From Candidatus Bathyarchaeota archaeon (lineage in GTDB: Archaea; Thermoproteota; Bathyarchaeia; 40CM-2-53-6): a stretch of DNA of 64,000 nucleotides. The notes below the pieces were generated by a model, which was not told the origin of the DNA, did not search any database, and worked only from the letters and a program-made list of their open reading frames with translations. A program made the translations under genes and the position numbers. Below, one piece after another: positions 1 through 64,000 of the stretch. The stretch spans positions 192,001 to 256,000 of the forward strand of contig CAVPLU010000004.1 in NCBI GenBank assembly GCA_963706285.1, read 5' to 3'. The number at the start of each line of letters is the position of its first letter. Within the stretch, counting starts at the first letter, position 1.

Positions 1-705
1 CAAGTTGGTGTCATCGAGCACTATGTAGGGATCGGATCCACCGAGCTCTAGTACAGCTTTCCTGAGTTGCCTTCCAGCTTCCGTGGCGATCTTTGTGCCT
101 GTGTCCGTCGATCCTGTGAACGACACGCCGTCTACATGTTTGATTACTTCTAGTGTCACATTTCCCCTGGCAACAACGGAACTGAATACGCTCAAGTCGA
201 GGATCTCAGCTAGCTTGAGGCTTGTGCCCGAGACAATGGACGCGTGCTTCAAGAGAACGGCGTTCCCCGCGACGAGCGCCGGGATTGCAGCGCGGAATGC
301 CTGCCACGCAGGGAAATTCCATGGCATGATCAGCAAGATTACCCCGAGCGGGTCGAATCTGATGTAACTCTTCTTCGCCTCAGTTTTGACATACTCCGGA
401 GAAAGGAATGCTTTTGCATTGTCCAGTAAGTAGTCAGTCAGCCAAATGCACTTCTTGATCTCGTTCTCGCTTTGAGTAATGGGCTTCCCCATCTCGGTGC
501 TCATGAGAACTGATAATTCGGGAAGTTTGTCTTCTATTTCCCTTCTAGTTTGTCTCAGCGCATCGAGCCGCGCGTCAAGGTCGAGTTTCCATTCTCGTTG
601 GGCGTTCCTCAGTCCGGCAATTCTGTTCTTGATATCGTCTAGGCTTGCTTCTTCGTATTCCTGCAAAACCTGCTCAGTGTAGGGATTGATTGTCTTGATC
701 GTCAA
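1..705 (-). CDS. NAD(P)-dependent aldehyde dehydrogenase (succinate-semialdehyde dehydrogenase-like), runs off window start
   Basis: Not in the ORF track. Manual translation from TTG at 705 gives MTIKTINPYTE...EMGKPITQSENEIKKC...IMPWNFP...KHAS...SFTGST...LELGGSDP, all ALDH motifs. Confidence 0.92.
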   Translation of the reverse strand, partial: MTIKTINPYTEQVLQEYEEASLDDIKNRIAGLRNAQREWKLDLDARLDALRQTRREIEDKLPELSVLMSTEMGKPITQSENEIKKCIWLTDYLLDNAKAFLSPEYVKTEAKKSYIRFDPLGVILLIMPWNFPAWQAFRAAIPALVAGNAVLLKHASIVSGTSLKLAEILDLSVFSSVVARGNVTLEVIKHVDGVSFTGSTDTGTKIATEAGRQLRKAVLELGGSDPYIVLDDTNL

Positions 706-857
706 AGTCAACCATCTCGATATTCTCAAGATAGAACGAATGCAGATCCATCATAGAACCAGGCGTGTTTCGCTTATCTGGATGAGTGCCAACGCCTCGA
801 CCTCCGCTGTGATATTGTCTTTAGCTAGTGTCTAGAAGCTTGCCTTGGTGTAGGAAT

Positions 858-1676
858 TCAGCGTTTCTGGCATCTCGGGCAGATGTAGCTTGCAGTGCTC
901 CCGGTTCGGATCTTCTTCACTTTCGTCTTGCAGATGGGGCATGGCTTTCCTGGTTTGTACGCCACCATGTAGTGCTCAAGTCCATATCGCCCGCTTCGGC
1001 CATACAAATCTCTCTCATATCTCAGACCTCCAAGCTTGATGCTCTCATTCAAGACATCCCGTATGCTTTGGTGAAGTGCGTGGATATCTGATTCTCTCAG
1101 GGTCTTGATCGCACGCAGCGGATGAAGTCTAGCCCTAAACAGTATGTCTTGAACGTAGACGTTGCCTATTCCAGCAATATTTTTCTGATCCAGCAGGAAG
1201 CTCTTGATAGCTCCTCGTCGTCCTGAAAGGATTGAGCTAAGCTTTTCCACGGTGAACTCTTCATCTATTGGGGATATGCCTAGCTTGCCTGTCATCCTGT
1301 GCTCAGGTAATTCGTCATCAGATGCAACATGAATGTAGCCGAACCACCAGAAAGACGCGGTCAACTCAGTACCATCGCTGAATGTTAGGCGAAGTTGGCG
1401 CTTCTCCGGTAGCATGTCAGCGTTCTTGTGGTAGCGCAAGTCTCCTCCCATGCCAAGGTTCAGCAGAAGATTTTCCCTTGGCTCCAGATGCGTGAACAAC
1501 CACTTGCCATGTGCGTTTGTCACTCCCATTGTTTTCTTGATCATCCTACGGCGGGCTCTGTCCGGGAGCATGTTGAGGCATTTCGGTTGTTTCAACTCGA
1601 CCTGGCTAATGCGCTTTCTCGCAAGTCTTCTCGTCATCTGGCGGGCCAAATTCATAATTTCTGGAAGTTCAGGCAT
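858..1676 (-). CDS. mutM: Fpg/Nei family DNA glycosylase/AP lyase
   Basis: N-terminal MPELPE, H2TH motif LLDQKNIAGIGNVY, C-terminal zinc finger CPIC...CPRCQ. Confidence 0.93.
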   Translation of the reverse strand: MPELPEIMNLARQMTRRLARKRISQVELKQPKCLNMLPDRARRRMIKKTMGVTNAHGKWLFTHLEPRENLLLNLGMGGDLRYHKNADMLPEKRQLRLTFSDGTELTASFWWFGYIHVASDDELPEHRMTGKLGISPIDEEFTVEKLSSILSGRRGAIKSFLLDQKNIAGIGNVYVQDILFRARLHPLRAIKTLRESDIHALHQSIRDVLNESIKLGGLRYERDLYGRSGRYGLEHYMVAYKPGKPCPICKTKVKKIRTGSTASYICPRCQKR

Positions 1677-1863
1677 AGTATCATCCTCCGCGATTGAATC
1701 TCAAGAGACCGCAGGCATGCTCATTTCATAGGATTCGAGTCTCTGCCAAGCGATTCACGCCACCAATCTCTGGACAAATTTCAACAATTCGCGGCCAATA
1801 TCCTTGAAGGTCTGTTGGTCTACTTGACTGAACCTCTTAATAGCAAACGGCCAGCTCTCATCA

Positions 1864-2175
1864 TCAGAACCTGAAAAGAACTCTCTGGAAATCCACGATC
1901 TTCCCATGTCGTACCTCAACGCTTTCTGCTCTCAGCATCTGGATCTTCTTCTCAACGGTGCTACCTGAAGTTCTTCCTCCAAAGCCGCCAACTGTACCGT
2001 CGGACCTTACTACTCTATGGCATGGGACTTTGGGCGCATAAGGGTTCTTGCGACAAGCGTTCCCGACAGCTCTGTATGCCTTGGTATGCAGCTTCCTGGC
2101 GATCAGACCATAGGTTGTGACTCTGCCCTTGGGTATTTTCTTCATTAACTTCCAGACTCTCGCTTCGAACTCCAA
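1864..2175 (-). CDS. ogt: O6-methylguanine-DNA methyltransferase, single-domain form
   Basis: IPKGRVTTYG, RAVGNA and active-site PCHRV motif. Confidence 0.88.
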   Translation of the reverse strand: MEFEARVWKLMKKIPKGRVTTYGLIARKLHTKAYRAVGNACRKNPYAPKVPCHRVVRSDGTVGGFGGRTSGSTVEKKIQMLRAESVEVRHGKIVDFQRVLFRF

Positions 2176-2441
2176 AAATCAATGTCACCCCGCTATCGGT
2201 CGATGTTACTCAGGGTTTGGGAGCCGATAAAAGTGTTGACGTGTATTCTAGGTTCAATGATTGTCTTGAGATAGTCTCCTCTTTTGATGGGAATCTTCCA
2301 TCTTCCCGATGGTGGAGAAACCTACTGCACCGGATGAGATGCCGAGGATTGAGAATCAAGAGGCCCCGAATCTGGTGGATTTACTCTACTTGCTGAACTC
2401 TTATAGACCACGAGTTATCGGACCGTCGCGGTAGAGCAAGC

Positions 2442-4061
2442 ATGTCTCTTACTGGCATGTCCGCGGTGGACCTTGTGCGGCGTCGTAAGACGCCTATGCT
2501 CCTTGTAGTACTTGCCCTTCTATCACTCTCTTTTCACGCAGGCATCGCCAAGAGCGAAGGAATCCCCATAGAACACATAGTGATTCTATACGAAGAGAAC
2601 CGCACATTCGACCACTACTTCGGAACATACCCTGGGGCAAATGGTATCAGCATGAACATAGCTCTCCCCAAGACGCCGGGGTCAAATGAGACAGTTCGTC
2701 CGTTTCATATTCCTACGACAAGCACCCACGATCTCGACCATTCAAACCGAGCCGCGAAAATCGCCTACAACAATGGCAAGATGGATGGGTTCGTGTATGC
2801 AGAGAAGTCGAACCTTACCATGGGTTACTATGACTCCCGAGACATCCCATACTACTGGGATTATGCATCGAAATTCGTGCTCATGGACAATTTCTTCACC
2901 TCGCAGATGGGCCCGAGCCTACCGAACCATCTGTACCTTATCGCCGGCCAGTCAGGTGGCCTGATCGAAAACCCCGGGCCATGCCAATCAAGGGAGATCT
3001 GTGGAGAGCAATCAAAGAATCCGTACGCATTGCCCAGCAATCTCGTTTTTGATTTCAAGAATGTTATGGATGAACTTGACAATCGCGGCATATCTTGGAA
3101 ATACTATACTGGTGACGAGGAAAACTACAGAGAGGCAGGTTACTGGAATCCTCTGCCTGCTTTCGCATCTTTCAAGAGCAACCCGTCACGACTAAGCAAC
3201 CTTGCACCGAACGATCGATTCCTGATCGACTTGGCCAACGGAAATCTCGCCAAGGTGGTGTGGGTGATCCCTGAGGAGGATGAGAGCGATCACCCGTCCG
3301 CCGACGTGAAGGTCGGGCAGGGATATATGGTATCTATGATCAACGCCATAATGAGAAGTGAATACTGGTCGTCCACAGCAATATTCGTGACTTGGGATGA
3401 CTACGGCGGATGGTATGATCATGTTCCTCCACCGCAGATAGACGCCTTCGGCCTAGGATTCAGGGTTCCGTGTCTCATCATATCCCCATACGCCAAAGAA
3501 GGATTCATAGACCACACCCAAGCTGAGTTCTCCTCAATCCTCAAATTCGTAGAGGCAGTTCACGGTCTTCCTCCTCTCACACAGAGGGACGCGATGGCAA
3601 GCAACTTGTTTGAAGCATTCGATTTTTCTCAACCATCCAGGCCACCTTTGATCCTTCCAGGACCATACGTGCCTCACCAATACCCTCTCACGTTGACTGA
3701 GAACGCAAGTCAAGCGATAGATTTACTCGCAAAGGCAAAAGATCTGATGACAAAGGCTCAGACTTCGAACTTCACGAGTGTTGAAGCTCAAGCCATGGTC
3801 GAAGAGGCGATCAGCGAGTACAATTCAGCACAGCGAGCTTTCTCACGAAACGACTTCGTTGTCGCGAAGGAACGTGCCCAAGTCGCCTTAGATTTGTTCG
3901 TGAAAGCCTACTCAGTCGAAGAGAATTACAGACAGACGCTGCAAGGAGAGGGGAGACAGAACGATGTCCTCAGCTACGTCCTGCCCGTGGCTGTCTCCAG
4001 TTTCGTTCTGGGGGCCGTAACATTCTATCTCGTTAGAAGAAAAGCCGGAAAACACTCCTGA
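2442..4061 (+). CDS. Secreted, C-terminally anchored phosphoesterase (phospholipase C/acid phosphatase family)
   Basis: Signal peptide, HIVILYEENRTFDHYFG, GPSLPNH, TWDDYGGWYDHVPPP, helical extension, then TM helix and basic tail. Confidence 0.88.
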   Translation: MSLTGMSAVDLVRRRKTPMLLVVLALLSLSFHAGIAKSEGIPIEHIVILYEENRTFDHYFGTYPGANGISMNIALPKTPGSNETVRPFHIPTTSTHDLDHSNRAAKIAYNNGKMDGFVYAEKSNLTMGYYDSRDIPYYWDYASKFVLMDNFFTSQMGPSLPNHLYLIAGQSGGLIENPGPCQSREICGEQSKNPYALPSNLVFDFKNVMDELDNRGISWKYYTGDEENYREAGYWNPLPAFASFKSNPSRLSNLAPNDRFLIDLANGNLAKVVWVIPEEDESDHPSADVKVGQGYMVSMINAIMRSEYWSSTAIFVTWDDYGGWYDHVPPPQIDAFGLGFRVPCLIISPYAKEGFIDHTQAEFSSILKFVEAVHGLPPLTQRDAMASNLFEAFDFSQPSRPPLILPGPYVPHQYPLTLTENASQAIDLLAKAKDLMTKAQTSNFTSVEAQAMVEEAISEYNSAQRAFSRNDFVVAKERAQVALDLFVKAYSVEENYRQTLQGEGRQNDVLSYVLPVAVSSFVLGAVTFYLVRRKAGKHS

Positions 4062-4260
4062 TCCACTCCTGCACGTGACTCAAGGCCCGCCTAATCAGCT
4101 CACATCATCTCAATGGAATCGAGCTGTCACTCAGGCGAGTTCGATGGTACAATCCCAGAAAAATCACGTAATGATTGGGGTCGCTCCACTGAGGCTTGAT
4201 GCCTTATTCGGCGTGTGGACGGGGGCCTGATTTGCCAGCGTGAATGAGCTTTGCGAGATT

Positions 4261-6137
4261 CTAGGATCTGCGGCTCCGTCGGACTCTAAGCGAGTATAAG
4301 GCCGCTCCGATCGCGATTATCGCCAAGAATCCGAGAACTGCTGCGTACTCCGTCCAGCCCGGACCTGCGGGGCTTGCTGTAACCGTGAAGTTTACTGAGA
4401 GTTCGCTCTCGTTGCCAGCGATGTCCAGAGCCCTGACTTCGATTATGTGGTTTCCATCGGTAAGTCCAGTGAAGACATGCGTTGTATTCGTCCCAACGCT
4501 TGTCCACAATCCGCTATCTAGTCTAATTTCGTAGCGACCAATCCCAGAGGTTTCGTCTGAACCTGTCCATGTGACCGTTGCAGTAGATGCCCCTATCTGT
4601 GAGCCGTTCAGCGGAGAATCTATTGAGATGTTTGGTGGGCTTTTGTCCAGCTCTATTCCTGTGAGTGTTTTGTGGGGTGTCTCCTCTATGCCTGTTTTGT
4701 CCACACTCCAATATTCCAAGGTGTTGTTGGCACCTTCGGCTGTGATCGTTGGTTGTCCATCAGTGCTGACACTCCGTGTTGGTCCGTTATTGATTTTGTA
4801 GTATATGTTCGCGAGGCCTCCTAAGTCGTTGGCAGTTGAAAGGTTGATTTTGAAATCCTTAGCATGCCAGGTTCCAGTCGTAGTCGTGCGTGGTTTGTAG
4901 GCCTATTTCCGTGACTCGATAGATCCCCCAGCCGTATGGGAACGTGTACGTTCTAACCACGTCGCCTTTCGGGTTCACTTCAACCACCTCAGCTCCAAGA
5001 GTATTCGGGACGTAGTGGGTCTGTGCACCGAAAGCTCCTATCAGATCTCCGTTAGGCAGTATGTCGGCGCTTCCCCAGTAAGGAGTCCAATACGCGCTAG
5101 GAGCAGTCCAACTCCAGGTTGTACGAGCAGTCATGTTCTGCTCGTTCACTGTGACTTCTAACATTCTGCTATGTGAGCTCGTTCCGTCGTAGCATTTGTT
5201 GGCAAGGCTTGGTTGTGTTGTGATAATCATTATCAAACATCAAGAATACGTTTGGCTGAACTTCCTTGACATCATGGGAGTGATACCACAAACTTGGAAC
5301 CTTATTCCCATTCTGGTCGAAGAGTGCGAAATTCCCATGTTCACCTAGGCACCAGATGGTCCGACTTGTGGTCTTGTCAATCTTGCAGAATGTGTTCTGA
5401 GCTCGCATGTTGAAGTAGATTATGTTCTTGTCATAGATCCATTGAAGACTATTCGAATGGGTGAGGTCTATCAGCACTTGGCCTGCGGCTGTAGCCGTGG
5501 GATAGCTCTCGGTTGTGTCGTTGCAAGGGCATTCATCTTTGAGACTGAAGTGTCCATCGGCATAGGTATCCCAGCTCCACAAAATCCCGCCCGTGCTGTT
5601 GAGCTCATAGATATGGTCCATGAGGACTTGGTGCCCATCGATCACTCTTATGTAATCTCTGAATGTCAGGAAGGTGTGGGTGACCGGATTGTATTCAATA
5701 TCATGGTGGCCCCAAACGTTTGGGAAATCGGTTGTCTTGTTCGTTTTCATGTTCCAGAAATGCGTGGCTAATGAATCCGGTTCCCCCATAAACATCAGCG
5801 TGTCCGGTGAGATGTACTTAACAGGCCAGTAGCTCGGAAGATCATTAGATCTTCGAAGATAGAGCAATTGGCCGTCAGTTGTCATCACGTCCAAGGAGCT
5901 GCCAAGTGGGCTTAGATTCGAGGAATTGAACTGCCACAATCCGAATGCCAAGTACCCATTCCAAGCGTTACCGAACGTATCAATCTTGACCGGTACAACA
6001 GAAGCGTCGCCGGCTGAAGGAACCGACTGAACGGCAGCGCCAGAGAGCTGAGCGGCGCTGTTGGAAAAACCGAGACATGCAATCAACAAGGTTGTTACTA
6101 GGAGAACTGAATGCTTACATGCTTTCGAGTTAGCCAT
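4261..6137 (-). CDS. Arylsulfate sulfotransferase (ASST)-like secreted protein with Ig-like domains and C-terminal TM anchor; split by about 2 frameshifts
   Basis: ORFs 5169-6137, 4859-5236 and 4261-4719 join into signal peptide + ASST-like motifs (HHDIEY, DLTHSNSL, YHSHD, MFDND, WGSADILPNG, IYRV) + Ig-like repeats + TM + RVRRSRRS. Confidence 0.72.
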
Positions 6138-6536
6138 TTTCAGAAGTTCTCCTCTGTAGAGTGTGACCGGTTGATTGTGTAATAACCCCTTTGTGTGCAG
6201 ATCGACTCACTAGAGAGTTCTTTCCTCTTGGCTTGAATCATGTCGAATGATCGCAAGAGGCGATCGACTGAGTGAATGGGAATTCCACGTGCACTCTTTT
6301 TGAGTGAAGCATTGTAGGTCCATCTCAGGATTTCTATGCCCCACATGCAAAACATGTGTGGTTGGTCGTCTGGCCATATTTCGACAGAGCTTTCTACAGC
6401 GATATTGTAGAGCTTTCTCAGTACTGGTGATCATGCAAACGGAGTCTTGCCGTAGGTCATAAGCCACATGGATGATTCGTACATTAGTATTATATCGCTC
6501 AGAGAGTAGCGGGCTGCGATCAATGAGGTCATGTAG

Positions 6537-6716
6537 TTGAACATTCTCCATTCTATTCTGCAAGTTGCTCCCCGAATCGCTCCGCGAGGGCTCGGCATAG
6601 GAGGACTCATCTTCGGGACCGTTGTGGCCGTATCGATTCTCCTAGTCAGCGTGGGTTTCTTCTACGTTCTGTTGAAAGTAGGGAGATACCTTGACGCCAT
6701 GAGAGAGAAAGTGTAG
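6537..6716 (+). CDS. Small (59 aa) single-pass membrane protein
   Basis: Below the ORF-track cutoff. TTG start after GAGGT SD, AT-rich TATA-like TATTATAT near 6490; MNILHSILQVAPRIAPRGLGIGGLIFGTVVAVSILLVSVGFFYVLLKVGRYLDAMREKV. Confidence 0.6.
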   Translation: MNILHSILQVAPRIAPRGLGIGGLIFGTVVAVSILLVSVGFFYVLLKVGRYLDAMREKV

Positions 6717-6819
6717 GTCATCTCGGTCGTTCTTGGACTCATCTTAATGACTTTACACAACAGATGAGTTCTCTTCAGAACTTCTTCAGAAGAGACAAAG
6801 AACGTTTTTCGAATGACTT

Positions 6820-7191
6820 GTGTCCAGCAAGCACAGGATGTGGCGAGTGTCTGTGAGGAAGGCGAGGGAGGGCGTAAGGGTCTTTACGTCTAGGGGGAAG
6901 CGTAAGTTCTCAAAGGAGAACCTTGCAGCGTTTCCTAAGGAGATTATTCGAGCCTTCGTGCGGTTGCCGAGAGTCTTCAAGAAGGTGGATCTTGACAGAG
7001 TTCTCGGGAATGAGATCTCAAGAAGCATGAAGTGGAGATACGTTCAAAGAATGGAACGCCTAGGCTTGGTGAAGCATTCCACCAAGAAATACTACCAGAA
7101 GATCTATGATAGCGTCTCCGATTGGATGGAGAAGGATGCCGTACCGAAGATCAAACACATGGAATCAGTCGCACTCATAGAAACGATCTAA
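6820..7191 (+). CDS. Basic hypothetical protein, possibly winged-helix DNA-binding
   Basis: Clean 123-aa ORF, K/R-rich; ISRSMKWRYVQRMERLGLVK resembles a wHTH recognition helix and wing. Confidence 0.55.
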   Translation: MSSKHRMWRVSVRKAREGVRVFTSRGKRKFSKENLAAFPKEIIRAFVRLPRVFKKVDLDRVLGNEISRSMKWRYVQRMERLGLVKHSTKKYYQKIYDSVSDWMEKDAVPKIKHMESVALIETI

Positions 7192-7296
7192 CCGCCCTCA
7201 AGAAGAATCCGCCAACAGTCGCTCCGCAGTGGAGAAAGCGGCAGCCTATCGAGCTATTCAGCAGCCCTTGGACCTTACAAATCCGCTCGGTCTTTG

Positions 7297-7350
7297 TGTA
7301 ATAAATACGAGTTATAGCGCTTCGTAAACGCATTTCTTGTAAAAATCACG
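7297..7350 (+). promoter_or_regulatory. Two similar semi-palindromic 13-mers upstream of asnA (candidate Lrp/AsnC sites)
   Basis: TGTAATAAATACG (7297-7309) and TGTAAAAATCACG (7338-7350), 10/13 identical, 41 nt apart, in an AT-rich intergenic region. Confidence 0.35.
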
Positions 7351-7388
7351 TCAGAATATGAGAAAATCTTATCTCGGACCAGCAGCTC

Positions 7389-8357
7389 GTGCTGGCGAGA
7401 ACCATGAAAACTTCGAAGGACGGCTACCCATTAGGATTGCTGGAAGGTCCGGAACATGATGAGAGACAGTCAGTCTTCGCTCTACAGACGGAGATCTTCA
7501 GGGTCTTCACTGACAGACTTGTGGAGAAGGGTTTCTCCTGGATACTCCCAGTCACGCTCTCCAAGTCCACAGATCCACTGTGGCCAGATCCAGGGGCCAG
7601 CATAGAGAAGAGAATACAGCTAGAGGTTTACGGTGAGAACGTCAAGACTATGCAAAGCATGATAGTTCACAAGAGAGTCCTGGTCTCTCTAGGGCCAGAG
7701 AGATTCTTCATACTCTCGCCCAATGTCAGGATAGAGAACAGGGAACGGGCTAAGACGGGAAGACATCTTTACGAGTTCACGCAGCTTGAAATAGAGATGG
7801 CGCACGCGAAGATGCAAGATATCTTCAAGCTATTCGAGGAACTCATCGAGGCATCTGTTTCCACGGTCAGAAAGAAACTAGGAAGAGAGCTTCAAATGCT
7901 CGGAAGAGACCTGATCGTCCCGGATACACCATTCAAAGTCCATGAAAGGAGCAGCCTTGAAGAAAAGTATGGCAAAGATTGGGTACAGGCTATTTCGGAG
8001 GAATCGAGACACCCTGTCTGGGTGACGGATCTCCCGAGAGAATTCTACGATTATCAAGACGAGAAAACCGGAGCATGGCGTAACTACGATCTAATTCTGC
8101 CTGAAGGATACGGAGAAGTGATCTCAGGCGCCGAAAGAGAATACGAGTATGAGAAGATCGTAAGAAAACTTGAACGAGACGGCCTAGACAAGCAAGACTA
8201 TGTTTCTATGTTGAGGCTTGCGAAGGACGGAGCCTTGAAACCATCAGCAGGAGCCGGGTTGGGGATCGAGAGATTCTTAGCCTATGTCTGTGGTGTGGAG
8301 CATGTGGCGGAGGTTCAACCATTTCCCAGAGTTCCCGGAGCAGTACCAGAGCTGTGA
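7389..8357 (+). CDS. asnA: Archaeal-type asparagine synthetase A (AsnRS catalytic-domain paralog lacking the anticodon-binding domain)
   Basis: Class II aaRS motifs SKSTDPLWPDP, RHLYEFTQLEIE, EVISGAEREYEY, SAGAGLGIER; no N-terminal OB domain. Start may be ATG 7404. Confidence 0.85.
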   Translation: MLARTMKTSKDGYPLGLLEGPEHDERQSVFALQTEIFRVFTDRLVEKGFSWILPVTLSKSTDPLWPDPGASIEKRIQLEVYGENVKTMQSMIVHKRVLVSLGPERFFILSPNVRIENRERAKTGRHLYEFTQLEIEMAHAKMQDIFKLFEELIEASVSTVRKKLGRELQMLGRDLIVPDTPFKVHERSSLEEKYGKDWVQAISEESRHPVWVTDLPREFYDYQDEKTGAWRNYDLILPEGYGEVISGAEREYEYEKIVRKLERDGLDKQDYVSMLRLAKDGALKPSAGAGLGIERFLAYVCGVEHVAEVQPFPRVPGAVPEL

Positions 8358-8420
8358 AACACATTCACATGCTATTTGTGAAGGGCGACAGGCAGAAATC
8401 ACATCGCTAGCCTTGGATGC

Positions 8421-8924
8421 TCATTGATGCTGCGTAACCGCATGTTTCTTGAGATCGATTTCCAAAGTCTCCTTTGCCGTGTCGAACACCATGCACGTCA
8501 CGGTCTTGTCGATTCCTCCGACGGTTCGGAGTTTGTCGACGACGAATCTCCCCACCGCATCGATGTCTGTCGTCTTCACCTTGATGAGCAAGTCCCAGTC
8601 GCCGCTGATTACGTGAACTTCCTGAACTTCTGGAAAACCTGCCACTTCTTTGGCCACTGTCCTTTGGGAAAGCATATTCTTGGTTGCTCCAGGAGTGCGA
8701 TAGGAGAAAGTGGCTAGAATGAAGGCAGTTGCGGCAAATCCAAGTTTGGGGCCATCGAGAACCGTCGCATACTGTCTTACAAGCCCGAGTTCCTCCATTC
8801 TCTTGATTTTTGCATACACCGTTGTCACAGGCATGTCGAGACTGAGCCCTAGTTCCTTCGCCGTCTTTTTCGAATCGCGCTGCAAAAGGTCCAGCAGTGC
8901 AATATCCAGCGAGTCGAGCCTCAT
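8421..8924 (-). CDS. Lrp/AsnC family transcriptional regulator
   Basis: LDSLDIALLDLLQRDSK HTH and RAM domain EVHVISGDWDLLIKV. Confidence 0.92.
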   Translation of the reverse strand: MRLDSLDIALLDLLQRDSKKTAKELGLSLDMPVTTVYAKIKRMEELGLVRQYATVLDGPKLGFAATAFILATFSYRTPGATKNMLSQRTVAKEVAGFPEVQEVHVISGDWDLLIKVKTTDIDAVGRFVVDKLRTVGGIDKTVTCMVFDTAKETLEIDLKKHAVTQHQ

Positions 8925-9082
8925 GTGTCGTCCTGTGGTTACAGAGTGATTCGTGCTTGAAAAGGAATCCTGCCTTAATCCGTGGATTGGCTATTGGCGT
9001 GAAAAACTTCTTGACGCCAAATCGCGTCGGAGCACTTATAGGGTGACCGTCGTGCTAAATTCGGAAATCCGGTAGCTGAAAC

Positions 9083-10210
9083 GTGTTGGACTTGGCGAAG
9101 CGTAGACTCGAGGAGCCGTCCGAAATCGAGACGAAGATAAGTTTCGTTGACGGCGCGCAGAATCGGTTAGCCTATCGGGGGATAAGTGTGACCGCCCTCG
9201 CAGAGCATAGCAGTTACGAAGACGTTTCATACCTACTACTCTATGGCTCGCTCCCAACTCGAGCCCAGCTCGACGAGTTCACGCGCAAGATGGCTGCTAA
9301 CCGGAGGATATCTGCAGGTATTGTCACTCTGATAGCATCGTTGCCCCACTCTGCGCTTCCTATGGATGTTCTCAGAACAGCGATATCAGCCACGGCCATG
9401 TTCGACCACAAAGGGAAGGAGAACAGTCGCCAGGCTCTCTTGGAGATAGCAATTGAACTGATCGCACAGGCACCGACTGTTGTAACCACTTTCAATCACA
9501 TTAGAAACTCACGGCTGCCAATAGAGCCAGATGCAACGCTTGGGCATGCGGCAAACTTCCTGTACATACTGAAGGGAACTAGACCGGACGAAGAGGCCGC
9601 TCGAGCCTTGGATACTTGCTGGGTCCTACATGCGGATCACGGATTGAATCCGTCAACTTTCGCTGCAAGAGTCACTGCTTCGGCGCAATCAGATATCTAC
9701 GCCGCCCTAACTACCGCGATTGGTACACTGAAGGGCGCAATCCACGGCGGCGCAAATCAGAAGGTCATGGAGATGCTTCTCGAAATCAAGGACGAGGAGA
9801 GAGTCAGCGAATACGTAAGAAACGTCCTCAAACACAATGAGAAGATACCTGGTTTCGGTCACAGGGTATACAAAGGTGAAGACCCGAGGGTCTCACACCT
9901 TCGCAAGCTTTCCGAATCTCGATGCAGGAAGACCCAGAACATGCACTGGTTTGAACTCTCGCAGAAGCTGGAAGAAACGGTTTTTCGAGAGAAAGGACTC
10001 TATCCCAACATGGACTTCTATTCGGCCACGTTGTACTACGCGCTTGGAGTCCCAGTCGACATGTTAACAACCATGTTTGCATGCAGCCGCATGGTTGGTT
10101 GGGCAGCACATATCATAGAGCAGTGTGAACAGAATAGGTTGATACGCCCTCTGGGAGACTACGTTGGCATTCTCAACCAAGAGTATCTTCCGATAGAGAA
10201 GCGCAAGTAA
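9083..10210 (+). CDS. gltA: Citrate synthase (citrate/2-methylcitrate synthase family)
   Basis: LHADHGLNPSTF, GAIHGGAN, GFGHRVYKGEDPR, PNMDFYS. Confidence 0.93.
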   Translation: MLDLAKRRLEEPSEIETKISFVDGAQNRLAYRGISVTALAEHSSYEDVSYLLLYGSLPTRAQLDEFTRKMAANRRISAGIVTLIASLPHSALPMDVLRTAISATAMFDHKGKENSRQALLEIAIELIAQAPTVVTTFNHIRNSRLPIEPDATLGHAANFLYILKGTRPDEEAARALDTCWVLHADHGLNPSTFAARVTASAQSDIYAALTTAIGTLKGAIHGGANQKVMEMLLEIKDEERVSEYVRNVLKHNEKIPGFGHRVYKGEDPRVSHLRKLSESRCRKTQNMHWFELSQKLEETVFREKGLYPNMDFYSATLYYALGVPVDMLTTMFACSRMVGWAAHIIEQCEQNRLIRPLGDYVGILNQEYLPIEKRK

Positions 10211-10360
10211 CTGCTTGACTACGTGATCTCAAACCCATTTAGCAGAAGATCCGCTCGAAGCCGACAACGCTCGTGAACAATCGAGGCAGCCGCGGGTTTG
10301 TGAGGTCAAGCTGGCTATCCCTGCGATAGTGCAACTGCAAGCTCGCATACCTTGCGAGGT

Positions 10361-11779
10361 TCAATCTCCAAGTCGGAATTCTTCGTGAAGGGCGTGCACT
10401 GCCTTCAGAACGTCATCTTCTCGAACCACAAAGGAAATGTTCAGCTCCGACGATCCTTGAGCGATCATCTTTACGTTCACCCCTTTGTCTGCCACGGCTC
10501 GAAATAGTCTTGCAGCGATGCCTGGCGCGCCCCTCATGCCCGCCCCGACAGCTGCTACAATGCTGACTTCGGCGTCGGAAGTGATCTCCTTGAACATACT
10601 CTCCTTGAGCAATGATTCTCTCAGCGCGGTGATTGCCGTTTCAAGGTCTGAGCGTGCCACTATCAGCGATATGCTTGCTTCAGATGAGCTCTGAGAGATC
10701 ATGAGGACATTTACGCCATTCTTTCCCAGAGCATCCAAGACTTTTGCGGCGGTTCCCGGTTCGCCGTGCATTCCTTCACCGCTAACCGTAACCATTGAAG
10801 CCTGTTTGACGGAAGTCACGGCCTTGACTATGTGGACATGCTTTATGCGCTGGTCCTGAAGGATCAAAGTGTCAGGGCCGTTCGGATTGAATGTGTTCTT
10901 GACTCGAACCGGCAATCCGATCTTTGCGGCTGGCTCCAAGGCTCTTGGGTGCATGGATTTCGCTCCGAAGTGAGACATCTCCATGGCTTCCATGAAAGAG
11001 ATCTCTCTAATGGTCCGTGCAGCGGGTTCGATCTTTGGGTCCGCCGTCATTATTCCGTCTACATCTGTCCATATCCACACTTCGTCTGCTCCCAATGATG
11101 CACCAATCAGCGTCGCCGTGTAGTCGGACCCTCCTCTTCCAAGAGTTGTTGGGACTCCGTCCTGCGTGACTGCGATGTACCCTGTGACGACCGGAATCTT
11201 TCGATCCTTGAGGACGGTACCAAGCTTGTCCTTTAGCTTCTGTTGTGTGACGTGCATCAATGGTGTTGCTTCGCCGAAGGAGGCGTCAGTCACTATTCCC
11301 GCCTCTTCGCCTGTGAGGCGTTCTGTCTCTACTCCGGAATCATGAAGGGCTGCCGCCAGAACAAGCGTTGAGAGTCTCTCGCCGAACGAGAGCACATAGT
11401 CTTGTGACCTAGGCGTCAACTCGCCCAGATAGCTGATTCCTGTAAGGGCTTTTCGAAGCTCCCCTAGCTCCAGGTCGAGCCGCGCCATCGTTCGTTTGAA
11501 CTCGTCTGTCTTTGTGATGACTTGCTTGCATACATTCTCGTGTCTTGCGCGAAGCTGCTCAGTGACTTCGGCTACATGTTGCTCATCTCGCTGGCTGGCG
11601 CGGGTCGCAGCTTGGATTAGACTGTTTGTGACGCCGTTCATTGCTGATGCAACCACCACAATGTCGTTTGTCCTTGCGTAGTCAGTGATTAGGGCGACAA
11701 CATTTCTTAGCGCTTCGACTCCTCCGATGGAGCTTCCTCCAAACTTCATTACGATCAGCAATCGAAAACGCGGCTCCAT
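10361..11779 (-). CDS. lysC: Aspartate kinase with two ACT domains
   Basis: MKFGGSS, TTLGRGGSDYTA, WTDVDGIMTADP, QGSSELNISFVV. Confidence 0.95.
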   Translation of the reverse strand: MEPRFRLLIVMKFGGSSIGGVEALRNVVALITDYARTNDIVVVASAMNGVTNSLIQAATRASQRDEQHVAEVTEQLRARHENVCKQVITKTDEFKRTMARLDLELGELRKALTGISYLGELTPRSQDYVLSFGERLSTLVLAAALHDSGVETERLTGEEAGIVTDASFGEATPLMHVTQQKLKDKLGTVLKDRKIPVVTGYIAVTQDGVPTTLGRGGSDYTATLIGASLGADEVWIWTDVDGIMTADPKIEPAARTIREISFMEAMEMSHFGAKSMHPRALEPAAKIGLPVRVKNTFNPNGPDTLILQDQRIKHVHIVKAVTSVKQASMVTVSGEGMHGEPGTAAKVLDALGKNGVNVLMISQSSSEASISLIVARSDLETAITALRESLLKESMFKEITSDAEVSIVAAVGAGMRGAPGIAARLFRAVADKGVNVKMIAQGSSELNISFVVREDDVLKAVHALHEEFRLGD

Positions 11780-11783
11780 AGTG

Positions 11784-12876
11784 TCATTGAGATGGTATGT
11801 AGCCGGCCTTCACTAGGTGCTCCGTGACCAGGACTGCGCCTTTGGCAGCGCCTAGTCTAGTGTTGTGGCTGACCAAGACGTACTTGACTCCATGTTCTCG
11901 GATTTGGTCTTGCCGGATTCGACCAACACTTACTGCCATCCCATCGTATAGGTCGCGGTCCATTCTTGGTTGTGGTCTGAAAGGATCATCCTTTACTACC
12001 AACAGCTCCTTCGGAGCTGAAGGCAGATCGAGAGTGTGCTTTCCGAATTTTCTCATTGAATCTGCGACTTCACTGGGGTCGCATCGTTTTCGAGTTGAAA
12101 CGTAGACTGCTTCAGTGTGGCCTTCGAGTACGTTGACTCTTGTGCAGGTGCAGCTAACTTTGAAATCCGCTGGCGAGACATGCCCGTTCGCTTCGTCGCC
12201 CAGAATTTTCTGGGTCTCTTTCTGCACTTTCTCTTCCTCGCCTGGGATGAACGGAATCACGTTGTCTGTAACATCAAGTGAGAGAACGCCCGGGGATCTG
12301 CCCGCGCCTGATACGGCTTGCATGGATGTCATCGTGACATTTTCTATTCCAAAGTCGACGTGTATCGGTTTCAGCGAGACTACCAGGCCCATCGTTGTGC
12401 AGTTCGGAATGGGAGTGATGAATCCGTTCCACTGGCGTTTCTTCCTCTGCGTGTGAATGAGTTGGGCGTGCTCAAAGTTGATTCCTGGCACAAGGATGGG
12501 GACATCATCATCGTATCGGAACGCAGAGGCGGTGCTAATAACCGGCTTAGTTCTTGCGTATTTGGGTTCGAGCGTGCGTGCAATATCGGAATCCAAAGCT
12601 GTGAAGACAACATCAATTCCAGAGAGATCCAAAGTAGACGCATCTTGCATGGGCATACGGAGAGTTGAGTCTGGGCTGTCGTCGCTGCAGTACCAGCGTA
12701 GCGCTCCCGTCGCTCGGATCCCGAAGCGCTTCCTCGTAGGTTTTGCCCGCGGATCTCTCGGAAGCTGCGAGACATGAGATTCTGAACCATGGGTGCCGGT
12801 CCAGAGCTGCTACGAATTGCTGGCCGACTATACCTGTAGCACCTACTATTGCCACGTTGAGCATTGGTTTGTTCAT
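11784..12876 (-). CDS. asd: Aspartate-semialdehyde dehydrogenase (one frameshift near 12650-12700)
   Basis: ORF 12613-12876 has VGATGIVGQ; ORF 11784-12656 has [20 protein letters not shown]. Confidence 0.93.
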
Positions 12877-13067
12877 TATCTGTGCCTCAGCGTAAGTGGA
12901 GCACCTATCCCGTCATGAAGATGTTATCAAAGTTTGAGGTTCGAGCATCAGGGTATCTCCGAGAACTTGAATTCTGGCTGCTTTTCATCATCAACGCCTT
13001 AGCATTCATCGCGATTTGTGATATCTGACGCATGATTGTAGCGAAACATGTTCTGATCCTGAGAGCT

Positions 13068-14111
13068 CTATTCTCCATTCAAGGTTCGATTGAGGGCAAG
13101 CAAGTCACTCAGGAGCGCATATCCGGCTGACTCTGCGCCCGCTCCAGGCCCAACTATTGCAACTTCCGGTTGCATGTCAGTTGACAAGATCATTGCGTTG
13201 AGCACTCCCGATACATGAGACAATAGGTCGCTTTCCTCCAGCCTATCAGGGATCACTTGTGCGCTAATTCGGCGTCCATCCCTCTCCGCTTTGGCAATGA
13301 GTTTGATCCTTTTCCCTTTGGCTCTCGCGTCGTTGATATCCTCGAGTGTGATTCCTGTTATTCCTTGCCTTCTCACTTCTGCGAGCTTGATCCTACCTTT
13401 CATTAGTACATTCGCGAGTATGGTGAGCTTTGCTGCTGAATCCCAAGCTTCTACATCACTGCTTGGATCAGCTTCCGCGTAGCCCTTATTCTGGGTCATT
13501 CTCAAAGCCTCCGCGTACGGCTTACCGGCTGCCATCTCGTCGAGTACGTAGTTCGTGGTTCCGTTCAAAATGCCTCGGATCGAATTTATTGTTGAACCAG
13601 CTAGGGCTTCCGTTGCTAAGCTTATCGCAGGAGTTCCGCTCAGAACAGTGCCCTCAAATTTGAGATTGCATTCATTTCGACGCGCTAAGGCAGCGAGTTC
13701 GTGATAAGCTAACGCGATGGGGCCTTTGTTCGTAGTCACCACGTGGAGGCCTTTGCCGAGGGCTTTCCTGATATGACTTAGTCCAGGCTCTCCATCTTTG
13801 AGGTTAGTCCATGTTGCTTCTACCAAGACATTTGCGTTCGTTCTTCCGATCGTCTCAAGAGCTGAAAGGCCCTTGGTTCCTTCCTTGTAGTCTGTTACAG
13901 ACCCCTTCTCTTGCACAGATGAAAGTAGCTTTCCAAGTCGAAGACCACTTTGGTTCATCACGGAGCCTTTGATGGTGTCTGCGACAGCCACGACCTTGTA
14001 GTCGAATCCAAACTGGCGCTTCAAATTTGCCTGTTTCTCCACTAAAGTCTTCGCAAGGCTCTGCGCAACTCTGCCAAAACCCACGAGGGCAATCCGGAAT
14101 TTCATGAACAA
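13068..14111 (-). CDS. hom: Homoserine dehydrogenase
   Basis: GFGRVA, VVTTNKGP, GILNGTTNY, GYAEADPSSDVEAWD, GPGAG. Confidence 0.95.
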   Translation of the reverse strand: MFMKFRIALVGFGRVAQSLAKTLVEKQANLKRQFGFDYKVVAVADTIKGSVMNQSGLRLGKLLSSVQEKGSVTDYKEGTKGLSALETIGRTNANVLVEATWTNLKDGEPGLSHIRKALGKGLHVVTTNKGPIALAYHELAALARRNECNLKFEGTVLSGTPAISLATEALAGSTINSIRGILNGTTNYVLDEMAAGKPYAEALRMTQNKGYAEADPSSDVEAWDSAAKLTILANVLMKGRIKLAEVRRQGITGITLEDINDARAKGKRIKLIAKAERDGRRISAQVIPDRLEESDLLSHVSGVLNAMILSTDMQPEVAIVGPGAGAESAGYALLSDLLALNRTLNGE

Positions 14112-14140
14112 GCCCTCATCCTAATTCATCGCTGGAACGT

Positions 14141-15358
14141 TCAACTTTGCGAAAGCACCGCCATCACCGATTCTCGAGTCGGCTTCACGTTGACCATTCG
14201 CTCTGTAGAAACGCCTATCGCTTCCTGATCCTTCAAGCCATTGCCTGTCGTGATGCAAACAGTCTCCTCGTCAGCGTCAATGAGGCCTCCAGCTGCAAGC
14301 TTTCTAACGCCTGCTATGGCTGAGGCGCTTGCAGGTTCGACGAAGATGCCTTCTTTGGACGCGAGCATTTTTTGGGCATGAAGGATCTCATTGTCATTGA
14401 CGGTTTCAATCAGTCCTTTTGATTCCCTGGCGGCTGCAAGGGCTCTCTTCCAGTTGACGGGCGATCCTATCCTGATGGCAGTGGCGATTGTCTCTGGGTT
14501 TGCAGCTGGTTCGATGTAATCGAGGCCAAGCTTGAACGCTTTCGCAATTGGTGAAGCTCTTTCTGCTTGGATGCCTATTAGACGTGGAAGCCTATCCGCC
14601 AGCCCTAGGGCTCTGAGTTCGAGCAGACCCTTCCAGACCGCAGTAATATTGCCTGCATTCCCGACCGGAAGTACTATGACCTCCGGGAGACGGCGAAGCT
14701 GGTCATTGATCTCAAACACGACTGTCTTCTGCCCCTCGACTCTGAACGGGTTGACCGAGTTCAGGAGATATGGGCTTCCATCTTTCCGAGCTGCGTCGAC
14801 GACGAGGCGCATCGCATCGTCGAAGTTGCCATCAATCTCGATTATCTTTGCACTATGCACAACAGCTTGAGCGAGCTTCCCCGCCGCGATCTTGCCCGAA
14901 GGAATCATGACGAAACATTTCAGACCAGCCCTTGCCGAGTAAGCGGCAAGGGACGCCGAGGTGTTACCCGTTGACGCACACATCGTCGAGTCTGCGCCGA
15001 GTAGGAGTGCTTTCGTCACGCCGATAGTCATACCTCTATCTTTGAACGAGCCGGTTGGATTCTCGCCCTCGTTCTTGACATGAAGCCGTTTCACCCCTAG
15101 AGTGCTCGCGAGACGTCGGCATTCGTGAAGTCCAGTGCCGCCTTCTCCAAGCGAAATGATATCGGCGCTTACGTCGATTGGTAAGACCTCGCGGTATCGC
15201 CATACACCGAGTTCTCTAGCGCTCCAGCCCCTAATGTCCAGATCTGCCATGTCGACAAGCTTGATCTCAAGCAGGCCACCGCATTTCCCGCATACGTATG
15301 CGCGTTCGTTCAGATTATGTAAGGTTCCACATTCAATGCATTCCATTGTGTGCTCCAT
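14141..15358 (-). CDS. thrC: Threonine synthase
   Basis: N-terminal zinc ribbon, NPTGSFKDRG PLP lysine motif, ASTGNTS, PVGNAGN, TGNGLKD. Confidence 0.95.
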   Translation of the reverse strand: MEHTMECIECGTLHNLNERAYVCGKCGGLLEIKLVDMADLDIRGWSARELGVWRYREVLPIDVSADIISLGEGGTGLHECRRLASTLGVKRLHVKNEGENPTGSFKDRGMTIGVTKALLLGADSTMCASTGNTSASLAAYSARAGLKCFVMIPSGKIAAGKLAQAVVHSAKIIEIDGNFDDAMRLVVDAARKDGSPYLLNSVNPFRVEGQKTVVFEINDQLRRLPEVIVLPVGNAGNITAVWKGLLELRALGLADRLPRLIGIQAERASPIAKAFKLGLDYIEPAANPETIATAIRIGSPVNWKRALAAARESKGLIETVNDNEILHAQKMLASKEGIFVEPASASAIAGVRKLAAGGLIDADEETVCITTGNGLKDQEAIGVSTERMVNVKPTRESVMAVLSQS

Positions 15359-15501
15359 TCGCCATTTACTCCTTGTCGCTTGAGACCGACACGGAAGGCA
15401 TCGATGTCGTCCAACATGAACTGTCGTTGGCGCGAGAACTCGAAAGGGCAGTTGAGTTTTGATTAGAGCACATTTTCAGTCACAATCCAATTCATCAGGA
15501 C

Positions 15502-15555
15502 GCCGATCAGCGAGAAGGTAACTCCGAGGATTTCAGGAGCACCGTGCTGTTCGGC
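15502..15555 (-). promoter_or_regulatory. 54-nt imperfect hairpin immediately after the leader ORF stop codon
   Basis: On the minus strand GCCGAACAGC pairs with GCTGATCGGC (9/10) and inner GGT-GCTCC pairs with GGAGT-T-ACC. Confidence 0.55.
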
Positions 15556-15624
15556 TCAGCTAGTGCTATGCGTTGTCACTTCAGATGTGACTGTTGTCGA
15601 CGTGCTGGGAGTAGGAGTGGGCAA
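15556..15624 (-). CDS. Candidate Thr-rich leader peptide of the threonine genes (22 aa, MPTPTPSTSTTVTSEVTTHSTS)
   Basis: 9 Thr codons in 22; TTG start 5 nt after GAGGTG SD; TATA-like TTTTATTA upstream; same strand as thrC and about 200 nt upstream of it. Confidence 0.6.
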   Translation of the reverse strand: MPTPTPSTSTTVTSEVTTHSTS

Positions 15625-15629
15625 CGCTG

Positions 15630-15668
15630 CACCTCGGCCGTCCAGTTGTCGATCAACACGTAATAAAA
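15630..15668 (-). promoter_or_regulatory. TATA box and SD driving the leader ORF / thr cluster
   Basis: TTTTATTA at 15668-15661 and GAGGTG at 15635-15630; spacing puts the expected TSS near 15636-15640. Confidence 0.55.
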
Positions 15669-15773
15669 CTTGCCCAGGGGGTCGACGCATTTCAAAATCA
15701 GCTGACGAATGCAAATCGCGAGCGAGCTGGCCGCCGAATAATCCTCTGAAACGGGATCTTTGGATCTATGTTC

Positions 15774-17351
15774 CTATGTGGAGGGTTGTGCACGTGCGTC
15801 ACTAGCGCTGTCCGCTTCTTCCACGCTCCAAGCTCTCTCGATGCCCTTACGGCGATAGATGAGCAGTTTCACGCGGTTCATCACGTACGCAAGGAAGACA
15901 TGTTCCTGATGGTAGGTTCTATCGAGGATTGCCTCTTCGGATAAGAACGCTGTCTTCAATTCGTCCAGCTCTCTCTTGGGCGAGAAGAAGGCATATACTG
16001 GAACTCCAACCGCCAACAAGACTAGCGAGACTAGGATCTGCTGCTCAGCAACTTGCGTCATCAACACAAGCGAGAAGATGACTGTGAGCGTTGGGACTAG
16101 TAGTTTCGCTGTTTTCTTCTCGCTCAGTTTTGGATGTTTTTTCTCCAACAAGTATGTGGAGATGCCTGTTGCGAGATACGCGAACGATAGAAGGAAGACG
16201 GAGCTGTTGATCAGTGTCGATAGTGTGCCAATCACGCTTGCAATGAATGCTGTTGCACACAGAAGAGCCAACCCAATGTAGGGTGTGTGAAAAGAACTGT
16301 GCAACCTGCTGAACAGCCGAGGGAGTAAGCCGTCGGTCGACATTGCAAAAGCCAATCGCGATGTCCCTATTGTTCCTGACTCATCCGCCCCCATTATCGA
16401 GACCAACGCTCCAACACCCACGATTATACTCCCAACCCATGCCAAACTGGGCGATAGACTGAACACATTCGCGCCTGCCACGGTCAATGGAGCTGGTGAA
16501 GACACGAGCGTCGCTTGATCGACAACGCCAACTATCACGAAGTTTGTGACGAGATAGAAGCAAGTGACAATCATCATGCCCACTGCTATGGCTTTTGGAA
16601 TGGTTCGCCTCGGGTTCTGTATTTCGTCAGCGGGCAAAGTGCAAAGCTCGAAACCGGCATAGGCCCAAAAGATCAGCACCAGTGCTTGTCCCACATTTCG
16701 TAGGTCGCCCTTGAAAAAAGGTTGGAAGTTGGAGAATGCAAGCTCGTGACGTAATCCCATGAACAATAATCCTGAGACCATCAAGAGGAGGAGTGGGCCG
16801 AGTTTCCCCAGTGTCAAGATGTCATTGAATTTGCCCGCCGACTTAACCCCGACTACGTTCGTTATGAAAATAATTGCGATGAATAGTCCTTTCAACAAAA
16901 TCTGAGAAAACGTATCCAAGTTTGGAATGAATGCCAGAAAGTACTGAGTGAAGGCTACGGGGAAGACAGCTAGGGAGAACCACTCAGCAAGCAGAAGCGC
17001 CCAACCAACGAGGAATCCAGGGAACGGACCGCCCACATTCTTTGCATACGCGTACGGTCCGCCAACCCTTGGCAAAATAGTGGCACAGTAAGAGAAAGAG
17101 AGAGCGATTACAATCGCCATGACGCCTGCAATTACCCAAAGCACAAGCGACGCCGGGCCGACGAGTCTCGCGCCGAGCGCTGCTGCCACATATATGTCAG
17201 CTCCAATGATGGAGCCAACCACGAGATTCGTAACGTCAAAGGTATTCAGCCGTCGTGTTAGATTGATTTTGCCACTCAAACCATTCCACTCGGCGCCGGC
17301 AAGTGAACCAAGTAAGTATCGATGTGCCGCTACTAAAGTATCAGATTCCAC
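15774..17351 (-). CDS. APC family amino acid permease
   Basis: About 12 TM helices, VVGSIIGADIY, GGPYAY, FWAYAGFE, EIQNPRRTIP. True start may be slightly downstream. Confidence 0.9.
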   Translation of the reverse strand: MESDTLVAAHRYLLGSLAGAEWNGLSGKINLTRRLNTFDVTNLVVGSIIGADIYVAAALGARLVGPASLVLWVIAGVMAIVIALSFSYCATILPRVGGPYAYAKNVGGPFPGFLVGWALLLAEWFSLAVFPVAFTQYFLAFIPNLDTFSQILLKGLFIAIIFITNVVGVKSAGKFNDILTLGKLGPLLLLMVSGLLFMGLRHELAFSNFQPFFKGDLRNVGQALVLIFWAYAGFELCTLPADEIQNPRRTIPKAIAVGMMIVTCFYLVTNFVIVGVVDQATLVSSPAPLTVAGANVFSLSPSLAWVGSIIVGVGALVSIMGADESGTIGTSRLAFAMSTDGLLPRLFSRLHSSFHTPYIGLALLCATAFIASVIGTLSTLINSSVFLLSFAYLATGISTYLLEKKHPKLSEKKTAKLLVPTLTVIFSLVLMTQVAEQQILVSLVLLAVGVPVYAFFSPKRELDELKTAFLSEEAILDRTYHQEHVFLAYVMNRVKLLIYRRKGIERAWSVEEADSASDARAQPST

Positions 17352-17488
17352 TGTGTAATAATCTACAAAGCACAGGCATGGTGGGCCACGAATGTATTTG
17401 TACTTGTTACGTCAGGATACAGTCATTCAGAATGATGTACTATGAACTCTCGACCGATGAACCAGCACCAATCCGGTGAGCATCACGC

Positions 17489-18274
17489 ATGAGATCAAAG
17501 CTGCGAGCCGAGATCAAGCCTGAACGCCCTTGCATGGTTACGGGATTGCCTGGAGCCGCGGGCGTCGCGAAACTATCAGCTGACTACCTCGTCAAACAAC
17601 TTGGCGGGGAGCTATTCGAGGAATTGTATTCGGACGCTTTTCCACCACATGTTCTCATAAGGAAAGACGGAACCGTCGAACTCCTGAGGAACGAACTCTA
17701 CTACTGCAAGAACGCCAAGTCCAAGAATGATCTCATAGTCTTCACCGGCAACACGCAAGCCGTCTCCTCCGAAGGCCAGTACGAAGTCGCCAACGAAACC
17801 ATATCCCGCGCGAAGAAGCTTGGCGTTGTGAAGCTGTTCGCGACCGCCGCCTATGTTGTTGAGAAGCCAGTAGAGACACCAACAGTTCACGGAGCGGCCA
17901 GTGACACTGGTCTGATTGAAGAATTGAAACAGTTCGGCGTGGTTCCGATGGATACTGGCAGCATCACGGGAACAAATGGGTTGCTGTTTGGACTTGCAAG
18001 TCTTCAGAACATTCCAAGCGTATGTCTGCTCAGTGAGACTCCTGCTTACACAACGCCGACCGGGCGTTTTGTGGTCGACGCAAAGGCCACGAAGGCGTTG
18101 CTGGAGGTGTTGACGAAGATGCTAGGCATCGATGTGGACATGAAACCTTTGGACGATGAGGCGAAGCTGAGCGAGGAGTTCATCCGACGAATGGAAGAGA
18201 TCGAACAACGGACAATTGACGAAGTCCGCAAAGCTGCGGCGTCACGAGCACCCAAGGAGCAAATGTACACCTAA
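17489..18274 (+). CDS. PAC2 family proteasome assembly chaperone with C-terminal HbYX motif
   Basis: GLPGAAGVAKLSADYL, GSITGTNGLLFG, CLLSET, DAKATKALL; ends M-Y-T. Confidence 0.88.
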   Translation: MRSKLRAEIKPERPCMVTGLPGAAGVAKLSADYLVKQLGGELFEELYSDAFPPHVLIRKDGTVELLRNELYYCKNAKSKNDLIVFTGNTQAVSSEGQYEVANETISRAKKLGVVKLFATAAYVVEKPVETPTVHGAASDTGLIEELKQFGVVPMDTGSITGTNGLLFGLASLQNIPSVCLLSETPAYTTPTGRFVVDAKATKALLEVLTKMLGIDVDMKPLDDEAKLSEEFIRRMEEIEQRTIDEVRKAAASRAPKEQMYT

Positions 18275-18311
18275 CGGATGCTGCGATGACGTGTGCCTGG
18301 AGGAATCTAGA

Positions 18312-19007
18312 ATGACTGAGCTCGTTGGAATAGTTGCGTCACGGGGTATGCGGTCAATTGGAATAGTCGCAATCGATTATCTGATCAAGAAGCTCCAACC
18401 GAAGCTGATTGATGAGCTATACTCTACACATTTTCCGCTAATCCATGAGACGCAGCCCTCCTACGCTGCGCATCCAGACTACTCGGGCACACCAGGCATC
18501 TGGCTACAGAAGATCGGCGCAGCACTTCCAAGGATCGAATTCTATCTTTCCGACTCGCCTCGGCTTCTGCTGACAAGGGGGTATCATGCGAACTTTCAGG
18601 GACAGTACGAGGTCGCTGAGCAGGTCTTGGATATCTATGAGAAGCACAGCGTGAAACGACTATTCGTGTTGGCTGGATACGGGGTGGGCGAGGGCGAAGT
18701 TTGCTGCGCCGCAACCGACCCTGAACTCATAGAAGAGCTCAAGAAACATGACATCGGAACAGGCTACGAGGGGCCATTCATGGGCTTCTCAGGTCTTGTT
18801 CTCGGTCTTGCGAAGCTCCGAGCCATACAGGGAGTATGCCTGTTCGGTAGAAGCCAGCCGAGCGTCGAGGATCCCGAATATCCAGACCCCAGGGCTGCGA
18901 AGAAAGTCTTGGAAACGCTCAGTCGAATTCTTGATCTCAACATTGACCTTTCAGGATTCGATGAAACCAAAGCAAGCCAACCCGAGTCGGCCGTGATTGG
19001 CTCGTAA
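18312..19007 (+). CDS. Second PAC2 family protein (no HbYX)
   Basis: Probable start ATG 18312; GMRSIGIVAIDYLI, GQYEVAE, GFSGLVLG, PDPRAAKKVL; ends AVIGS. Confidence 0.85.
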   Translation: MTELVGIVASRGMRSIGIVAIDYLIKKLQPKLIDELYSTHFPLIHETQPSYAAHPDYSGTPGIWLQKIGAALPRIEFYLSDSPRLLLTRGYHANFQGQYEVAEQVLDIYEKHSVKRLFVLAGYGVGEGEVCCAATDPELIEELKKHDIGTGYEGPFMGFSGLVLGLAKLRAIQGVCLFGRSQPSVEDPEYPDPRAAKKVLETLSRILDLNIDLSGFDETKASQPESAVIGS

Positions 19008-19108
19008 CTCGATGGAAAAAGTTCGGCTTCAACCTAGTTTGAAGCCGATTGTTCGCATGACGTTCATGTCGAGGGGGCCTTGTATCGAGTCTGGGTCGTC
19101 TCATACCC

Positions 19109-19432
19109 TCAGCCTGGCGGCGAGGTTTTGGCGAGTCTGACATAGTTCAATCTGAGATCGGCCACAAGCCCTTCCAGTCGTCGTTTCTCATCCTCAGGTA
19201 GGTGAGGTTGAAGCTTTTCCGCTAGAAAACCGGTGGTGTCAATTGCGACGCGAGCCTGGTCGAAGTCTGCCTGGACCTTGTCAGTTCCAGGTTTTGCTCT
19301 GAGACCCATAGTCTGCCACGCCTTCTCGGCGAGTATCCCGAGAAAAAGGCCAAGCAGCGAGTACGTGTCGAGCGATCCAATATCCATCATCTCCGGCGGT
19401 CGGTTCTTTGCATCATGATTTTCTTCACTCAT
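19109..19432 (-). CDS. DUF1844-like protein
   Basis: AWQTMGL..PGT....DFDQARVAID...L...EKRRLEGLVADLRLNYV pattern recalled for DUF1844. Confidence 0.75.
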   Translation of the reverse strand: MSEENHDAKNRPPEMMDIGSLDTYSLLGLFLGILAEKAWQTMGLRAKPGTDKVQADFDQARVAIDTTGFLAEKLQPHLPEDEKRRLEGLVADLRLNYVRLAKTSPPG

Positions 19433-19637
19433 CGGCAGACACTCACAGTGGGTAACTGCTCAGTTATCGAACAGAAATCTAGAGTTCTGATGGATTAACG
19501 TTTTCGGCCAAGTCCCTTCTGAGAATAGGGCAAATCTGGCGCTCGTCTTCTGCCGTTGGTACTGCAAGCCGAATCTGTGATATTCAGCAAAATCAATATG
19601 CTAGTCACGACCTCGGCAAGAAATGAGTTGACACGCT

Positions 19638-20342
19638 ATGAGCGCCCCAGATGACTACATTCTCGAAGTCTCGGGCCTAAGCGTGAAGGCTCAGGATCAG
19701 ACTATTCTTGACGACATCAGTTTCAAGGTCAAGCGAGGCACGACTCTGGCAATTGTGGGACCAAACGGCGCAGGCAAGACAATGCTCTTCAGGGCACTGC
19801 TAAAGCTCGTGCCCTATACTGGCGAGATCAAATGGGCACAGGGCGTGAGGATAGGCTATGTACCCCAGAAACTCTCTGTAACTGACATACCGATTTCCGT
19901 CAGAGAATTCCTATCATTCAGAAGATCTTCCGGCATCGAGAAATCCCTTCAAAGCGTCGGCCTGGATCCCAAGACTGTCTCAGACAAAGCGTTGGGAGTT
20001 TTGTCGGGTGGCCAACTGCAGAGAGTACTCATTGCATGGGCTGTGATTGACGAGCCAAACGTTCTCCTGTTCGACGAGCCAACCACTGGTGTTGACTTGG
20101 ACAGTGAAGAGGCCGTCTACGAGATGCTGAACACGCTGGAACATGAGCATGGAATCACGGTGCTTCTCATATCCCACGACGCGCACGTGATCAGAGACTA
20201 CTCAGAACACATGCTAGCCTTAAACAGGAAGGTAATCTGTTACGATGAATCAGACGAGATAACTAAGCCTTCAGTTCTCCACGCGATCTACGGTCCCGGG
20301 ACGTCGTTGAAGCGACGCAAAGAAAGGAAGCGGCCACAGTGA
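19638..20342 (+). CDS. znuC: Zn/Mn ABC transporter ATP-binding protein
   Basis: GPNGAGKT, IGYVPQK, LSGGQLQR, DEPTTGVD, SHD. Confidence 0.88.
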   Translation: MSAPDDYILEVSGLSVKAQDQTILDDISFKVKRGTTLAIVGPNGAGKTMLFRALLKLVPYTGEIKWAQGVRIGYVPQKLSVTDIPISVREFLSFRRSSGIEKSLQSVGLDPKTVSDKALGVLSGGQLQRVLIAWAVIDEPNVLLFDEPTTGVDLDSEEAVYEMLNTLEHEHGITVLLISHDAHVIRDYSEHMLALNRKVICYDESDEITKPSVLHAIYGPGTSLKRRKERKRPQ

Positions 20343-21124
20343 CATCGGTTTTGGTTCTCAGTCTAACAATTGGCATCTTCGTTGGCCTGTCAGCTGGCTA
20401 CCTAGGTTCGCTAATGGTGCTGAAGAGGATGGCACTTGTCGGCGACGCGCTATCGCATGTTGCCCTACCCGGCCTTGCACTAGGTATCCTATACCACTTC
20501 AACCCATTCATCGGCGCTTTCGCATTTCTCTTTGGCTGTGCGCTCGTAGTATGGCACGTTGAGAGAATCACGAGGCTATCTATCGAAACGATCGTCGGCG
20601 CCATGTTCACGCTGGCACTGGCGGTCGGAATACTGATAATTCCACAACCGGATCTGCTTGAAGCTCTTTTCGGCGATATCACCAAGGTTACGCTGATAGA
20701 TGCTGCTGTGGCAGTGATCGTGGGCACCTTTGCTGTACTAGTCACGAGGGCGGTCTACAAGAAACTGGTCCTCGGTATGATCTCCGAGGAACTCGCCATA
20801 TCAAGCGGCATAAATGTCGCTAGGACGAATCTCGTGTATCTTCTACTTGTGTCACTCGTGGTCGCAATAGGAATCAAGATCGCCGGTAGCCTCTTGGTGG
20901 GCTTTCTAGTAATAGTGCCAGCCGCAACCGCAAAGAACGTCAGTTCAAACCTCTTCAGATACGCTGTGCTGAGCTCGACCTTCGGCATAATCAGCTCGTT
21001 CTCAGGGGTTCTATTGGCTGATACTCTCACGTTGCCATCCGGACCGCTGGTCGTACTGTCAGGTGTCGTAGTATTCATGACCACCATTGTGATGAAGTGG
21101 GTTTCGACGAGTATTCGTCGCTGA
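20339..21124 (+). CDS. znuB: Zn/Mn ABC transporter permease
   Basis: RMALVGDALSHVALPG, LFGDI, GSLLV; GTGA overlap with znuC. Confidence 0.88.
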   Translation: MTSVLVLSLTIGIFVGLSAGYLGSLMVLKRMALVGDALSHVALPGLALGILYHFNPFIGAFAFLFGCALVVWHVERITRLSIETIVGAMFTLALAVGILIIPQPDLLEALFGDITKVTLIDAAVAVIVGTFAVLVTRAVYKKLVLGMISEELAISSGINVARTNLVYLLLVSLVVAIGIKIAGSLLVGFLVIVPAATAKNVSSNLFRYAVLSSTFGIISSFSGVLLADTLTLPSGPLVVLSGVVVFMTTIVMKWVSTSIRR

Positions 21125-21204
21125 ACCGATGCTGCCTGACTACGAATGGTCTCCCCGAGCATCCCTCATCCAAATTATGCCAGTGGACCGGACGTATTCG
21201 CTTG

Positions 21205-22557
21205 TCAGGATTCTTTGGAGTCTTCGATCTCTAAGGGACAACCCGCTCCACACACGGGTAATTCAGTACAATCCTCGCAATCTTTGGGGGCGTACGCGTG
21301 GGTTCTCAGTTGCTTGGATAGTGGATGGTTCCAGATTGTTTTCCAGTCGGTTTCTAGGAATTTGCCGAGGCTTTGGAAGTAGCTCTGACATGGGTATACG
21401 TCGCCTGTGGGCCCTATGCACATGTTCATCCCGCTTGCTGTGCAGCTCTTCACTCCCAGTCCCAGACTGACCGGGTTGAGTTCACAGTACCGCGTAGGCG
21501 TGTACCAAAGGAAGCCCATGCTCAAATCAGAGGCCTTCTCCTGCACCTTTGCGAGAAGGCTCTTCAGTTCGCCTGGCTTCAGAGCGTTGTCTTCAGCAAA
21601 TAAGGGACCTTTGCCTGAGTGTATCAGGCCGTTGCATCCGAACGCTCTCACGCCTAAGCTGTGCACAAAGTCCAGTGTATCGAGGAAACCCGCTGCATTG
21701 AGCCTGGTTAGTGTTGTGTTGGTTGTTGTGTAGATCGTTGTCGGGATCAAGTTTCTGATTCCTTCAATCGTTTCTCGCCAGCTCCCCTTGGATTCTGTCA
21801 TCTGGTCGTGGATCTTGGGATTGCTCGACTCAAGCGTGACTTGAGCAAAGTCGAGACCAGCTTTCTCGAGGATGGAGACGAAGTCTCTTTCTTTGAGCCT
21901 GCGTCCGTTGGTCACGAGACCTGTGACGATCCCGATCTTCTGTGCATGCGCGATGAGTTCAGGTAGATCTTCGCGAAGCGTAGGCTCACCGCCGGTGAAT
22001 GTAGCTATGAAGATGCCCAGCTCCTTCATCTTGTCTAGTACGCGTTTCCAATGTTCGGTGTTCATCTCCTCAGTCTCGTGTGGTCCTCCGGCGTAGCAGT
22101 GGGGGCAATCGTTCTGGCATCGGAACGTCAGTGCCAGATCCATTCTGATCGGGGCTGAGAGATCTTGGCTGAATGGCTCAACTTTCTCTACGCCTAGGTA
22201 TGATATTGGGCAGACCTCTTGCGTTTGTGCGAGTGTGCTGATCGCGTAGATCAGTCTCTCATGATCTTTCCTTGCAGTTTCTTCGCTGACTCTATACGTG
22301 CTCCGAATACGATGAGTCGCTTTCTCAGTGGACATACCTTGCATGAAATAATAGACGTGAGTCGTCGCCGTCTCGTTCAGGTATAGGACAGTCTTCGCAT
22401 TTATCGCCAAGACGCCCTTTCCATCGCTCTCGACACGTAACTGAAGCGCCATGCGGCTGAACTTGTCACGTCCACGGTAGTAGTAGAGTCCAGGTGGAGC
22501 GTGAGTCTTTCTCAGCCATGATGGAATTCGAATCCTTGATCTGTCCTTAGTTCTCAT
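21205..22557 (-). CDS. Radical SAM/SPASM enzyme with N-terminal PqqD/RRE-like domain
   Basis: Start reassigned to ATG 22557 (ATGA overlap with the upstream stop). RRE-like LYLNETAT...IRSTYRVSEETARKD; CQNDCPHC; FTGGEPTLR; SPASM CTAS...GDVYPCQ...CEDC...CGAGCP. Confidence 0.9.
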   Translation of the reverse strand: MRTKDRSRIRIPSWLRKTHAPPGLYYYRGRDKFSRMALQLRVESDGKGVLAINAKTVLYLNETATTHVYYFMQGMSTEKATHRIRSTYRVSEETARKDHERLIYAISTLAQTQEVCPISYLGVEKVEPFSQDLSAPIRMDLALTFRCQNDCPHCYAGGPHETEEMNTEHWKRVLDKMKELGIFIATFTGGEPTLREDLPELIAHAQKIGIVTGLVTNGRRLKERDFVSILEKAGLDFAQVTLESSNPKIHDQMTESKGSWRETIEGIRNLIPTTIYTTTNTTLTRLNAAGFLDTLDFVHSLGVRAFGCNGLIHSGKGPLFAEDNALKPGELKSLLAKVQEKASDLSMGFLWYTPTRYCELNPVSLGLGVKSCTASGMNMCIGPTGDVYPCQSYFQSLGKFLETDWKTIWNHPLSKQLRTHAYAPKDCEDCTELPVCGAGCPLEIEDSKES

Positions 22558-24194
22558 CCTACTCCGCCTCCGCTTGCGCACGCACACGCACATGAGACAC
22601 ATGCACAGACGCAGGCGCATGATACACATGCACAGGCGCAATTCGCCCCATGATGAACGGGGTCTCTGGAAAGTTGCTTAGGTGGCGGTGCAGGCAGGAT
22701 TGAATTCGTGAACTTCTCTAGACTCGCCACGAAATTGTTAGCAGTCTTCTCTATTGAAGTCGCAATATTGTTCGCAAACTCAGCTCCCGGAATCGTAGGC
22801 GGCGGATGTCCCACGCTCGCAACTGGGTCATAGGTGGGGTTAGGGTTGTATTGCGAGTAGCCGTACCAGTACCACCACCAGAACGGCATGGGTTGAAAAT
22901 CGAATCCCTTGAAGGCGTTTTCACTTCTTCCTTTGAAGTTGTTGTCAAGCATGAGCCAGAGTAGATTCTCATCGAACATCTTCGATGCCGCGTCGGCTGT
23001 TCCGGCTTTCTCAACTTGACCCCAGGCTTCCTCAGCGGTCTTCTTGTAGAATGCAATCGTGTCCTCTCTGCAGTATCCTGTCATTGTGTTCTCAACGGCA
23101 GTTCTAACTCGCATGAATGCCTCCGCAAGCGTTTTCTCATCTAGCCTCCCGCCGGGCTGGATGGCTCTCAGGAAGTCCTTTTCATAGTATCTCAGAGGCG
23201 TTTCAGTCGGTGGCGCTGGGTCTTTGAATCCCTCAGAGATCTGCAGTTTCAAGCTTGGCTGGGTCGAATTCACCCACACCACGTGCTTCAGTAGGAGCCC
23301 ATAGAGCATCATGACGACAACTCTAGCGGGTGCAACCCCGAGCAGGTAGGATGCCTCAACGGCGGTGAAACCGCGTCTGATACCAAGGGTCTCCATTTTC
23401 ATCTTCGGGGCGAGATAGTCACGCCGAACTCGTCTCACTGCAACAACTATGATGCCGATGACAACAACAAACAAGAAGGTGGATATGACGACGATATTCT
23501 CCGAGATGACACCTGCTTGCTTTGTCGTTTCGTAATGCTCGACGGCTGTTGCGGGAAATGAGACGCCGACCTGAAACTTCGTGCTGGGAGCAACATCTTT
23601 TCTCTCCCAGTAGACGACTAACCGTCCTCCTTCGTTCGGATCTGTAAAGGCATTATCCCAGTCTGGTGTCACTCTGATCTGGTCCTGCGAGACCCCTGCC
23701 GGAAGCACCACCAGAACCCTGAGATCGCTGATCCCAACACTCCATGAAGTTGGGATAAACTGCAGTCCAACGTTGCCCGGGTTCATTTCATCTTTCCAGA
23801 TCATATGGCCAACGTTAGTGGTCGCGGTGAATTCGGCGCTTTGGCCATCAGTTATTGGTTCATACAAGTACACTCTCACCTTGTAATCCGACCCTTGAGT
23901 CGCGTCCTCAAACGTGAGCACATGGCCGGCGGCATCAACTGCTTCACCAAGCTTGAAGTCGCCGATCGGCTGGTCGAAGTACACATAGCTGATGCGGCCT
24001 TGGTCGCAGACAATCCGTACCGTATATTGTAGATCAATGGTCCCGTCCGTGTTGACCCAGATCTTCACCCATTGTTTCTCCAAATGATACTGAACGTCCG
24101 CGGCCCAACCGATCTGCAGACAAATGGTGCCTGCGAACAGTGTCAAGAGTAGAAGTACAGGGATAACCGCGAGAGCTTTTCGTCGCTTCACCAT
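22554..24194 (-). CDS. Membrane protein (DUF2207-like ectodomain, TM, cytoplasmic domain) with C-terminal Cys-rich tail
   Basis: Start ATG 24194 (MVKRRK + hydrophobic signal), beta-rich VNTDGTIDLQY domain, TM followed by RRVRR, PFWWWYWYGY; ends HHGANCACACVSCACVCACVSCACACASGGGVG. Confidence 0.85.
   Translation of the reverse strand: MVKRRKALAVIPVLLLLTLFAGTICLQIGWAADVQYHLEKQWVKIWVNTDGTIDLQYTVRIVCDQGRISYVYFDQPIGDFKLGEAVDAAGHVLTFEDATQGSDYKVRVYLYEPITDGQSAEFTATTNVGHMIWKDEMNPGNVGLQFIPTSWSVGISDLRVLVVLPAGVSQDQIRVTPDWDNAFTDPNEGGRLVVYWERKDVAPSTKFQVGVSFPATAVEHYETTKQAGVISENIVVISTFLFVVVIGIIVVAVRRVRRDYLAPKMKMETLGIRRGFTAVEASYLLGVAPARVVVMMLYGLLLKHVVWVNSTQPSLKLQISEGFKDPAPPTETPLRYYEKDFLRAIQPGGRLDEKTLAEAFMRVRTAVENTMTGYCREDTIAFYKKTAEEAWGQVEKAGTADAASKMFDENLLWLMLDNNFKGRSENAFKGFDFQPMPFWWWYWYGYSQYNPNPTYDPVASVGHPPPTIPGAEFANNIATSIEKTANNFVASLEKFTNSILPAPPPKQLSRDPVHHGANCACACVSCACVCACVSCACACASGGGVG
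22578..22640 (-). repeat. Cys-Xaa repeat tract: 10 Cys in 21 codons
   Basis: CACACVSCACVCACVSCACAC; codons vary (TGC/TGT, GCC/GCA/GCG), so it is a protein-level repeat and not a simple microsatellite. Confidence 0.9.
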
Positions 24195-24535
24195 TTGGGC
24201 TCCTCTGCGATCTCGAACTCGTTGCCACAGTAGGAGCATTTGATGGTCGGGGCGCCTTGCTTCAGTTGCATCTTAGACGGATCTAGACTGGCGCCACAGT
24301 TGGGACACTTTATCGAATCGACTTTGAGACTGCCAGGCATCTGAAGTTCGTACTTGATTGGAACTTGACTCACTCCTGCTCTCCAAGTAAGGAACGCGAT
24401 TGCGAGCCCGGCCGCGACTAGGATGGTGCCCACAAGAAGCCGCGAAACCGCGTAGACAGACGCCAATAAGAAGATGATGCCCAAGAATGTGAGAGCCGCA
24501 GACACGAGATATCCTAATACTTTCCTAAAACCCAC
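24188..24535 (-). CDS. Small two-TM protein with C-terminal zinc ribbon
   Basis: Probable GTG start 24535 after GAGGT; two hydrophobic helices; CPNCG...CSYCG; stop overlaps the next start by 7 nt. Confidence 0.82.
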   Translation of the reverse strand: MGFRKVLGYLVSAALTFLGIIFLLASVYAVSRLLVGTILVAAGLAIAFLTWRAGVSQVPIKYELQMPGSLKVDSIKCPNCGASLDPSKMQLKQGAPTIKCSYCGNEFEIAEEPKW

Positions 24536-24669
24536 GCGACTCAACCTCAAGGCAGTTGCAGGCAAGTCACCGTTGTAGCCTGATAAGCCCACCTGATGAC
24601 CAGATTTCACTCGTTGAAGCGTTCATACTGGCGATCTAGCGTCTTGATCGTTGGATTCATAGAGACGTT

Positions 24670-26052
24670 CTAGTATACGAATGGGACACCCAGATCCTGA
24701 AGTTCTCGCTTCACGGTTCTGTATAGCTCAGCATATTCCTTCGTGGGTGTCGCTTTCTTGACATCGTAGCATTCCTGAAACGTCTTTCCCAGCGGGGCTT
24801 CCGGAACCTGATTCTCGTATCTTGACACGATCTTCTTGATGAGCTCGTTTGCTTCTGCTCTTTTGATGCCTGATTCTGCTGCGCCGCATCCGATTTCGCA
24901 GGCCATCTTGGCCTCCATTGGCGTGGCTCTGTTCTTGTACTTGTTTCTGGCAACTGCGATCTCCCAGAGATTCGCGCCCGAGACAACGCTCGTCAGGCCG
25001 TGTGCTGCGGCCTCGTAGAGAACCATTGGAGTGCAAGGTCCTGCGGCTGCGAATCCGTTTGAGAGGGAGATCAGAGGGGTATTCCTCGCCAGCGCTTGGT
25101 AGACGAGGCTTATGCCCCAGAGAAGTTCGCTTGTAGTGTTGTGCATCTGTTTGATGTGGAATGGGAAGTAGTTGAGATAGTGAGCTTGGTTGACCATTAG
25201 TCCTTGAATGTGGTAGGCCATTCCTACAAGGGCGGTGCCTTCGGGGCCGCCGCAGTATCCGCCGAGCATAGGGCCAGTAAGCGCTCCCACGAACGAACCG
25301 TATTGATGGAAATGAACCATTTTGCTAAGCAATGAGTAGTCGACTTTCAGCTCTGATATTGAGGCTACGAATCTGCCGTCGGTTAGTCTCTCTCCCCACA
25401 TTGGGTTGCTAGCTGCGATCTGAGCTGCGTCTGATTGTGCTGTTCCAACGCCTTGCAGGAAGATCCCCGGTCTGCCAACTCTTCTTGCTGCTTCTCTGAA
25501 CATCATGGCGTGTGCAATTGCACCTTTTGTCTCGTATGGTGCGCCTGTCTTGATGCTTCTTCCCTCAACTTCTTCCAAGATTGGGGCGCATACACCATCT
25601 GCGAGCGGCTCCTGCAGGTAAGCCATCGACATTGGAATGAAGAGCTCTTCATCGCAAGTTATGTCAGGACTGAACAGACAGAATGGTCGTCTTGAGTCCT
25701 CTATCTTCCTGTGGCACATTTCTTTGGAGTCTTTCCCATATCCCACTGCGTATTGTCCCGGGAAGTTCCGCATAGCTTCCCGAATTTCGTTCTCATCAAA
25801 CAGCATTCTTCTATGCGTGCTTGTGCAGAGAGTTCCAACCTTTAGATAGAAATCGAGTGCGGCTTTCCAGAGATCATCTGCCAAGGAGTCGTCTGATGGA
25901 ATGGGGTTTTCCGGATCGAATTTGATCTCGTACTGCTTGATCGTGTCCTTGATGTTCGGAGCCAGGATTTTCAGGTCAAAGTCTCTTTCCAGGCAGATCG
26001 GGCCGTTTTCGGCTCGGTCAAGCACTTCGTTTATCCGCCAAGGTGGGGTCAT
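24670..26052 (-). CDS. mtmB: Monomethylamine:corrinoid methyltransferase MtmB homolog without pyrrolysine
   Basis: MtmB-like motifs DDSLADDLWKAA, GRPG, ELKVDY, GGYCGGPEGT, AGPCTPMVLYE, APLGKTFQECYDV; no in-frame TAG. Confidence 0.85.
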   Translation of the reverse strand: MTPPWRINEVLDRAENGPICLERDFDLKILAPNIKDTIKQYEIKFDPENPIPSDDSLADDLWKAALDFYLKVGTLCTSTHRRMLFDENEIREAMRNFPGQYAVGYGKDSKEMCHRKIEDSRRPFCLFSPDITCDEELFIPMSMAYLQEPLADGVCAPILEEVEGRSIKTGAPYETKGAIAHAMMFREAARRVGRPGIFLQGVGTAQSDAAQIAASNPMWGERLTDGRFVASISELKVDYSLLSKMVHFHQYGSFVGALTGPMLGGYCGGPEGTALVGMAYHIQGLMVNQAHYLNYFPFHIKQMHNTTSELLWGISLVYQALARNTPLISLSNGFAAAGPCTPMVLYEAAAHGLTSVVSGANLWEIAVARNKYKNRATPMEAKMACEIGCGAAESGIKRAEANELIKKIVSRYENQVPEAPLGKTFQECYDVKKATPTKEYAELYRTVKRELQDLGVPFVY

Positions 26053-26056
26053 TGAA

Positions 26057-26731
26057 TCATCTTTCCTTGACGAGTTTCTGAGCCAGCTCGACTCCCTGCT
26101 CTGCTGTTTCCGCCCAACCGTCTGCTCCGATTTGTTCAGCCCATTCGTTTGTTGTAGGTGCGCCTCCGATAATGACTAAGAGCTTCTTCCGCAATCCCAT
26201 TTCGTTGAGAAGGTCCATCACTTCCTTCTGTGCAGGTTTTGTGGTCGTCATCAGCGCGGACAGCGCCATAATGTCAGCCTGCACTTCCTTAGCTCGTTCG
26301 ATAAACTTCAGGGACTCCACATCTTTCCCGATGTCGTGAGTGTCAAAACCGTTCACTTCCAGAAGCAATGCAACTATGTTCTTTCCGATATCGTGAATGT
26401 CACCTGACACAGTGCCCACTACAATTCTGCCGATGCTGCCAGCCATCATCTTTCCTTTGCTTCCTTCTTTCATACCGCTGACGAGAACGTGCGAGGCAGC
26501 CCTCATGGCGTCAGCAGCAGACATGAGATCGGTTAGGAAGTACTCCCCCCTTTCGAACTTCTCTCCTACGGATTTGATTGCCGGAAAGAGGTCCTCTTCC
26601 AACACACGCATAGGATCCAAACCGGCATTCAAAATTTCGTGCGCGGTTTTCTCAGCGTCCTGCTCGCGACCACTGATGATGAATTCCTTGAGTTTCTCAA
26701 CCAGATTGTCAGAACTCAATCGCGTTTCCAA
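26057..26731 (-). CDS. Cognate corrinoid (B12-binding) protein, MtmC/MtbC family
   Basis: Cap domain VGEKFERGEYFL, DxHxxG motif GDIHDIGKNIV, SALMTTT, GGAP. Confidence 0.93.
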   Translation of the reverse strand: METRLSSDNLVEKLKEFIISGREQDAEKTAHEILNAGLDPMRVLEEDLFPAIKSVGEKFERGEYFLTDLMSAADAMRAASHVLVSGMKEGSKGKMMAGSIGRIVVGTVSGDIHDIGKNIVALLLEVNGFDTHDIGKDVESLKFIERAKEVQADIMALSALMTTTKPAQKEVMDLLNEMGLRKKLLVIIGGAPTTNEWAEQIGADGWAETAEQGVELAQKLVKER

Positions 26732-26795
26732 CTTTTCTTGATTACGCTCTTCTACGCGCTATAACGCTTGCCCAGATGATTGAGTGCATATCTCG

Positions 26796-27827
26796 TCAAA
26801 TGCGGGATACGTTCGACGTGAAGTGTTCCCACCCACGAGATTCAACGGGGATCCGCTTTCCTTCTCTTAGAAGAGTCACATTTCCCACGTCGCGCGTAAC
26901 GCGCCCGATCGCATGCAGAGACTTGACCGCACGCATAGCCCTCTTCGTTTGGTTCTTCTTTAGGCATACAACGAGTTCGAATTCTTCTCCTCCATACAGC
27001 GCGAGATCCGTTGGGTCTATCCCTGCAATCCGAGCATATTCTGAAGCCGCTTCTGAAATAGGCACGTAATCGAGCTCGATGCCCACCGAGCTTGCACGCG
27101 CAATCTCATGGAGACTCCAACCCAGCCCGTCGCTGGAATCCATCGAGGCTGTTAAGACTCGAGCGTGAACCAGGGCGAGGCCCTCCTTGAGTCGTGCTTT
27201 CGGAAAGTACACGCTTGCAAGTAGTGTCTCCTTCAACGAGGATGGGATTTCCGTTTCGGCACTGAGTGCCTCTAGGCCAGCTAGAGTGTTCCCGAATTCT
27301 CCCGTCACCGCTACCACATCTCCAGGCTTTGCACCGTTCCTTTGAACCATCAGACGTCGTTCAGCGGTCCCGAACAAGTAGCAGCCGATTACGAGGTCGT
27401 CGCATTCGTTCGTATCGCCTCCGATAACATACGTGTCGTACTCCCTCGCTCCTTCGTCAAGTCCTTTCGCGATTTCTTCAACATCTCGTGAAGTACATGT
27501 ACGTGGAAGGCCGAGGGATACCATTACGGCACGAGGCTGCACTCCTTTCGACGCCAGATCGCTAACGTTCATTACGACAGCTTTTCTCGCTGCTTGTCGA
27601 AGGGTCATGCCTTTTGGAACATCTGTTCTTCCAACCAGCATATCGCATTTCAGAACGGCTAGCCTGCCCCCTCCAATCGCTACTCCGGAAACATCGTCTC
27701 CGAACGGTATGGGCATGCGAGGCATCTTGTCTAGTCTACTTACAATCAGACCAATGATCTTACGTTCCCCAAGCATAGGATCTCCAACCGTCTTCAAGGC
27801 ATTCCTAGCCACAGAATCGTTGTCCAT
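26796..27827 (-). CDS. thiL: Thiamine-monophosphate kinase
   Basis: FGDD, NVSDLASKG, GGDTN, MDSSDGL, GGEEFEL, RGWEHF. Confidence 0.92.
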   Translation of the reverse strand: MDNDSVARNALKTVGDPMLGERKIIGLIVSRLDKMPRMPIPFGDDVSGVAIGGGRLAVLKCDMLVGRTDVPKGMTLRQAARKAVVMNVSDLASKGVQPRAVMVSLGLPRTCTSRDVEEIAKGLDEGAREYDTYVIGGDTNECDDLVIGCYLFGTAERRLMVQRNGAKPGDVVAVTGEFGNTLAGLEALSAETEIPSSLKETLLASVYFPKARLKEGLALVHARVLTASMDSSDGLGWSLHEIARASSVGIELDYVPISEAASEYARIAGIDPTDLALYGGEEFELVVCLKKNQTKRAMRAVKSLHAIGRVTRDVGNVTLLREGKRIPVESRGWEHFTSNVSRI

Positions 27828-28058
27828 GATCTTGAATGCTTGGATTCACCAAGCCTCATCTTCCGACCGATTGGCAGAGAAGTCCTTGTATGGCGCTTCG
27901 TACTGGAATTGGTCCCCTACATTCGATTTGCATTTCTGAAGACGCTGCCATGTTGACTTGCTCAACGAGTTCAGAAGTCGCAATCACGCATCTGGTGCGC
28001 CTTCCCAACATGTTTATCTAGTATTTGCCTTGTCATCGCCCGCAAAGATTCAGAGCGA

Positions 28059-28340
28059 TTGCTTATGCCCAACGAAATTCATTGTGCTCATATTCTTGTG
28101 AAGACCGAAAAAGAAGCGCAAGCGGTCATTGAGAGGCTGGAAAGAGGCGAGAAATTCGCAAATATCGCCAGTGAGATCTCACTTTGCCCTTCGGGAAAGC
28201 GCGGTGGAGACCTTGGCACTTTCGGCAGAGGAAGAATGGTTAGGGAATTCGAAGAGGCCGCGTTCGCTCTTCAGAAAGGACAACTCTCCCCCATCGTGAA
28301 AACAGAATTCGGGTACCACATATTACGCAGGCTTGAATAG
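28059..28340 (+). CDS. ppiC: Parvulin-type peptidyl-prolyl isomerase
   Basis: HILVK, SLCPSGKRGGDLG, FEEAAF, KTEFGYHI. Confidence 0.92.
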   Translation: MLMPNEIHCAHILVKTEKEAQAVIERLERGEKFANIASEISLCPSGKRGGDLGTFGRGRMVREFEEAAFALQKGQLSPIVKTEFGYHILRRLE

Positions 28341-28522
28341 ATCGAACGATTGGCCGAGTGCAGAATTAGGTCCGGGCTTTCTTTCAGAACTTTGTCTTCT
28401 CCTCCGCATACAAATCGCGAGGAGGCAGGAGTAGCCATCCGCTGATGGCAACTCTAAGCCTGAGCGTGGGCAATCTGACAAACATCGTTGAGTAATCGTA
28501 GGAACCGAAGTGGTGGTGGAGA

Positions 28523-28635
28523 TGGAGCCTCGGGCGGGCTTCGATCCCGCGACCTTCCGCTTTCTCGAGTCGTCTTTACAAGGCGGATGCTTTCCAGCTC
28601 AGGAAGCTGAGACTACCAGGCTGAGCCACCGAGGC
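28523..28635 (-). tRNA. tRNA-Thr(TGT) with two introns (D-arm about 22/23, 21 nt; canonical 37/38, 15 nt), CCA encoded
   Basis: GCCTCGG/CCGAGGC acceptor, U73; removing TCTCAGCTTCCTGAGCTGGAA and AAGACGACTCGAGAA gives TCCGC-CTTGTAA-GCGGA. Confidence 0.88.
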
Positions 28636-28857
28636 TTCTACACACCTAGCGACAGTTCCTTAAAGTGACTTCTGTCGAGGATGATTCGAGCAAAAGATCC
28701 GAAATAAAGCAGAGCCGGAATGAAGAATGGAGCAGACATAGTGGTGCACATATGCGTCGGGAGTGAATGTTCTTGATTGAGAACTCTGATTGCGATGCCA
28801 GTCGGGTGCTCTCGCGTTATCCCTAGAGCGTCAACCGAGCGTGCGCCATATGTTGTG

Positions 28858-30093
28858 CTATTCGGATTTCTGCCTGCGAGCGGCCTCAACGAGCGCCCTG
28901 ACACCCGGTAGCTCCTCTCCTGCAAGGAATGTCAGCATCGCTCCTCCAGCCGTGCTCACGTGAGAAATACGCTTTTCCAGCCCGAGCACATTCGCGTAGC
29001 TTCCCATGTGTCCGCCACCAACAACTGAGTAGGCACCTTGCGCTGCCATCGCTTCAAGCGCAGTCTTGCTTCCAAGTTCGAAGCCCTTTTCCTCAAAGAC
29101 TCCTAGGGGGCCGCTTGAGACGACTGTCTTCGATCCTTTGATGATCTCCGCGTACTGACGGGATGTTTCTATTCCGATGTCACGAACCGCATCACCCTTT
29201 GTTCCCTGACCAACCGGAACGTCAACACGTTTGCCATCTCGTGAGAGAGCGAGGTCTTTCGGCAGAACAACCTTGTCCTTGTAGTCACTCAGAATTGCTC
29301 GTGCTTTGTCAAGCAGCGCTGGGGACTTCTCCAGTCCGCGATTTCCAGCGCCTCCGAAATCGATCCCTGATGCTCTGAGGAAGACGTTCGCTACTAATCC
29401 ACCAACTAAGACCTTGTCAGCTTTTCCGGTCTTGAGGATATTCTCAATTATCGGAAGCTTGTCTTCGACCTTTGCGCCCCCAATAACGTAGACACTCGGT
29501 CTCTGCGGACTATGATAGGCCTGTTTGAGAGCCTCCAATTCCTTGGCCATGAGCCTACCCGCTACTGCCTGAACCACCCGCGGGAGCCCAACGATCGATG
29601 CTTGAGTCCGGTGTGCGGTGGCGAAAGCGTCGTTCACATACACGTCAAGCAACGGCGCCAGCCGGCGGACCATAATGGTATCAGCAAGCTTGTCTGGTGC
29701 GGCCGAGATGTTCTCTTCGGAGCAGAGACGTAGGTTGTCGAGTACTAGTATCTCTCCGATCTTCAGATTCCTGATTTGCTGTCTCGCCTCCGGGCCTATT
29801 GTGTCCTCTACGAACCTGACGTGTTGTCCTACGTGTTTCTGCAGGAGTCTGGAGTGAGCTTCGAGTGAGGTGAAGTCCTCGTCCCCAGGTCGGCCTTGGT
29901 GAGATCCCATGACAACTCTTGCGTCCTTCAAGAACTCGAGCGTGTGACGCGCCATCCTGATGCGTGTGTCGTCAATGATCTGCTTGGTTGTAGGATCGAG
30001 TGGGGAGTTGATGTCTACCCTAACAAATACGGTCTTTCCTTTGGTTACAACATCGTCGAGTGTGAGAAAGCGAAAGTCGGAATCAGTGCTCAA
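28858..30093 (-). CDS. pgk: Phosphoglycerate kinase
   Basis: RVDINSP, SHQGRPG, NDAFATAHR, GGAKV, VGGGH, STAGGA. Confidence 0.96.
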   Translation of the reverse strand: MSTDSDFRFLTLDDVVTKGKTVFVRVDINSPLDPTTKQIIDDTRIRMARHTLEFLKDARVVMGSHQGRPGDEDFTSLEAHSRLLQKHVGQHVRFVEDTIGPEARQQIRNLKIGEILVLDNLRLCSEENISAAPDKLADTIMVRRLAPLLDVYVNDAFATAHRTQASIVGLPRVVQAVAGRLMAKELEALKQAYHSPQRPSVYVIGGAKVEDKLPIIENILKTGKADKVLVGGLVANVFLRASGIDFGGAGNRGLEKSPALLDKARAILSDYKDKVVLPKDLALSRDGKRVDVPVGQGTKGDAVRDIGIETSRQYAEIIKGSKTVVSSGPLGVFEEKGFELGSKTALEAMAAQGAYSVVGGGHMGSYANVLGLEKRISHVSTAGGAMLTFLAGEELPGVRALVEAARRQKSE

Positions 30094-30229
30094 TTTCTGA
30101 TCCCACTACTCATTGCCTGAACGCTCCTAACGTTGCCTTAAGTCTGTCGCACGACCGATCGTTCTGTGAGCACCAATTTGCCCCATCGGGCAAGGCTTAA
30201 TGTACGGAATGGCTCACCGTATCAGCGCC

Positions 30230-30340
30230 GCCGGGGTGGCTCAGCTGGTAGAGCGCCAGCAAGGGCCGGATTGGCGAGACTCATAATCTGGAGAGCATAG
30301 GGCCCAGAAGTCGGGGGTTCGATACCCCCTCCCGGCACCA
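30230..30340 (+). tRNA. tRNA-Met(CAT), elongator type, with two non-canonical introns (anticodon stem about 30/31 and variable loop about 44-46)
   Basis: GCCGGGG/TCCCGGC-A-CCA; excising about 19 nt and about 16 nt restores CCAGA-CTCATAA-TCTGG and a 5-nt variable loop; G1-C72 argues against initiator. Confidence 0.8.
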
Positions 30341-30393
30341 TTTGCACTAACCGGATAAAACGCAGGCACCTCCGGGTAGATCAGGCACAGAGG

Positions 30394-31092
30394 CTATTTG
30401 GATTCGAGTACCTTGACTCCTCCATCAATCAGGCCGATGTACACACGATCTGTCAAGTCCAAAAAGAGACCTGTCTCTACAAGGCCTGGAATCGATTTCA
30501 GCTGACCATCTAGCAGGTGGGCATCCTTTATCGGGCCAAAATCCACATCAATCACAAAGTTGCCGTTGTCTGTTGTAATCGGGTTGGATCCTTTGCTGCA
30601 CCTTAGCTCCGGCTTGCCGCCCAGTTCAGCGAGCCTTTTCGTGACGAGCCTATGTGCGAAGGGTATCACTTCTACCGGGAGCACCTGGCCGCTACCCAAC
30701 GTGTGAGTCAGTTTCCTCTCGTCAACAATCACTATCAGCCTCTTTGCGGCCGAGTCTACGATCTTCTCTCTCGTCAACGCGGCGCCTCTGCCTTTGATGA
30801 GATTCAACGTTTGTGATTCCACTTGGTCAGCTCCGTCCAGTGCAAGATCGATCTGGCTGACATCGTTGGGGCTCACAAACGTGAGGCCAGCCTTGGTGAT
30901 TGCTTCTTCGATCTGACGAGATGTTGGTACAAGTGTCAGTTCAAGCTCCGTGTTCTTGATCAACTTCGCAAGTTCGGGAACAAGAAGTTCGAGTGTAGTG
31001 CCGCTTCCTATTCCAAGGACGCGTACGTCTTGGATTTCCCCAAGCGCCTTTTCAACCGCTGCTCTTTTCGCCGCCTCGATCCAGCTCAACAA
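30394..31092 (-). CDS. rpiA: Ribose-5-phosphate isomerase A
   Basis: GIGSGTT, DGADQV, IKGRGAALTREKIV, TDNGNFVID. Confidence 0.95.
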   Translation of the reverse strand: MLSWIEAAKRAAVEKALGEIQDVRVLGIGSGTTLELLVPELAKLIKNTELELTLVPTSRQIEEAITKAGLTFVSPNDVSQIDLALDGADQVESQTLNLIKGRGAALTREKIVDSAAKRLIVIVDERKLTHTLGSGQVLPVEVIPFAHRLVTKRLAELGGKPELRCSKGSNPITTDNGNFVIDVDFGPIKDAHLLDGQLKSIPGLVETGLFLDLTDRVYIGLIDGGVKVLESK

Positions 31093-31854
31093 CTAGCCCT
31101 CTGATTCGATCTGTTCAAGGCGTTCCATGGCTTTGAGGACTTCTTCCCTAATTGCTTCGATCTTCTTCTCAGTCCTGATCTTGGCATCCCGAAGTCCGCT
31201 TCCCGTTGTCTTCAGATCCAGCTGAGGCGTTGTCTGAGCTGTTTCGATAGGGGTTACTGCTTCATGATCTGCTCTTGATCTCAGGATTGAGAGATTGCGT
31301 AGGCATGGGACCGGAGCGTAGATCTGCGAGCTTCTTGTCTATCTCGGTTAGCTTCTCGCGGAAACTGAGCAAGAGTTCTTTTCTTGCCGACTCCAGGTCA
31401 AATGTGTCCACAATCCGCTGATTGTCTGCAATTCTTGACTCGAGCGCTTTCAAATCCGAGGAATATTTGTCTAGAAGGCGATCGCGCTCGTCGCGGGTTA
31501 TGATCTCTTGTATCTCTGATTCATAGATAGTCGTGAGTGCGGTTCCAATGATCTCACGTTCCAGCTTGAGCACCTTCAGGATCTCACGAGAACGTGACGC
31601 GTCAGGCTCGTTGATTGTGTGTTCAATCTCGGGTTGGACTCTGCCGTCGTCGCCTCTGTAATATTTTGCCTTGGCTTCTTCCTCCAAAAGAGCAGAGACA
31701 CGAGGAAGGGAAGAAGCCGCGACGGCATCAAGCTGGTCACGGATCGCCCTCTTCTGAGACGCCTATGACAATGGAGTGCTATTATAAATCCGCTTGCCGT
31801 ATGCATGGTCATCTTCGGCGTTTCCGTCTGCAAATCTCTACGGATTGTCAACAT
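31093..31854 (-). CDS. Hypothetical coiled-coil protein, probably N-terminally anchored; frameshifted
   Basis: ORF 31262-31687 (LKLEREIIGTALTTIYE...) continues in another frame to IEAIREEVLKAMERLEQIESEG-stop abutting the rpiA start; 5-prime end uncertain. Confidence 0.55.
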
Positions 31855-31983
31855 TCGCTTGGAATATCTTGTGGTAATGAATCGCTCACTCCTTTATCTC
31901 CGATCACAACTGTCCGATGCTGATCGGATTGATGGAAGAGCCGAGAACCGAGACCAACCTGTCGCGAGAGGCTTGACCACGAG

Positions 31984-34099
31984 ATGAAAGATCCTATATG
32001 CGGAATGTATGTCGACGAGAATACGGCACGAGATAAAGAAGACCATCAGGGGAACGACATACTACTTCTGCAGCGAGAGCTGTCTCAGGCAATTTGAGAA
32101 GCCTGAGGTTGAACTGCGCAGACTCAAGACACTTTTCTCGATCGGCGCAATTCTGACAATCCCTACAATGATACTGACCTATGTTCTAGTCTTGCCGCAG
32201 GCTCTGAACAACTACTTGCTGCTTCTGCTAAGCGCGCCGGTTCAGTTCGGCGTGGGCTTGCGATTCTACAAAGGGACGTACGATGCATTGAGGAACCGCA
32301 TGGGGAACATGGATACGCTCATTGCAATAGGCACAAGCGCGGCTTGGGCCTACAGTTTCATCGTGACTGTGTATCCTTCAGTGTTTCCTTCTAACGCAGT
32401 ATATTTTGACACGGCTGCTTTGATCATAACGCTCGTCTTGCTCGGGAATACGCTCGAATACATGAGCAAAGGCAAGGCTTCCGAAGTCAGTCAGGAAGCT
32501 CTTGGATCTTCAATCCCGAACCGCACGGATCGTGCGCGACGGCAGGGAGGTCAGACATCCCTGTAGAAGAAGTCCAAGTTGGCGACCTGTTCCTTGTCCG
32601 ACCAGGTGAGAGAGTGCCTGTTGATGGGGTGGTCCTCGAAGGCCACACATCGATCGATCAATCGATGATCACTGGAGAGAGCATACCCGTCGAAAAGAAA
32701 GCAGGCGACCAGGTGATCGGAGGCACTATCAACAAAACCGGTTTCGTACGAGCCAGAGCAGAGAAAGTCGGAGCAGACACTGTCCTATCGCCAAGATTGT
32801 CCAGCTTGTGGAGGAGGCGCAGATGGCGAGAGCACCAATACAGAGACTGGCAGACAGGATATCCGGCTATTTCGTGCCTGCAGTGCTGACGATTGCGAGC
32901 ATCTCGGCGTTGATTTGGTATTTCATCGGCCAGATTGGACTGAACTTTGCCTTGCTGGCCTTCGTCTCGGTGGTCATAATTGCTTGTCCCTGTGCCCTCG
33001 GAATTGCGACACCGGCAGCAGTCATGGTTGGAACGGCCAAAGGAGCACAACAAGGGATTCTGATCAAGGGCGGCGAACATCTCGAAGCAGCACAAAAAGT
33101 GGACACTGTAGTATTCGACAAGACCGGGACCTTGACGAAGGGTGAACCCACCGTCACTGACGTCATTACCTTCGGCGGCTTCGCAAAAGACGATCGTGTT
33201 GCGGTATGCAGCGACTGCCGAGAAGAGGTCGGAGCATTCACTTGGAGAGGCAATTCACCGCGAAGCCCGCCGATTGCAGATACAGATTCCTGATCCTGAG
33301 TCCTTCGAAGCAATCCCAGGAATGGGTGTTAGGTGCCACTATGATGGACACGATATCAAGTTCGGAAATCTCACTGCTGATGTCGACCTCAGCTTTCACC
33401 GTACCTAGCGAGGTCGAGAACCAAATCTCCACTCTTGAGAACGAAGGCAAGACCGCAATGATTCTCTCAATCGACAACAACATTGCGGGCTTGATAGGAG
33501 TCGCAGATACCCTCAAAGAGCATTCTGCAGAAGCGATCCGGCAGCTTGAAGCGATGGGTATTCAAGTCGTCATGCTGACTGGGGACAACGAAAGAACGGC
33601 ACGCACAATCGCGAAGAAACTCGGAATTGAACGAGTACTATCGCAGGTGCTTCCTGATCAGAAGGAACGCGTCATCAGAGAGCTCCAACAGGGAGGGGAG
33701 GCGTGTCGCCATGGTCGGGGATGGAGTGAACGACGCTCCTGCACTGGCTGCAGCTGATGTCGGAATCGCCATCGGAAGCGGAACTGATGTCGCGGTTGAG
33801 ACTGGTGGGATAGTCCTGATTCGAGATGATCCGAGAGACGTGGTCACTGCGATCCGAGCTTGAGCAGGCGTACGTTGCAGAAGATCAAACAGAACCTCTT
33901 CTGGGCTTTTGCCTACAACACGATTCTGATACCTGTTGCGGCGGGAGCGCTTGTTCCGTTTCTCGGCGCGGGAATGTACGATTATTTGCCATTCCTTGCA
34001 GCGGGGGCGATGGCGTTTAGCTCAGTAACCGTGGTAGGCAACTCTCTTCTCCTGTCCAGATTCGATCCCACGTCGACTCGTGAAGAGCTCATGAATTGA
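31984..34099 (+). CDS. copA: Cu(I)-translocating P1B-type ATPase with N-terminal YHS domain; multiple frameshifts
   Basis: [12 protein letters not shown]...[52 protein letters not shown] spread over six or more frame segments. Confidence 0.9.
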
Positions 34100-34123
34100 C
34101 AGCGGAGCAGCTCCTCTGGCGTT

Positions 34124-34767
34124 TCAGTCTTTTCGTTCCAGCATGAGCTTTGTGATCTTTGTTCCGTATCTTTCCTTGTATTCGGTCAAGCACGGTTTGC
34201 AGCAGAAGTAGCGGTTTCTATCTCCGATCAGAAGTGTGACGGGGTCGCCATGTATTTCTTGTCCGCATGTGTCACAGGTGAGCTCTAACAAATTGGCCCG
34301 GGCGAATCGCAACGTTCGGTTCATCCTTGACAACCCGTGCCACCACATTGTAGGTGAGAGATGACACATTCGGTATCGACGAGATCGTCGATGCCAAGAA
34401 GTGTCTGAAGTTCATCCAGGCTGGCTGTGAACACCGTGAAGAGCACGTTGTGTTCGCCAGTCATTCCGTAGACGTTTCGTATCTCTGGCACCTTCGCCAG
34501 GGCATTGAGGACCTCATCAGCCTTACCGGGTTCTACCCTTGCTGTTGCGACCGCAAATAGTCCACTCGTTATCTTGGACGCGTCAATTATGGGCGCAATC
34601 TTCTTGATCAGACCCATATCCAACATTTTCCGCAGATGACTCTCGACAGTCGGCGTACTCACCCCGGCGGTGCGGGCGATATCTCTCAGGGAACGTCTAC
34701 CGTCTTCCGTAAGTGCGGTGAGAATGTGATAGTCTGTATCGTCTATTCGATTTGGCAAGACACACAC
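34124..34767 (-). CDS. Lrp/AsnC-type regulator with C-terminal TRASH metal-binding domain (CopR/CopT-like); frameshifted
   Basis: IDDTDYHILTALTEDGRRSLRDIA HTH + RAM, then CDTCG...YFCCKPC in the next frame; convergent with copA. Confidence 0.8.
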
Positions 34768-34902
34768 CAAGAATATGATTTGACAAGGGACATTAAAAGA
34801 GTTGTTAGAGCCATGCCCTGGACTCGACAGGATCAGGAAAACAAGCACTGGTCACCTTACTCCCGAGCGAGGCATGCTAGGGATAGGCTACGGCGGTCGG
34901 AA

Positions 34903-35707
34903 TCAGAGGCCCCAAGGGTTGGGTTGGGGCACCACGGCCATTATCGTTGAACTAAGCGCGACAACGGATATGACTGTGACGGCAATGAAACCAAGGTCAG
35001 CGTTGTGGAACCTCACATCTCTGAGGAAGGTCTTCTCAGCTCTTGACGAGAACCCGCGCGCCTCCAGGGCAATTGACCTCCTATAGGCTTCCTCTATCGC
35101 TCCCATCAGAAGTGGCGTGACAAGAGGAACGTATGTTTTGAGCCTCCGAACGATCCCGATACCTTCGAGTTGTAGTCCTCTCGACATTTGAGCCTGCTTC
35201 ACAGTTTGTAGTCTTGAGTCTATCGTAGGAACGATCTGGAATGCTGAGAAGAGTGGGTACGCGATTCTAAGTGGCAAGCCGAGCTTCTGCATTGAGGCCA
35301 TGAGATCTCCCGGACGGGTTGTCAGAGTGAGCAAGTATCCTCCACCGAAAATTGCCAAAAGGCGCGTCAGTAGGACAGCCGCAAAAACCAGTCCTTCACG
35401 TTTGAAATAGACCCATGGCAAGATGAAAAGAACGGGAGTCTTCCCAGCCGGATTGAAGAGCCCCTGAATAAGCAAGATCGGAATGAAGACTGGAAGAGAT
35501 ATCCTTCACTAGATTCTTGACGTAAACCGAGGCGACTCTTCCCACGGCAGATAGGATCACAGTGATACAGAACACCGCAAGACAGACAAGGATGCTATTG
35601 GAAACAACAGCCGGCAGCCCAATTGTGATCCACAGCGCAAGCTTGGTTCTGGGATCCAATCGATGGATCGGAGAGGAGCGCTGCACGAAAGTGAGTCGAA
35701 CAGACAA
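34903..35707 (-). CDS. ecfT: ECF transporter transmembrane T component; frameshifted
   Basis: SPIHRLDPRTKL, LTTRP, AQMSRG, ALEARGF. Confidence 0.9.
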
Positions 35708-35721
35708 TTGTGCTCTGTACT

Positions 35722-36329
35722 CTATGTTAGCGTCGTGTTGTCTTCACGAATTGAACTGGAACTCTCGTGTAGATCAGTCCACGCGATGAAGAACGTTATG
35801 ACCTTGTCCGAAATGTCCGAGATGAATTCTGCCGTCATGGATGCTGGGAAGACTTGCCAACCACCGGCCAAGAAGGCCGCGAAGATCGCGTCTACCCATG
35901 CTTTGCCTGTCGACCCGCCGTAAAGGTACACGTTAAGCGGCGTTGAGGTTAGGGTTGCCACGACTGCAAGAACCACGCTAATCGCGATCGTTCTGCCAAT
36001 CTGTGCTGGAAACTTGTATCTTTCCTGACGAACCCCAGCAACGCACATACGCCAGCTATGAGCCCAACTGCTGCATTGACTATTGCGTAAGGCAAGGCGA
36101 ATGGGTCGAACGTTACCCACTTGAAGACATTCGTGAGAATTCCTACGACTAACCCGTTGATGGGACCGATGATTATTCCCGCCAGCATAGAACCGAGCGT
36201 ATCAACCCAGATTGGCGTGCCCGCAGCTAGGTATGATGACGCGATGTTGATGCCGATCATTAGCGGGATCATGGCGATTCCGAAGGTGGAGAACTCTATC
36301 TTGAGTCTGGACGGTTTTGTTTCTGCCAT
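35722..36329 (-). CDS. ECF transporter S component, substrate unknown; frameshifted
   Basis: IPLMIGINI, PIWVDTLGSML...GP, GGSTG, DISDK over two frames; 3-prime end approximate. Confidence 0.8.
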
Positions 36330-36415
36330 CTCCTTCAGCCACGTGCCTAGGGTCCTATCGACTTGGATAATAATACTTACTCGGGACAAGACGCGCTACG
36401 TTGTCGCGAGCATGT

Positions 36416-37252
36416 TTAGCGAGTTAGCTCAACCATCTCCTCAACCGTCATGATGTCACGGCGAATCCCCAGATGTGAGAGGCTGATTGCCAATCGCGTG
36501 ACTTGCGGGGGCCGCACGCCTGACTGTTCAAGCGTTCCTGGATCGGACAGAATCCGTCTAGCTGATTCGTAGGCCGTTATCTCTCCATTGCACATCACAG
36601 CAACTCTCTCGCATTCTCTAGCAACAAATTCCATGTCGTGGGATATGATCACGACAGTCTTCCCGTCACGTTTTAGTTGTTCGAGAATCGAACCGAGTAG
36701 ACGTAACCCTCGGTAATCCTGTCCAGCGTTAGGCTCGTCCATTACCACAATATTCGGATCCATAGCGAGAACTGATGCGAGGCATAGCATCTTCCTTTGG
36801 CCATACGTCATGTTGTATGGGTGTTCCAATATGAAAGGCAACAGGCCAACCATGGACAGCGCGTTGTGTGTCGCACGTTCTATGCTTGCTTCATCCATAC
36901 CGATGTTCTTGGGCCCAAAGGCCACTTCCTCGATGACCGAGGACTCAAACAGCTGATCTTCAGGATTCTGAAAGACGTAACCCACCTCTCGAGCCATCTG
37001 ACTGGCAGACCTCTTCGAAGTGTCTATGCCAACCACGCTCACAGTCCCGGAAGTAGGTTTGAGGAGACTGTTCAAATGCTTTGCAAGCGTTGTCTTGCCA
37101 GCTCCATTCCTTCCTATGAGTGCCACAGTGCTCCCGGCCTCAATCTGGAGGTTCACATTCCTGAGCGCCTCGCGCCCGCTAGAATATTGATAGTGAAGAT
37201 TCTCAACGGAGACAGCCAATGGCACGTTACTCACCACAGAACTGTTTCTCAA
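36416..37252 (-). CDS. ecfA2: ECF transporter ATPase
   Basis: GRNGAGKTT, FQNPEDQLF, DEPNAGQD, SHDM. Confidence 0.9.
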   Translation of the reverse strand: MRNSSVVSNVPLAVSVENLHYQYSSGREALRNVNLQIEAGSTVALIGRNGAGKTTLAKHLNSLLKPTSGTVSVVGIDTSKRSASQMAREVGYVFQNPEDQLFESSVIEEVAFGPKNIGMDEASIERATHNALSMVGLLPFILEHPYNMTYGQRKMLCLASVLAMDPNIVVMDEPNAGQDYRGLRLLGSILEQLKRDGKTVVIISHDMEFVARECERVAVMCNGEITAYESARRILSDPGTLEQSGVRPPQVTRLAISLSHLGIRRDIMTVEEMVELTR

Positions 37253-38090
37253 TCATCTCGGCCGCCTGGGACTCGTCGAGAGGATAGTCACCTCTCCACA
37301 GACCCTTTTCGTCCAACAGACCAGCTACCTGAGCGACTTGGGTATGTCGAACGCCAAGTTTCTCTGCGAACCGAACCTTCCTTGAGAACTCCTGCGGGGA
37401 ATCTAGCGCAACAATCTTGCCGTTGTTGAGGATACAGATCCTACTTGCATATTGAACGAGTGTCTCAGGTTGATTAGAAACCAAGATCGTCGTCATGGCG
37501 TATCTCTCATGAACAGAGTGGACTGCTCTCATGACGGAGACGGCACCCTCTGGATCCAGTAGTTCAGTCGGTTCATCCAAAATCATGATCTGAGGTCGCA
37601 TGGCAATCGCAGTAGCGAGGGAGAGTCTCTGCTGTTCTCCACCGGACAACTCGAAAGGCGCCCTTGTCTCAAATCCCGACAAGCCGACTGCGTCAAGCGC
37701 TTCTGCGATCCTATCCACCATAGCTTCCCTTGGGACTCCTAGGTTCTGAAGTCCAAAAGCCACTTCCTCCTCGACCGTCATGGCTGAACCGGTCATCTGT
37801 GAACGAGGGTCCTGAAACACGATTCCAACGAAACCCGATAGCTCCGACACCTCGCTTTTCCCAGTGTCAAAGCCTTTCACGCTGACAGTCCCTCGCATGG
37901 TTCCTTCGATGACATGTGGGACAAGTCCATTCAGTGAATGACAGAGTGTTGACTTGCCCGCGCCTGAGGGGCCAGTAATCCCGACGAACTCGTTATCCAT
38001 CACTTCTATGGTGATTCCATCCAGTGCCCAATCAACCCGTGAAAGGTAGCGAAAAGCCAGGTCAGAGATTGTGATCGCAGCGGAGGCCAT
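37227..38090 (-). CDS. ecfA1: ECF transporter ATPase
   Basis: Probable start ATG 38090; GPSGAGKST, FQDP, LSGGEQQR, DEPT. Confidence 0.9.
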   Translation of the reverse strand: MASAAITISDLAFRYLSRVDWALDGITIEVMDNEFVGITGPSGAGKSTLCHSLNGLVPHVIEGTMRGTVSVKGFDTGKSEVSELSGFVGIVFQDPRSQMTGSAMTVEEEVAFGLQNLGVPREAMVDRIAEALDAVGLSGFETRAPFELSGGEQQRLSLATAIAMRPQIMILDEPTELLDPEGAVSVMRAVHSVHERYAMTTILVSNQPETLVQYASRICILNNGKIVALDSPQEFSRKVRFAEKLGVRHTQVAQVAGLLDEKGLWRGDYPLDESQAAEMIEKQFCGE

Positions 38091-38309
38091 CAGGCGAGTT
38101 CCCTTATACACTCTAAAATGTCTCTTACATAAAGCGGATTTTGGACTCAGCCTAGTATTGGCAGACATGTCGAATCGGGCGAACCGCACGAGCGGCTCGG
38201 CTAATCGCAAGTTATTAACTTGAGAACTCATTCCAATCACCGAGGCCAAGTTCGTGGCCGGTTCGGCGAGTAGGCCTCGGAGCCAAGTGGCGACGACTGG
38301 CAGGAGGGG

Positions 38310-38475
38310 TCTGGTCCTTGAGTTGTCCTTCGCAGCGATATACGCAGTGGCCGTTGTGGCGCTTGGCCCTATTAGTTATGCTGTGATCCAGATCCGCATT
38401 GCAGATGCCCTGATTCCGCTCTCCATTGTCTTTGGTCTCCCGGTGGTCTTAGACGTCACATTGGGAAACATCGCT
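38310..38475 (+). pseudogene. Truncated QueT-like ECF S component fragment
   Basis: FAAIYAVAVVALGPISYAVIQIRIADALIPL...TLGNIA resembles the QueT N-terminus; hydrophobic similarity ends after about 55 codons and the ORF runs antisense into the tRNA. Confidence 0.55.
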
Positions 38476-38572
38476 GAAAAGCGGCTGAGCGAATTAGCTC
38501 GAGAGGTCAATCAATTCAATCTCAAATCCAGAGCAGATCGCCATCAGATCAAGACGATTATCAGAGAGATTA

Positions 38573-38678
38573 TGGAGCCCCGGCCGAGGTTTGAACTCGG
38601 GACCCTTGCCTCTTCAGTCTTCGTTACCAAGGCAATGCTCTCGGCTGCAAAGCATCTACCAGGCTGAGCCACCGGGGC
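38573..38678 (-). tRNA. tRNA-Thr(GGT) with two introns (D-arm about 22/23, 16 nt; 37/38, 13 nt), CCA encoded
   Basis: GCCCCGG/CCGGGGC, U73; removing ATGCTTTGCAGCCGAG and ACGAAGACTGAAG gives TTGCC-TTGGTAA-GGCAA. Confidence 0.88.
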
Positions 38679-38926
38679 TGCGGTTCAGGTCAGGATGATC
38701 TTCTAATAAAGTTTCGATCAGGAGCGAACAGTTCACTTTCGCTGACACATCTATGCTAAGTTGCGGCTCTGAAATGACAAAAACATGATCATGTCCGTCA
38801 TCATCATCTGCCAATTGCTCAAGCAGAGATTTGTCTATTCGCCGCTCGTCAAACGCTTTTACCAAATGTTTAAGACTACTCTGCCATTCACGTTGGTCAA
38901 CGAATCATAAGGAGGAAGAATGAATA

Positions 38927-39781
38927 TTGGTTAAGCGATGTCCAACATGCGGATACAACAACAGAGACGATGCCGTCTTCTGCTCAAGCTGCGGCGGTTC
39001 ACTTGCTGCCGCTGGAGCACCAATGATGAAACCAGTGCCGTCAGTTCGTGTGGTAACTCCGGTCACGTCAGGCGCCCCAATGAGGGTTCCAGCACCAGGA
39101 ATGTGTTTCTACCACCCGAGCCTTCCAGCTGTGTACATATGCAACCGTTGTGGCAGAGCAATCTGCCGTGACGACTCGAAGTCCTACATGGACCTAGTCC
39201 TCTGCCCACAGTGCTACCAAGGAATTGTGCCGCCGATGGCTATGGCTCCCCAAGCACCACAATACGCGCCAGCACCACAATACGCGCCAGCACCACAGTA
39301 TGGACCAGCATACGCACCACCACAATTTGCGCCTGGACCACAATTTGCCGGACCGATGATGGGCCCTATGGGAGCTCCCATGATGGGAGCCGGACCTGCA
39401 AGGTCGCTATGGGCTTTCATACTCGCCTTGGTTTCAGGAATTCTTGTGCTGCTCAACGCGGGACTGCTGCTAGCGTGGCAATTCTACGGCGGAACATTCC
39501 TTTGGGCGAACATATTCTTCTGGATCTGCAACATTGACCGTTCCACAGGATGTCCACTGCCTTCAGGATCTACTGCGACTGGCACGATCACATTCGTGAT
39601 CGGAGCAATCATAGGCCTAATCATAATCGTCGGATCGATTATGATGATCCTAGGATACGGCACAATCGGCAGCCTCATCATTTTCCCGCTAGCCGTCTTC
39701 AGCCTGATCATAGGCGGCGGCTTCATCGCAGGCTTCGTACTAGGCATCATCGCCGGTATCATGGGCATGTTAGGGCGATAG
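38927..39781 (+). CDS. Zinc-ribbon + B-box-like zinc finger + P/Q/Y/M-rich linker + multi-TM membrane protein
   Basis: CPTCG...FCSSCG; CFYHP...CNRCGRAICRDD...CPQC; APQY repeats; 3-4 C-terminal TM helices; GGAGG SD. Confidence 0.85.
   Translation: MVKRCPTCGYNNRDDAVFCSSCGGSLAAAGAPMMKPVPSVRVVTPVTSGAPMRVPAPGMCFYHPSLPAVYICNRCGRAICRDDSKSYMDLVLCPQCYQGIVPPMAMAPQAPQYAPAPQYAPAPQYGPAYAPPQFAPGPQFAGPMMGPMGAPMMGAGPARSLWAFILALVSGILVLLNAGLLLAWQFYGGTFLWANIFFWICNIDRSTGCPLPSGSTATGTITFVIGAIIGLIIIVGSIMMILGYGTIGSLIIFPLAVFSLIIGGGFIAGFVLGIIAGIMGMLGR
39254..39307 (+). repeat. 18-nt in-frame tandem repeat x3 (APQYAP/APQYGP)
   Basis: gcaccacaatacgcgcca twice, then gcaccacagtatggacca. Confidence 0.9.
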
Positions 39782-39798
39782 TCCTTAAATCCCCCCAG

Positions 39799-39809
39799 TT
39801 TTTTTCTTT
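39799..39809 (+). terminator. Oligo-T archaeal terminator candidate
   Basis: TTTTTTTCTTT 17 nt after the stop of the B-box membrane gene. Confidence 0.5.
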
Positions 39810-39823
39810 AACTTAGTATCCGT

Positions 39824-41478
39824 TTGGTCGTGTGTTCCGTGTCGTATGTGGCGATCTCCGGCCAAGTAGCCGAGAAGTTGGTTAGGGAGGCGAGAGATCA
39901 TCCAGAAGAGCAGGTCGTCGGTGTGTTGCTCGGCGGACAGTTCGGCAGCACCATTTCCATTGAAGATGCAGCGACAGGACCTGCCAACGCGGACGCCACA
40001 AAGGCAACGCTGACCGGGGATTCGATCGCAAGAATAGCGGATGACATAATCAATAAGAGAATAAGAGGAAGTATCGTTGGTTGGTATCATTCTCATGTTC
40101 GCGGTGGCGTCTTCATGTCCGAGACGGACGTGGAAACGCAGCTCAAACTTCAACAGTTTTCTCCTCTGGTGACAGCAATGGTGATTGACACGCAAACAGG
40201 AACATCAGGATTCTTCAGGGCTGACCCGAAGACGCGAGAGGCGGTGTCTGTGCCTTCGCAGAACGCAAGGGCCGAAGTTCATCGCCCGGATCCGCATCCT
40301 ACTATGCGCCTGAGCGAGCGACGTACCCGCAATATCCGACGCCCATGACCCAGGGCCCGTCAACTCGTACACTGTTGCTGGCACTTCTGATTATCACATT
40401 GGCCGTAACAGGAGGCATCCTGGCGCTGGTATACTACCGCAACCCAACAGTCTCCGGTGGCAGTGGTAATCTCGCGATAACTCATGCTCCACCTAGCGGG
40501 CCATTCACGATCGGGAGCCCTATAACGATCGATGCAAACGTCACCGGCTCTAAACCTACTGAACGTCACGTTGGCCTACAAGATAATCGAAGCAGCTCCC
40601 AACTCCCAGGGCGGATTGATCATTGGAAACTTGGTTCAAGTGCCCATGCTTCCGAGATCCGCAGGAGTGCACGAACCACCTGCACGTATTCGTACACTTT
40701 GCCGTCGTCTGAAATATCCGGAGTCTATGTTCAGTACTACATTTCCGCCTTCGACACTGCTTCCCCGCCTAATATTGTTCGCACTGATATCTACACTCTC
40801 AATGTGGGAGATTTCAGTTGGCGTGATGACACGACCGAGGTAGTTGCCATTCGACAAGCCCAGGCTGGCATATCACTTCCCTTGGATTCGATTAATGGCT
40901 TCAGTGACCTCATCACCATCAGAATCCTCACTCAACCGCCGCTAGGAGTTCGAATAGTTCCTATCAGCACGCAAGTTCGTCCTCCAAACGCCGCCAACCT
41001 AATAATAACCAGCACTGAAAACGCGCAGATCAGTTACAAGTACCCGATTCAAGTCGATGCCGTGTATACTGTACGCAACGTGCAGGTAATACGCTCCACA
41101 ATACTGCAGCTCACGTTGACTGACATCGACATCGCTGTCTCGCCAACCTACGCGAAGACCCAGCAATGTTATGCCTCCGATAGCTGCCTTGACTCGAATG
41201 AGTTCGCACAGTACACTGTGACGCTTACGATCTACGACGGATTTACCGCCCCGAACGGTATCCAACTGTTCCCAAGTGGTCTTCCGGATCATACTCGCTA
41301 CGAGATTCTGTTGGTCAGTCAGAAGATTGGCACGGACGAAACGCAGACATTAACTTACTCTCTCATAGTTCGCGCTGATACAGATTCCACTGTGAACAGG
41401 TACCTCTTTTCAATGATAGTCAGGGCCGGAAGTATCACACACAGTGTGGACAACATACAGTTTGAGATCGTGGACTGA
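39824..41478 (+). CDS. JAMM/MPN (Rpn11-like) domain + linker + TM helix + Ig-like ectodomain; probably one gene split near 40278 (alternatively two coupled genes)
   Basis: GWYHSHVRGGVFMSETD and AMVID; the alternative frame from about 40279 reads SSPGSASYYAPERATYPQYPTPMTQGPSTR straight into the TM helix; further compensating shift about 40555-40680; many N-x-S/T sequons after the TM. Confidence 0.78.
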
Positions 41479-41519
41479 TTGACGCAGACTTGATCGCTTG
41501 CTGGAGGTGAAAGAAGCAC

Positions 41520-41771
41520 TTGAAACTCTTCGTTCAGGCACCTATTGGGCCGCAGACAGGGCTGGCTGAGATTGATGTTATACCGGATCATACAGTCGGA
41601 GAGATCAAGCAGCAGGTATGCACCTCGTTCGGAGTTGACCCTGCTACGGTCGCGTTGATGTACGGCGGCATCATACTTGACGAGTCCAGCACAGTCAGCA
41701 GAGCCGGGATCCCTGAGAATGCCCAACTCGCACTGATGCCCTACAATATCATCGGTGGCAACGGAAGGTGA
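41520..41771 (+). CDS. Ubiquitin-like modifier precursor (ends GG-NGR)
   Basis: 83 aa, TVGEIKQQV...LMYGGIILDESSTVSRAGI ubiquitin-fold pattern, di-Gly plus 3-residue extension; GGAGGTGA SD. Confidence 0.88.
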   Translation: MKLFVQAPIGPQTGLAEIDVIPDHTVGEIKQQVCTSFGVDPATVALMYGGIILDESSTVSRAGIPENAQLALMPYNIIGGNGR

Positions 41772-42361
41772 ACCTTCCGCTTCTCTACAAGGAGAAGAAT
41801 TTCACAAACCACCAATTCCCAACGGTAATGGCTCTCAATGATCCGCCCACGGCATACGAGGGTATGCTCAGGTGCGAGAAGGGAGAAGTGAAGACTCTCG
41901 CCGAGAAGAAGATCTGGCCCTTCACCGAGTATGCGGACTGGAACAGGTTCAGGCTAGAACTTCCGGACGAGTACCCCGTGAAGCCTCCCAAAGCGATTTG
42001 GCTCTCCGACATCTCCCACCCAAACATAGTCCCCAAGGTCATGAATGCCGTCTGCGTCTCTATCATCGGCGAGAACTGGCGTCCCGACCTGAAGCTTGTC
42101 TCTGTAGTGAACGCTCTTTACTACCTCCTGTCTGATCCAAACCCTGACAACGTATTCGACCACCCCGATTGCCTCAAGGCTGCAAACGTCTGCAGATCAT
42201 ACGGATTTCCAAAAATGACAAAGCGAAAGACCGCGACACAGCAGGGCGATCTTGTTCGATTCAACATCGTTCCTGTACCTCAAACGCGGCCAAGAGAGCC
42301 TGCACCGACGGGAGATGTGATACGATTTCGAATCCTTGACAGGGAGCGAAAGGAACATTAG
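41768..42361 (+). CDS. E2 ubiquitin-conjugating enzyme
   Basis: FRLELPDEYPVKPPKA, HPNI, catalytic AVCVSII, NWRP, LLSDPNPD; GTGA overlap with the Ub gene. Confidence 0.92.
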   Translation: MNLPLLYKEKNFTNHQFPTVMALNDPPTAYEGMLRCEKGEVKTLAEKKIWPFTEYADWNRFRLELPDEYPVKPPKAIWLSDISHPNIVPKVMNAVCVSIIGENWRPDLKLVSVVNALYYLLSDPNPDNVFDHPDCLKAANVCRSYGFPKMTKRKTATQQGDLVRFNIVPVPQTRPREPAPTGDVIRFRILDRERKEH

Positions 42362-43618
42362 TTGAAAGTAAAGCTCTCGATGCCGTCTGTTCGAGACATA
42401 GAACTTGACGTTCCTTCAACAGCAACGATCAGTCACCTAAAGGAAAAGGCATGCAAGAAGTTAGGAATCGAGTCTGACCTGACAAGCATCCTATGTGATG
42501 GTGCTCGGATTGATGGGAAGCGAAGCGTCGGCAGCCTCCATCTCAAGCAGAAGCTCCTGACAGTCGACTATCTCTGGGCTCGTCATCTAATACTTTGGGG
42601 GCCGGATGGGCAGAAACGACTGAGAGGTGCAACTGTACTTGTCGCTGGTGCGGGAGCGATTGGTAATGAGGTTGCGAAGAACCTTGCAATGCTCGGCGTC
42701 AAGCGCCTACTGATCATCGATAACGATACCGTCGAACTTTCGAACACGAGCCGAATGATCTTCTTCGATCGCAAGAGCCTGGGCTTGAACAAGGCGGAAA
42801 TGCTCGCCAGAGGAATCACCCAGAAGTTCCCCTATGTTGAGGCAATTGCATGGACCGGTGCACTCGAAGACCTCCCACTCGAACACATCCTAAGTGCCGA
42901 CGTGATCGTGTGCGGTCTAGACAACGTACTCTCCAGGATATACCTAGCACAAGTTTCCAGAAGGTACTCCATACCAATGGTAGACGGAGGCATCGTTGGG
43001 TATCGCGGACGTGTCCAAGTCTACGTTCCCCCAGACACGCCATGCCCGCTGTGCACATACCCATCCTCCGAATACGGCCGCATTGCAGGGCTCAGGAACC
43101 CCTGCGATGGGCCAGCTGAAGAAACGAAGGTCCCATCTCTTCCGACGACGATCTCGTTGGTTTCTTCGATCCAATGCCAAGAGGCGACCAAACTGATCGT
43201 TGGTTACCAAAGCTACTTGAGAACTGCGATTTGGCCGAAAGAGACCGGAGAACCGCTCAGGGGCGTGCTGATGATCGACTTGCAGTACAATCGTTACAGC
43301 CTGATGGAGATCAAGCGGAATAAGAGCTGCGTTGTGTGCGGGGAAAACGGGCTGGCCGAGAAGCCTGTGCCAGTGCTGACGATCCCGATAGGAGAAATTC
43401 GCGACTCAACCTCCAGACTGCATCAGATGGTTGCTAGCAGAATGAAACTGACAGCACAGCAAGTTATGTTGTTCTTGCAGCGTCAGAACAAGACAGTGCG
43501 AGTCGAGAAAGGGCAGTCTCTTCGGCGGGCACGCATCGGTGTGGGGAGCGTCATCACCGCGGTCGCACAAGATGGACCCGACTACAGTGAAGCTGTGGTC
43601 AGGCTCACAAAGCCCTAA
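42362..43618 (+). CDS. E1 ubiquitin-activating enzyme with N-terminal Ubl domain and C-terminal UFD-like domain
   Basis: GAGAIGNEVAKNL, DNDTVELSNTSR, GLDN, zinc pairs CPLC and CVVC, candidate catalytic Cys in RNPCD; start directly abuts the E2 stop. Confidence 0.9.
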   Translation: MKVKLSMPSVRDIELDVPSTATISHLKEKACKKLGIESDLTSILCDGARIDGKRSVGSLHLKQKLLTVDYLWARHLILWGPDGQKRLRGATVLVAGAGAIGNEVAKNLAMLGVKRLLIIDNDTVELSNTSRMIFFDRKSLGLNKAEMLARGITQKFPYVEAIAWTGALEDLPLEHILSADVIVCGLDNVLSRIYLAQVSRRYSIPMVDGGIVGYRGRVQVYVPPDTPCPLCTYPSSEYGRIAGLRNPCDGPAEETKVPSLPTTISLVSSIQCQEATKLIVGYQSYLRTAIWPKETGEPLRGVLMIDLQYNRYSLMEIKRNKSCVVCGENGLAEKPVPVLTIPIGEIRDSTSRLHQMVASRMKLTAQQVMLFLQRQNKTVRVEKGQSLRRARIGVGSVITAVAQDGPDYSEAVVRLTKP

Positions 43619-43728
43619 GCCTAGGGCACATAGATGAGGTAGTCGCATTGGAGCGTCCATGGATGATGGCTATCAAACGTAGCAATGGTTATTACATGTC
43701 TGAGGCGGTATCAGATTAGGTCTGGGTC

Positions 43729-44109
43729 ATGCGACAGTGTTTATCCTGTGGAAGTAGAAACTCCGATGACGCAGCCTTCTGTAGCATGTGTGGGCTCTCC
43801 TTTGCTGGAAGCCAACCGCAGCAGTATATGCAACCAGTCGGAGCGGCGATGAAACCCGTTCCAATTGTGAAAACGATCACCCCATTGGCGCAGGCAGGCC
43901 CGCAGCAGTGGCCAGTTCCAATGGCTCGGCCGCAGATGACGATCGGATCCTGCTCTTTTCACCCTGAGCTTCCGGCATCGTACATTTGCCTTCGATGCGG
44001 CAAGCAGATATGCTTCTCCTGCACGAAAACCTACGGTCAGCTGGCGATATGCCCTGAGTGCTACTGGGCACTTGCACCACGTACAGGCACAGCGCAGCCG
44101 GGACGCTGA
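43729..44109 (+). CDS. Soluble zinc-ribbon + B-box-like protein, paralog of 38927-39781
   Basis: CLSCG...FCSMCG; CSFHP...CLRCGKQICFSC...CPEC; shared MKPVP linker motif. Confidence 0.85.
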   Translation: MRQCLSCGSRNSDDAAFCSMCGLSFAGSQPQQYMQPVGAAMKPVPIVKTITPLAQAGPQQWPVPMARPQMTIGSCSFHPELPASYICLRCGKQICFSCTKTYGQLAICPECYWALAPRTGTAQPGR

Positions 44110-44120
44110 AACGATCTTTC

Positions 44121-45727
44121 CTACGCGAGGAGCCCTTTCCTCTTCAGTCGCTCCGTGGATAGCTTGACCTCATTCACGGACAACCCAAGATCCTTCGAAG
44201 CTTGGCTAAGTGATATCTCACCATTTCGTTTCGCGATATATTGGTAGACTCGGTTATCCAGCTCCTCAAAGCCAACGGCGGCTGATGCCTGACCTCGCTT
44301 CCGGGCTCCAGCAACCGCGGTCCTGCGTCGTCTGACACCGGAGCTAAGCGATGAGCCCAGCCTTGCAAAAGATCTCGGGCGCTTCGCAATTATGAATATG
44401 ACAGCAGTGACGATTGTTGCTGCAGCGCCCAAAGAGACAATGAAGATCCACAAGGGTGCATAGTCTGTGACCCACTGTGCCTCTACTATGTAGGGTCGAT
44501 CCATCGTGACCTCATTTTCACCCGGTGGGACAGCGCTAATCACGTTCGAGGAATTGAGGCGCCAGCCAGCGAGCGTATGTTTCACTAATAGTTCTGACCC
44601 GCTGTAAGTCACATCAAACCTTGCTTTTTCCCCATCAAGATACCAGCCAGTACCTGTCGGTTCCCCAAATGAGGACGTTACCAGAAGGTAGTACTGTGTT
44701 TGATAGATCAACCGTACGTTGTGCGGTTTGTTCATCACAAGCTCCGCCGATGTTCCTGGCTGAGTCATGCCATCGATATTCCATGAAAGCCAGACAAATC
44801 GTTGAACCGAGCTTCCCGGGATTGAGATTATTTGAGGAACAGGTCCAAGAGAAGCAGTCTGGCCAGCATCGTACCAGGTGCTGTTAGGGGCTGAGATTTT
44901 CTGAGCAATGTCTGGTGGATCGTAAGTGACGTCCAATTTGTATTGTGTCTTGTATCTTGCAGTCACTGACTTGGGTCCATCCATGCGAGCAGACCCGTGG
45001 GAATCGGTACCTGTGTAGTCTCCTACCCATTGAACAAAGACCTGTCGAGTATCGGTTCCATTTGTTCCTTTAGGTGCAAGGAAATCTGCCGTAGATCCAG
45101 CGTCGAGCCAGAGAGTTGAGGGCGAGAAAAGTCCGACCGGATCATACGATATTCGAAGGATATACTGTGTCTTCCAGGTGGCAACGGCTTTCTTCGGACC
45201 ATTCATGACTATCGAGTCGGAGATTATTCCCTGCCCCGAGGCATCCTGTCCCCACTTGACAAACAGATATCTCACTCCTTCGGATCCGCTTGTCATGTTC
45301 GTGTCCAACCTGGCTTGAGCAGTTGTTCCCCCGTCGTACCAATCACTTCTAGACGGCGCTCCGTACTGAGAGACGACTTCGAGGTAGTATTGTGCCTTGT
45401 AGGTGAATGTGTGGGTGCCAGCTCCCGTGAAGGACCAGAGGTTGTCTCTGCATTGATACCTGGTTCCGTTGGCCCCGCCCACGTTTAGGTCGACGCTGAG
45501 CGTGTGCGCACCGCCAGGAGAGATGCTTAGGGTCTTCGTGTCGCCTGTTGCAATCGTTCCGTTTAGTATGCCGTCCAGGTAATATTGAGTTCTTGCTCCG
45601 CTGGAAGCCCTACCACTGTGAAGGAGACGGAGTACGCTTGAGCCTTCACGAGTGTCGGTGCGGTGACGAGAGAAATGAGGATCAGTGCGTCAAGTGCCAA
45701 GATGGCCAATCTAGTCCTCGACAACAT
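44121..45727 (-). CDS. Surface protein with about 4 divergent InlB-B-like repeats, TM helix and cytoplasmic winged helix; frameshift near 45600
   Basis: Signal peptide from ATG 45727 (MLSRTRLAILALDALILISLV), repeated QYxLxV...WYDxGxxA units, TM, C-terminal LDNRVYQYIAKRNGEISLSQASKDLGLSVNEVKLSTERLKRKGLL. Confidence 0.8.
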
Positions 45728-45939
45728 GAAGGGTGGGCCTCCGCCACCCGTTTAGCATGTGTCTAGGCCTAAAATGTATTACACTCTCGGATCTGCCTTA
45801 TCGTGCCAAAACAGCAAGCCGGTAATCAATCTCTATGTCAGATTGACTGCGCCGATATGGAGGATGCGAAGCCTGACGATACGATTTGCCAAGCCCATGA
45901 GCGCAATCGTCATAACTAATTCGGCCCACTCACTGAGAT

Positions 45940-46245
45940 ATGGCTTCCACTCCGTACACGCGAGGCAGAAGTAGAGAATACCAAGTGCTGAAGAAACTGA
46001 GACGCGAAGGGTGGTACTGCAGCAGGAGCGCAGCATCTCACGGCCCCGTGGACGTCTTCGCTGGGAAGAACGGACTCGTCCGCATGATTCAAGTGAAGAG
46101 CGGGCAAGCCAGACTGAGGCCTGGAGACAGGGAGACCCTCAAGCTTTGGGCACAAGCTTACGCCGGAGTAGCTGAGGTCTGGTATTTTGGCAAGCGCGCA
46201 GGCACAAAAATAGAAGTGATTCTCGACGCAAGAACACGACTCTAA
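45940..46245 (+). CDS. hjc: Hjc-like Holliday junction resolvase (PD-(D/E)xK)
   Basis: RGRSREY, RSAAS, PVDVFA, IQVKS. Confidence 0.75.
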   Translation: MASTPYTRGRSREYQVLKKLRREGWYCSRSAASHGPVDVFAGKNGLVRMIQVKSGQARLRPGDRETLKLWAQAYAGVAEVWYFGKRAGTKIEVILDARTRL

Positions 46246-46254
46246 CAACCTCAC

Positions 46255-47099
46255 TCACATATGAACGTCCAAGCAGACCTGGTAGCGACAAGGGCCAACA
46301 CTTCTGACCACATGTGATTCTATGTTGCCCTCCCCTGCACCTATCTGTCTGAAACACAGGACTCAACTTCGACAAAGCCTGCATGCTTGCCGCTGATCTA
46401 CGATTTGAGTCGATGAACACATAGCAGTGGACTACCCCGCAACCATTCTTCAATGCACTTTTCGCGGTCGGAAGAGACTGCAATGCCAATTCAGGCAACG
46501 GCAGCAGGACTCGATCAGCGCATCCGTTGAGAGAAAGAGGACACTAGCTGGTTCGCGTCTCCGCAGATCACATCTATTCTATCTCGTACTCGGTTGAGCA
46601 CGTTGTTCATGGCATGATAGCGAACGGCCGCTGGGTTGATGTCGAGGGAATAGACTCTTGAGGGGTGTGAGTGCTTCGCGATCATTATTGAGAAAGATCC
46701 CACTCCAGCGAAGAAATTTACAACACATTCTCCCTGAGAAACCAGGTCAGCAATTCGCTTTCGTTCATGACTGAGCCTCGGTGAGAAATACATCGTCTCT
46801 AGATCGACTCGGTATTGGCAGCCATGCTCGCGGTGTAGAGTCTCGGTCCGTTGCTCACCCGCCAACCATTCAAGCTTCCGGGTTCGAAACTGCGAACTAA
46901 CCGGACCCGTCTGTCCCAAGACGACTCTGAGGTTAGGTGCGAGATCAAGTAGGCTCTCCGCAATTTGGTGCTTTTCATGCTGAAATTCGTCGGGAAGCTT
47001 CAGGATCGCTATGTCTCCAACTATGTCAACACCTTTCTTGAGACGAGAAAGCTGTCCCATGTCAAGGAATTTCTTTGTAGATTTCGTGAGTAGCCTCAA
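46255..47099 (-). CDS. trm5: Trm5/Tyw2 family tRNA position-37 SAM-dependent transferase; frameshifted
   Basis: DIVGDIAIL, HREHGC, YFSPRLSHER, FAGVGSF, DINP, then VRSVGP...QVCLD-stop in shifted frames. Confidence 0.85.
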
Positions 47100-47135
47100 T
47101 GTCGAACGCCACCGATCACCATTGAGGCTTCAGTC

Positions 47136-48152
47136 TCACAATTTGTCAAGCGAGAGATCTAGCGTAGATGAATCTCGTGCGAGAAGAACGACCCTGCTTA
47201 CCGTGTCCTCGGCGACATACTCGTATCCCGTGATTCTCGCAATTCGGTTTGCGAATTCTCTGATCTCGGAGTGATATGGCATTGCGGTGATCGGTAGTCG
47301 TTGCTTCGATTCTCCTAGCCAACTGTATCCCTTGAGCTCGACGATATCCACTGCTCCCTCTGCTACAAGTTTCGAGTACTTCTCTGGGCCGTTCATGTTC
47401 TCCCCCTTTACGAGTGTGAGCCTCAAGATTGTTCGGGATCGCTCGAAGCGACGCATCAATCGAAGGCTCGTCAGAACTCTCTGCCACGCGTCGGAAATTA
47501 TTGGGTGTGTCACGCTTTCGTACGTTTGACTATCTGGCCCACACAAGCTCAAGTACAGGTTCGTAGGCTCCGTCTTGCGTTCTGCAATCTCTTCAAGTCT
47601 TTCAGGCATGGTGCCGTTGGTTACTAGGAAAGATGTCATTCCCTTTCGATCGATCTCGCGGATGAGCGACCCGATGTGTGGGTAGAGAGTTGGTTCCCCA
47701 TCGAGAGAGATTGCGACGTGCTTAGGGTTCATCGATTCTTCGAACAGTTTCCCCGTTACATGTGGATTTGCTTTGAAGCCAGAGAGGAGTTTCCGCTGTG
47801 CCATAATGGCTTCATCCAGAATCAAATCGGGAGGATCCCAAGCTTGTTCCGAGTTGAATCGTTCACCTGTGTGGAAGCGCCAACAGAAGATGCAACGTAG
47901 GTTACAGAACTGCAGTGAAGGAGTAAGCTGCAGGCACATGTGACTCTGGATACCATACCATCTCTTGTAGCATAGTCTGCGTCCCATGAGTGCAGAACGT
48001 GCCCATCTGCAGATCTGAATGCCTGAGTGTCTTCCCACAAGCCTGTAACCTGCTCTGAGGTATCTTCGTACCGTGACCGGCCTGAAGCTCGACGGCGTCT
48101 GGCTGAGCGGAGATCTCGGCATCATTCTGGTTTGGGCCTCCGCATCGAGCAA
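47136..48152 (-). CDS. taw1: 4-demethylwyosine synthase (radical SAM)
   Basis: CYKRWYGIQSHMCLQLTP, CNLRCIFCWR, AISLDGEPTLY, FLVTNG, ELKGY, SRVVLL. Confidence 0.93.
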   Translation of the reverse strand: MLDAEAQTRMMPRSPLSQTPSSFRPVTVRRYLRAGYRLVGRHSGIQICRWARSALMGRRLCYKRWYGIQSHMCLQLTPSLQFCNLRCIFCWRFHTGERFNSEQAWDPPDLILDEAIMAQRKLLSGFKANPHVTGKLFEESMNPKHVAISLDGEPTLYPHIGSLIREIDRKGMTSFLVTNGTMPERLEEIAERKTEPTNLYLSLCGPDSQTYESVTHPIISDAWQRVLTSLRLMRRFERSRTILRLTLVKGENMNGPEKYSKLVAEGAVDIVELKGYSWLGESKQRLPITAMPYHSEIREFANRIARITGYEYVAEDTVSRVVLLARDSSTLDLSLDKL

Positions 48153-48205
48153 GAATCTGCCGACCGCTTGACCGTTTTGAGTATGGCGAATTTGCCTCTT
48201 GATCT

Positions 48206-49348
48206 CTAACGATATGGGATGAATTCTCTGCCCAAGAGTTCTCTCGCGACGATCATCTTCATGATGTCTGATGTGCCGTCGCCGATCATAGATCCTCTGA
48301 TCTCTCTCAAACGGTATTCGTCAAGAGTCTCTGTTGTAAAGCCCACTGCTCCACGATTCTGTATACAGTCATTCACAACGTTGAATGCTACCTGCGGCAC
48401 CCAGAACTTTATCATGGCAGACTCTCTTGTGAATGGTTGATTCTTGTCCTTCAACCAGAATGTTCTGTAGCAGAGGAGCCTGGCTGCCTGAAGTGTCGTG
48501 TAGTCTTCGGCGATCCGAAATTGAACCGATTCAAACTTACCAATGGGGCTTCCGAAGGCTTTCCTTTGCTTCACGTATTCCATGGATTCCTCAAGCGCTG
48601 CCTCAGCCATTCCGACCGTCCAAAGCGCAATGTATGCACGCATAAGGTCGAAAGTTTCCATGACATAGTAGAAGCCCTTGTTTTCTTCTCCGATCAGGTT
48701 GCCCGCGGGCACGACCACGTCCTTGAGTACAAATCCCCCGAACGAGAACAACCTCCACCCAAGCGCGTCAAACAGATACTTCTCGAGACCCGCGCGATCA
48801 GTCTCGACGAGAAACATGCTGACTCCCTTGGCATCGTTCTTCTGCCCTGTTCTAGCCATGAGACAATACGCGGCGCACTCGTTGATGCCGGTGATACACT
48901 GCTTCTCCCCGTTGATCACATATTCACCGCCCTTCTTCACAGCGCGGGTTGAGATCGATCCCGCGTCCGAGCCCACACCAGGCTCTGTTGAGGCGATGCC
49001 GAGCATCTTCTCGCCGGTCGCGAGTGAACGCAACCACTTCTCCTTCAGCTGCTGCGATCCATGCAAGTAGAGTATCTCAGCCATGATGTCGCCTAGCGGT
49101 ATCTGCCAACCTGCTCGAGCGAGCTCTTCAACCGCGATCGCCATAGTCGTCGCATCGGATTCTTGACCACCATATTCCTTGGGCAATCTCAGACCAAGCA
49201 AGCCGGCCTTTCCCATTTTGCGGTAGATGTCCCATGGAAACTGGCCTTTTCGTTCGTACTCCCGAATCTTCGGAGCAACCTCTTTCTGCGCGAATTCCCG
49301 GACGGTACGTCCAAAGAGTTCCTGCTCTTCAGTGAAACTGAAATCCAA
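48206..49348 (-). CDS. Acyl-CoA dehydrogenase
   Basis: TEPGVGSDA, NGEKQCIT, RKAFGSPI, IGDGTSDIMK. Confidence 0.93.
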   Translation of the reverse strand: MDFSFTEEQELFGRTVREFAQKEVAPKIREYERKGQFPWDIYRKMGKAGLLGLRLPKEYGGQESDATTMAIAVEELARAGWQIPLGDIMAEILYLHGSQQLKEKWLRSLATGEKMLGIASTEPGVGSDAGSISTRAVKKGGEYVINGEKQCITGINECAAYCLMARTGQKNDAKGVSMFLVETDRAGLEKYLFDALGWRLFSFGGFVLKDVVVPAGNLIGEENKGFYYVMETFDLMRAYIALWTVGMAEAALEESMEYVKQRKAFGSPIGKFESVQFRIAEDYTTLQAARLLCYRTFWLKDKNQPFTRESAMIKFWVPQVAFNVVNDCIQNRGAVGFTTETLDEYRLREIRGSMIGDGTSDIMKMIVARELLGREFIPYR

Positions 49349-49485
49349 TTTCGTCTACCCCACCAAAGACGACAATTGAGCTACCTATGCACCGCTGATA
49401 AGCCTGCCCTTGAATTCCCTCGTCCGTCAAGTATCTCTAGCCGAAGAGTACCCCCAGAAGCTATCTTTTGTCGCTGAGACAGTGA

Positions 49486-49995
49486 CTACAGGTTCATCGT
49501 GATGATGCCCCTCTTGACTAGCATGTAGACAACTATGGTACTGAAAACGAGCTCGAGCACCAGATATGAGCCATTGTAGACTGCAGAATATACTGCTGGA
49601 TTCATTCCGGTTGGGGCATAGGTCGCGAAGAACACGAGGCCGGATATGAAGTGGCAGATGAATCTGCCGAATATGCCAACTGCGACGCCTGTAATCGGAT
49701 GCCCTCTGAGAAGACCAGCGAGACCGAGAGCACCAAACGCTAGCGGATAATCTAGCAGGAACTGCACTGGATGTACGATGAAGGGTTGTGGAAACAAGTC
49801 CACGAGACCAAAAATCACGCCTCCGAATACGCCTATCTTAGGACCCCTTCTCAAGGCCAACCAGAGAATCGGAACCATGCTGGCTGCGGTTACGGAACCA
49901 CCTTGCGGCAATCGAAGAATCACGATCAAGTTCAATACATATGCCAGGGCAACGGCCACGACTATCTCAGCTATGATCTTTGTTTGATTTTTCAT
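49486..49995 (-). CDS. thiT: ECF S component ThiT (thiamine)
   Basis: LPQGGSVT, QFLLDYPLAF, HFISGLVFF, YSAVYNGSY. Confidence 0.9.
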   Translation of the reverse strand: MKNQTKIIAEIVVAVALAYVLNLIVILRLPQGGSVTAASMVPILWLALRRGPKIGVFGGVIFGLVDLFPQPFIVHPVQFLLDYPLAFGALGLAGLLRGHPITGVAVGIFGRFICHFISGLVFFATYAPTGMNPAVYSAVYNGSYLVLELVFSTIVVYMLVKRGIITMNL

Positions 49996-50000
49996 TCATG

Positions 50001-50140
50001 AGACCTCAGAGGAGCGAGGCCTACCTAGCGAGAAACACCCTTCCTTCGCCAGCATTGCCTGGATCAGGTTCAAGGGGTCGACGACTCCAGTCGTCCTCTC
50101 AGCCGGGTAGACCCAGCTCCCCAACCCTCGTGAAGCAGCA
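50001..50140 (-). ncRNA. TPP riboswitch with SD-sequestering hairpin
   Basis: GGGGAGC...GCTGAGAGG...GACCCCTTGAACCTGATCCAGGCAATGCTGGCGAAGGAAG; AGGCCTC/GAGGTCT hairpin at 50022-50001; upstream of thiT. Confidence 0.92.
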
Positions 50141-50314
50141 CCATCGTATTTAACGCAAGTGATCGTGCTAGGCCGTCCATGCCTTGCCAGCTGTGGCAAT
50201 TGCAGTCGAAGTTGTCTTCGGCGGGATGGTTTTGTCTTAACCTCGACGTTTTAGTACCACCGTTGTTCGATAGCAATGTGACGCGGATGTCCAAGAGAAG
50301 CTCAACTCTACCGT

Positions 50315-51352
50315 GTGCTTGAAGGAGGCCGGGTGAAGTGTACCGCCTGCGCTCGATACTGCAACATTCCAGAGGGCAAGGTAGGATTCTGTGGCATCCG
50401 CCAGAACCTGAAGGGTCGACTGTACCTGCTCGCATACGGGAAGATCACCGCCAGTCATGTTGACCCGATCGAGAAGAAGCCATTAACACACTATTTGCCA
50501 GGAACCAAGATCTTCTCCATATCTACCACTGGCTGCAGCTGGAGCTGCGCCTACTGCCAGAACTATGACATGAGCCAACGGAGAATCGTAGAAGGCACTA
50601 ACGTAACGCCCGAACAGATTGTGCGTCTGGCGGAACAGAACGGATGCGAGAGTATCGCGTACACGTACAATGAACCGACGATCTTCCTAGAGTTCGCACA
50701 TGATGTGGGCGTCCTAGCACGCAAACAGGGAATTCACAACGCTTTCGTCTCCAACGGCTACGCCACACCTGACGGGGTGAAGATGATGAGCGAATTCCTC
50801 GATGCAATAACAGTCGACTTCAAGGGCAATGGAGAAACCAACTTTCTCCGACGCAACGTGGGAATTCCTGATGCGGAACCGATCTATCAAACTCTCCTAG
50901 CGTTGAAGAAGGCGGGAATCCACATAGAAATCACTGATCTGGTAGTGCCAGAGATTGGTGATGATCTCAAGGAAGCGCGAAGGTTGTCACGTTGGATCTT
51001 TGAGAACGTCGGCCCTGATACTCCAATGCATTTTCTCAGGTTCCACCCCGACTTCAAGCTAAGCCATTTACCTTGGACGCCAACGGAGACGCTTGAGAGA
51101 CACTATGAAGTAGCCAAGGCGGAGGGTCTCAAGTATGTCTATGTCGGCAATGTCCAAGGCCACAAATTCGAGAGCACATATTGCGCTGGGTGCGGCGCCC
51201 TAGCGGTTAAGAGGTATGGGTTCGATATCGCGGGCTGGTACCTGGACGAAAGAAACAATTGCTTGAAATGTGGTGAGCATATCCCCATCGTTGGAACACT
51301 CAGCCACACAGCCAACGATGACCGATTCTTTTCTGTCCCGGTCGACCACTAA
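50315..51352 (+). CDS. amrS: AmmeMemoRadiSam system radical SAM enzyme
   Basis: CTACARYC, GFCGIR, DPIEKKPL, CSWSCAYCQN, AYTYNEP, RFHP, YVYVGNV. Confidence 0.9.
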   Translation: MLEGGRVKCTACARYCNIPEGKVGFCGIRQNLKGRLYLLAYGKITASHVDPIEKKPLTHYLPGTKIFSISTTGCSWSCAYCQNYDMSQRRIVEGTNVTPEQIVRLAEQNGCESIAYTYNEPTIFLEFAHDVGVLARKQGIHNAFVSNGYATPDGVKMMSEFLDAITVDFKGNGETNFLRRNVGIPDAEPIYQTLLALKKAGIHIEITDLVVPEIGDDLKEARRLSRWIFENVGPDTPMHFLRFHPDFKLSHLPWTPTETLERHYEVAKAEGLKYVYVGNVQGHKFESTYCAGCGALAVKRYGFDIAGWYLDERNNCLKCGEHIPIVGTLSHTANDDRFFSVPVDH

Positions 51353-51369
51353 CGCAACGGGGCGATGAG

Positions 51370-52452
51370 CTAGGGCTTCTCTAGCGTCGAGTATTCTTTC
51401 AGCAGCTCCTTCTGCCGATTAGTCAACTTCGTCGGTATTCGGATCAGAATCTCAAGGAGCTGGTCACCCTTGCCTCCTCCTACCCGAGGCATCCCTCTTC
51501 CCCTAAGTCGTAGGACCGTTCCAGGTTGTGTGCCTGCTGGAACTTTGACATTCAGCGTGCCATCGAGTGTGGGAACCTCAATTTCCTTTCCGAGCGCTAG
51601 GTCTGCAAAGCCGAGCTCTGAATGATAGATGAGGTCGTCTCCGTCTCTCTCTAAGAGATGATGCGGTTTCACATGGATAACAACGTAGAGATCGCCGGGG
51701 GGTTCTCCCAGTTCTCCAGCTTCTCCCTCGCCCGTCAATCTTAGGTGGTTGCCGGATTCAACTCCAGGTGGGATCTTGATCGAGATCTTGCGAGTTCTTC
51801 GTACACGGCCCTGGCCTTTGCATTCCTCGCACGGATTGTCGATGATCGTTCCCTTGCCGCGACAATTGTTGCATGGTACTATCCTCACGAATCGTGCAAA
51901 GCCCGCTTCCTGAACTTGCTGAATTTGCCCGGCGCCGTTGCATCTCGGACAACGCTTTGGCTTGGTTCCTGGTCTTGCGCCTGTTCCTCGACAAGTGGGG
52001 CAGAGTTCAGCCCGAGGAACTTCAATCTCACGTCTCGCGCCGGAGTAGGCTTCTTCCAGTGAAATGCTGGTGTCATATCTCAAGTCAGCTCCACGGGATA
52101 CTCTGCGTCTCTCGCCTCCTCCGAAGAAGCGATCGAAGATGCTGTCAAAGCCTCCAAACCCGAATCCGATATCTCTGAACACATCGCCGAAGTCTACTCC
52201 TCGGAAAATGTCATCCCAGGAGTATCGGCTGTCTATTCCTGCGTGGCCGAACTGGTCGTATTGTGCTCGTTTCTGTTCGTCTGAGAGGATCGCGTATGCT
52301 TCCGTGATTTCTTTGAACTTCTCTTCGGCTTCAGGTGACTTGTTTCGGTCGGGATGATACTGGAGAGCTAGCTTCCTGTAGGCGTTCTTGATGTCGTCCT
52401 TGCTGGCTTCGCGAGGAACACTGAGGACATCATAGTAGTCGCGTCTGCTCAA
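51370..52452 (-). CDS. dnaJ: Chaperone DnaJ
   Basis: HPD J-domain, G/F region, four CxxCxGxG repeats. Confidence 0.97.
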
Positions 52453-52488
52453 GCTCTCTCAGCCGTTGTCGTGTTGGGCAAAGGCACT

Positions 52489-54357
52489 CTACTTCTTCTC
52501 GTCCTTGACTTCGTATTCGGCGTCAACAACCTTCTTTTCGGGTTCTCCCTGAGGAGGCTTCTCTGAAGTTGCCTGCTCGGCTTTCGCCTTCTCCTGAGCG
52601 ACCTGCTGATATACGGCCGTTCCCACTTCCTGCAGAACTTTGGCGAGGGCTTCACTCTTGGTTTTGATAAGTTCGATATCTTGTCCTGCCAGTGCCTTCC
52701 TCAACTCTTCCGTGGCCTGGTCTAGTTTCTCCACTTGGTCCTTTGCGATCTTATCTGCAAGATCCTTCTTGGTTTTTTCAGTTGTGTAGATCATTGAATC
52801 TGCGTTGTTGCGGACCTCCGCCTCTTCTTTCCGCTTCTTGTCCTGTTCAGCGAACTCCTCAGCATCTTTGACCATGTGTTCCTTCTCTTTCTCAGAAAGT
52901 TTGGTAGATGCAGTAATAGTGATGCGCTGTTCCTTGCCGGTTCCAAGATCCTTTGCAGAGACATTCAGCAATCCGTTTGCATCGATGTCAAATGTGACCT
53001 CGATCTGCGGTACGCCTCTGGGGGCGGGCGGTATGCCAACCAAGTTGAACATTCCAAGCGAGACGTTGTCGCTGGCCATGCTCCGCTCGCCTTGGAGCAC
53101 ATGAATGGTCACACTCGTCTGCAAGTCAGCTGCTGTGGAGAAGATCTGGCTTCGCTTAGTTGGTATAGTTGTGTTCCGTTCTAAGACCTTGGTATGGATT
53201 CCTCCAAGCGTTTCGACTCCTAGTGAAAGGGGAGTCACGTCGAGAAGCAGTAAATCCTTGACTTCTCCGGAAAGAACCGCGCCTTGAATCGCGGCGCCCA
53301 CCGCAACGCACTCCATGGGGTCGACACCAGTCTCGGGTGCCTTGCCCAGAGTGTCCTCGACAAACTTCCGGACGAGAGGCATTCGAGTTTGTCCGCCGAT
53401 AAGAATTATCTTGTTAACATCGTTAAGCGACAGCTTCGCGTCCTCAATCACCCTCTTTATCGGGACCCGAATCTTTTCGACGATCGGGCGAGCTAGGTCC
53501 TCCAGTTTGGCTCGAGTCAGCGTTGCGTGAAGATGTTTGTCCCGCATTATGAATGGGAGATCCACGTCCGTTGTAACAAGCGTTGAAAGTTCGATCTTTG
53601 CTTTCTCAGCCGCCTCCTTAAGTCGAGTCATCGCCATCTTGTCGGCGGCAAGATCGATTCCGCTTTGGCGCTTGAAATCGTCAGCTAGGTATCCCACGAC
53701 CGCGTTGTCAATGTCAGCCCCTCCCGTCTTGGTGTCTCCGCTCGTAGCTAGGACTTGAAAGACTCCGCCTCCGAAATCCATGAGCGTGACATCATGGGTT
53801 CCTCCGCCAAAACTGAAGACTAGTATCTTCATCTCCTTCTCCAGTTTGTCTAGCCCAAAAGCGAGACAGGCGGCGGTAGGCTCATTGATTATCCTTACAA
53901 CTTCCAGGCCGGCTATCTCGCCGGCATCTTTTGTCGCCTGTCTTTGGTTATCATTGAAGTGTGCGGGAACGGTAATTACTGCCTTCTTGACCGGGCCGCC
54001 TAGGAAGGTCTCTGCGTCACGCTTTATCTTCTGAAGAATGAAGGAGGAGATTTGTTGAGGCGTGTACTCCTTTCCATAGATCGTAACCTTGTAGTCGGTG
54101 CCCATCTTCCGCTTGATTTCAAATACTGTGCCCTCCGGGTTGACTGTAGCCTGTCTCTTTGCAGGTTCACCAACCAGCAGCTGACCTTCCTTCGTGAAGG
54201 AAACGACCGATGGGAACATCTTTCCCGCCATCGTCGGCCCTTCTGCGCTGGGGACAACGGTGGGTCGGCCTGCTTCCATGACAGCGGCTGCGGAATTAGT
54301 GGTGCCGAGGTCTATTCCCAATATCTTCTCCTTAGCAGGTTGTCCTGAACTACTCAA
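52489..54357 (-). CDS. dnaK: Chaperone DnaK
   Basis: [44 protein letters not shown]. Confidence 0.98.
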
Positions 54358-55020
54358 TCTCTCTCACTCTCAACAGGTTCTGAATTGACTGGCTCCGCGA
54401 TGTGCGGAACCGCAATTTTAACAATACTCGGCCTAACTAACTTTCCCTTCATAGTGAACCCCTCCCGGACCTCCTCTAGGATGGTGCCCTCCTCCTTTCC
54501 GTCGCACGGGACACGTTCAGCCGCCTCATGCAATGTTGGATCGAACTTCTTGCCGATTGTCTCGATCTTGGATACACCTTCTGCGGCAAGCAGGTCACGG
54601 AATTTCTTCAACACGATTCGTAGACCCTCTGCCACGGCAGTCGAGTTCTCCGCATTCTTTGCAGCCTCAAGTGCAAGCTCCAGTTCATCAACGATCGCTA
54701 GGAGGTTCTTGAACTAGCCTCGCTTTTCCGGCTTCGATTCTGGAGTCCACTTCTTGGTTGAGGCGTTTCCGATAGTTCTCAAAGTCTGCCTGAGCATAGA
54801 GAAGCTTGTTGAGGTGTTCCTTTGACTTCTCCTGCTCCTGCCTAAGCTGTTCCTTTAGGGAAGCAACTTCGCTAGCTACTGCCTGTTCCTGTTGAATTGC
54901 CGGGATTTCAGGAGATGATTGCTCTCCTGCTGGCGACGTTTTCTTCTGCTTCTGTTGCTTCGTGGACAGAACCTCCCTTTCAGAACGTTGTTGCTGGACC
55001 TTTCCCGCAAGAGCTCCCAT
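54354..55020 (-). CDS. grpE: Nucleotide exchange factor GrpE; frameshift near 54710
   Basis: [11 protein letters not shown] in one frame, FDPTLHEA...RPSIVKI in the next; start uncertain. Confidence 0.92.
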
Positions 55021-55090
55021 GCGGTGCCCATCTCGGATTTTCTTTCAAGGAAAGCGAGAATCTGAAAGCGCTCTAGCCTTTTCCTATATT

Positions 55091-55109
55091 TTCCTTGATA
55101 GCCAAGGAA
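55091..55109. promoter_or_regulatory. Inverted repeat upstream of grpE-dnaK-dnaJ
   Basis: TTCCTTG-atagc-CAAGGAA, a perfect 7-bp inverted repeat between two TATA-like tracts. Confidence 0.45.
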
Positions 55110-55211
55110 CTTATAGCCAGCCTGGGCTGCTCCAGAGGCCTCGCAATCCCTGAGGCTGCCAAGAATCCAGCACCCAAAATATGAGCATTTCTAACCGTCT
55201 ATTGCATCCAA

Positions 55212-57746
55212 TTGAATCCAGCTGAGGTGCCTCCGCCACCACCCCCGCCACCAGTCAGCTTCAAACCACCACTAAGCGCAGACGTGATCAGCGATCGTGT
55301 AGACGCAATAACAGCAACAACTCATCGAAAGGCACGTAGGGGAAACGATCTGTCTACGCAACAGACAATATGGGGTGCATGGCGGATAACTGCATTCTGA
55401 GAATTCGAGTCAAGGACGGCATCATAAGGGCTGTCGAGACCGATGACACAGTGAACCTTGGATCCGCCAGAGAGGAAGTAAGCGTCGATGCCTGAACAAG
55501 GGTGCAATCCAGGAACGAATCTGCACCGTCGCTCGCGCGTGGCGAGCCAAAGTCTACGATCCGACGCGTATTCTCTATCCGATGAAGCAAACGGGGAAGC
55601 GAGGAGAAGACAAGTTCGTCAGAATCTCTTGGAAAGAAGCGCTTGACACGATCGCAGCCAAAGTGAAAGAGACCAAGGAAAAATTCGGTCCGTACTCGAT
55701 CTACTATCGGCCACAGGCCTCTCAGTTCGGATGTGGAGTGAGCTCATGGGGAGAGAACTCTCACTCGGGTGACACAGTCGAGGAATGGCTGGTACGAAGG
55801 TCGTTCAAAGTGGCGATCTGTTGACCCGGCGACGATGTCAGAAGTATTCAAGAGCAAACTGGTCGTGTTGTGGGGTCGAAACCCGGTTTACATCGAAAGA
55901 GGGACTTGGCCGTACTTCTTGATACGAGCCAAAGAAGCAGGTGTGCCGTTCATCGTTATCGATCCACGTTACTGCGCCTCGGCGGAGACCTTAAACGGGC
56001 AATGGATTCCAATCAGACCTGGCACAGATCTTGCGATGGCATTGGCCGTCGCGAATGTCCTCATCAAGGAAAATCTGTACGACAAGGAATACGTAGCCAA
56101 GTGGGCGGAGCCGACAGGGTTCGCCAAGTTCAAGGACTACCTACTCGGTAGCGAAGACGGTACCGAAAAATCACCTGAATGGGCAGAGAAGCTTTGTGGC
56201 GTTCCAGCGGAGACAATCCGCGAGCTCGCAAGGCTCTACGCGCACAGTAGACCTGCCATGATGCTCTTCGGCTGGGCATCATGTCGTTCTATGTCCACAA
56301 ACGTCTCGCGTGTCATTATCTACCTGTCATGTGCTAACCGGCAATCTAACCGTACCAGGCGGCGGACATCCATACTGGGGAGGATACACCAAGAACCCAG
56401 CTGCCAATGCGACCCCCTTCATCGAGCTTCAATCGGAAATCGTCATGGCCAGTTCCCGTCCTATTCAATGGGCCAGCCAAGTATGCGGACACCATTCTGC
56501 TCAGAGAGAAGATTGATACGGGAGAGCTCAAACCCGAAGAATACAACGGAATTGTCGGTAACAAGCGCGACAGTGCGATGATTCCGAACTTCAGATGCTG
56601 GTTTTTGGCGACACGATACCTTCGATCGAACACGTACACGACTCTAGCAAGCGAGTCAGAGGCAATCAAGAAAGCAGCCTTCACATACGGTTTCCAGTGG
56701 GACAGGAAGAGTGCGGAGTTACGCTACATGGACATAGTCTTGCCCAAGAACCGAGCACTTCGAGGAAAATCGAGGCATCGTCGGCGGAGGGAGTGCTGGT
56801 CTGAACAACTACATAGTCTACCGCAAGAGATGCATAAGAGCTCCCGGCGAGGCAAGACCTGTAGAGTGGGTTTATGTTCAAATTGCAAAGAGGCTCGGCC
56901 TGGACAAGGACTACAATCCAGTCCTCGCGGACCTACTTGGCCCAGACGAATGGGACGATGACAAGTGGGACACGGCGAATGACCGACTCTGGAAGACTGC
57001 ATACGAAACTTGGAGTAAGCGTGATGACATTGCATCAAGGAATCCGCCAAGCTGGGAAGAATTCAACAAGAAGCCCGTCATCCGATTCGCCGCGGTGCAG
57101 AAAGCAAACATGAGCGCACTCCTCGCGCAAGGCAGTAATCCGTTTCAAGGAACAAGTTCGGGGAAGATCGAGATCTACTCCAAGTTCTTGGAAGACCCAG
57201 CGACAGTAGCTAACACTGTAGTGGACATCAAGGAGACTTTTTCGACTAGCAAGACTTGCTTGGGCAAACTGGGGCAGGCGGTGACTCCCCTTCCCAAATG
57301 GCATGACAGATGTGTACGGCACGTTTCATGATAGCAGCTGTGGCGAGTATATCCTTTAGTCGTTCTATCCCCCAACTCGTTCATGCGCCACCACTCTGCC
57401 TTGTTTGGGGTTCCTTGGCTGAACGGAGACTGCTACAGACATTCGTGCTGGATCAGCGTTGCGGATGCCAAAGCGCGAGGGATCAAAGATGGAGATCTGG
57501 TCAGAGTCTACAGCTCCGTTGGCGAAATGATAATCCCTGGATATGTCACATCACGAATCATTCCAGGAGTGGCAGCAGTATTTCACGGCGGCATGTACCA
57601 GCCCGGCGGTGCCAAGACAGATCTGATGCCTGACGGAGTGGACCGCGGTGGAAACCAGAACTTCCTGATAGAGGACAACCAACCAGGTAGAATGAGAGTG
57701 GGTCCAACTCTTAGATGCCGGACTGTGTCAAGTAGAAAGATTGTAG
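55212..57746 (+). CDS. Molybdo/tungsto-pterin oxidoreductase catalytic subunit (DmsA-like); heavily frameshifted, 5-prime end unclear
   Basis: RILYPMKQTGKRGEDKFVRISWKEALD, VIDPRY, WIPIRPGTDLA, KSPEWAEKLCGVP, SSGKIEIYS, DAKARGIKDGDLVRV, GVDRGG. Confidence 0.85.
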
Positions 57747-57755
57747 GTGATATTG

Positions 57756-58520
57756 ATGCCACAATACGGTTTCTTCTTCGATCAAAGCCGCTGTACCTCA
57801 TGCTACGCATGTGCCGTCGCTTGCAAGGACTGGAACGACATACCAGTCCGGACCCGTCAAGTGGTTGCGGCTAATCGAGTGGGAAAAAGGGTGCTTTCAC
57901 CTAACACACGAGTCAACAAGCTTTTGCGCCAACTGCTATCACTGCGAAAATCCGGTTTGTGTTGACGCATGCCCCAACAAGGCGTTGTACAAGGAAGAGA
58001 AGTACGGTGCGGTGCTCGTCGACTCTGACAAGTGCAAGGGCGCCCGCCAGTGCTGGATTGCATGCCCGTACGGAGCACCTCAGTTCGCAAGCGATGAACC
58101 AGGTACAAAGACGAGCAAATGCACAATGTGCATCGACAAGCTCGAACAGCAAGAGAAGCCCTGTCTGCGTGATGGCTTGCTACATGCAGCGCTCTCGACT
58201 TCGACACGCTAGAGAACTTGACCAGGAGATACGGAGCAACCGAGACCTCGAGGATATGCCAAACAGCTGCAACTGCAAAGACCCGCCGTAGATCTTCAAA
58301 CCTAACGACACGAAGAAACAGTACGTGCCCTACGACGTGGATCAGGCGCTTGCAATTGCTTGGCTAGAAATAGAGACACCACTCCCGCCCGTGTTTGGAT
58401 CAACCAAACGATGTGACCGACAATTCCTCAGGGCATGGTTGGACGCGACAAGTTAGTTATGCAGCAGACGAATGTCACTGAGGCCACTGATGCTCGTAAC
58501 CCAGGACGCGACGAAGGATA
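57756..58520 (+). CDS. 4Fe-4S electron-transfer subunit (DmsB-like); frameshifted, 3-prime end approximate
   Basis: MPQYGFFFDQSRCTSCYACAVACKDWN, CYHCENPVCVDACP, CWIACPY, KCTMC. Confidence 0.85.
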
Positions 58521-59471
58521 TCGAGACAAGTCCTTCAATCAGACTCGCGGCGCGCTAAGGACCGATCTTATCAGTGCAGCTACGGCTACTGCGGTTGACG
58601 TTCTTCGCTGGATGACTACGGCATTTGGGAGGGCTCGAATGTATTGCCAAGAAAACGTATTCGCTAGAGAACTGTTTCGGAAATTCATCTCAGTCTAAGA
58701 AAGCTCTATCGCGTCTCCTAGAAGGTGTATTAATCCTGAGATCTCGACTCGGTTTTCGTACAGCACAAGGTCAAGGATCTTCACGTGCTCTGCATCGGTT
58801 ATTGAGAACCGATCTTTTGTGTACCGGAAATCCAAGAATGTTTCGTTGTCAACCCATCATCGATCCTCACTCATCAAACGAATCAGATTGCCACTTGTTG
58901 CGAACAGCTTAGGGAACTCGAAGATATCCGTGATCATTCCTGGTACTTGGCCGCTTGATATCAGGGGAATGTCATTAAGCACCAAGATGTTCTGACAATT
59001 GGTGAAATGGTACTTCCAATGTCGATCTGAAAGTGCTCTTTGCTTATCGACAGACAGCCTGCGCAGTTTGGTCATGGCGTTATCCTACTTAGAATATTCC
59101 TACTACGTCTCTCAGAACTCGTCTCGCATTATCTGTCTCGCCTGAAAAGTTCGAGCTACAGGGAAGATATGAGAAGGAAAGAGGTGCAAGAAGTGTGAAC
59201 TCAGATGTATTTGCAGATGGAGCAGGCGACCGGTTGCTTTGCTCAGACTTCAATGCCTGGCACCGGCCGTTGAACTCACTCCGAATGATGCTCAAACAAA
59301 GCTCGACTCTCTTTCCATGCACGTGAAATGTAATTCGTCTCGTACTGTTTTTGGTGCAGGTGAAGCAGAAGTGGAGTCAGTTATCACCGCTCCTAATCGA
59401 ACCGGAAACGGGACTGCGACCAGTTGTAATGACACGCGTTTGTAGCCGAAATGTGAAACATCGTTTACTCG

Positions 59472-60807
59472 TTACACATCCGAGAGGCGAAAAGTCTGCG
59501 GAGTGGTCACATCAACTTTCAATTCGTGCAAGTAGGTCTTTCCGTTACGTTTTTCCAGGATGTTCGTTGAGATGCCCACTTCCACATCGAGCCGGTTCAG
59601 CATCTCGATTTTGCTGACATGGAATTCGAGAGATTGATATTCATTATTGAAACGATAGTCGTGATAGCCATTCCTATCGAAGATCTGCTTGGCGGATGCT
59701 ACGTTCTCTCCAAAGACTTTGGCGGATTTCAGGAAATAGTCTCGCTGAGAAAAGTACAGCACTTTCGGACCGCCACCTGACATGTTCTGTTCATAGACCT
59801 GACTTGTGTGCCTGTTTTCCAGCGAGCAATAATGAACCCCGAGTTTGAGTCCAGCGTCAAGGGTGAACTCGACTAGGTCGAGGCAGGTCGTCTCACTGCC
59901 CGCGACCGGCAGGCCGCCAGCGTAGCCGCTATAGTTGTAGAGAACGCGGAACGGTCTGGCTTTGATGCGGTAGCCGCGTGCGCGAAACTCATCTGCGTTG
60001 TGGAGGGGAAAGCAAAACTCAAGCAGGTTAATGCCAAACGCGCCCAGGCGATCGAGCTCAACCAGTATGGCCTTCATCTCATCCAGCGTCCCCGGGAAGA
60101 ACAGGCATCTCCACCATCACGTTGGGCACGTATTCCTGCGCCAGCGCGATCTGGTCGAACGTGTGCTGCCGCGCATTCTCGGCATCCTCCAATCGAATAC
60201 TGATGCGGATCTCGTTCAAACCCGCATCTTTGAGAGCCTGCAACGTTTCGCGTTCAAGATGATCGCCGCAGGTGTAAAGGCGCGTATGAGCGTTCGGAAA
60301 ATTCTGGCGGGCACGCTGGAAGAAACGCAAGGTTTGTTCCTTGTGGAGCAGCGGCTCACCGCCCGTCAGAGCTAGATGCTGGAGGCGCTGTCCGCTCGCA
60401 TGCAGACGCATCCAGCTCAGCCGCCGTATCGCGCATGTGCTCGCGCTGATACTCGTAGTCTTTCTGATTGGGATTGAAGCAGAAAAAGCAATGACGATGA
60501 CACTTCAACGACACGGAGAACGTGAGGCTCCCTCACACCGGTTTGACAGGCTTGGCAACGCGGACGAGATGCGATTGACGTACACGCTCTTGCCGTCATT
60601 GCGGACGACCGCACCCTTCCTGCCCAGTGCAGCGATCCGTTCGTGGATCTGCTGGCCGTCGTCTTCTTCCTCAATCTCCATGCCCATCTGACGGATCTGC
60701 TGCATGAAGTCCTGATAGTTGCGAACGTACTCTTCGGCATAGGATCGCAGAGCAGGATTCTGGATGGAGGCGAGCGTAGCCTCGTTCACATCAATAGAAT
60801 GGCGCAT
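59472..60807 (-). CDS. Uncharacterised radical SAM protein; frameshifted
   Basis: Manual reading gives SLKCHRHCFFCFNP near 60470-60515, LALTGGEPLLH, RLYTCG, EIRISIR, NLLEFCFP, VHYCS. Confidence 0.8.
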
Positions 60808-61620
60808 GAAGAAACCAAGAGATGTTGTGAAGCTCCGGTGCTGGTGCATACGAAGACGTGGGGAGGGGGCGTCAGTCAGCAAGATATGCACCGCAGCCCA
60901 GATACCTCGAAGAACCTTCTACGACTGGTGGAGCCGCTACCGCCAGCACGGCCCAGACGGACTGGACACCGAGATCCAGGAGACCACATACCATCCATCG
61001 CACCTCAGACCAAGTAGTGAAGGAAGATCAATCGCGACTCAGACAGAAGACAAGCTGGTGTCCCACACAAGATAGCGGGATACCTACGAACGCGAGAGAC
61101 GCCAGATAGGACACATGACCGTCTACCGCATCCTACGCTCGCGCAGGCCTCAACAGTCCCCTCCAGACGCCGAGGATGAAACGAACCTACACGCGATGGC
61201 AGCGCAGACGCATCCGAACAGCCTATGGCAATGCGACCTCAAGGTCGTAGGCGCCAAGATGGCTCATCACCAATCCTAGACGACCACATCCAGATTCGTA
61301 ACCGGCATCCGAACGCTTCAACGAAGGCACCACAGAGAACGTGATCTGGCTACTCGACCAGGCCATCCACGAATACTCGAAGCCAAGAGAGATCCTCACA
61401 GATCACGGCAGCACAATTCTGGAGCGTACGCAGAGGCGAATCCAGCTTCACCGCGTACTGTCAACAGCAGAGGATCAAGCATATCCTCGGCGGCATCGGC
61501 AAGCCTACAACGCTCGGCAAGATCGAACGTGGTTCCGAACCTACGACCTCGAACATGCCAGATTCCAACTCCACAGGAAATTCATCGAATACTACAACTA
61601 CGAGCGTCCACACATGGCGG
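60806..61620 (+). mobile_element. IS481-family transposase remnant (HTH + rve DDE), frameshifted, no termini found
   Basis: IPRRTFYDWWSRY, HPNSLWQCDLK, ILDDH, ILTDHG, GKIERWFRT, YYNYERPH. Confidence 0.85.
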
Positions 61621-61919
61621 AGAGATCAGGCAGTTCTACTAGTGGATTAGAGAACAGTCGATCGTTTGCAAAACTAGCCTCCTAACAAGTTCCCAGAACA
61701 GAAAAACGAGTCTTCATCGCATATGGGTACAGGGTGCATACCTCTTACTCGCCCCCCATAACCCACACCTGATCCCAACTGAATGCTTGCAGAAATCTGG
61801 TCAAGCAGAGCGTTGTCGAATTGCAGTGGCTCGGTCAAAGGAGGCATGAAGCGGAGCCATAGGCAAGTTATTTTTTTCAGACCCCGTCAATTGATGCCAA
61901 ACTCAGTTGGAGATACGTA

Positions 61920-63465
61920 GTGTCAGACATTTCTCACGACCGCGTCGTAGTCTTGGATTTCGGTGGGCAATACTCCCACCTGATAGCTCGACGGATCCGA
62001 GAGTGCGAAGTGTACTCAGAGCTTCTGCCTTGGAACACAGCAATCAGTGAGATTCAGGCTAAGACACCGAGAGCCATTGTACTATCCGGCGGTCCGGCAA
62101 GCGTGAAGGACCCAAACGCGCCGATGCTCGGAAAGGAGGTTTTCAGCCTCGGCATTCCAGTGCTTGGGATCTGCTATGGGCTTCAACTCATGGTCGAATT
62201 GTTCGGGGGAAAGATCGAGCGCCCACCATATGCAAGAGTACGGACGAACTGTTGTCAACTTCGAAGATCGCACTGATCTCTTCAAGGGACTTGCAGACGA
62301 GGGAATTTGCTGGATGAGTCACGCCGATTCCGCAACACAGCTTCCTGAAGGGTTCGAAGGTATCGCGCACTCAAAACACACGCGATATGCAGCGATCAGG
62401 AACAAGAAACGCTTACTCTTTGGCGTGCAGTTTCATCCAGAAGTCATTCACACTACCAGAGGCACAGATATCATTCGCAACTTTCTCTTCGAGGTTGCAG
62501 GATGTCGTCCCACGTGGAAGGTGGCACCCTTTGCGAAGGAAATGATCGCTGAAATCAGACGTACGGTGGGGAAGAAGCGTGTTCTCTGCGCCGTCAGTGG
62601 AGGGGTTGACTCGACCACGACCGCAGCTCTCGTGAATGAGGCCATAGGAAACCAGTTGATGTGCATTTTTGTTGATCACGGTCTCATGAGAAAAGGGGAA
62701 CCTGAGCAGGTAAGAGAGATCCTTGAGCGCATGAAACTCAAAACCGTTCACGTGAATGCATCTGACCGGTTTCTGACGAAGCTGAAAGGAATCTCAGACC
62801 CAGAGCAAAAGAGGAAGATCATTGGTGAAGAGTTCATCCGCGTTTTCACTGATGTCGCAAATGAGCATGGGAAATTCGAATGGCTGGCCCAAGGCACGCT
62901 CTACCCGGACGTAATAGAAAGCGCACATACCGGAAGCCCTGCCTCAAGAATCAAAACCCATCACAACGTGGCTGGGCTTCCTGAATGGACGGAGTTCAAG
63001 CTGATTGAGCCGCTCCGATTTCTCTACAAGGATGAGGTACGAAAAGTCGCAGCAGCACTGGGTATCCCTGCAGCGATCACTGCGAGACATCCGTTCCCTG
63101 GACCTGGATTGGCTGTGAGAATCCTTGGTGAAGTAACCAGAGATAAGGTCGCGATATGCCGTGAAGCGAGCGAAATTGTTGAGACCGAGCTCAGAGCCGA
63201 AGGGGTCTACGACAAGGTTTGGCAGGCATTCGCAATGGTCGGGGATGACCTTGCCGTCGGAGTCTTGGGCGATGAGCGGAAGCTCGGGCACGTTGTCACA
63301 GTACGCGTTGTGGAGTCGGTGGACGGCATGACCGCAGACTGGGTGCGCATCTCAGACGACCTGTTATCACGAATCAGCAACAGAATAACAAATGAAGTCA
63401 AGAATGTGACCTGGGTCACGTACGCAATCTCATCGAAGCCTCCATCAACTATCGAACCCTGCTGA
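61920..63465 (+). CDS. guaA: GMP synthase (fused GATase + ATPPase); frameshift near 62230
   Basis: LDFGGQYSHLIARR, GICYG, QFHPEV, SGGVDS, QGTLYPDVIES, KTHHNV, KPPSTIE. Confidence 0.96.
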
Positions 63466-63574
63466 CTCGTCGCCGGATATTCCGAAAGTCGTGTTTCCGA
63501 TCGCCGATACGTCTTCCGGCTGCGCCTGCACAAACATAATCCGCTGGAATCGGTCAGATACTCTGAGATGACTC

Positions 63575-64000
63575 ATGACAGAGTTCAAGATCAAGAATTG
63601 CGTGATTAGCGTCGTTCTAGGTGACATTACCCAAACGCAGGCTGACGCTATTGTGAATCCCGCAAATAGCAGACTGATGATGGGTGGCGGAGTAGCAGGA
63701 GCCATCAAACGAATTGGAGGAGCAATAATTGAAAAAGAAGCCGTTCAGAAGGGCCCGATCAGAGTCGGTGAGGCAGTTGCGACTAGTGCAGGAAAACTCA
63801 AAGCGCGTTATGTGATACATGCACCTACAATGCCGCTACCTGCGATGAGCACAGACCTGAAGAATGTCGAAAAAGCCACCTCAGCTGCACTTCGACTGGC
63901 AAGAGATCTCGAACTCTCGAGCATCGCGATTCCAGGAATGGGAACTGGAGTCGGGGGAGTTCCCGTCAAGGACGCCGCTCAAACCATGATTGAAGCCATC
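63575..64000 (+). CDS. Macrodomain ADP-ribose-binding/hydrolase protein, runs off window end
   Basis: Manual translation: GDITQTQADAIVNPANSRLMMGGGVAGAI, YVIHAPTM, PGMGTGVGG. Confidence 0.92.
   Translation, partial: MTEFKIKNCVISVVLGDITQTQADAIVNPANSRLMMGGGVAGAIKRIGGAIIEKEAVQKGPIRVGEAVATSAGKLKARYVIHAPTMPLPAMSTDLKNVEKATSAALRLARDLELSSIAIPGMGTGVGGVPVKDAAQTMIEAI

Follow-up and report, generated by a model that had tools for sequence, protein, structure and literature searches.

The window, a stretch of 64,000 nucleotides from a Candidatus Bathyarchaeota archaeon contig, carries on its minus strand a thr operon, thrC-hom-asd-lysC, with an amino-acid permease gene lying upstream (Table 1). In the gap between the permease gene and thrC, a TATA-like box and a Shine-Dalgarno (SD) motif precede a TTG-initiated open reading frame (ORF) whose product, MPTPTPSTSTTVTSEVTTHSTS, is specified by 22 sense codons, nine of them threonine codons. 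The initial annotation had named these elements and had placed the ORF about 200 nt before the operon on the same strand; every one of them was recovered at its place, and 197 nt separate the leader stop codon from the thrC ATG.

Table 1. Features of the thr locus in the window, from the permease gene to lysC.
Feature	Position	Strand	Remarks
Amino-acid permease	17351-15774	minus	Pfam; 415-nt gap to thrC, leader inside the gap
TATA-like box TTTTATTA	15668-15661	minus	44 nt 5' of the leader ORF start; putative promoter of the thr mRNA
Shine-Dalgarno GAGGTG	15635-15630	minus	5-nt spacer to TTG
Leader ORF	15624-15556	minus	TTG (15624-15622), 21 codons, TGA (15558-15556)
Hairpin H2	15555-15502	minus	begins directly at the stop codon; arms GCCGAACAGC / GCTGATCGGC
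Conserved block TGAATTGGATTGTGA	15494-15480	minus	contains the SD-like GTGA(C) of the next ORF
35-codon ORF	15473-15366	minus	opens at a conserved ATG; ends 7 nt 5' of the thrC ATG
thrC (threonine synthase, PALP)	15358-14141	minus	Pfam; ATG at 15358
hom (homoserine dehydrogenase)	14111-13068	minus	Pfam
asd (aspartate-semialdehyde dehydrogenase)	12876-11784	minus	two frames; Pfam match 12656-11784
lysC (aspartate kinase, ACT domains)	11779-10361	minus	Pfam

The upstream signals are shared with relatives, in which a CTTATTA / TTATAT box is kept 42-47 nt 5' of the start codon (distances taken from the sequences) and the CGAGG of the SD region is nearly invariant across the aligned leaders. Because the 3' end of the 16S rRNA of the same genome (...GGAUCACCUCCU) is perfectly complementary to GAGGTG, this motif constitutes a perfect SD match. 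Further downstream, the TTGTG of block TGAATTGGATTGTGA is invariant in the alignment and the block is predicted to be mostly unpaired; at the SD position of the next ORF, relatives carry GTGATC, which pairs with the anti-SD GAUCAC. A longer in-frame reading from a TTG at 15714 (52 codons) was discarded, this codon lying 5' of the TATA-like box and not being conserved as a start; likewise, only some members of the genus keep the in-frame extensions of 52 and 44 codons open, and both reach 5' of the box.

Threonine accounts for 41% of the leader codons, against 5.9% in the long ORFs of the genome. Of the 59,675 open frames in the whole 2.13-Mb genome that span 22 codons or more, just five contain at least nine threonine codons among their last 22; apart from the leader ORF, all of these are internal to open frames of 90 amino acids or more, or sit at their ends. 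The threonine richness of the leader ORF exceeds chance. Contigs from two metatranscriptome runs, each covering a small part of the stretch, fall on the locus: that from one RNA library covers 15428-15635 at 98% identity, possibly derives from DNA and cannot show starts or levels, its upper end lying about 30 nt past the centre of the TATA-like box and 11 nt short of the TTG, and that from the second run covers 15207-15451, may equally be DNA-derived and carries no information on starts or levels. Together, the two contigs give a weak hint that the leader and thrC share one transcript. The initial annotation had named a thrC transcription start downstream of 15556 as a refuting condition; nothing in the data points to such a start, and the contig over 15428-15635 hints weakly against it.

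Conservation of the leader and its threonine codons

An orthologue of this thrC (77-88% identity) occurs in four of the nine other genomes of the genus (G001, G002, G005 and G007), and leader DNA is present in all five genus genomes with this thrC, the window's own (G000) included. The leader precedes thrC in G000 and G001, and precedes thrB, abutting thrC, in G002, G005 and G007; since it stands before either gene depending on the genome, it tracks the start of the operon, whichever gene comes first. No thrB was found in G000 or G001 in a search at E <= 1e-40, and the alignment shows that both genomes retain the leader and the first part of thrB, the remainder being lost. The 35-codon ORF in front of thrC is what the deletion has left of the N-terminal extension of thrB, the same ATG opening thrB in relatives. 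An ORF from this conserved ATG is retained in three independent thrB deletion derivatives (35 codons in G000, 38 in G001 and 58 in G065), and in G000 and G001 it ends at most 10 nt from the thrC start.

To collect further leaders, we used a DNA pattern taken from the hairpin at the leader stop codon (H2) and blind to the ORF, which matched five genome contigs and 24 metagenome contigs. With the window and the previously collected loci included, 35 sequences bear the pattern (24 distinct cores), and in 34 of them a TTG located 20-22 codons before an in-frame TGA opens a threonine-rich ORF, as in MHPTALHVTTTTTTTTTTQSTR. The remaining sequence, L039 from an actinobacterial metagenome-assembled genome, has neither a start codon nor a threonine run and was set aside as a chance match. 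The 23 sequences from the genus are close kin and do not count as independent. Diversity at codon positions 1, 2 and 3 amounts to 0.295, 0.223 and 0.290 in the 20 gap-free genus sequences, so the leader product is not conserved in the fashion of a protein. Threonine is nevertheless kept at codons 13, 17 and 21 in all 20 sequences and at codon 18 in 19, while the remaining positions interchange among Thr, Ala, Ser, Pro and Val; selection acts on the threonine codons, not on the peptide sequence. Across 29 distinct leaders, threonine makes up 24-55% of the codons (ACT 85, ACG 74, ACA 69, ACC 27), and the alternative frames contain stops in 14 leaders (+1) and in 17 (+2).

Outside the genus, we surveyed the 1.5 kb preceding thrC at 28 loci and, in 80 further Bathyarchaeia genomes, the 520 nt preceding thrB. 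Poly-threonine ORFs with the same layout were found in G032, G037, G012, G311, G065 and G211, for example MHSALLNFVTTTTTTTTTQTN, these six distant leaders having been chosen by their threonine run; G211 belongs to another order and retains the run with unrelated sequence. The initial annotation had proposed looking for threonine-rich short ORFs upstream of the operon in relatives despite sequence divergence, and the outcome is positive both in the genus and in further families. Within the order, a covariance model built on the region of the stop codon and hairpin had matches in 12 of 105 genomes, one in each except for two in G001; in a 151-genome sample of the class, it gave no credible match in other orders. 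The G071 leader was found by this RNA model and not by its threonine run; the thrB survey had missed it because two thrB copies follow it. One RNA-model match (G004:C6, E = 0.027) falls on the 3' end of a protein gene and was rejected as chance. In all, ten of the 92 Bathyarchaeia genomes examined carry the leader ahead of thrB, and two carry it ahead of thrC, a distribution that is genuine but patchy and rare.

The layout was compared in 13 representative leaders. The ORF starts with TTG after an SD motif, with ATG in G065 and G071, and runs for 20-24 codons, in which a threonine run is followed by one or two other codons and by further threonine 2-4 codons before the stop. The next start codon lies 73-91 nt past this stop; the segment between them folds at -21 to -33 kcal/mol, and the 15-33-nt stretch after H2, which contains the next SD, is predicted to be unpaired.

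Leaders with serine or Leu/Ile/Val codons

One contig, the only source of this variant, carries the scaffold of the threonine leaders with different codons (G271). It has the TATA box, the SD, the tail ACU-CAG-NNN-NNN-AAC-UGA-GUCG and H2, and its ORF of 27 codons contains nine serine codons, all UCN, and a single threonine codon, with UCA-UCA in the place of the ACC-ACA of threonine leaders. This leader is followed by a 55-residue ORF and then by a gene that runs off the contig; the best match of its first 102 residues is SerB (TIGR00338, E = 3.9e-26), and a second contig overlaps this serB-like gene at 90% identity and extends as HAD plus class-V aminotransferase. A search of 16 genomes of the G271 family with the serB fragment and the RNA model found no further serine-type leaders.

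The window's genome itself holds a second leader, with Leu/Ile/Val codons, 39 nt before ilvB. It starts with TTG, has 33 codons ending in ...LLSIVVSVVLVLIVVQ and is conserved in G008, G002 and G007; it was taken from a genome-wide scan for biased mini-ORFs that gave 441 matches and was otherwise too noisy. Directly after this leader lies a 10-bp hairpin whose 3' arm contains the ilvB SD, with a predicted unpaired probability of 0.00. Codon content appears to follow the downstream pathway, with serine codons before a serB-like gene and Leu/Ile/Val codons before ilvB.

Hairpins around the leader stop codon

Folding of 14 leaders, the 13 representatives (in which H2 spans 49-69 nt) and G271, placed H2 at the stop codon every time, with the stop lying within the base of the hairpin. 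H2 occurs in three sequence forms (that of the genus, that of the other families and that of G211), plus the G271 variant. Between lineages, compensatory changes are seen at stem position 4 (C-G / U-G / U-A) and at position 7 (A-U / G-C); because the search pattern fixed those bases, independent variation of H2 inside the genus cannot be claimed. An outer helix proposed by RNAalifold, joining the end of the upstream ORF (uORF) to UUGGU-UU-GUG, was not retained, as it shows no compensatory change and is not common to the other lineages.

In six non-window lineages and in G271, a further hairpin, H1, can pair the last codons of the run plus CAG with C-UGA-GUCG. H1 shares GUCG with H2 and would compete for the H2 base, with p = 0.05-0.20 against shuffles in the six lineages; in the window's genus, p = 0.37-0.88. 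The ACU-CAG arm of H1 is retained even in the serine variant. A UUUU closely follows H2 in G032, G037, G311 and G211, and lies at a short distance from it in G271, such that the combination of H1, H2 and UUUU in these non-window lineages resembles an antiterminator/terminator pair. In the genus, H2 is followed by UU-CCUCAU with no U run, and H1 is not supported there. A promoter and terminator scan of 15250-15850 returned no terminator-like site and no bacterial-type promoter, and an Rfam scan of 14000-17000 of the window at E <= 1 gave no match, including to RF00506 (Thr_leader).

We also modelled how a ribosome on each codon might alter the downstream fold, by partition-function folding, first with 18 nt of downstream sequence and later with 63 nt. 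Of 13 leaders, only the window's own showed a change at the next ribosome-binding site (RBS), modelled stalls lifting its accessibility from 0.23 to 0.45, and the other 12 were flat; the test is weak, because the ilvB leader, run as a control, also gave no clean result. Pairing between the uORF and the RBS was no better than in shuffles (p = 0.07-0.95 across leaders). In the window alone, pairing is possible between ACAGUCAC in the threonine run and GUGACUG at the SD; p was 0.07-0.13 in the window and 0.24-0.95 elsewhere. Against shuffles, pairing with the RBS gave p = 0.31-0.96 for the H2 3' arm and p = 0.25-0.95 for the H2 apex, and pairing of the uORF with the H2 3' arm gave p = 0.39-0.97 against codon shuffles.

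Proposed threonine sensing and its possible outputs

Judging by the anatomy of the leader and the bacterial precedent, the 22-codon ORF would be the opening cistron of the thr mRNA and would encode a leader peptide that senses threonine; we put the probability at roughly 0.8, a figure that covers the sensor reading only. The ribosome-mediated sensing suggested in the initial annotation gains support from the comparative evidence, and that it would work by ribosome stalling is, by analogy, well supported. When charged tRNA-Thr is scarce, the first ribosome would stall on the threonine codons, and formation of the lower H2 stem would depend on where that ribosome stands. In non-window lineages, an early stall in the run would leave H1 free to capture the 5' base of H2, whereas a ribosome stalled on the last threonine codons, 2-4 codons before the stop, would itself cover the H2 base; a ribosome that runs through and leaves would allow H2 to fold. 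A stall within the run would leave H2 intact, and a ribosome could reach the stop codon only by melting the H2 5' arm.

Some of the evidence could also suit a structured RNA or a protein-binding site, for instance a riboswitch-like element or the target of a threonine-responsive repressor, with the ORF as a by-product of A/C-rich sequence, given that the ORF is less conserved than either H2 or the block TGAATTGGTTTGTGA and that codon diversity shows no protein-like excess at third positions. This is improbable, however: start, stop and frame are retained in 34 of the 35 pattern matches, the SD complements the organism's own anti-SD, the threonine codons vary synonymously and shift while threonine content stays at 4-9 times the genome mean, G211 has its run in unrelated sequence, the scaffold before serB bears serine codons, and the scanned part of the window has no Rfam match at E <= 1. 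As uORFs are able to repress downstream genes without sensing anything, the ORF might instead be translated as a constitutive damper that does not gauge threonine, or yield a threonine-rich peptide with a role of its own; yet the enriched codon is that of the end product of the following operon, the enrichment becomes serine before serB and Leu/Ile/Val before ilvB, and the peptide is not conserved outside its threonine positions, all of which makes this explanation very improbable. Hardly credible is a chance ORF, with equally threonine-rich frames numbering only five of 59,675 in the genome, or a decayed fragment of the deleted thrB or of an S/T/P linker from a surface-protein gene, the latter being an alternative that the initial annotation itself had raised. 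Deletion of thrB in G000 and G001 did leave remnants nearby, but relatives carry this ORF complete in front of a thrB that is itself intact, and the conservation in register of promoter box, SD, start and stop contradicts the linker.

The lineages differ in features that bear on how a threonine sensor of this kind would act on the operon. Our best guess for the family, held at somewhat below even odds, is that transcription conditionally stops early, or pauses, at the U-rich stretch past H2, with termination being either intrinsic or brought about by aCPSF1/FttA, an archaeal termination factor; a simple terminator logic would need a kinetic assumption, because a ribosome on the stop codon covers the H2 5' arm. 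The same sensor could instead act on translation or through mRNA stability, a ribosome stalled near the 5' end together with a folded H2 making the thrB/thrC message more translatable or longer-lived; the leader might be remodelled as in ermC or the mycobacterial polycysteine small ORFs (sORFs), or the message might be shielded from 5'-to-3' decay. Consistent with this, neither the window nor its genus has a U tract or terminator-like site after H2, translational coupling fits the ORFs kept from the conserved ATG in the three thrB deletion derivatives, every base of the ilvB SD is predicted to pair within the hairpin that follows the second leader of the genome, and the window, alone among the leaders, combines the ACAGUCAC-GUGACUG pairing with a modelled gain in RBS accessibility. 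On the other hand, the RBS past H2 is predicted to be unpaired and no candidate partner beats shuffled controls, 12 of 13 leaders are unchanged in the occupancy model, and the pairing between uORF and SD seen in the window is not conserved. An effect on translation or mRNA stability stays nearly as likely as termination, given that the window's genus has no U run, no terminator-like site and no support for H1, and that the folding model which found no consistent masking of the RBS is weak. Read-through or frameshifting from the uORF into thrB was rejected on the grounds that the frame relation between the two differs among lineages, and translational bypass of H2 on the grounds that no matching take-off and landing codons are present.

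The enterobacterial thr operon leader thrL (RF00506, Thr_leader) is a ribosome-mediated transcription attenuator. Like thrL, the archaeal leaders are short ORFs rich in threonine codons at the 5' end of a thr operon mRNA, with a hairpin after the ORF and a codon enrichment that is conserved while the remaining peptide drifts, and the G032 leader also has isoleucine codons, as does thrL. Unlike thrL, they have an archaeal TATA-type promoter and a TTG start, and are followed by thrB or thrC as the first gene instead of thrA; a single large hairpin takes in their stop codon at its base, in place of the four-segment 1:2 / 2:3 / 3:4 switch of thrL, and the scanned parts of the window have neither a hairpin-plus-U-run terminator nor a match to an Rfam family. 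The description of the window's leader as thrL-like in the initial annotation holds for the sensor, but not for a terminator-like site, an Rfam match or a four-segment switch, and the leader falls outside the thrL attenuator family on two counts, the terminator and the covariance model.

Other precedents concern translation. Canestrari et al. (bioRxiv 10.1101/834739) describe mycobacterial polycysteine sORFs on which stalled ribosomes block a duplex that would sequester the downstream RBS. As in that account, a run of codons for a single amino acid in a small first cistron would set expression of the cognate operon, and the several sORFs per mycobacterial genome, which could form a ribosome-directed regulon, have a parallel in the thr and ilv leaders of one genome here; in contrast, no RBS-sequestering duplex was found in the thr leaders, and the mycobacterial sORFs are leaderless, whereas the ORF described here follows a 5' UTR with an SD. 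In the ermC leader, as outlined in a passage of PMC10219788, ribosome arrest on the leader ORF alters nearby mRNA structure, which is what we propose here; that arrest is drug-induced and exposes a masked SD, whereas the thr RBS is not predicted to be masked. Masking of the ermC type is, however, predicted for the ilvB leader of the same genome. Among the hallmarks of translational attenuation, the thr leaders show a small, stall-prone first cistron near the next start, while a relievable sequestration of the RBS was found neither in the pairing tests nor, beyond the window's own leader, in our weak occupancy model.

Leader-peptide attenuation is a textbook outcome of coupled transcription and translation in bacteria, and archaea likewise couple the two processes. 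Full-text literature searches found no paper describing leader-peptide control of an archaeal amino-acid operon, in agreement with the initial annotation, which had called such control poorly documented. A general statement that uORFs act in archaea appears in a passage of PMC10219788 (uORF4u), and in none of the available passages of PMC13158618, PMC2965389, PMC1262725 and bioRxiv 10.1101/834739. The threonine leader would represent a variant of the bacterial attenuation-type sensor in a domain where, going by these searches, the kind is undescribed, and the locus offers a concrete case, with a conserved sensor ORF, a natural swap of threonine for serine codons and a second, Leu/Ile/Val leader in the same genome. 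It is conceivable, though we consider it unlikely, that Bathyarchaeia possess a family of ribosome-read gauges for Thr, Ser and Leu/Ile/Val with related layouts, in which a hairpin that swallows the stop codon couples ribosome position to archaeal termination, through U tracts or aCPSF1/FttA, or to mRNA decay, and dispenses with a four-segment switch; if so, Archaea would gain their first described attenuation mechanism, one that is new in kind. As the layout departs from the bacterial switch, its output step could reveal the interplay of archaeal RNA polymerase, termination factor and ribosome. ORFs of this size are too short for gene callers, and annotating them shows where the biosynthetic operons of an abundant, uncultured sediment lineage truly begin.

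Putative leader peptides ahead of ilvB and a serB-like gene

Besides the threonine leader, the window's genome has a second putative leader peptide, located ahead of ilvB (see table). The ORF of this ilvB leader comprises 33 codons, opens with TTG and has the terminal sequence LLSIVVSVVLVLIVVQ; a 10-bp hairpin lies directly 3' of it, ilvB starts 39 nt past its stop, and the ilvB Shine-Dalgarno sequence is predicted to be sequestered in that hairpin. The ilvB leader is kept in three relatives (G008, G002 and G007).

A Ser-codon version of the threonine-leader scaffold was observed in G271, a genome of another lineage, with nine Ser codons replacing Thr codons. On its 3' side come an ORF of 55 aa and then a serB-like gene, which is truncated by the contig end (L167); a second contig, L169, carries the gene on as HAD plus class-V aminotransferase.

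Coordinates of leaders, downstream regions and altered genes
Feature	Location	Strand
asd, N-terminal 87 codons	window 12613-12876	minus
asd, remaining 290 codons	window 11784-12656	minus
ORF remnant after thrB deletion, window's genome	window 15366-15473	minus
ORF remnant after thrB deletion, relative G001	L002	
ORF remnant after thrB deletion, other lineage G065	L108	
Ser-codon leader, G271	L167:2588-2671 (G271:C99)	
Region downstream of Ser-codon leader	L167:2749-3228	
ilvB leader region, window's genome	G000:C3 ~3101-3262 (= L146:1339-1500)	plus

thrB and thrC at the threonine leader

The thrB gene is deleted in the window's genome and in its relative G001, as is the first thrB copy of G065, and each deletion leaves an open ORF of 35-58 codons from the conserved ATG. 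A search of the window's genome and G001 at E <= 1e-40 found no thrB, and the window's genome contains four other GHMP-kinase genes despite this absence. Across the surveyed thrB loci, the open frame of thrB spans 342-386 aa where a leader precedes the gene and ~305-336 aa where none does, the extra length corresponding to a poorly conserved N-terminal extension of ~40-57 aa. In the genomes searched for thrC, thrC-like paralogues are numerous in Bathyarchaeia of the window's order, a single genome giving as many as 11 matches; the threonine leader is linked only to the thrC orthologue with N-terminal Cys-x-x-Cys motifs.

Split asd and bin quality

The two parts of asd in the window occupy different, overlapping frames, which points to a frameshift or else to an error in the assembly. 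The contamination estimate for the metagenome-assembled genome containing the window is 7.5%. One of its contig ends (G000:C10, ~257,500-260,086) is very G+C-rich with all six frames open, the rest of the genome having 51% G+C, and is probably foreign or chimeric sequence. Additionally, G001 contains two slightly differing copies of the threonine leader (G001:C87:225-584 and G001:C62:4-241) on two contigs. One copy lies at the very end of its contig, and the pair looks like a strain mixture within the bin.

What the first reader, a model, noticed from the sequence alone, without database searches (positions are those of the whole stretch)
38927..44109. Eukaryote-like ubiquitin locus of unusual, membrane-linked composition
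Seen: co-directional B-box membrane protein, JAMM-TM-ectodomain, pro-ubiquitin (GG-NGR), E2 (HPN + Cys), Ubl-E1-UFD and soluble B-box protein; Ub, E2 and E1 overlap or abut. Established: Caldiarchaeum subterraneum has a Ub-E1-E2-RING-Rpn11 operon in which soluble Rpn11 trims pro-Ub, whereas SAMP systems lack E2. Here no RING is present and two components are membrane proteins. Inference: a ubiquitylation circuit acting at the membrane, for signalling, membrane-protein sorting or antiviral defence.
Basis: partly seen in the sequence, partly recalled or inferred. Interest (0 to 1): 0.88.

Follow-up and report, generated by a model that had tools for sequence, protein, structure and literature searches.

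The report
Bathyarchaeal ubiquitin operon with B-box proteins
An uncultured soil and wetland archaeon carries a complete eukaryote-style ubiquitin-tagging gene cluster in which B-box zinc-finger proteins stand where the usual RING ligase would be and the ubiquitin-trimming protease is anchored in the membrane like a receptor.

Summary
Window 38927-44109 (+ strand) encodes seven parts in a row: a Zn-ribbon/B-box membrane protein, a JAMM protease, a TM-plus-ectodomain protein, pro-ubiquitin (GG-NGR), a UBC-type E2, a Ubl-E1, and a soluble Zn-ribbon/B-box protein.

One correction. In the window the JAMM and TM-ectodomain parts are two ORFs, split by a one-base gap. They form a single 505-555 aa ORF in 12 of 16 related loci.

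The organism is a Bathyarchaeia MAG. The E2 was found in 55 of 301 Bathyarchaeia genomes: 54 in one order and 1 in another.

The core gene order Ub-E2-E1-Zn finger matches the Caldiarchaeum-type operon. No RING was found in 4 Bathyarchaeia genomes, whereas the control genome gave 2. All 55 E2-positive genomes carry 1-6 B-box matches, and only 3 of the 246 E2-negative genomes have a strong match.

The ectodomain models as a TM helix followed by Ig-like domains.

I read this as a vertically inherited ubiquitylation system working at the membrane, with the B-box proteins as candidate E3s or adaptors. That role is inferred, not shown. It is a new variant of a known kind.

The parts
38927..39781 (+). 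B-box TM protein (284 aa). It has an N-terminal zinc ribbon, a B-box-like binuclear Zn finger (C-x2-H ... C-x2-C ... C-x2-D ... C-x2-C), a Pro/Gln/Ala-rich linker and 4-5 C-terminal TM helices. Candidate membrane E3 or adaptor.
   Evidence: hydrophobic segments 156-174, 214-232, 233-251, 252-270. Conserved in relatives. The B-box profile co-occurs with the E2.
39824..40348 (+). JAMM/MPN+ (Rpn11-like) metalloprotease domain, with an intact H-S-H-x7-S-x2-D motif. The last ~20 residues of this ORF are out-of-frame read-through caused by a one-base gap near 40278.
   Evidence: JAB 51.7 bits; frame change; fused ORF in 12 of 16 relatives; a contig with an extra C behind 40278.
40345..41478 (+). TM helix plus an extracellular array of Ig-like beta-sandwich domains. 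In relatives this is the C-terminal two thirds of the JAMM protein.
   Evidence: AF2 mean pLDDT 79.4; helix 7-31, then all beta. (831 PDB matches at E <= 0.001; top hits are Ig-domain ectodomains)..
41520..41771 (+). Pro-ubiquitin (83 aa), beta-grasp, ending GG followed by NGR. It has lysines only at positions 2 and 30.
   Evidence: Relatives carry 0-8 residues after GG. Identity across the order is 80-99%.
41768..42361 (+). UBC-fold E2 (197 aa) with HPN and Cys96, plus a conserved ~50-residue C-terminal tail.
   Evidence: UQ_con 58 bits; invariant H84 P85 N86 C96 F165 N166 I167 P169 P171 F187; best PDB matches are eukaryotic E2s, 4e-13.
42362..43618 (+). E1 (418 aa). It comprises an N-terminal Ubl domain without GG, a ThiF-type adenylation domain (GAGAxGNE), a Cys4 zinc site (C228, C231, C323, C326), an invariant Cys248 in the crossover region as candidate catalytic Cys, and a C-terminal ~80 residues that may be a UFD (unverified).
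43729..44109 (+). Soluble zinc-ribbon plus B-box protein (126 aa). It occupies the position taken by the small RING protein in the Caldiarchaeum-type operon. Candidate soluble E3 or adaptor.
   Evidence: (12 invariant Zn ligands). (B-box part pLDDT about 87-93). (16 of 17 members match zf-B_box).
44121..45727 (-). Convergent conserved neighbour: signal peptide, InlB-B-repeat-like ectodomain, TM helix and a cytoplasmic winged helix. It is broken in the window by a second frame change near 45600. A link to the operon is possible but not shown.
   Evidence: A homologue lies near the operon in the second order (L084). However, the ectodomain repeat family is widespread (186 of 301 genomes).

Best explanation
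This is a vertically inherited, eukaryote-type ubiquitylation operon. It is carried by one order of Bathyarchaeia, plus at least one genome of a second order. It is homologous in its core and gene order (Ub-E2-E1-small Zn finger, with a JAMM alongside) to the Caldiarchaeum subterraneum operon.

Proposed mechanism:
1. The JAMM protease trims the short tail after Gly-Gly of pro-ubiquitin and also removes ubiquitin from conjugates.
2. The E1 adenylates ubiquitin and takes it as a thioester, probably on Cys248.
3. Ubiquitin passes to Cys96 of the E2.
4. The E2 modifies lysines of targets.

Two features set this operon apart. First, the JAMM is tethered to the cytoplasmic face of the membrane by one TM helix and carries an Ig-like ectodomain outside. 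Second, the RING protein is replaced by a family of B-box/zinc-ribbon proteins, some polytopic membrane proteins and some soluble. I take these to be the E3-like or substrate-selecting parts, so much of the cycle would run at the membrane.

Shown here: gene content, catalytic motifs, conservation, co-occurrence and folds. Inferred: every enzymatic step, the E3 role of the B-box proteins, and the targets.
For: - Domains and motifs are those of the known system. The closest solved relatives are ubiquitin, eukaryotic E2s and Uba1/UBA3.
- The core order is the same as in Caldarchaeales-type loci, where a RING follows the E1.
- The cluster is conserved in 20 related loci. The E2 is in 29 of 41 relatives and in 55 of 301 Bathyarchaeia, of which 54 of 87 lie in the own order and 1 of 214 outside it.
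- Ubiquitin is far more conserved (80-99% identity) than the E1 (39-97%) or the ectodomain (25-80%), as expected of a modifier with many partners.
- No RING.
- B-box proteins track the system. All 55 E2-positive genomes have a B-box match at E <= 1e-17. Genera that lack the E2 have none (g2 0 of 19, g3 0 of 3, g13 0 of 7). There are 1-6 matches per genome, and further B-box-TM and soluble paralogs sit at other loci.
- Eight Zn ligands are invariant.
- The JAMM-TM-ectodomain fusion holds in 12 of 16 loci, with a TM helix plus Ig-like domains.
- Weak hint of expression: contigs of one metatranscriptome library lie on five of the genes at 90-99% likeness. DNA carry-over is not excluded.
Against: - No biochemical step is shown.
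- The window's own two B-box domains score below Pfam's cut-off.
- The fold search of the B-box model gave no match at E <= 0.001.
- The profile comparison of B-box against the archaeal RINGs gave only 35% probability.
- In the printed B-box stretches the residue after the last Zn ligand is Tyr, Phe or His, not Arg/Lys. Many RING E3s use Arg/Lys there; that is recalled knowledge.
- Three genomes have a B-box protein but no E2 (G251 at 88% complete, G152 at 98%, G283 at 69%). In G152 no operon remnant lies within 5 kb.
- In the window the JAMM gene is split. If that is real, this strain has a soluble JAMM.
- One genome (G051) has a JAMM with a TM helix but no ectodomain, and no soluble B-box gene after the E1.
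Confidence: 0.6

Rival explanations
1. The core is a working ubiquitylation system, but the B-box proteins are not E3s. They would be partners, regulators or substrates of the membrane JAMM peptidase, for example presenting peptides or pro-ubiquitin to it, and the E2 would modify targets without an E3.
For: - The B-box TM gene sits directly upstream of the JAMM gene in all loci that hold both.
- Recalled, paper not held: Burroughs, Iyer and Aravind 2011 described prokaryotic B-box domains as partners of membrane-associated peptidases rather than of Ub systems.
- Sequence does not tie the B-box to the archaeal RINGs.
- The C. subterraneum E2 auto-ubiquitylates without an E3 (PMC5654768, passage seen).
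Against: - The soluble B-box gene takes the exact operon slot of the RING protein.
- The family has grown to as many as 6 matches per genome, at loci away from the JAMM gene. That pattern suits substrate selectors better than a single protease partner.
Confidence: 0.25
2. The cluster is an anti-virus defence system of the Bil or CBASS-Cap2/Cap3 kind that conjugates a Ubl to viral or host proteins on infection.
For: Bacterial E1/E2/JAB/Ubl operons act in defence (PMC10557695; abstract seen, reference list). The E1 adenylation domain resembles PADLOC E1-E2 models (best 1.1e-16).
Against: - E2, Ub and both B-box proteins match no PADLOC model. The JAB hits are marginal (5.8e-4 at best).
- The cluster keeps the same chromosomal neighbours across an order and is nearly confined to it.
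- GC content is level.
- Ubiquitin is 80-99% conserved, unlike fast-evolving defence genes.
Confidence: 0.07
3. This is a sulfur-carrier or SAMP-type system (E1 plus Ubl for cofactor or tRNA thiolation) that only looks like a conjugation system.
For: The E1 also matches MoeB/ThiF/UbaA models, all far below their cut-offs (for example MoeB 110.7 bits against 449).
Against: - A UBC-fold E2 with invariant HPN and Cys is present; SAMP systems lack one.
- The closest solved relatives of the E1 are Uba1 and UBA3.
- The modifier matches Pfam ubiquitin rather than ThiS/MoaD.
Confidence: 0.03

Closest known systems
Caldiarchaeum subterraneum Ub-E2-E1-srfp operon with adjacent Rpn11-like JAMM (Nunoura 2011, PMC3082918; reconstituted by Hennell James 2017, PMC5654768; Fuchs 2018, PMC6043591)
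   Same: - Pro-ubiquitin with residues after GG.
- UBC-type E2.
- Single-chain ThiF-type E1 (41% identity over 160 aa).
- JAMM protease next to the operon.
- Gene order Ub-E2-E1-small binuclear Zn-finger protein.
- A second, membrane-anchored Zn-finger protein nearby in 4 of 9 such loci.
   Different: - B-box instead of RING.
- The JAMM is co-directional and fused to a TM helix and an Ig-like ectodomain, rather than soluble and divergent.
- The E1 has an extra N-terminal Ubl domain and a much shorter stretch between the first CxxC and the conserved PSLP region.
- The E2 has a conserved C-terminal tail.
- E2 similarity to that clade is only E ~1e-12 to 1e-18 with the Bathyarchaeia profile.
Eukaryotic B-box domains of TRIM/MID1-type proteins
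   Same: The spacing of eight Cys/His/Asp zinc ligands matches, and 16 of 17 family members hit Pfam zf-B_box. Recalled, not checked here: B-boxes share the RING-like cross-brace fold, and MID1 B-box1 has been reported to have weak E3 activity.
   Different: There is no RING or coiled coil beside the B-box. The domain is joined to a zinc ribbon and, in one paralog, to TM helices. The window's own scores are below Pfam's cut-off. The fold search was not decisive.
Bacterial Bil and CBASS Cap2/Cap3 ubiquitin-like defence operons
   Same: E1, E2, JAB and Ubl are encoded together.
   Different: Here the E1 and E2 are separate, eukaryote-like proteins. No PADLOC model matches the E2, Ub or B-box proteins. 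The cluster is chromosomal, syntenic and lineage-wide.
SAMP/UbaA/HvJAMM1 system of Haloferax
   Same: Ubl, E1 and a JAMM desampylase. The JAMM fusion has a weak hit to the desampylase model (30.1 bits against a cut-off of 130).
   Different: That system has no E2. Here an E2 with HPN and Cys is present.

Membership tests
Archaeal eukaryote-like ubiquitylation operon (Caldiarchaeum type) | Ubiquitin-fold modifier ending in, or processed to, Gly-Gly | tested here: met
   Pfam ubiquitin 38.7 bits against a 25.4 cut-off. The protein ends IIGG-NGR. GG is present in all 21 relatives listed.
Archaeal eukaryote-like ubiquitylation operon (Caldiarchaeum type) | UBC-fold E2 with an HPN motif and a catalytic Cys | tested here: met
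   UQ_con 58 bits against 27. H84, P85, N86 and C96 are invariant in 12 sequences.
Archaeal eukaryote-like ubiquitylation operon (Caldiarchaeum type) | ThiF-type E1 with an ATP loop, a zinc site and a conserved Cys | tested here: met
   ThiF 162.8 bits. GAGAxGNE, C228/C231/C323/C326 and C248 are invariant in 13 sequences. Catalysis itself cannot be tested with these tools.
Archaeal eukaryote-like ubiquitylation operon (Caldiarchaeum type) | Small RING finger protein (srfp) as E3 | tested here: not met
   None of the seven proteins has a RING family hit above cut-off. PF13639 gave 0 hits in 4 Bathyarchaeia genomes and 2 in control G326.
Archaeal eukaryote-like ubiquitylation operon (Caldiarchaeum type) | Rpn11-like JAMM protease beside the operon | tested here: met
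   JAB 51.7 bits against 22.5. The HSH...S..D motif is kept in relatives.
Archaeal eukaryote-like ubiquitylation operon (Caldiarchaeum type) | E1~Ub and E2~Ub thioesters and substrate conjugation | not testable with these tools
   This needs reconstitution.
B-box zinc finger (Pfam PF00643) | Score over the family's gathering cut-off | tested here: inconclusive
   The window's proteins score 17.2 and 20.9 bits against 24.1. Of 17 family members, 16 match at E <= 0.01, best 9e-7.
B-box zinc finger (Pfam PF00643) | Eight zinc ligands in C-x2-H-x8-C-x2-C-x4-C-x2-[CD]-x9-C-x2-C spacing | tested here: met
   Invariant columns. Asp replaces one Cys in the TM paralog.
B-box zinc finger (Pfam PF00643) | Cross-brace binuclear fold | tested here: inconclusive
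   The model is confident over the domain (pLDDT about 87-93). Foldseek gave only weak matches (best E = 0.32) to FYVE-like, LIM, B-box and RING domains.
Bil / CBASS Cap2-Cap3 defence systems | Match of the components to the systems' models | tested here: not met
   PADLOC gave no family for the E2, Ub or B-box proteins. Only the E1 adenylation domain and weak JAB hits appeared.
SAMP-type (E2-less) archaeal Ubl system | Absence of an E2 | tested here: not met
   An E2 is present and conserved.

The most novel reading that the evidence does not exclude
The cluster is a receptor-like ubiquitin signalling module.

The Ig-like ectodomain of the JAMM protein would sense something outside the cell and set the activity of its cytoplasmic deubiquitinase. 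The membrane and soluble B-box proteins would be a new, RING-independent class of archaeal E3. The conserved neighbour (ectodomain, TM helix, cytoplasmic winged helix) would be a membrane-tethered regulator whose fate is set by ubiquitylation. In outline this resembles ubiquitin-dependent processing of membrane-bound transcription factors in yeast (recalled).

If true, it would be transmembrane signalling through ubiquitin in a prokaryote, and it would place B-box E3s before the origin of eukaryotes.
Probability: 0.12. Interest if true: 0.9.

Novelty: new variant of a known kind. Interest (0 to 1): 0.7.

Why it matters
Archaeal ubiquitin operons are the best models for how the eukaryotic system began, and the reconstituted example uses a RING protein and a soluble Rpn11.

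This variant shows three things:
- The same core can run with a different binuclear zinc finger, the B-box, which in eukaryotes accompanies RINGs in TRIM ligases.
- That zinc-finger family multiplies within genomes, much as E3s do.
- The deubiquitinase can be built as a single-pass membrane protein with an Ig-like ectodomain. I know of no such architecture among eukaryotic JAMM enzymes (recalled, not searched).

The finding is directly testable with seven small recombinant proteins. It also draws attention to a membrane-anchored RING near the Caldiarchaeum-type operon. The passages of PMC3082918 that I saw do not mention it.

Tried and rejected
- **E2 with B-box complex.** E2 residues 1-155 were folded with B-box residues 66-120 and two Zn. 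The verdict was 'no answer' (score 0.00; controls not folded). It counts neither for nor against binding.
- **Fold search of the soluble B-box model.** There was no match at E <= 0.001. It cannot tell B-box from RING, LIM or FYVE-like domains.
- **Direct comparisons of B-box and RING.** BLASTP of the soluble B-box protein against the Caldiarchaeum-type srfp found nothing (E = 0.42). hhalign of B-box against RING alignments gave 35% probability. Homology of the two is neither shown nor excluded.
- **The neighbour protein as a co-occurring partner.** A single-sequence search found it in 0 of 5 E2-lacking relatives, apart from one marginal winged-helix hit. The profile search then hit 186 of 301 genomes, because the ectodomain repeat is a widespread surface-protein family. 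I therefore dropped the co-occurrence argument and keep only its position by the operon in two orders.
- **The Hjc-like gene at 45940-46245 as part of the cluster.** Rejected. It is the only Hjc-family hit above cut-off in G000, G023 and G039, so it is simply that lineage's Hjc.
- **ESCRT link.** Snf7 is present with or without the Ub genes.
- **Sequencing runs.** No run holds half of the words. The best hold 0.34 and are relatives in wetland, soil and sediment samples. I draw no habitat claim from the small shares. Parts of the stretch without contig cover mean nothing.
- **My first RING regular expression.** It missed the C4HC3 srfp, so I widened it. Four loci without a regex match may still hold divergent RINGs.
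- **Literature.** Searches found no paper that describes this operon's B-box or membrane-JAMM make-up. Saw et al. 2015 (PMC4571567, passages) state that two MCG-like single-cell genomes carry 'a ubiquitin protein modifier system', so presence in the wider group is in print. Supplementary Fig. 1 of PMC5654768 ('Cluster III') may show related clusters. Supplements are closed, so I could not check. Burroughs et al. 2011 is not held and is cited from recall only.

Full report
**What is there**

Between 38927 and 44109, all on the + strand, the window encodes seven products.

| Gene | Coordinates | Size | Pfam support |
|---|---|---|---|
| B-box TM protein | 38927-39781 | 284 aa | Zn_Ribbon_1 28.7 bits (cut-off 25); zf-B_box 17.2 bits (below 24.1) |
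| JAMM protease | 39824-40348 | 174 aa | JAB 51.7 bits (cut-off 22.5) |
| TM-ectodomain ORF | 40345-41478 | 377 aa | no family |
| Ubiquitin | 41520-41771 | 83 aa, ends IIGG-NGR | ubiquitin 38.7 bits |
| E2 | 41768-42361 | 197 aa | UQ_con 58 bits |
| E1 | 42362-43618 | 418 aa | ThiF 162.8 bits; ubiquitin 27.8 bits on residues 5-64 |
| Soluble B-box protein | 43729-44109 | 126 aa | Zn_Ribbon_1 28.8 bits; zf-B_box 20.9 bits (below 24.1) |

The B-box TM protein also has a Pro/Gln-rich linker and four strongly hydrophobic segments. The 377-aa ORF starts with a hydrophobic helix. Ub and E2 overlap by 4 nt, E2 and E1 abut, and the other gaps are 41-110 nt.

**A correction: the JAMM gene is split only in this window**

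The JAMM ORF runs into about 20 residues of odd composition and stops inside the ATG of the next ORF. The neighbouring frame is open through a Pro/Tyr/Gln linker into the TM helix.

The assembly holds a second, about 95% identical copy of the locus on another contig (L032). There JAMM, linker, TM helix and ectodomain form one 552-aa ORF. Against that copy, the window lacks one base near 40278.

I examined 16 related loci:
- 12 have the fused ORF (505-555 aa).
- One more (L027) has a 513-aa ORF whose distal part was too diverged for tblastn.
- Three look split (L022, L023, and L031, which contains masked residues).

The only public-run contig that covers the site has an extra C behind 40278 (one contig, depth 4.4).

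The convergent neighbour gene is also broken in the window, near 45600, but not in 11 relatives. Two frame changes within 6 kb point to indel errors or a decaying strain.

**Whose genome, and how widespread**

Related loci come from MAGs labelled Bathyarchaeia or Bathyarchaeota. A few are filed under bacterial names, which looks like mis-binning.

| Search | Result |
|---|---|
| E2 in own genome plus 40 relatives | 29 of 41 |
| E2 in sampled Bathyarchaeia | 55 of 301 |
| of these, in the window's own order | 54 of 87 |
| of these, outside the order | 1 of 214 (G051) |

Three genera of the order lack the E2: g2 0 of 19, g3 0 of 3, g13 0 of 7.

In 20 fetched loci the genes keep their order and neighbours. 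Identity to the window's proteins is 80-99% for Ub, 59-98% for the E2, 39-97% for the E1, 30-95% for JAMM and 25-80% for the ectodomain.

This is vertical inheritance with some losses, and the modifier is under very strong constraint. Atlas look-ups place both membrane proteins in clusters of 'hypothetical proteins' that are commonest in Bathyarchaeota (leads only).

**Relation to the known archaeal system**

In the phylum-wide sample, the Bathyarchaeia E2 profile also hit every genome of several other families at E about 1e-12 to 1e-18. Nine such loci were fetched. One comes from a 1,680,938-base single-contig genome.

In most of the nine, and in all nine for the E2 and E1, these loci show a divergent soluble JAMM followed by Ub, E2 and E1. 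In L085 a 75-aa RING protein follows the E1. This is the arrangement published for C. subterraneum (PMC3082918, passages; PMC5654768, passages).

The Bathyarchaeia operon thus shares the core order, and its soluble B-box gene sits in the slot of the RING gene.

The differences are:
- B-box for RING.
- A JAMM that is co-directional and membrane-anchored.
- An extra N-terminal Ubl on the E1, weakly similar to the operon's own Ub (E = 1e-5).
- A short crossover region holding invariant Cys248.
- A conserved E2 tail.

The closest solved structures by sequence are ubiquitin, eukaryotic E2s (best 4e-13) and Uba1/UBA3 (1e-25 and 4e-20).

**No RING, but a B-box family that tracks the system**

Pfam zf-RING_2 found nothing in G000 or in three other operon-bearing genomes (89-100% complete). 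It found two hits in the control genome G326.

The B-box call is backed by three results:
- 16 of 17 orthologues of the soluble protein match zf-B_box at E <= 0.01, best 9e-7.
- All eight zinc ligands of the domain and all four of the zinc ribbon are invariant.
- The model of the domain is confident, with pLDDT about 87-93.

Fold search could not separate it from other binuclear zinc fingers. Profile comparison with the archaeal RINGs gave 35% probability.

A 47-column B-box profile was searched in the same 301 genomes:
- It matched at E <= 1e-17 in 58 genomes. These are all 55 E2-positive genomes plus three others (G251, G152, G283).
- It matched in none of the genera that lack the E2.
- 25 further genomes had only weak hits, from 1.5e-6 to 8e-4.

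Genomes carry 1-6 matches. The extra copies, at other loci, are B-box-plus-TM proteins without the zinc ribbon, or soluble zinc-ribbon-plus-B-box proteins. One of the latter lies elsewhere on the window's own contig.

A zinc-finger family that comes and goes with the E2, and multiplies beside a single E2, is what one expects of E3s or substrate adaptors. That remains an inference, and the one complex prediction gave no verdict (see Tried and rejected).

**The membrane side**

The ectodomain model (mean pLDDT 79.4) has a helix at residues 7-31 and then only beta strands. Its best PDB matches are arrays of Ig-like domains from cell-surface receptors, adhesins and an S-layer protein (831 matches at E <= 0.001).

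With the zinc-dependent JAMM at the N-terminus, the sensible topology is JAMM inside and Ig-like domains outside. This resembles a single-pass receptor with a deubiquitinase as its cytoplasmic domain.

In G051 the JAMM has the TM helix but no ectodomain. The anchor is therefore the conserved part.

Of 9 Caldarchaeales-type loci, 4 have a 4-TM protein with a C-terminal RING 1.3-1.7 kb beyond the small RING. A soluble-plus-membrane pair of zinc-finger proteins is thus common to both operon types.

**Neighbours and rivals**

The convergent gene encodes a signal peptide, a repeat ectodomain, a TM helix and a winged helix. It lies beside the operon throughout the order, and two genes away in G051. 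Its ectodomain family is widespread, so a functional tie is only a lead.

- Defence is unlikely.
- A sulfur-carrier role is excluded by the E2.
- An ESCRT tie is not indicated.

Contigs from one metatranscriptome library lie on five of the genes. This is a weak hint of expression.

**Novelty**

Seven literature searches found no description of this make-up. That a Ub modifier system exists in MCG-like archaea has been in print since 2015 (PMC4571567, passages), and supplements I could not open may show such clusters.

I rate it a new variant of a known kind, with interest 0.7. The components are eukaryote-like and conserved. The B-box and receptor-like JAMM features are unusual and can be tested at once. 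No function is yet shown.

Noticed in passing
window 45563-45727 and 44121-45482 (- strand), break near 45600: The conserved neighbour gene (signal peptide, repeat ectodomain, TM helix, winged helix) is split by a frame change in the window. It is one ORF of about 520-560 aa in 11 relatives. With the JAMM split, that makes two frame changes within 6 kb.
   Followed up: partly
G000 contig C20 (L032), versus window 38927-46245: The assembly holds a second copy of the whole locus at about 93-99% protein identity. With contamination given as 7.47%, two strains were probably binned together.
   Followed up: partly
L085 12856-13629, L086 13607-14299, L088 12792-13517, L091 13227-13946: Caldarchaeales-type Ub loci carry a 4-TM protein with a C-terminal RING 1.3-1.7 kb beyond the small RING gene. 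This holds for 4 of 9 loci. It is not mentioned in the passages of PMC3082918 that I saw.
   Followed up: partly
G000:C4:447867-447980 (L094 1978-2442, - strand), outside the window: A third, soluble zinc-ribbon plus B-box protein lies elsewhere on the same contig. Related genomes have B-box-plus-TM paralogs without the zinc ribbon.
   Followed up: partly
window 42230-42361 (E2 residues about 155-197): The E2 tail holds two similar short motifs (around 'RFNIVPVP' and 'IRFRI') with invariant F165, N166, I167, P169, P171 and F187. This could be a docking strand for a Ubl domain; it was not tested.
   Followed up: no
window 41520-41771: This ubiquitin has only two lysines (K2, K30). In relatives GG is followed by 0-8 residues, and several genes stop right after GG, so trimming is not needed everywhere.
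   Followed up: partly
window 50023-50133 (- strand): A TPP riboswitch match just over Rfam's gathering score (55.2 against 54.3 bits) in an archaeal genome.
   Followed up: no
window 30230-30337 (+ strand): A tRNA match spans 108 bases against a 71-position model, so the gene probably holds an intron.
   Followed up: no
L049, L050, L052, L061: Four contigs carrying this archaeal E2 locus are filed under bacterial MAG names (Acidiferrales, Acidoferrum, Methylomirabilota, Nitrospiraceae). This is probably mis-binning.
   Followed up: no
G152:C1:608074-608208 (L100): A 98%-complete genome of the order has a soluble B-box protein but no E2 match, and no operon remnant within 5 kb.
   Followed up: partly

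Follow-up and report, generated by a model that had tools for sequence, protein, structure and literature searches.

The window, by which we mean the whole stretch of 64,000 nucleotides that was analysed, holds a ubiquitin gene cluster whose features are listed in Table 1. The order of its seven genes is a Zn-ribbon/B-box-like membrane protein, a JAMM-TM-ectodomain protein, ubiquitin, E2, an E1 with a ubiquitin-like domain, a second Zn-ribbon/B-box-like protein and a divergently oriented ectodomain-TM-winged-helix (wHTH) protein. All seven genes were present in 8 of the 8 relatives' loci, and by this comparison the JAMM-TM-ectodomain protein is a fixed member of the Bathyarchaeial ubiquitin cluster. 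A tRNA was reported at 38576-38678 by Rfam, and ARAGORN reported none in 33-50 kb.

Table 1. Features of the ubiquitin gene cluster in the window. Positions are those of the window; the last column gives the evidence for each feature.
Feature	Position	Strand (frame)	Evidence
Zn-ribbon, B-box-like binuclear Zn finger, P/Q/Y-rich linker and 3-4 TM helices	38927..39781	+	first gene of the cluster; TM by hydropathy
JAMM/MPN domain of the fused gene	39824..40278	+ (frame 2)	PF01398 E 9.4e-14, above cut-off; motif HSHVRGGVFMSETD
Missing-base site splitting the JAMM gene	40278..40279	+	1-base gap vs C20; P0002 frame switch; 13/13 aligned orthologues in frame
P/Y/S-rich flexible linker	40279..40371	+ (frame 1)	translation; pLDDT <50 at model residues 150-179
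Single transmembrane helix (predicted)	40372..40440	+	hydropathy 2.4-3.2 in 19/19 orthologues; model helix 181-205
Ectodomain, three beta-sandwich (Ig-like) domains (predicted)	40441..41478	+	ectodomain-only model pLDDT 88.7
Out-of-frame ectodomain stretch	40556..40680	+	true reading is frame 2, NLLNVTLAYKIIEAAPNSQGG...; indels vs C20, frame-2 HSP, P0002 alignment
Ubiquitin homologue ending GG-NGR	41520..41771	+	PF00240 E 8.5e-10
E2, UBC fold, HPN...C motif, C-terminal extension	41768..42361	+	PF00179 E 1e-15
E1-like ThiF adenylyltransferase with N-terminal ubiquitin-like domain	42362..43618	+	PF00899 E 9.6e-48; PF00240 E 2e-6
Soluble paralogue of the Zn-ribbon and B-box-like module	43729..44109	+	Pfam; alignment
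Membrane protein: signal/anchor, about 400-aa repeat-rich ectodomain, TM helix, cytoplasmic winged helix	44121..45760	-	HTH_24, weak

The cluster shares with the Caldiarchaeum-type operon a GG-ending ubiquitin, E1 and E2 together with an adjacent Rpn11-like JAMM, whereas the small RING-finger E3 of that operon has a Zn ribbon with a B-box-like finger in its place. No RING family was found above cut-off in the cluster, where zf-B_box (E 4e-4 to 6e-3) and Prok-RING_1 (E 2e-3) all remained below it. For the first gene's product, Pfam gave Zn_Ribbon_1 at E 1e-6 and zf-B_box at E 6e-3, the latter below cut-off; the Zn ligand pattern of this module is conserved in 15 sequences. In a profile search of PDB sequences the B-box-like finger was unmatched and only the N-terminal Zn ribbon found a match (ArnA, E 1.7e-4). 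We consider this product a candidate for a membrane-anchored E3-like partner. The ubiquitin homologue is 80-100% identical in relatives and its C-terminal tails vary among loci, and E2 has one copy per haplotype in the genome. The winged helix of the divergent membrane protein is a weak HTH_24 match (E 0.009 and 0.011); relatives of this protein also have a Zn ribbon in the cytoplasmic tail, and its N-terminus is frame-broken near 45600 in the window.

As assembled, the JAMM-TM-ectodomain protein is divided between two open reading frames of the forward strand, 39824-40348 (174 aa) and 40345-41478 (377 aa), which have the ATGA at 40345-40348 in common, as an earlier note made from the sequence alone had recorded. 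That note proposed that a single indel near 40278 would join the two and kept a pair of coupled genes as the other possibility. The JAMM frame is terminated by the stop at 40346-40348; upstream of the second ORF its frame contains no stop as far back as about 40225, and the P/Y-rich stretch there leads into a hydrophobic helix. In comparison with C20, a twin contig in this assembly with 94% identity, the window is short of one base at 40279. P0002, a near-identical intact protein of 550 aa from a different public assembly, aligns with frame 2 as far as 40288 (149/155) and with frame 1 starting at 40279 (350/401), with the junction at AEV|SSP, and on these alignments it is the window allele in intact form. 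The proposed single indel is thus confirmed by both comparisons. An intact single ORF of 527-561 aa was found in C20, in P0002 and in all 13 full-length relatives that could be aligned end to end, which is the kind of fused homologue the note had suggested looking for. In the 41 genomes, open frames of 503-625 aa occur at 15 of 22 further places among the matches listed, besides the window's own. A set of 5.8 billion proteins contained 79 clusters of the family, the majority 512-561 aa long and with PF01398. With a profile of the ectodomain only, PF01398 was carried by 62 out of 85 strong matches, and 19 of the 23 strong matches without it lie on contigs of 3.1 kb or less. One database protein, P0095, appeared to fuse the ectodomain to FtsW; we rejected it as a genuine fusion and read it as a chimera because its contig is partial and 3 kb long and because the JAMM-fused P0085 has an almost identical ectodomain. 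The alignments indicate that 39824-41478 is one gene of about 550 codons and not two. Programmed frameshifting was rejected, as every orthologue is in frame.

The ectodomain has further frame changes relative to C20, +1 at 40556 and then +1 at 40665 with -5 at 40675-40679, which puts some 40 codons of the 377-aa ORF in the wrong frame. Comparison with orthologues revealed 7 frame-broken genes in the window between 34 and 63.5 kb, the JAMM gene included, the others being an AsnC regulator, CbiQ, an ECF S component, TRM5/TYW2, GMP synthase and the wHTH membrane protein. Outside the JAMM gene, the breaks are located near 34290, 34400, 35500, 35778, 36020, 45600, 46350, 46535 and 62200. The frame change of GMP synthase falls inside the GATase domain, and a natural two-subunit split was rejected for this gene. 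No frame breaks were found in 27 genes sampled elsewhere (0/21 on other contigs and 0/6 elsewhere on contig C4) or in the sampled genes of C20 (0/10). The statement that the window is full of such indels therefore holds for 34-63.5 kb and does not extend beyond it in these samples. When the window copy is compared to C20 in the fused frame, dN/dS is 0.12 overall and the differences are mostly silent; the value is 0.05 in the JAMM domain and 0.07 in the out-of-frame stretch when this is read in C20's frame. Because silent changes dominate and the frame breaks cluster in 34-63.5 kb, the split is most likely a local consensus error, with a real frameshift particular to this strain less likely, and consensus error most likely also accounts for the two further frame changes in the ectodomain. 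They fall where two roughly 94%-identical haplotypes were assembled.

Two other accounts of the split were weighed against consensus error. This strain could have two real, translationally coupled genes, a soluble JAMM and a separate TM-ectodomain protein starting from ATG 40345, and the ATGA overlap, the openness of frame 1 throughout the shifted stretch and a few database proteins (P0016, P0059 and P0084) that begin in the linker or TM would fit such an arrangement; these proteins also mean that splits, real or artefactual, exist elsewhere too. However, in the fused frame ATG 40345 is one of the internal codons and corresponds to Val in C20, and the overlap is for this reason coincidental. 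Moreover, no orthologue has anything corresponding to the last 23 codons of the JAMM frame, some 40 codons of the ectodomain would become nonsense, the dN/dS values agree with the fused frame, and neighbouring genes show the same kind of breaks. With the orthologues fused and in frame, the coupled pair that the earlier note had allowed for is very improbable. Equally hard to credit is a real recent pseudogene within a decaying duplicated segment of this genome. The breaks are confined to one region of C4 that has an intact twin on C20, as decay would predict, but the stretch also holds intact ubiquitin, E2 and E1 genes with 97-100% identity to C20, GMP synthase is broken as well, and silent changes dominate. 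C20 and C4 each miss some genes that their closest relative retains, and the ancestral downstream synteny is kept by C4 and not by C20; two populations therefore fit better than a duplication. Contamination of the assembly is 7.5%, which also speaks against decay.

Read as one gene, the locus encodes a JAMM/MPN domain with the HxH-x7-S-x2-D zinc/oxyanion motif, and both His, the Ser and the Asp of this motif were found in 60 out of 60 family members. The best phmmer match was CsRpn11 (E 1.7e-13, ungapped over 111 residues), followed by CSN5 and Rpn11. In an AlphaFold model of the intact twin (pLDDT 83), residues 1-147 form the JAMM domain, 150-179 a disordered linker, 181-205 a helix and 215-551 three beta-sandwiches. 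The modelled fold matched CsRpn11 in Foldseek (6fnn, TMt 0.85, rmsd 2.2). In the model the JAMM core ends at about residue 147, and the active CsRpn11 of Fuchs et al. (2018, PMC6043591) was truncated at 149. The linker is the least conserved segment, with a mean pairwise identity of 0.35. The architecture suggested earlier, a JAMM domain, a flexible linker, one TM helix and an Ig-like ectodomain in one protein, agrees with the model, with hydropathy and with the fused orthologues.

The ectodomain is 340 aa long. Conservation within it is highest in domain 1, which has invariant residues as well as two NVT sequons; 56 of 60 sequences retain each of these sequons. Over the ectodomain, sequons are as dense as its composition would predict (0.89 vs 0.80 per 100 aa). 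Neither Pfam nor NCBIfam gave a family for the ectodomain encoded by the second ORF. Foldseek searches with the whole model and with the ectodomain alone returned generic tandem Ig arrays only, with TM-scores of at most 0.45, and no specific ligand-binding relative. Remote profile matches of the ectodomain fall on Ig domains of S53/subtilase peptidases, and relatives of it occur in secreted peptidases. The protein has a single helix and an N-terminal signal is absent; K+R is slightly higher before the helix than after it (1.48 vs 1.10), a weak positive-inside signal. The model and hydropathy thus predict an extracytoplasmic domain joined via the TM helix to a cytoplasmic output domain, with the JAMM domain probably in the cytoplasm and the beta-sandwich domains probably outside the cell.

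The JAMM-linker-TM-Ig architecture, with ubiquitin, E2 and E1 as its neighbours, has been kept throughout an order of Bathyarchaeia. One nested clade of the family has a six-helix DUF998 instead of the TM and Ig part, and Thermoplasmata have a different TM and Big_7 part in that place, with the rest of the operon retained in both. Membrane tethering therefore looks to be the conserved trait rather than this ectodomain, that is, tethering appears more conserved than sensing. Tethering recurs in three sister architectures, JAMM-DUF998 of other Bathyarchaeia, JAMM-TM-Big_7 of Thermoplasmata and JAMM-TM of Acidobacteriota, each of which, like the window protein, joins a JAMM encoded in an operon to a membrane part. 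Ubiquitin, E2, E1 and Zn-ribbon/B-box-like genes neighbour the two archaeal forms, and the acidobacterial loci matched only an E1-like gene. The sister forms differ from the window protein in their membrane or ectodomain modules, and all of them keep the canonical catalytic Glu.

The canonical Glu is expected about 59 residues before the first His, and at this place the window protein has Gln30, which aligns ungapped with the catalytic Glu24 of CsRpn11 at the same 59-residue spacing. Glu28 and Glu29 immediately precede it. A change from Glu to Gln would normally cripple a JAMM enzyme, and the catalytic activity of the window JAMM is open to doubt because of it. The position was Q, K or R in 13 out of 18 scored family loci, and at least three independent changes are required on the tree. 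The tree and active-site counts omit L001, L009, L011, L012, L014, L015 and L020-L023, which are duplicates of represented places or broken ORFs, and L029, which has no N-terminal region, was left out of the active-site scoring. An acidic residue (D/E) stood two positions upstream (i-2) in 14 out of 14 rows without the canonical Glu vs 11 out of 75 rows with it, a covariation that rests on only 3-4 independent events, too few for significance (sign test p 0.25). The general base appears to have moved from the canonical position, Gln30 here, to the acidic residue two positions upstream. The alignment also shows that the Pro after HxH is lost in the window's genus.

Taking these points jointly, we regard as probable a single gene for a membrane-tethered deubiquitinase of the Rpn11/CSN5 type that is split artefactually in this assembly and is a fixed member of the Bathyarchaeial ubiquitin cluster. 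The gene would encode a cytoplasmic N-terminal JAMM/MPN domain, a disordered P/Y-rich tether of roughly 30 residues, one TM helix and three extracellular beta-sandwiches. The tether would keep the deubiquitinase at the inner face of the membrane, where it may strip ubiquitin from the conjugates that the membrane-anchored ligase module produces. If ubiquitin has a tail, as with GG-NGR here, the JAMM domain may trim the precursor too. Pro-ubiquitin maturation, which the earlier note had named beside deconjugation as a possible role, cannot be the conserved job, because ubiquitin ends at GG without a tail in 11 of 22 related loci.

The same observations can be read in other ways. The protein could be a pseudo-deubiquitinase, which has kept the zinc site, lost the general base and serves as a membrane-tethered ubiquitin-binding module, for example holding a free or conjugated GG end without cleaving it. 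Gln30 at the position of Glu24, the recurrence of Q, K or R there and the lost Pro would be expected in this case, and cleavage could fall to two further genes of the genome for small soluble JAMMs, which could process ubiquitin. However, the motif Ser, which is catalytic in known JAMM enzymes, is kept in every family member together with both His and the Asp; the acid at i-2 looks like compensation; the dN/dS of the JAMM domain is low; and the ubiquitin of this genome needs its NGR tail removed. We therefore hold the loss of activity to be rather unlikely. A true transmembrane receptor, in which an extracellular ligand or envelope component turns the cytoplasmic JAMM on or off by binding to the Ig-like domains, would agree with the predicted receptor-like layout, with the invariant residues and two conserved sequons of domain 1, and with the second ectodomain-TM protein, the wHTH protein, that is always encoded alongside. 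Against it, a disordered linker of 30 residues between TM and JAMM, as modelled, would be a poor conduit for conformational signalling, the ectodomain is swapped for DUF998 in the nested clade with the operon unchanged, and Foldseek gave no ligand-binding homologue. The earlier idea of an extracellular cue gating the enzyme also suffers from the Gln at the canonical Glu position, and we consider a receptor unlikely. A transmembrane signalling device with ubiquitin removal as its output is a more elaborate proposal and, in our estimate, quite unlikely. The Ig-like ectodomain would report a condition outside or in the envelope, the tethered JAMM with its relocated catalytic acid and the membrane-anchored B-box-like ligase would set the ubiquitylation of membrane proteins, and the wHTH factor would be a candidate substrate whose release or turnover controls transcription. 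If this is true, ubiquitin-dependent processing of membrane-bound transcription factors would have a forerunner in prokaryotes.

Eukaryote-like archaeal ubiquitin operons serve to reconstruct the origin of ubiquitin signalling, and the studied archaeal example, that of Caldiarchaeum, is fully soluble. Three of the seven cluster proteins here are predicted integral membrane proteins, namely the deubiquitinase-like JAMM, the B-box-like candidate ligase and the winged-helix protein, which points to ubiquitylation at the archaeal cell membrane. In eukaryotes, ubiquitylation has membrane roles in ERAD, endocytic sorting and the processing of membrane-bound factors. The family is also a natural experiment on the JAMM active site, with Glu changed to Gln, Lys or Arg and an acid gained two residues upstream. 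Annotations derived from this assembly should not carry the split forward as a pair of genes.

Burroughs, Iyer and Aravind (2011, Mol Biosyst) reportedly linked prokaryotic B-box domains to membrane-associated peptidases, which may bear on novelty. We found no description of a membrane-anchored JAMM with an Ig-like ectodomain in the accessible main-text passages, and those of PMC5654768, PMC11354881, PMC6043591, PMC1779556, PMC4506424 and PMC4594999 do not mention a membrane-anchored JAMM. Within this scope, a protease domain of the ubiquitin system held at the cell membrane, with three Ig-like domains on the outer side, is a so far undescribed arrangement, and the view that no single-pass JAMM receptor had been described still stands. 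The closest known protein is CsRpn11, the Rpn11-like JAMM of the Caldiarchaeum subterraneum ubiquitin operon (PDB 6FJU and 6FNN; Fuchs et al. 2018, PMC6043591; Nunoura et al. 2011, PMC3082918). It is the best match in sequence and fold, lies beside ubiquitin, E2 and E1, has the same HxH...S..D motif, and the window JAMM aligns to it ungapped over the core, the Ins-1 region included. CsRpn11 is soluble with two C-terminal helices, whereas the window protein has the linker, TM helix and three Ig-like domains instead, besides Gln for the catalytic Glu.

Eukaryotic Rpn11, CSN5 and AMSH/STAMBP have the same MPN+ fold and are subunits of soluble complexes or peripherally recruited, with AMSH acting at a membrane on endosomal cargo; to our knowledge, none of them has a TM helix or an ectodomain. 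USP19 and USP30 resemble the window protein as deubiquitinases held at a membrane by their own TM helix, but they are cysteine proteases on organelle membranes, and we know of no large extracytoplasmic sensor-like domain in either. The Haloferax desampylase HvJAMM1 and other small soluble archaeal JAMMs share the JAMM fold, with a weak NCBIfam match (30 bits vs a cut-off of 130). JAMMs of this type are about 130-160 aa long, soluble, located outside E2-containing operons and placed in separate clades of the tree, and two such genes are present in this genome.

As assembled, the JAMM domain and the ectodomain lie in two ORFs that have an ATGA at 40345-40348 in common in the ORF listing, and the second ORF (40345-41478) matched no Pfam family. 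Without a stop its frame reaches back as far as about 40225, and translation there gives a P/Y/S-rich stretch leading into a hydrophobic helix, and the last 23 codons of the JAMM frame resemble out-of-frame translation. Of 41 related genomes searched with the ectodomain ORF, 22 gave matches. At 15 of the 22 further matching places listed beside the window's own there are open frames of 503-625 aa, in which the part upstream of the ectodomain match is the JAMM domain. Full-length fused homologues were thus found: 13 proteins align end to end (alignment A1), and a collection of 5.8 billion proteins contributes 79 clusters at E no higher than 1e-3, the majority 512-561 aa long with PF01398.

Features of the window around the JAMM gene
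Feature	Position	Strand	Remarks
tRNA gene	38576-38678	-	103 nt; Rfam 43 bits; missed by ARAGORN
Paralogous Zn-ribbon/B-box-like protein	38927-39781		C-terminal TM helices; upstream of JAMM ORF
JAB/MPN ORF	39824-40348	+	174 aa; PF01398 E 9.4e-14
Second ORF	40345-41478	+	377 aa; linker, TM, ectodomain
Ubiquitin homologue	41520-41771	+	C-terminus GG-NGR
E2	41768-42361	+	C-terminal extension (42200-42361) with short motif D-[LV]-[VI]-R-F-x-I twice
Ubl-E1 fusion	42362-43618	+	N-terminal ubiquitin-like domain, PF00240 E 2e-6
Zn-ribbon/B-box-like protein	43729-44109	+	downstream of E1
wHTH membrane protein	44121-45760	-	signal/anchor, ~400-aa repeat-rich ectodomain, TM helix, cytoplasmic winged helix

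A second copy of the gene, intact with a 556-aa open frame, is on twin contig C20 of the same assembly, which shares 94-95% DNA identity with 220728-226769 and 230500-241413 of C4, the window's contig. Relative to C20, the window gene lacks one base at 40279 and five at 40675-40679, and carries a single additional base at each of 40556 and 40665. P0002, a 550-aa protein of another public assembly and one of the 79 clusters, is an unbroken version of the allele in the window: frame 2 aligns with it up to 40288 (149/155) and frame 1 from 40279 onwards (350/401), with the frame-1 mismatches clustered in the shifted stretch and the junction between AEV and SSP. The single indel that the earlier note placed near 40278, joining the JAMM domain to the TM helix and ectodomain, is therefore seen both as the gap against C20 and as the frame change of P0002. 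The same note had kept two genes coupled by the ATGA overlap as an alternative, which fits poorly with ATG 40345 being an internal codon of the fused frame (Val in C20) and with the single frame of relatives. We therefore read 39824-41478 as one gene, not two. The observation of a JAMM-TM-ectodomain protein is confirmed.

When the window gene is read in the frame of C20, the differences are mostly silent, with dN/dS of 0.12 overall, 0.05 in the JAMM part, 0.17 in the ectodomain and, for the 41 codons that the assembly puts out of frame, 0.07. Six other genes of the window between 34 and 63.5 kb are broken relative to orthologues (AsnC/TRASH regulator, CbiQ, ECF S component, wHTH membrane protein, TRM5/TYW2 and GMP synthase), and no break was found in 21 genes sampled on other contigs, 10 on C20 and 6 elsewhere on C4. 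The earlier picture of a window full of such indels holds for 34-63.5 kb, not for the genes sampled elsewhere. Since the latter are unbroken, the breaks are local to the region with a near-identical second haplotype. The silent changes, the six broken neighbours and the intact genes elsewhere together favour consensus error over mutation, and we take the split as very probably artefactual. The ectodomain breaks sit at a loop whose length differs among strains. Assembly contamination is 7.5%, and C20 appears to represent another population within the bin.

Window 34000-63500, with seven broken genes in total, corresponds to C4 226000-255500. Such breaks are not unique to this assembly, because the Zn-ribbon/B-box-like TM gene of one relative (L020, 11523-12387) is also split into two frames. 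The haplotypes differ in gene content as well: window 34769-38500 carries CbiQ, ECF S and two ABC ATPase genes, and C20 6027-8945 carries instead a 341-aa gene that matched no Pfam family. Both gene sets occur in L014, the closest relative. The junction of this difference adjoins the tRNA gene, which probably contains an intron; the listed ORF 38254-38667 is probably not a gene at its overlapping end.

The AlphaFold model of the intact C20 copy (60-sequence alignment, pLDDT 83) has the JAMM domain at 1-147, a disordered stretch at 150-179, a helix at 181-205 and then three beta-sandwich domains; the ectodomain modelled separately reaches pLDDT 88.7. By Foldseek, the JAMM part matches CsRpn11, the Rpn11-like JAMM of Caldiarchaeum subterraneum (6fnn, TMt 0.85), CSN5 and Rpn11; the hits of the ectodomain are all generic tandem Ig arrays. 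Remote profile matches to the ectodomain lie in Ig domains that belong to peptidases of the S53 and subtilase types. CsRpn11 is also the closest solved relative by sequence (E 1.7e-13, without gaps across 111 residues), and the JAMM core here ends where Fuchs et al. (PMC6043591) truncated an active CsRpn11, at residue 149. A single helix is predicted in 19/19 orthologues with no signal peptide found, and K+R flanking the helix is 1.48 before versus 1.10 after. As the earlier note had it, the JAMM domain would be cytoplasmic and the ectodomain outside. Two NVT sequons of ectodomain domain 1 are each kept in 56/60 sequences; sequon density overall is not above expectation.

His89, His91, Ser99 and Asp102 are invariant in 60/60 sequences. 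The position of the catalytic Glu24 of CsRpn11 (PMC6043591) is Gln30 in the window protein, with the same 59-residue spacing. The canonical Glu is absent from 14 of 89 aligned JAMM domains. One of these is a truncated relative; the other 13 belong to the TM-3Ig family, with Q in 9 and K/R in 4. A catalytically dead domain that binds ubiquitin is a serious rival reading of this loss. However, all 14 domains without Glu have D/E two positions upstream, compared to 11/75 with Glu, and the general base has probably relocated to this acid. The JAMM tree needs 4 changes of state, and the same direction is seen in each of three independent pairs on well-supported branches, a number too small for significance.

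In other Bathyarchaeia the JAMM of the same operon is joined to DUF998, a domain of six helices (PF06197 E 8.5e-19); the operon of Thermoplasmata has JAMM-TM-Big_7, and Acidobacteriota have JAMM-TM beside an E1; operons of Aigarchaeota, Nitrososphaerota and Asgard have soluble JAMMs. Because the membrane parts differ between groups and the DUF998 forms nest inside the TM-3Ig clade (quick tree, SH-aLRT 98), the recurring trait appears to be membrane tethering and not the TM-3Ig ectodomain. The ubiquitin ends at GG in 11/22 loci, with 1-6 extra residues in the remainder, so that the shared role of the JAMM would have to be deconjugation rather than precursor trimming. Of the earlier proposal, a cue gating pro-ubiquitin maturation or deconjugation, the first does not stand as a shared role and the second is what would be left; the protein is at most a candidate receptor. 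Database labels of family members are 'proteasome lid subunit RPN8/RPN11' or no name, and no NCBIfam model reached its cut-off. In the parts searched of the literature on archaeal ubiquitin/JAMM systems we found no mention of a membrane-anchored JAMM, in agreement with the earlier remark that no single-pass JAMM receptor was described. The protein is a new architectural variant of archaeal Rpn11-like JAMM within a membrane-centred ubiquitin cluster. The acidobacterial proteins (L068, L083, L091-L100; one TM helix, short P-rich tail, E1-like gene beside) form a clade separate from the archaeal operonic JAMMs.

Named loci found with the family profile have Candidatus Bathyarchaeia/Bathyarchaeota titles. 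The same seven genes stand in the same order in 8/8 larger loci fetched from relatives, with identities to the window of 80-100% for ubiquitin, 63-98% for E2, 38-97% for E1, 31-95% for JAMM and 25-80% for the ectodomain. Caldiarchaeum has a RING E3 at the position held here by the Zn-ribbon/B-box-like modules. These two paralogues share a Zn ribbon, a conserved KPVPxVR motif and a B-box-like finger with eight ligands, and one is joined via PQ[YF] repeats to 3-4 TM helices. The wHTH membrane protein is possibly a membrane-tethered transcription factor and candidate substrate; its tail in three relatives has an extra Zn ribbon of the B-box-like proteins' type, absent from the window and C20 copies. 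Contig C12 of the same assembly (61473-64457) carries two neighbouring Snf7/ESCRT-III-like genes, one above the Pfam cut-off, so ESCRT-type membrane machinery may coexist with the cluster in this genome.

Follow-up and report, generated by a model that had tools for sequence, protein, structure and literature searches.

RESULTS

Gene order and content of the cassette

The window, which is the whole stretch of 64,000 nucleotides analyzed, originates from a metagenome-assembled genome of Bathyarchaeia. According to the list of open reading frames (ORFs), it carries a gene cassette in the order ZBM, JAB, membrane part, Ub (ubiquitin), E2, Ubl-E1, and ZBS, all on the plus strand, with tight or overlapping intergenic spacing from ZBM to ZBS. 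The first gene (ZBM, 38927..39781) encodes a membrane-anchored protein of 284 aa with a zinc ribbon, a linker, and a B-box-like finger, as judged from the ORF, Pfam, and an AlphaFold2 (AF2) model. The last gene (ZBS, 43729..44109, assigned on the same evidence) is located immediately 3' of the E1 gene and encodes a soluble protein of 126 aa with the same parts. The sequence-only reading, which had two such proteins bracketing this locus, was right about the position of both ORFs.

ZBM is followed by a JAB/MPN+ metalloprotease domain (39824..40348, plus strand; Pfam JAB, E 9.4e-14), in the translation of which the motif HSHx7SxxD is readable, and by the rest of the JAB protein, which spans the membrane and extends outside the cell (40345..41478, plus strand), an ORF without a Pfam family. 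Both parts form one protein of 500 to 555 aa in the relatives and in the C20 copy, and the split of the JAB ORF in the window is a frameshift with one base missing near position 40278. The ubiquitin homolog (41520..41771, plus strand; Pfam ubiquitin, E 8.5e-10) ends with GG-NGR; its glycines G79 and G80 were invariant in 22 orthologs, which possess tails of 0 to 9 residues after them. The E2 (41768..42361, plus strand; Pfam UQ_con, E 1e-15) has the UBC fold, an HPN..C motif with H84, P85, N86, and C96 invariant in the ortholog alignment, and a conserved C-terminal tail. The E1 (42362..43618, plus strand; Pfam ThiF, E 9.6e-48) starts with a ubiquitin-like domain, residues 5 to 64 of which match Pfam ubiquitin (E 2.1e-6). 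The best solved relatives were eukaryotic E2s for the E2 and eukaryotic UBA1 for the E1. On the other strand, a convergent gene (44121..45482, minus strand) encodes a protein that combines surface repeats, a membrane helix, and a winged-helix tail on the cytoplasmic side and has weak matches to Pfam HTH_24/TrmB and Flg_new_2. The cluster contains the components of a Caldiarchaeum-type cassette, which are a ubiquitin with a GG end, an E2 with HPN..Cys, an E1 with the ThiF fold, and JAB/MPN+.

In the search for RNA evidence, not one run contained half of the query words. Contigs of two RNA libraries (X15 and X16) cover parts of ZBM, JAB, Ub/E2, and ZBS with 90 to 99% likeness; they were not counted as expression because they may stem from DNA carry-over and from relatives.

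ZBS and ZBM are paralogs with a common build

ZBS and ZBM are paralogs that share a zinc ribbon, a disordered linker, and an eight-ligand finger. In a BLASTP comparison, 48 of 117 positions were identical (41%, E 1e-28), which is far beyond chance, so that the ribbon, linker motif, and finger that had been proposed as shared were borne out by this alignment, by the Pfam scores of the ribbons, and by the motif patterns. ZBM additionally has a C-terminal membrane domain without a Pfam family (about residues 156 to 284, 39392..39778, plus strand), with four hydrophobic segments starting at residues 156, 214, 237, and 259 in a Kyte-Doolittle scan and five helices in the AF2 model (161 to 180, 191 to 203, 217 to 241, 245 to 263, and 267 to 282). 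ZBS has zero hydrophobic segments. Neither protein matched an NCBIfam family, PADLOC contained no matching model for ZBS, ZBM, E2, or Ub, and the ESM Atlas returned for ZBM only Bathyarchaeota clusters with zinc-ribbon labels. A search for fused forms with ZBS or ZBM residues 1 to 110 as query gave no match among longer proteins, which is weak evidence; the only fusion forms came from the profile search, for instance, a protein in which linker and finger are joined to a receptor Ser/Thr kinase (P0042).

The zinc ribbon of ZBM (38939..38998, plus strand) uses C5, C8, C19, and C22 in the pattern C-x2-C-x3-N-x6-C-x2-C; these four cysteines and N12 were invariant in both ortholog alignments, and the region was modeled by AF2 with a pLDDT of 76 to 81. 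In ZBS, the corresponding cysteines C4, C7, C18, and C21 (43738..43791, plus strand) were invariant in the alignment, and residues 1 to 25 reached a pLDDT of about 95. Both ribbons exceeded the Pfam cut-off of 25 bits for Zn_Ribbon_1, with 28.8 bits for ZBS and 28.7 bits for ZBM.

The linker motif, with the consensus KPVPxV[RK]xxTP in both paralogs, reads KPVPSVRVVTP in ZBM (K35 to P45, 39029..39061, plus strand) and KPVPIVKTITP in ZBS (K42 to P52, 43852..43884, plus strand). Residues K35, P36, V37, P38, S39, V40, V42, V43, and P45 of ZBM were invariant in 12 orthologs. AF2 predicted ZBM residues 30 to 55 as disordered (pLDDT below 50) and gave the ZBS motif, which was taken from the alignment, a pLDDT of about 50.

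The finger and its relation to B-boxes and RINGs

The putative ligands of the finger are C60, H63, C72, C75, C80, D83, C93, and C96 in ZBM (39104..39214, plus strand; pLDDT 78 to 85) and C75, H78, C87, C90, C95, C98, C108, and C111 in ZBS (43951..44061, plus strand; residues 72 to 117 with pLDDT 88 to 97). The pattern C-x2-H-x8-C-x2-C-x4-C-x2-[C/D]-x9-C-x2-C occurs without gaps in 25 of 25 family members.

The earlier designation of this finger as a B-box was sound for the family but not for the two proteins of the window taken singly. Pfam zf-B_box matched 23 of the 25 members at E≤0.01 (best 1.8e-6), and a close relative (P0008) bears a precomputed PF00643 label, but ZBS with 20.9 bits (E 4.1e-4) and ZBM with 17.2 bits did not reach the curated cut-off of 24.1 bits. 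A profile of the 46-residue finger retrieved 475 representative clusters at E≤0.001; among the best 150 of these, zf-B_box was found in 99 at E≤0.001 (best 2.4e-16) and ANCHR-like_BBOX in 18. Judged from these matches, the finger is to be placed in the prokaryotic B-box clade, an assignment that is valid at the family level only.

With regard to the RING-like cross-brace fold of B-boxes, structure searches with the finger gave weak, generic cross-brace matches and none specific to B-boxes. Foldseek yielded zero matches to the PDB at E≤0.001, with FYVE-type and LIM fingers in the top rows (E 0.5 to 1). In the VIA structure search, every Z score was below 5; FYVE-type fingers were best with 4.7, followed by LIM, PHD, and one RING (Z 2.6), and a B-box chain was absent among the 50 matches listed. 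A candidate sequence relative in the PDB was also sought for the finger part of the family profile and rejected, as the top match, TraR, reached just E 0.007, followed by TFIIH p44 (E 0.06) and TRIM28 (only E 0.19), and none was usable.

Neither ZBS nor ZBM matched Pfam zf-RING. The only hit, a weak Prok-RING_1 match in ZBM (E 0.0019), falls on the ribbon. RING domains contact the E2 through a hydrophobic residue two positions after ligand 1, a tryptophan four positions after ligand 6, and a proline after ligand 7. In a weak hhalign alignment (probability 25%, E 7.8e-4), the ZBM finger could be placed with ligands 3 to 8 in register with the membrane RING-H2 proteins of other Thermoproteota described below. 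In this weak alignment, a nearly invariant tyrosine (Y87 in ZBM, Y102 in ZBS) falls on the RING tryptophan and the proline of the CPxC motif, mostly conserved, on the RING proline, and the counterpart of the hydrophobic residue after ligand 1 is a tyrosine or phenylalanine. The middle spacing C-x2-C-x4-[C/H]-x2-[C/D] is common to the finger and the archaeal RINGs of these sister cassettes. Active RINGs have an arginine or lysine "linchpin" after the last cysteine; the finger has a tyrosine or phenylalanine after its last cysteine. Co-folding of E2, Ub(1-80), and ZBS with separate alignments and without controls resulted in an ipSAE of 0.01 in both runs, compared to a mark of 0.32, and this result weighs neither way.

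Conservation and coupling to the ubiquitin genes in Bathyarchaeia

The order ZBM, JAB-membrane, Ub, E2, E1, (ZBS), and then the convergent neighbor was found in 18 of the 20 loci of relatives. A scan of the genome collection with an alignment of ZBM alone identified 58 Bathyarchaeia loci, 43 with a downstream flank of at least 5.2 kb. The Ub, E2, and E1 genes with ZBM in the first position were present at 39 of these 43 loci; a small zinc-ribbon/B-box protein followed immediately 3' of E1 in 35 of the 39 cassettes and was absent from 4, and a homolog of the convergent neighbor came after the cassette at all 39. ZBM was always located directly 5' of the JAB-membrane gene in the loci read. ZBS and ZBM are consequently integral and conserved members of the cassette.

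E2 was found in 29 of 41 relatives, and the identical 29 carried the finger. Among the 201 Bathyarchaeia genomes of the class sample, 36 contained both finger and E2, 1 the finger only, none the E2 only, and 164 neither, a nearly perfect co-occurrence. Because related genomes are not independent, fewer evolutionary events lie behind these counts than the figures suggest. The genera g2, g3, and g5 and the family f9 contained neither finger nor E2, and a genome of another order (G051) possessed ZBM-JAB-Ub-E2-E1. The single genome with a finger protein and no E2 (G152) was 98% complete. A scattering of such proteins away from ubiquitin loci, which had been regarded in advance as an argument against a ubiquitin-related role, occurred in part: B-box paralogs outside the ubiquitin locus were found in the genome of the window (C4:447774-448196) and for 4 of the 43 loci, but all except one in the samples searched belonged to genomes that also contained the cassette.

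Other Thermoproteota carry a RING pair at the same positions

The phylum sample (401 genomes) included 60 E2-bearing genomes outside Bathyarchaeia, of which 59 contained a zf-RING_2 match and 54 contained two; none of the 7 E2-bearing Bathyarchaeia had such a match. A RING above the Pfam cut-off was found in none of the 201 Bathyarchaeia genomes, and the whole genome of the window gave no zf-RING_2 match at E≤0.1. In three of four RING-type loci read, a RING-H2 protein of 75 to 80 aa followed immediately after E1, and about 1.3 kb further on, the same three encoded a protein of 231 to 250 aa that has four hydrophobic segments and ends with a RING-H2 domain. That the sister Thermoproteota Ub-E2-E1 cassettes carry two RING-H2 proteins, one soluble and one with four membrane helices, is new here, and the B-box pair of Bathyarchaeia corresponds to this RING pair both in its position and in its architecture. 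It was also considered whether the membrane anchors share an origin, but this was unsupported, since hhalign did not align the membrane domain of ZBM with those of the membrane RING proteins.

DISCUSSION

A RING-free ligase or adaptor as the best reading

The paralogy and domain make-up of ZBS and ZBM, their membership in the cassette, their phyletic coupling to E2, and their complementarity to RINGs are established. Because both are fixed parts of the cassette at the positions of the sister RINGs, they probably represent a new RING-free ligase or an adaptor. These data are best read as pointing to an E3-like or adaptor role, with a probability of about 0.5. The idea that the fingers stand in for the missing RING agreed with their position, their architecture, and the absence of RINGs, but the part of it that concerns a ligase role with E2 and ubiquitin goes further, and that ZBS and ZBM bind E2 or ubiquitin and act as ligases is what we infer from the sequences.

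According to this model, ZBS and ZBM would be dedicated cross-brace finger subunits of a RING-less, membrane-associated, eukaryote-type cassette in one order of Bathyarchaeia and would fill the roles of the small soluble and the four-helix membrane RING-H2 proteins in the sister Thermoproteota. The B-box-like finger may engage the E2~Ub thioester, and the zinc ribbon, together with the linker motif, which is invariant and disordered, may bind a further partner via strand addition. Candidates for this partner are ubiquitin, the E1 Ubl domain, JAB, and a substrate. ZBM would set the reaction at the membrane next to the membrane-tethered JAB deubiquitinase, and ZBS would serve soluble targets or pair with ZBM. 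A doubtful extension of this model is that the B-box finger is a working ligase without any RING and that a finger-finger pair of ZBS and ZBM, together with JAB, places the mark on proteins of the surface or membrane and takes it off again. Bacterial operons with E1, E2, Ubl, and protease have been described without an E3 in the available part of the source (PMC10557695), so that the lack of a RING does not by itself call for a substitute.

Alternatively, ZBS and ZBM may be partners of the JAB protease, with the finger or the ribbon presenting peptide tails or ubiquitin to control pro-ubiquitin processing or deconjugation instead of ligation. The invariable position of ZBM immediately upstream of the JAB-membrane gene fits this possibility, as does a domain shuffling that ties the ribbon to JAB: in the lineage without ZBS (L089/L043 locus), the JAB protein bears its own N-terminal zinc ribbon, and at another locus (L104), JAB stands alone and the ribbon is found on the membrane part instead. 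A membrane segment was present in 99 of the best 150 of the 475 profile neighbors of the finger, and 2 neighbors were fused to Rce1-like proteases; according to PMC4506424, Burroughs 2011 linked prokaryotic B-boxes to membrane-protein proteolysis. However, a JAB partnership explains neither the complementarity to the RING pair nor the location of ZBS after E1 at the place of the small RING. Moreover, RING-type cassettes have a soluble JAB and nevertheless retain the membrane finger protein, and many of the orthologous ubiquitins end at GG, which requires no processing. This explanation appears unlikely.

ZBS and ZBM may also be targets of the modification, with ubiquitin attached to a lysine of linker or finger, or its readers, with a RanBP2/NZF-like ribbon. 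The linker lysine K35 of ZBM, invariant in the alignment of 12 and nearly so in that of 22, is located in a disordered stretch and would suit a target, but the linker lysine is kept in some, not all, ZBS orthologs. The ribbon has the RanBP2-type spacing and asparagine, with a Pfam Zn_ribbon_RanBP match of E 0.034 for ZBM and 4 of 25 members at E≤0.01, and in VIA, its structure matched RanBP2/NZF fingers at Z scores of only 2.5 to 3.2, with an rmsd of 0.7 to 1.6 over 26 to 27 residues. The Thr-Phe pair after the second cysteine, which we take to be the ubiquitin-binding site of NZF fingers, is however absent from the ribbons, being replaced by G-Y in ZBM and G-S in ZBS, and ribbons of the Zn_Ribbon_1 type are very common at the N termini of unrelated membrane proteins. 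The kinase fusion of linker and finger (P0042) is what might be expected of a signaling module, but a function as substrate would leave the swap with the RINGs unexplained. On balance, targets or readers are improbable.

That ZBS and ZBM are ordinary zinc-ribbon membrane proteins carried along by inherited gene order without a role in the pathway is very improbable: gene order may be passed on within an order without any functional reason, paralogs exist elsewhere in the genome, and one nearly complete genome has the finger without E2, but the recurrent joint presence and joint absence in several lineages, with neither gene in g2, g3, g5, and f9 and both in a second order, the close gene spacing, the strong conservation of the motifs, and the distribution complementary to the RING pairs all argue against it.

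If the doubtful extension is true, with a B-box finger as the working ligase, the cassette would represent an archaeal precursor of the MARCH/ERAD kind of membrane-protein ubiquitylation, and it would be evidence that B-box and RING are equivalent modules for engaging E2, one exchanged for the other at the same site as archaea evolved. If ZBS and ZBM prove to be partners of JAB or substrates instead, they would form the first ubiquitin-linked clade of prokaryotic B-boxes. The cassette also suggests that ubiquitylation is linked to the membrane in archaea other than Asgard, and the membrane RING in the sister cassettes suggests that the membrane theme is older and wider than the variant of Bathyarchaeia. 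The function of the B-box within TRIM ligases is still debated, and we know of no natural ubiquitin cascade that relies on a B-box alone. Since the B-box pair is located at the position of the RING pair in a cassette of about seven genes with one E2 and one E1, a possible E3 activity of the pair could be tested with few recombinant proteins. A description of the ZBM/ZBS cassette or of a B-box in an archaeal ubiquitin operon was not found in the literature searched; Supplementary Fig. 1 of PMC5654768, an image, may show one.

Comparison with known systems

The B-box2 of TRIM/RBCC proteins (Pfam PF00643) has the consensus C-x2-H-x7/8-C-x2-[C/D]-x4-C-x2-C for ligands 1 to 6. The same ligands of the window finger fit this consensus, including the alternative of cysteine or aspartate. 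In contrast, the last pair of the window finger is C-x2-C after a loop of nine residues, whereas that of TRIM proteins is histidine based with a shorter loop, and neither ZBS nor ZBM has an adjoining RING or coiled coil.

MARCH, Hrd1, and Doa10 combine a cytoplasmic cross-brace finger with a small helical membrane anchor and a soluble E2. ZBM resembles them in this working principle only.

According to PMC4506424, Burroughs, Iyer, and Aravind connected prokaryotic B-boxes in 2011 with how membrane proteins fold, remain stable, and are proteolyzed; the family is mostly membrane fused and is said to act with membrane peptidases, not with ubiquitin. The window shares with this family the combination of an N-terminal B-box and subsequent membrane helices next to a membrane-associated peptidase, here JAB. 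It differs in that the finger has gained a ribbon and the conserved linker and is linked to the Ub, E2, and E1 genes through gene order and phyletic pattern.

The operon of "Candidatus Caldiarchaeum subterraneum" comprises Ub, an E1-like and an E2-like protein, the small RING protein srfp, and Rpn11/JAMM, and the small RING, a proven E3, was required for substrate ubiquitylation in vitro, as given in the available sections of Hennell James et al. 2017 (PMC5654768); a four-helix membrane RING protein was not found mentioned in these sections. Both systems cluster one E2 and one E1 with JAB/MPN+ and a eukaryote-like ubiquitin that ends at GG and often has a propeptide, and both encode a small cross-brace zinc finger immediately after E1. 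Unlike Caldiarchaeum, the window has no srfp RING; ZBS is located at its position, and there are two proteins with ribbon and B-box-like finger instead. The JAB of the window is also fused to a membrane/surface domain and co-directional, its E1 has an N-terminal Ubl domain, and next to the cassette there is always the surface protein that has its winged helix in the cytoplasm.

The bacterial Bil/Bub defense operons, as far as the accessible part of PMC10557695 describes them, are likewise compact prokaryotic clusters of E1, E2, Ubl, and protease, and the E1 of the window matches the E1-E2 models of PADLOC (E 1e-16). The enzymes of the window are nevertheless closer to the eukaryotic ones, and in contrast to a variable island, the cassette occupies a conserved chromosomal place across an order.

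Two kinds of ubiquitin cassette in Thermoproteota

Two kinds of cassette occur among the E2-bearing genomes, one with a soluble and a membrane-bound RING protein and one with a soluble and a membrane-bound B-box protein. In both kinds, the soluble member stands after E1. The B-box pair of the window consists of ZBS (soluble, 126 aa) and its membrane-anchored paralog ZBM (284 aa), collectively ZB, which carry an eight-ligand zinc finger (“finger”).

In the phylum sample of 401 genomes, E2 homologs were present in 60 genomes outside the Bathyarchaeia, and four RING-type loci were read, one each from families f42, f47, f57, and f59. At three of the four, genes for JAB (divergently oriented), Ub, E2, and E1 were followed by that of a 75- to 80-aa RING-H2 protein (zf-RING_2, E about 1e-10), which overlaps E1 at its end or lies flush with it, and about 1.3 kb beyond by that of a 231- to 250-aa protein that has four hydrophobic segments and carries its RING-H2 at the C terminus (L136, 9380 to 10132; L137, 9430 to 10125; L139, 9295 to 10020). 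The RING pair of the fourth locus was located elsewhere on the chromosome. A zf-RING_2 match was present in 59 of the 60 genomes, 54 of these with two matches, typically about 2 kb apart, but in none of the seven E2-bearing Bathyarchaeia of this sample, all of which had finger matches at E ≤ 3e-21. Only weaker finger matches (1e-11 to 8e-5), never beside E2, occurred in 11 of the 60 other genomes. No RING exceeded the cut-off in the class sample of 201 evenly drawn Bathyarchaeia genomes, and the four weak matches there were all in genomes without E2.

A profile-profile alignment of ZB with RING proteins covered the fingers only and was weak (probability 25%, E of 7.8e-4), with ligands 3 to 8 in register. 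In this alignment, ZB places its nearly invariant Tyr on the conserved Trp of the RING and the Pro of CPxC on the RING Pro. We take these RING residues to be E2-contact positions in RING-E2 complexes.

Co-occurrence of the finger and E2

E2 was present in 29 of 41 relatives, exactly the 29 with the finger, and four more genomes matched by the zinc ribbon only. The co-occurrence with RING-less ubiquitin loci that the sequence-only reading had put forward as a check was found in the class sample: 36 genomes had both finger and E2, one had the finger alone (G152, 98% complete), none had E2 alone, and 164 had neither. All carriers but one came from the order of the window genome; the exception, G051 from a different order, had ZBM-JAB-Ub-E2-E1 in a row. 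Within the window's order, genera g2, g3, and g5 and family f9 were without both. Since kin are not independent, these counts indicate tight coupling and not a number of events.

Gene order of the cassette

Seven tightly packed, co-directional ORFs on the plus strand lead from ZBM (38927 to 39781) via a JAB protease domain (39824 to 40348; Pfam JAB, E = 9.4e-14), a membrane/surface ORF (40345 to 41478), a ubiquitin homolog with the C terminus GG-NGR (41520 to 41771; Pfam ubiquitin, E = 8.5e-10), E2 (41768 to 42361; UQ_con, E = 1e-15), and E1 with an N-terminal ubiquitin-like domain (42362 to 43618; ThiF, E = 9.6e-48; ubiquitin at residues 5 to 64) to ZBS (43729 to 44109), so that the pair brackets the ubiquitin locus as had been claimed. 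A convergent surface-protein gene follows on the minus strand (44121 to 45482). Eukaryotic UBC and UBA1 chains were the closest solved structures for E2 and E1, respectively.

This gene order was found at 18 of 20 loci taken from matches in the 41 relatives; the other two had been chosen as extra paralog sites. A scan of the genome collection yielded 80 loci, or 58 after removal of 22 ribbon-only matches; 43 of the 58 extended 5.2 kb or more downstream. Ub, E2, and E1 were present at 39 of these 43, and the remaining four were paralog sites lacking a cassette. In 35 of the 39 cassettes, the gene immediately after E1 encoded a small ZB protein, and the convergent surface-protein gene was present at all 39. 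Both sets of counts overlap, because some collection loci come from genomes sampled among the relatives.

In most relatives, a single protein of 500 to 555 residues covers both JAB and the membrane/surface ORF after it. The split in the window results from one base missing near 40278, which may reflect faulty assembly or a genuine frameshift; the extra C is present in a contig of DNA run X1. The gene is unsplit in a second full cassette of the same genome, on the 33-kb contig C20 (9374 to 14595), which shares about 91% DNA identity in the JAB-membrane gene and 94% (ZBS) and 98% (E2) protein identity with the window. With an estimated contamination of 7.5%, this copy may stem from another population whose DNA was binned into the MAG, and not from a genuine duplication. 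The convergent gene encodes 453 aa in the window versus 564 to 581 aa in same-genus relatives and may also be split, because a separate 54-aa ORF (45563 to 45727, minus strand) resembles its signal peptide.

The C-terminal tail of E2 (42240 to 42361, residues about 160 to 197) is conserved, with the strand-like motifs VRFNIVPVP and VIRFRIL and with F165, N166, P169, P171, and F187 unchanged across 22 orthologs; the PVP core of the tail is reminiscent of the ZB linker motif. In 22 orthologs of the ubiquitin homolog, K30 is the sole invariant lysine, position 2 is Lys or Arg, and about half terminate exactly at GG, the remainder having tails of 1 to 9 residues. Two ABC-type ATPase ORFs, assigned from Walker-type motifs in the translation, and a QueT-like transporter fragment are located upstream (36416 to 38667), and a small Hjc-type resolvase-like ORF downstream (45940 to 46245), with no sign of a connection of these flanking ORFs to the cassette.

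Architecture of ZBS and ZBM

A paralogous pair sharing a ribbon, a finger, and a conserved linker had been proposed, and this held: ZBS and ZBM are 41% identical across 117 columns (BLASTP, E = 1e-28), both open with a zinc ribbon exceeding the Pfam Zn_Ribbon_1 cut-off, and both continue with a proline-flanked linker motif (KPVPIVKTITP in ZBS, KPVPSVRVVTP in ZBM) and the finger C-x2-H-x8-C-x2-C-x4-C-x2-[C/D]-x9-C-x2-C, gapless in 25 of 25 family members. The sixth ligand is Cys in ZBS and mostly Asp in ZBM. AlphaFold2 modeled ribbon (pLDDT about 95) and finger (88 to 97) of ZBS confidently and the linker at about 50; in ZBM, ribbon and finger were likewise confident, linker residues 30 to 55 were below 50, and five helices were placed at 161 to 282. 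Low pLDDT combined with invariant residues (nine positions of the motif in 12 ZBM orthologs) gives the linker the look of a short linear binding motif.

The B-box label stood at the level of the family, 23 of 25 members matching zf-B_box at E ≤ 0.01 (best, 1.8e-6), but not for the window's own proteins, which scored 20.9 (ZBS) and 17.2 bits (ZBM) under the Pfam cut-off of 24.1. With a 46-residue finger profile, a search of 1.84 billion proteins reached 475 representative clusters at E ≤ 0.001. Of the 150 top-ranked clusters, zf-B_box recognized 99 at E ≤ 0.001 (best, 2.4e-16), and 99 of the 150 had at least one hydrophobic segment. Judged by these profile matches, the finger belongs to the prokaryotic B-box-plus-membrane clade. 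Structure comparison did not refine this placement: Foldseek gave no match at E ≤ 0.001; the best VIA-align rows were FYVE-type cross-brace fingers (Z, 4.7 to 3.8), with no B-box among the matches listed.

A receptor-like fusion of 983 aa in the representative library (P0042) comprises a WD40 propeller, an InlB-type repeat, a membrane helix, the linker motif RPVPSVRV, a ZBM-like finger, and a Ser/Thr kinase, without a ribbon, so that linker and finger move together as a unit that lacks the ribbon. A third ribbon-plus-finger paralog of the window genome, devoid of the linker motif, is encoded outside the window amid housekeeping genes (C4, 447774 to 448196, minus strand), two genes from a candidate site-2-type protease, a membrane protein in which an HExxH-like motif can be read. 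Its orthologs were met only in genomes that also carry the cassette.

Proposed role and alternatives

A missing RING alone need not imply a substitute, because descriptions of bacterial E1-E2-Ubl operons include no E3 (PMC10557695). Given that, according to PMC5654768, substrate ubiquitylation by a reconstituted cascade requires the small RING protein of Caldiarchaeum, ZBS and ZBM may be regarded as functional counterparts of the RING pair and thus as E3-like adaptors, with a probability of about one half. For the earlier claim that the pair replaces the missing RING, the absence of RING, the matching position after E1, and the phyletic complementarity are in its favor; every step past cassette membership, up to engagement of E2 and Ub, is inferred. 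The finger would engage E2~Ub, ZBM would act at the membrane beside the membrane-tethered JAB deubiquitinase, and another partner is probably bound by the ribbon and the linker motif. A tie of the ribbon to JAB, or to some factor that JAB likewise requires, is hinted at by domain shuffling: at one locus (L089/L043) of the lineage without ZBS, JAB bears its own N-terminal ribbon, and at L104 JAB is free and the ribbon is carried by the membrane part.

Alternatively, the ZB proteins may be partners of JAB, an unlikely role, in keeping with the functions proposed for prokaryotic B-boxes elsewhere: according to PMC4506424, Burroughs and colleagues connected the B-box-plus-membrane clade to membrane-protein folding and proteolysis, not to ubiquitin. 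That they are targets or readers of Ub is similarly improbable. Complementarity with the RING pairs and the shared place after E1 weaken both roles without overturning either. Mere hitch-hiking with the ubiquitin genes, against which the same two observations speak, is very improbable.

The literature searches brought up no account of this cassette, nor of any archaeal ubiquitin operon with a B-box; a supplementary figure of PMC5654768 may show such clusters. We rate the archaeal eukaryote-like cascade as the known part, and the B-box pair in place of the RING pair, together with the membrane-bound deubiquitinase, as the new part.
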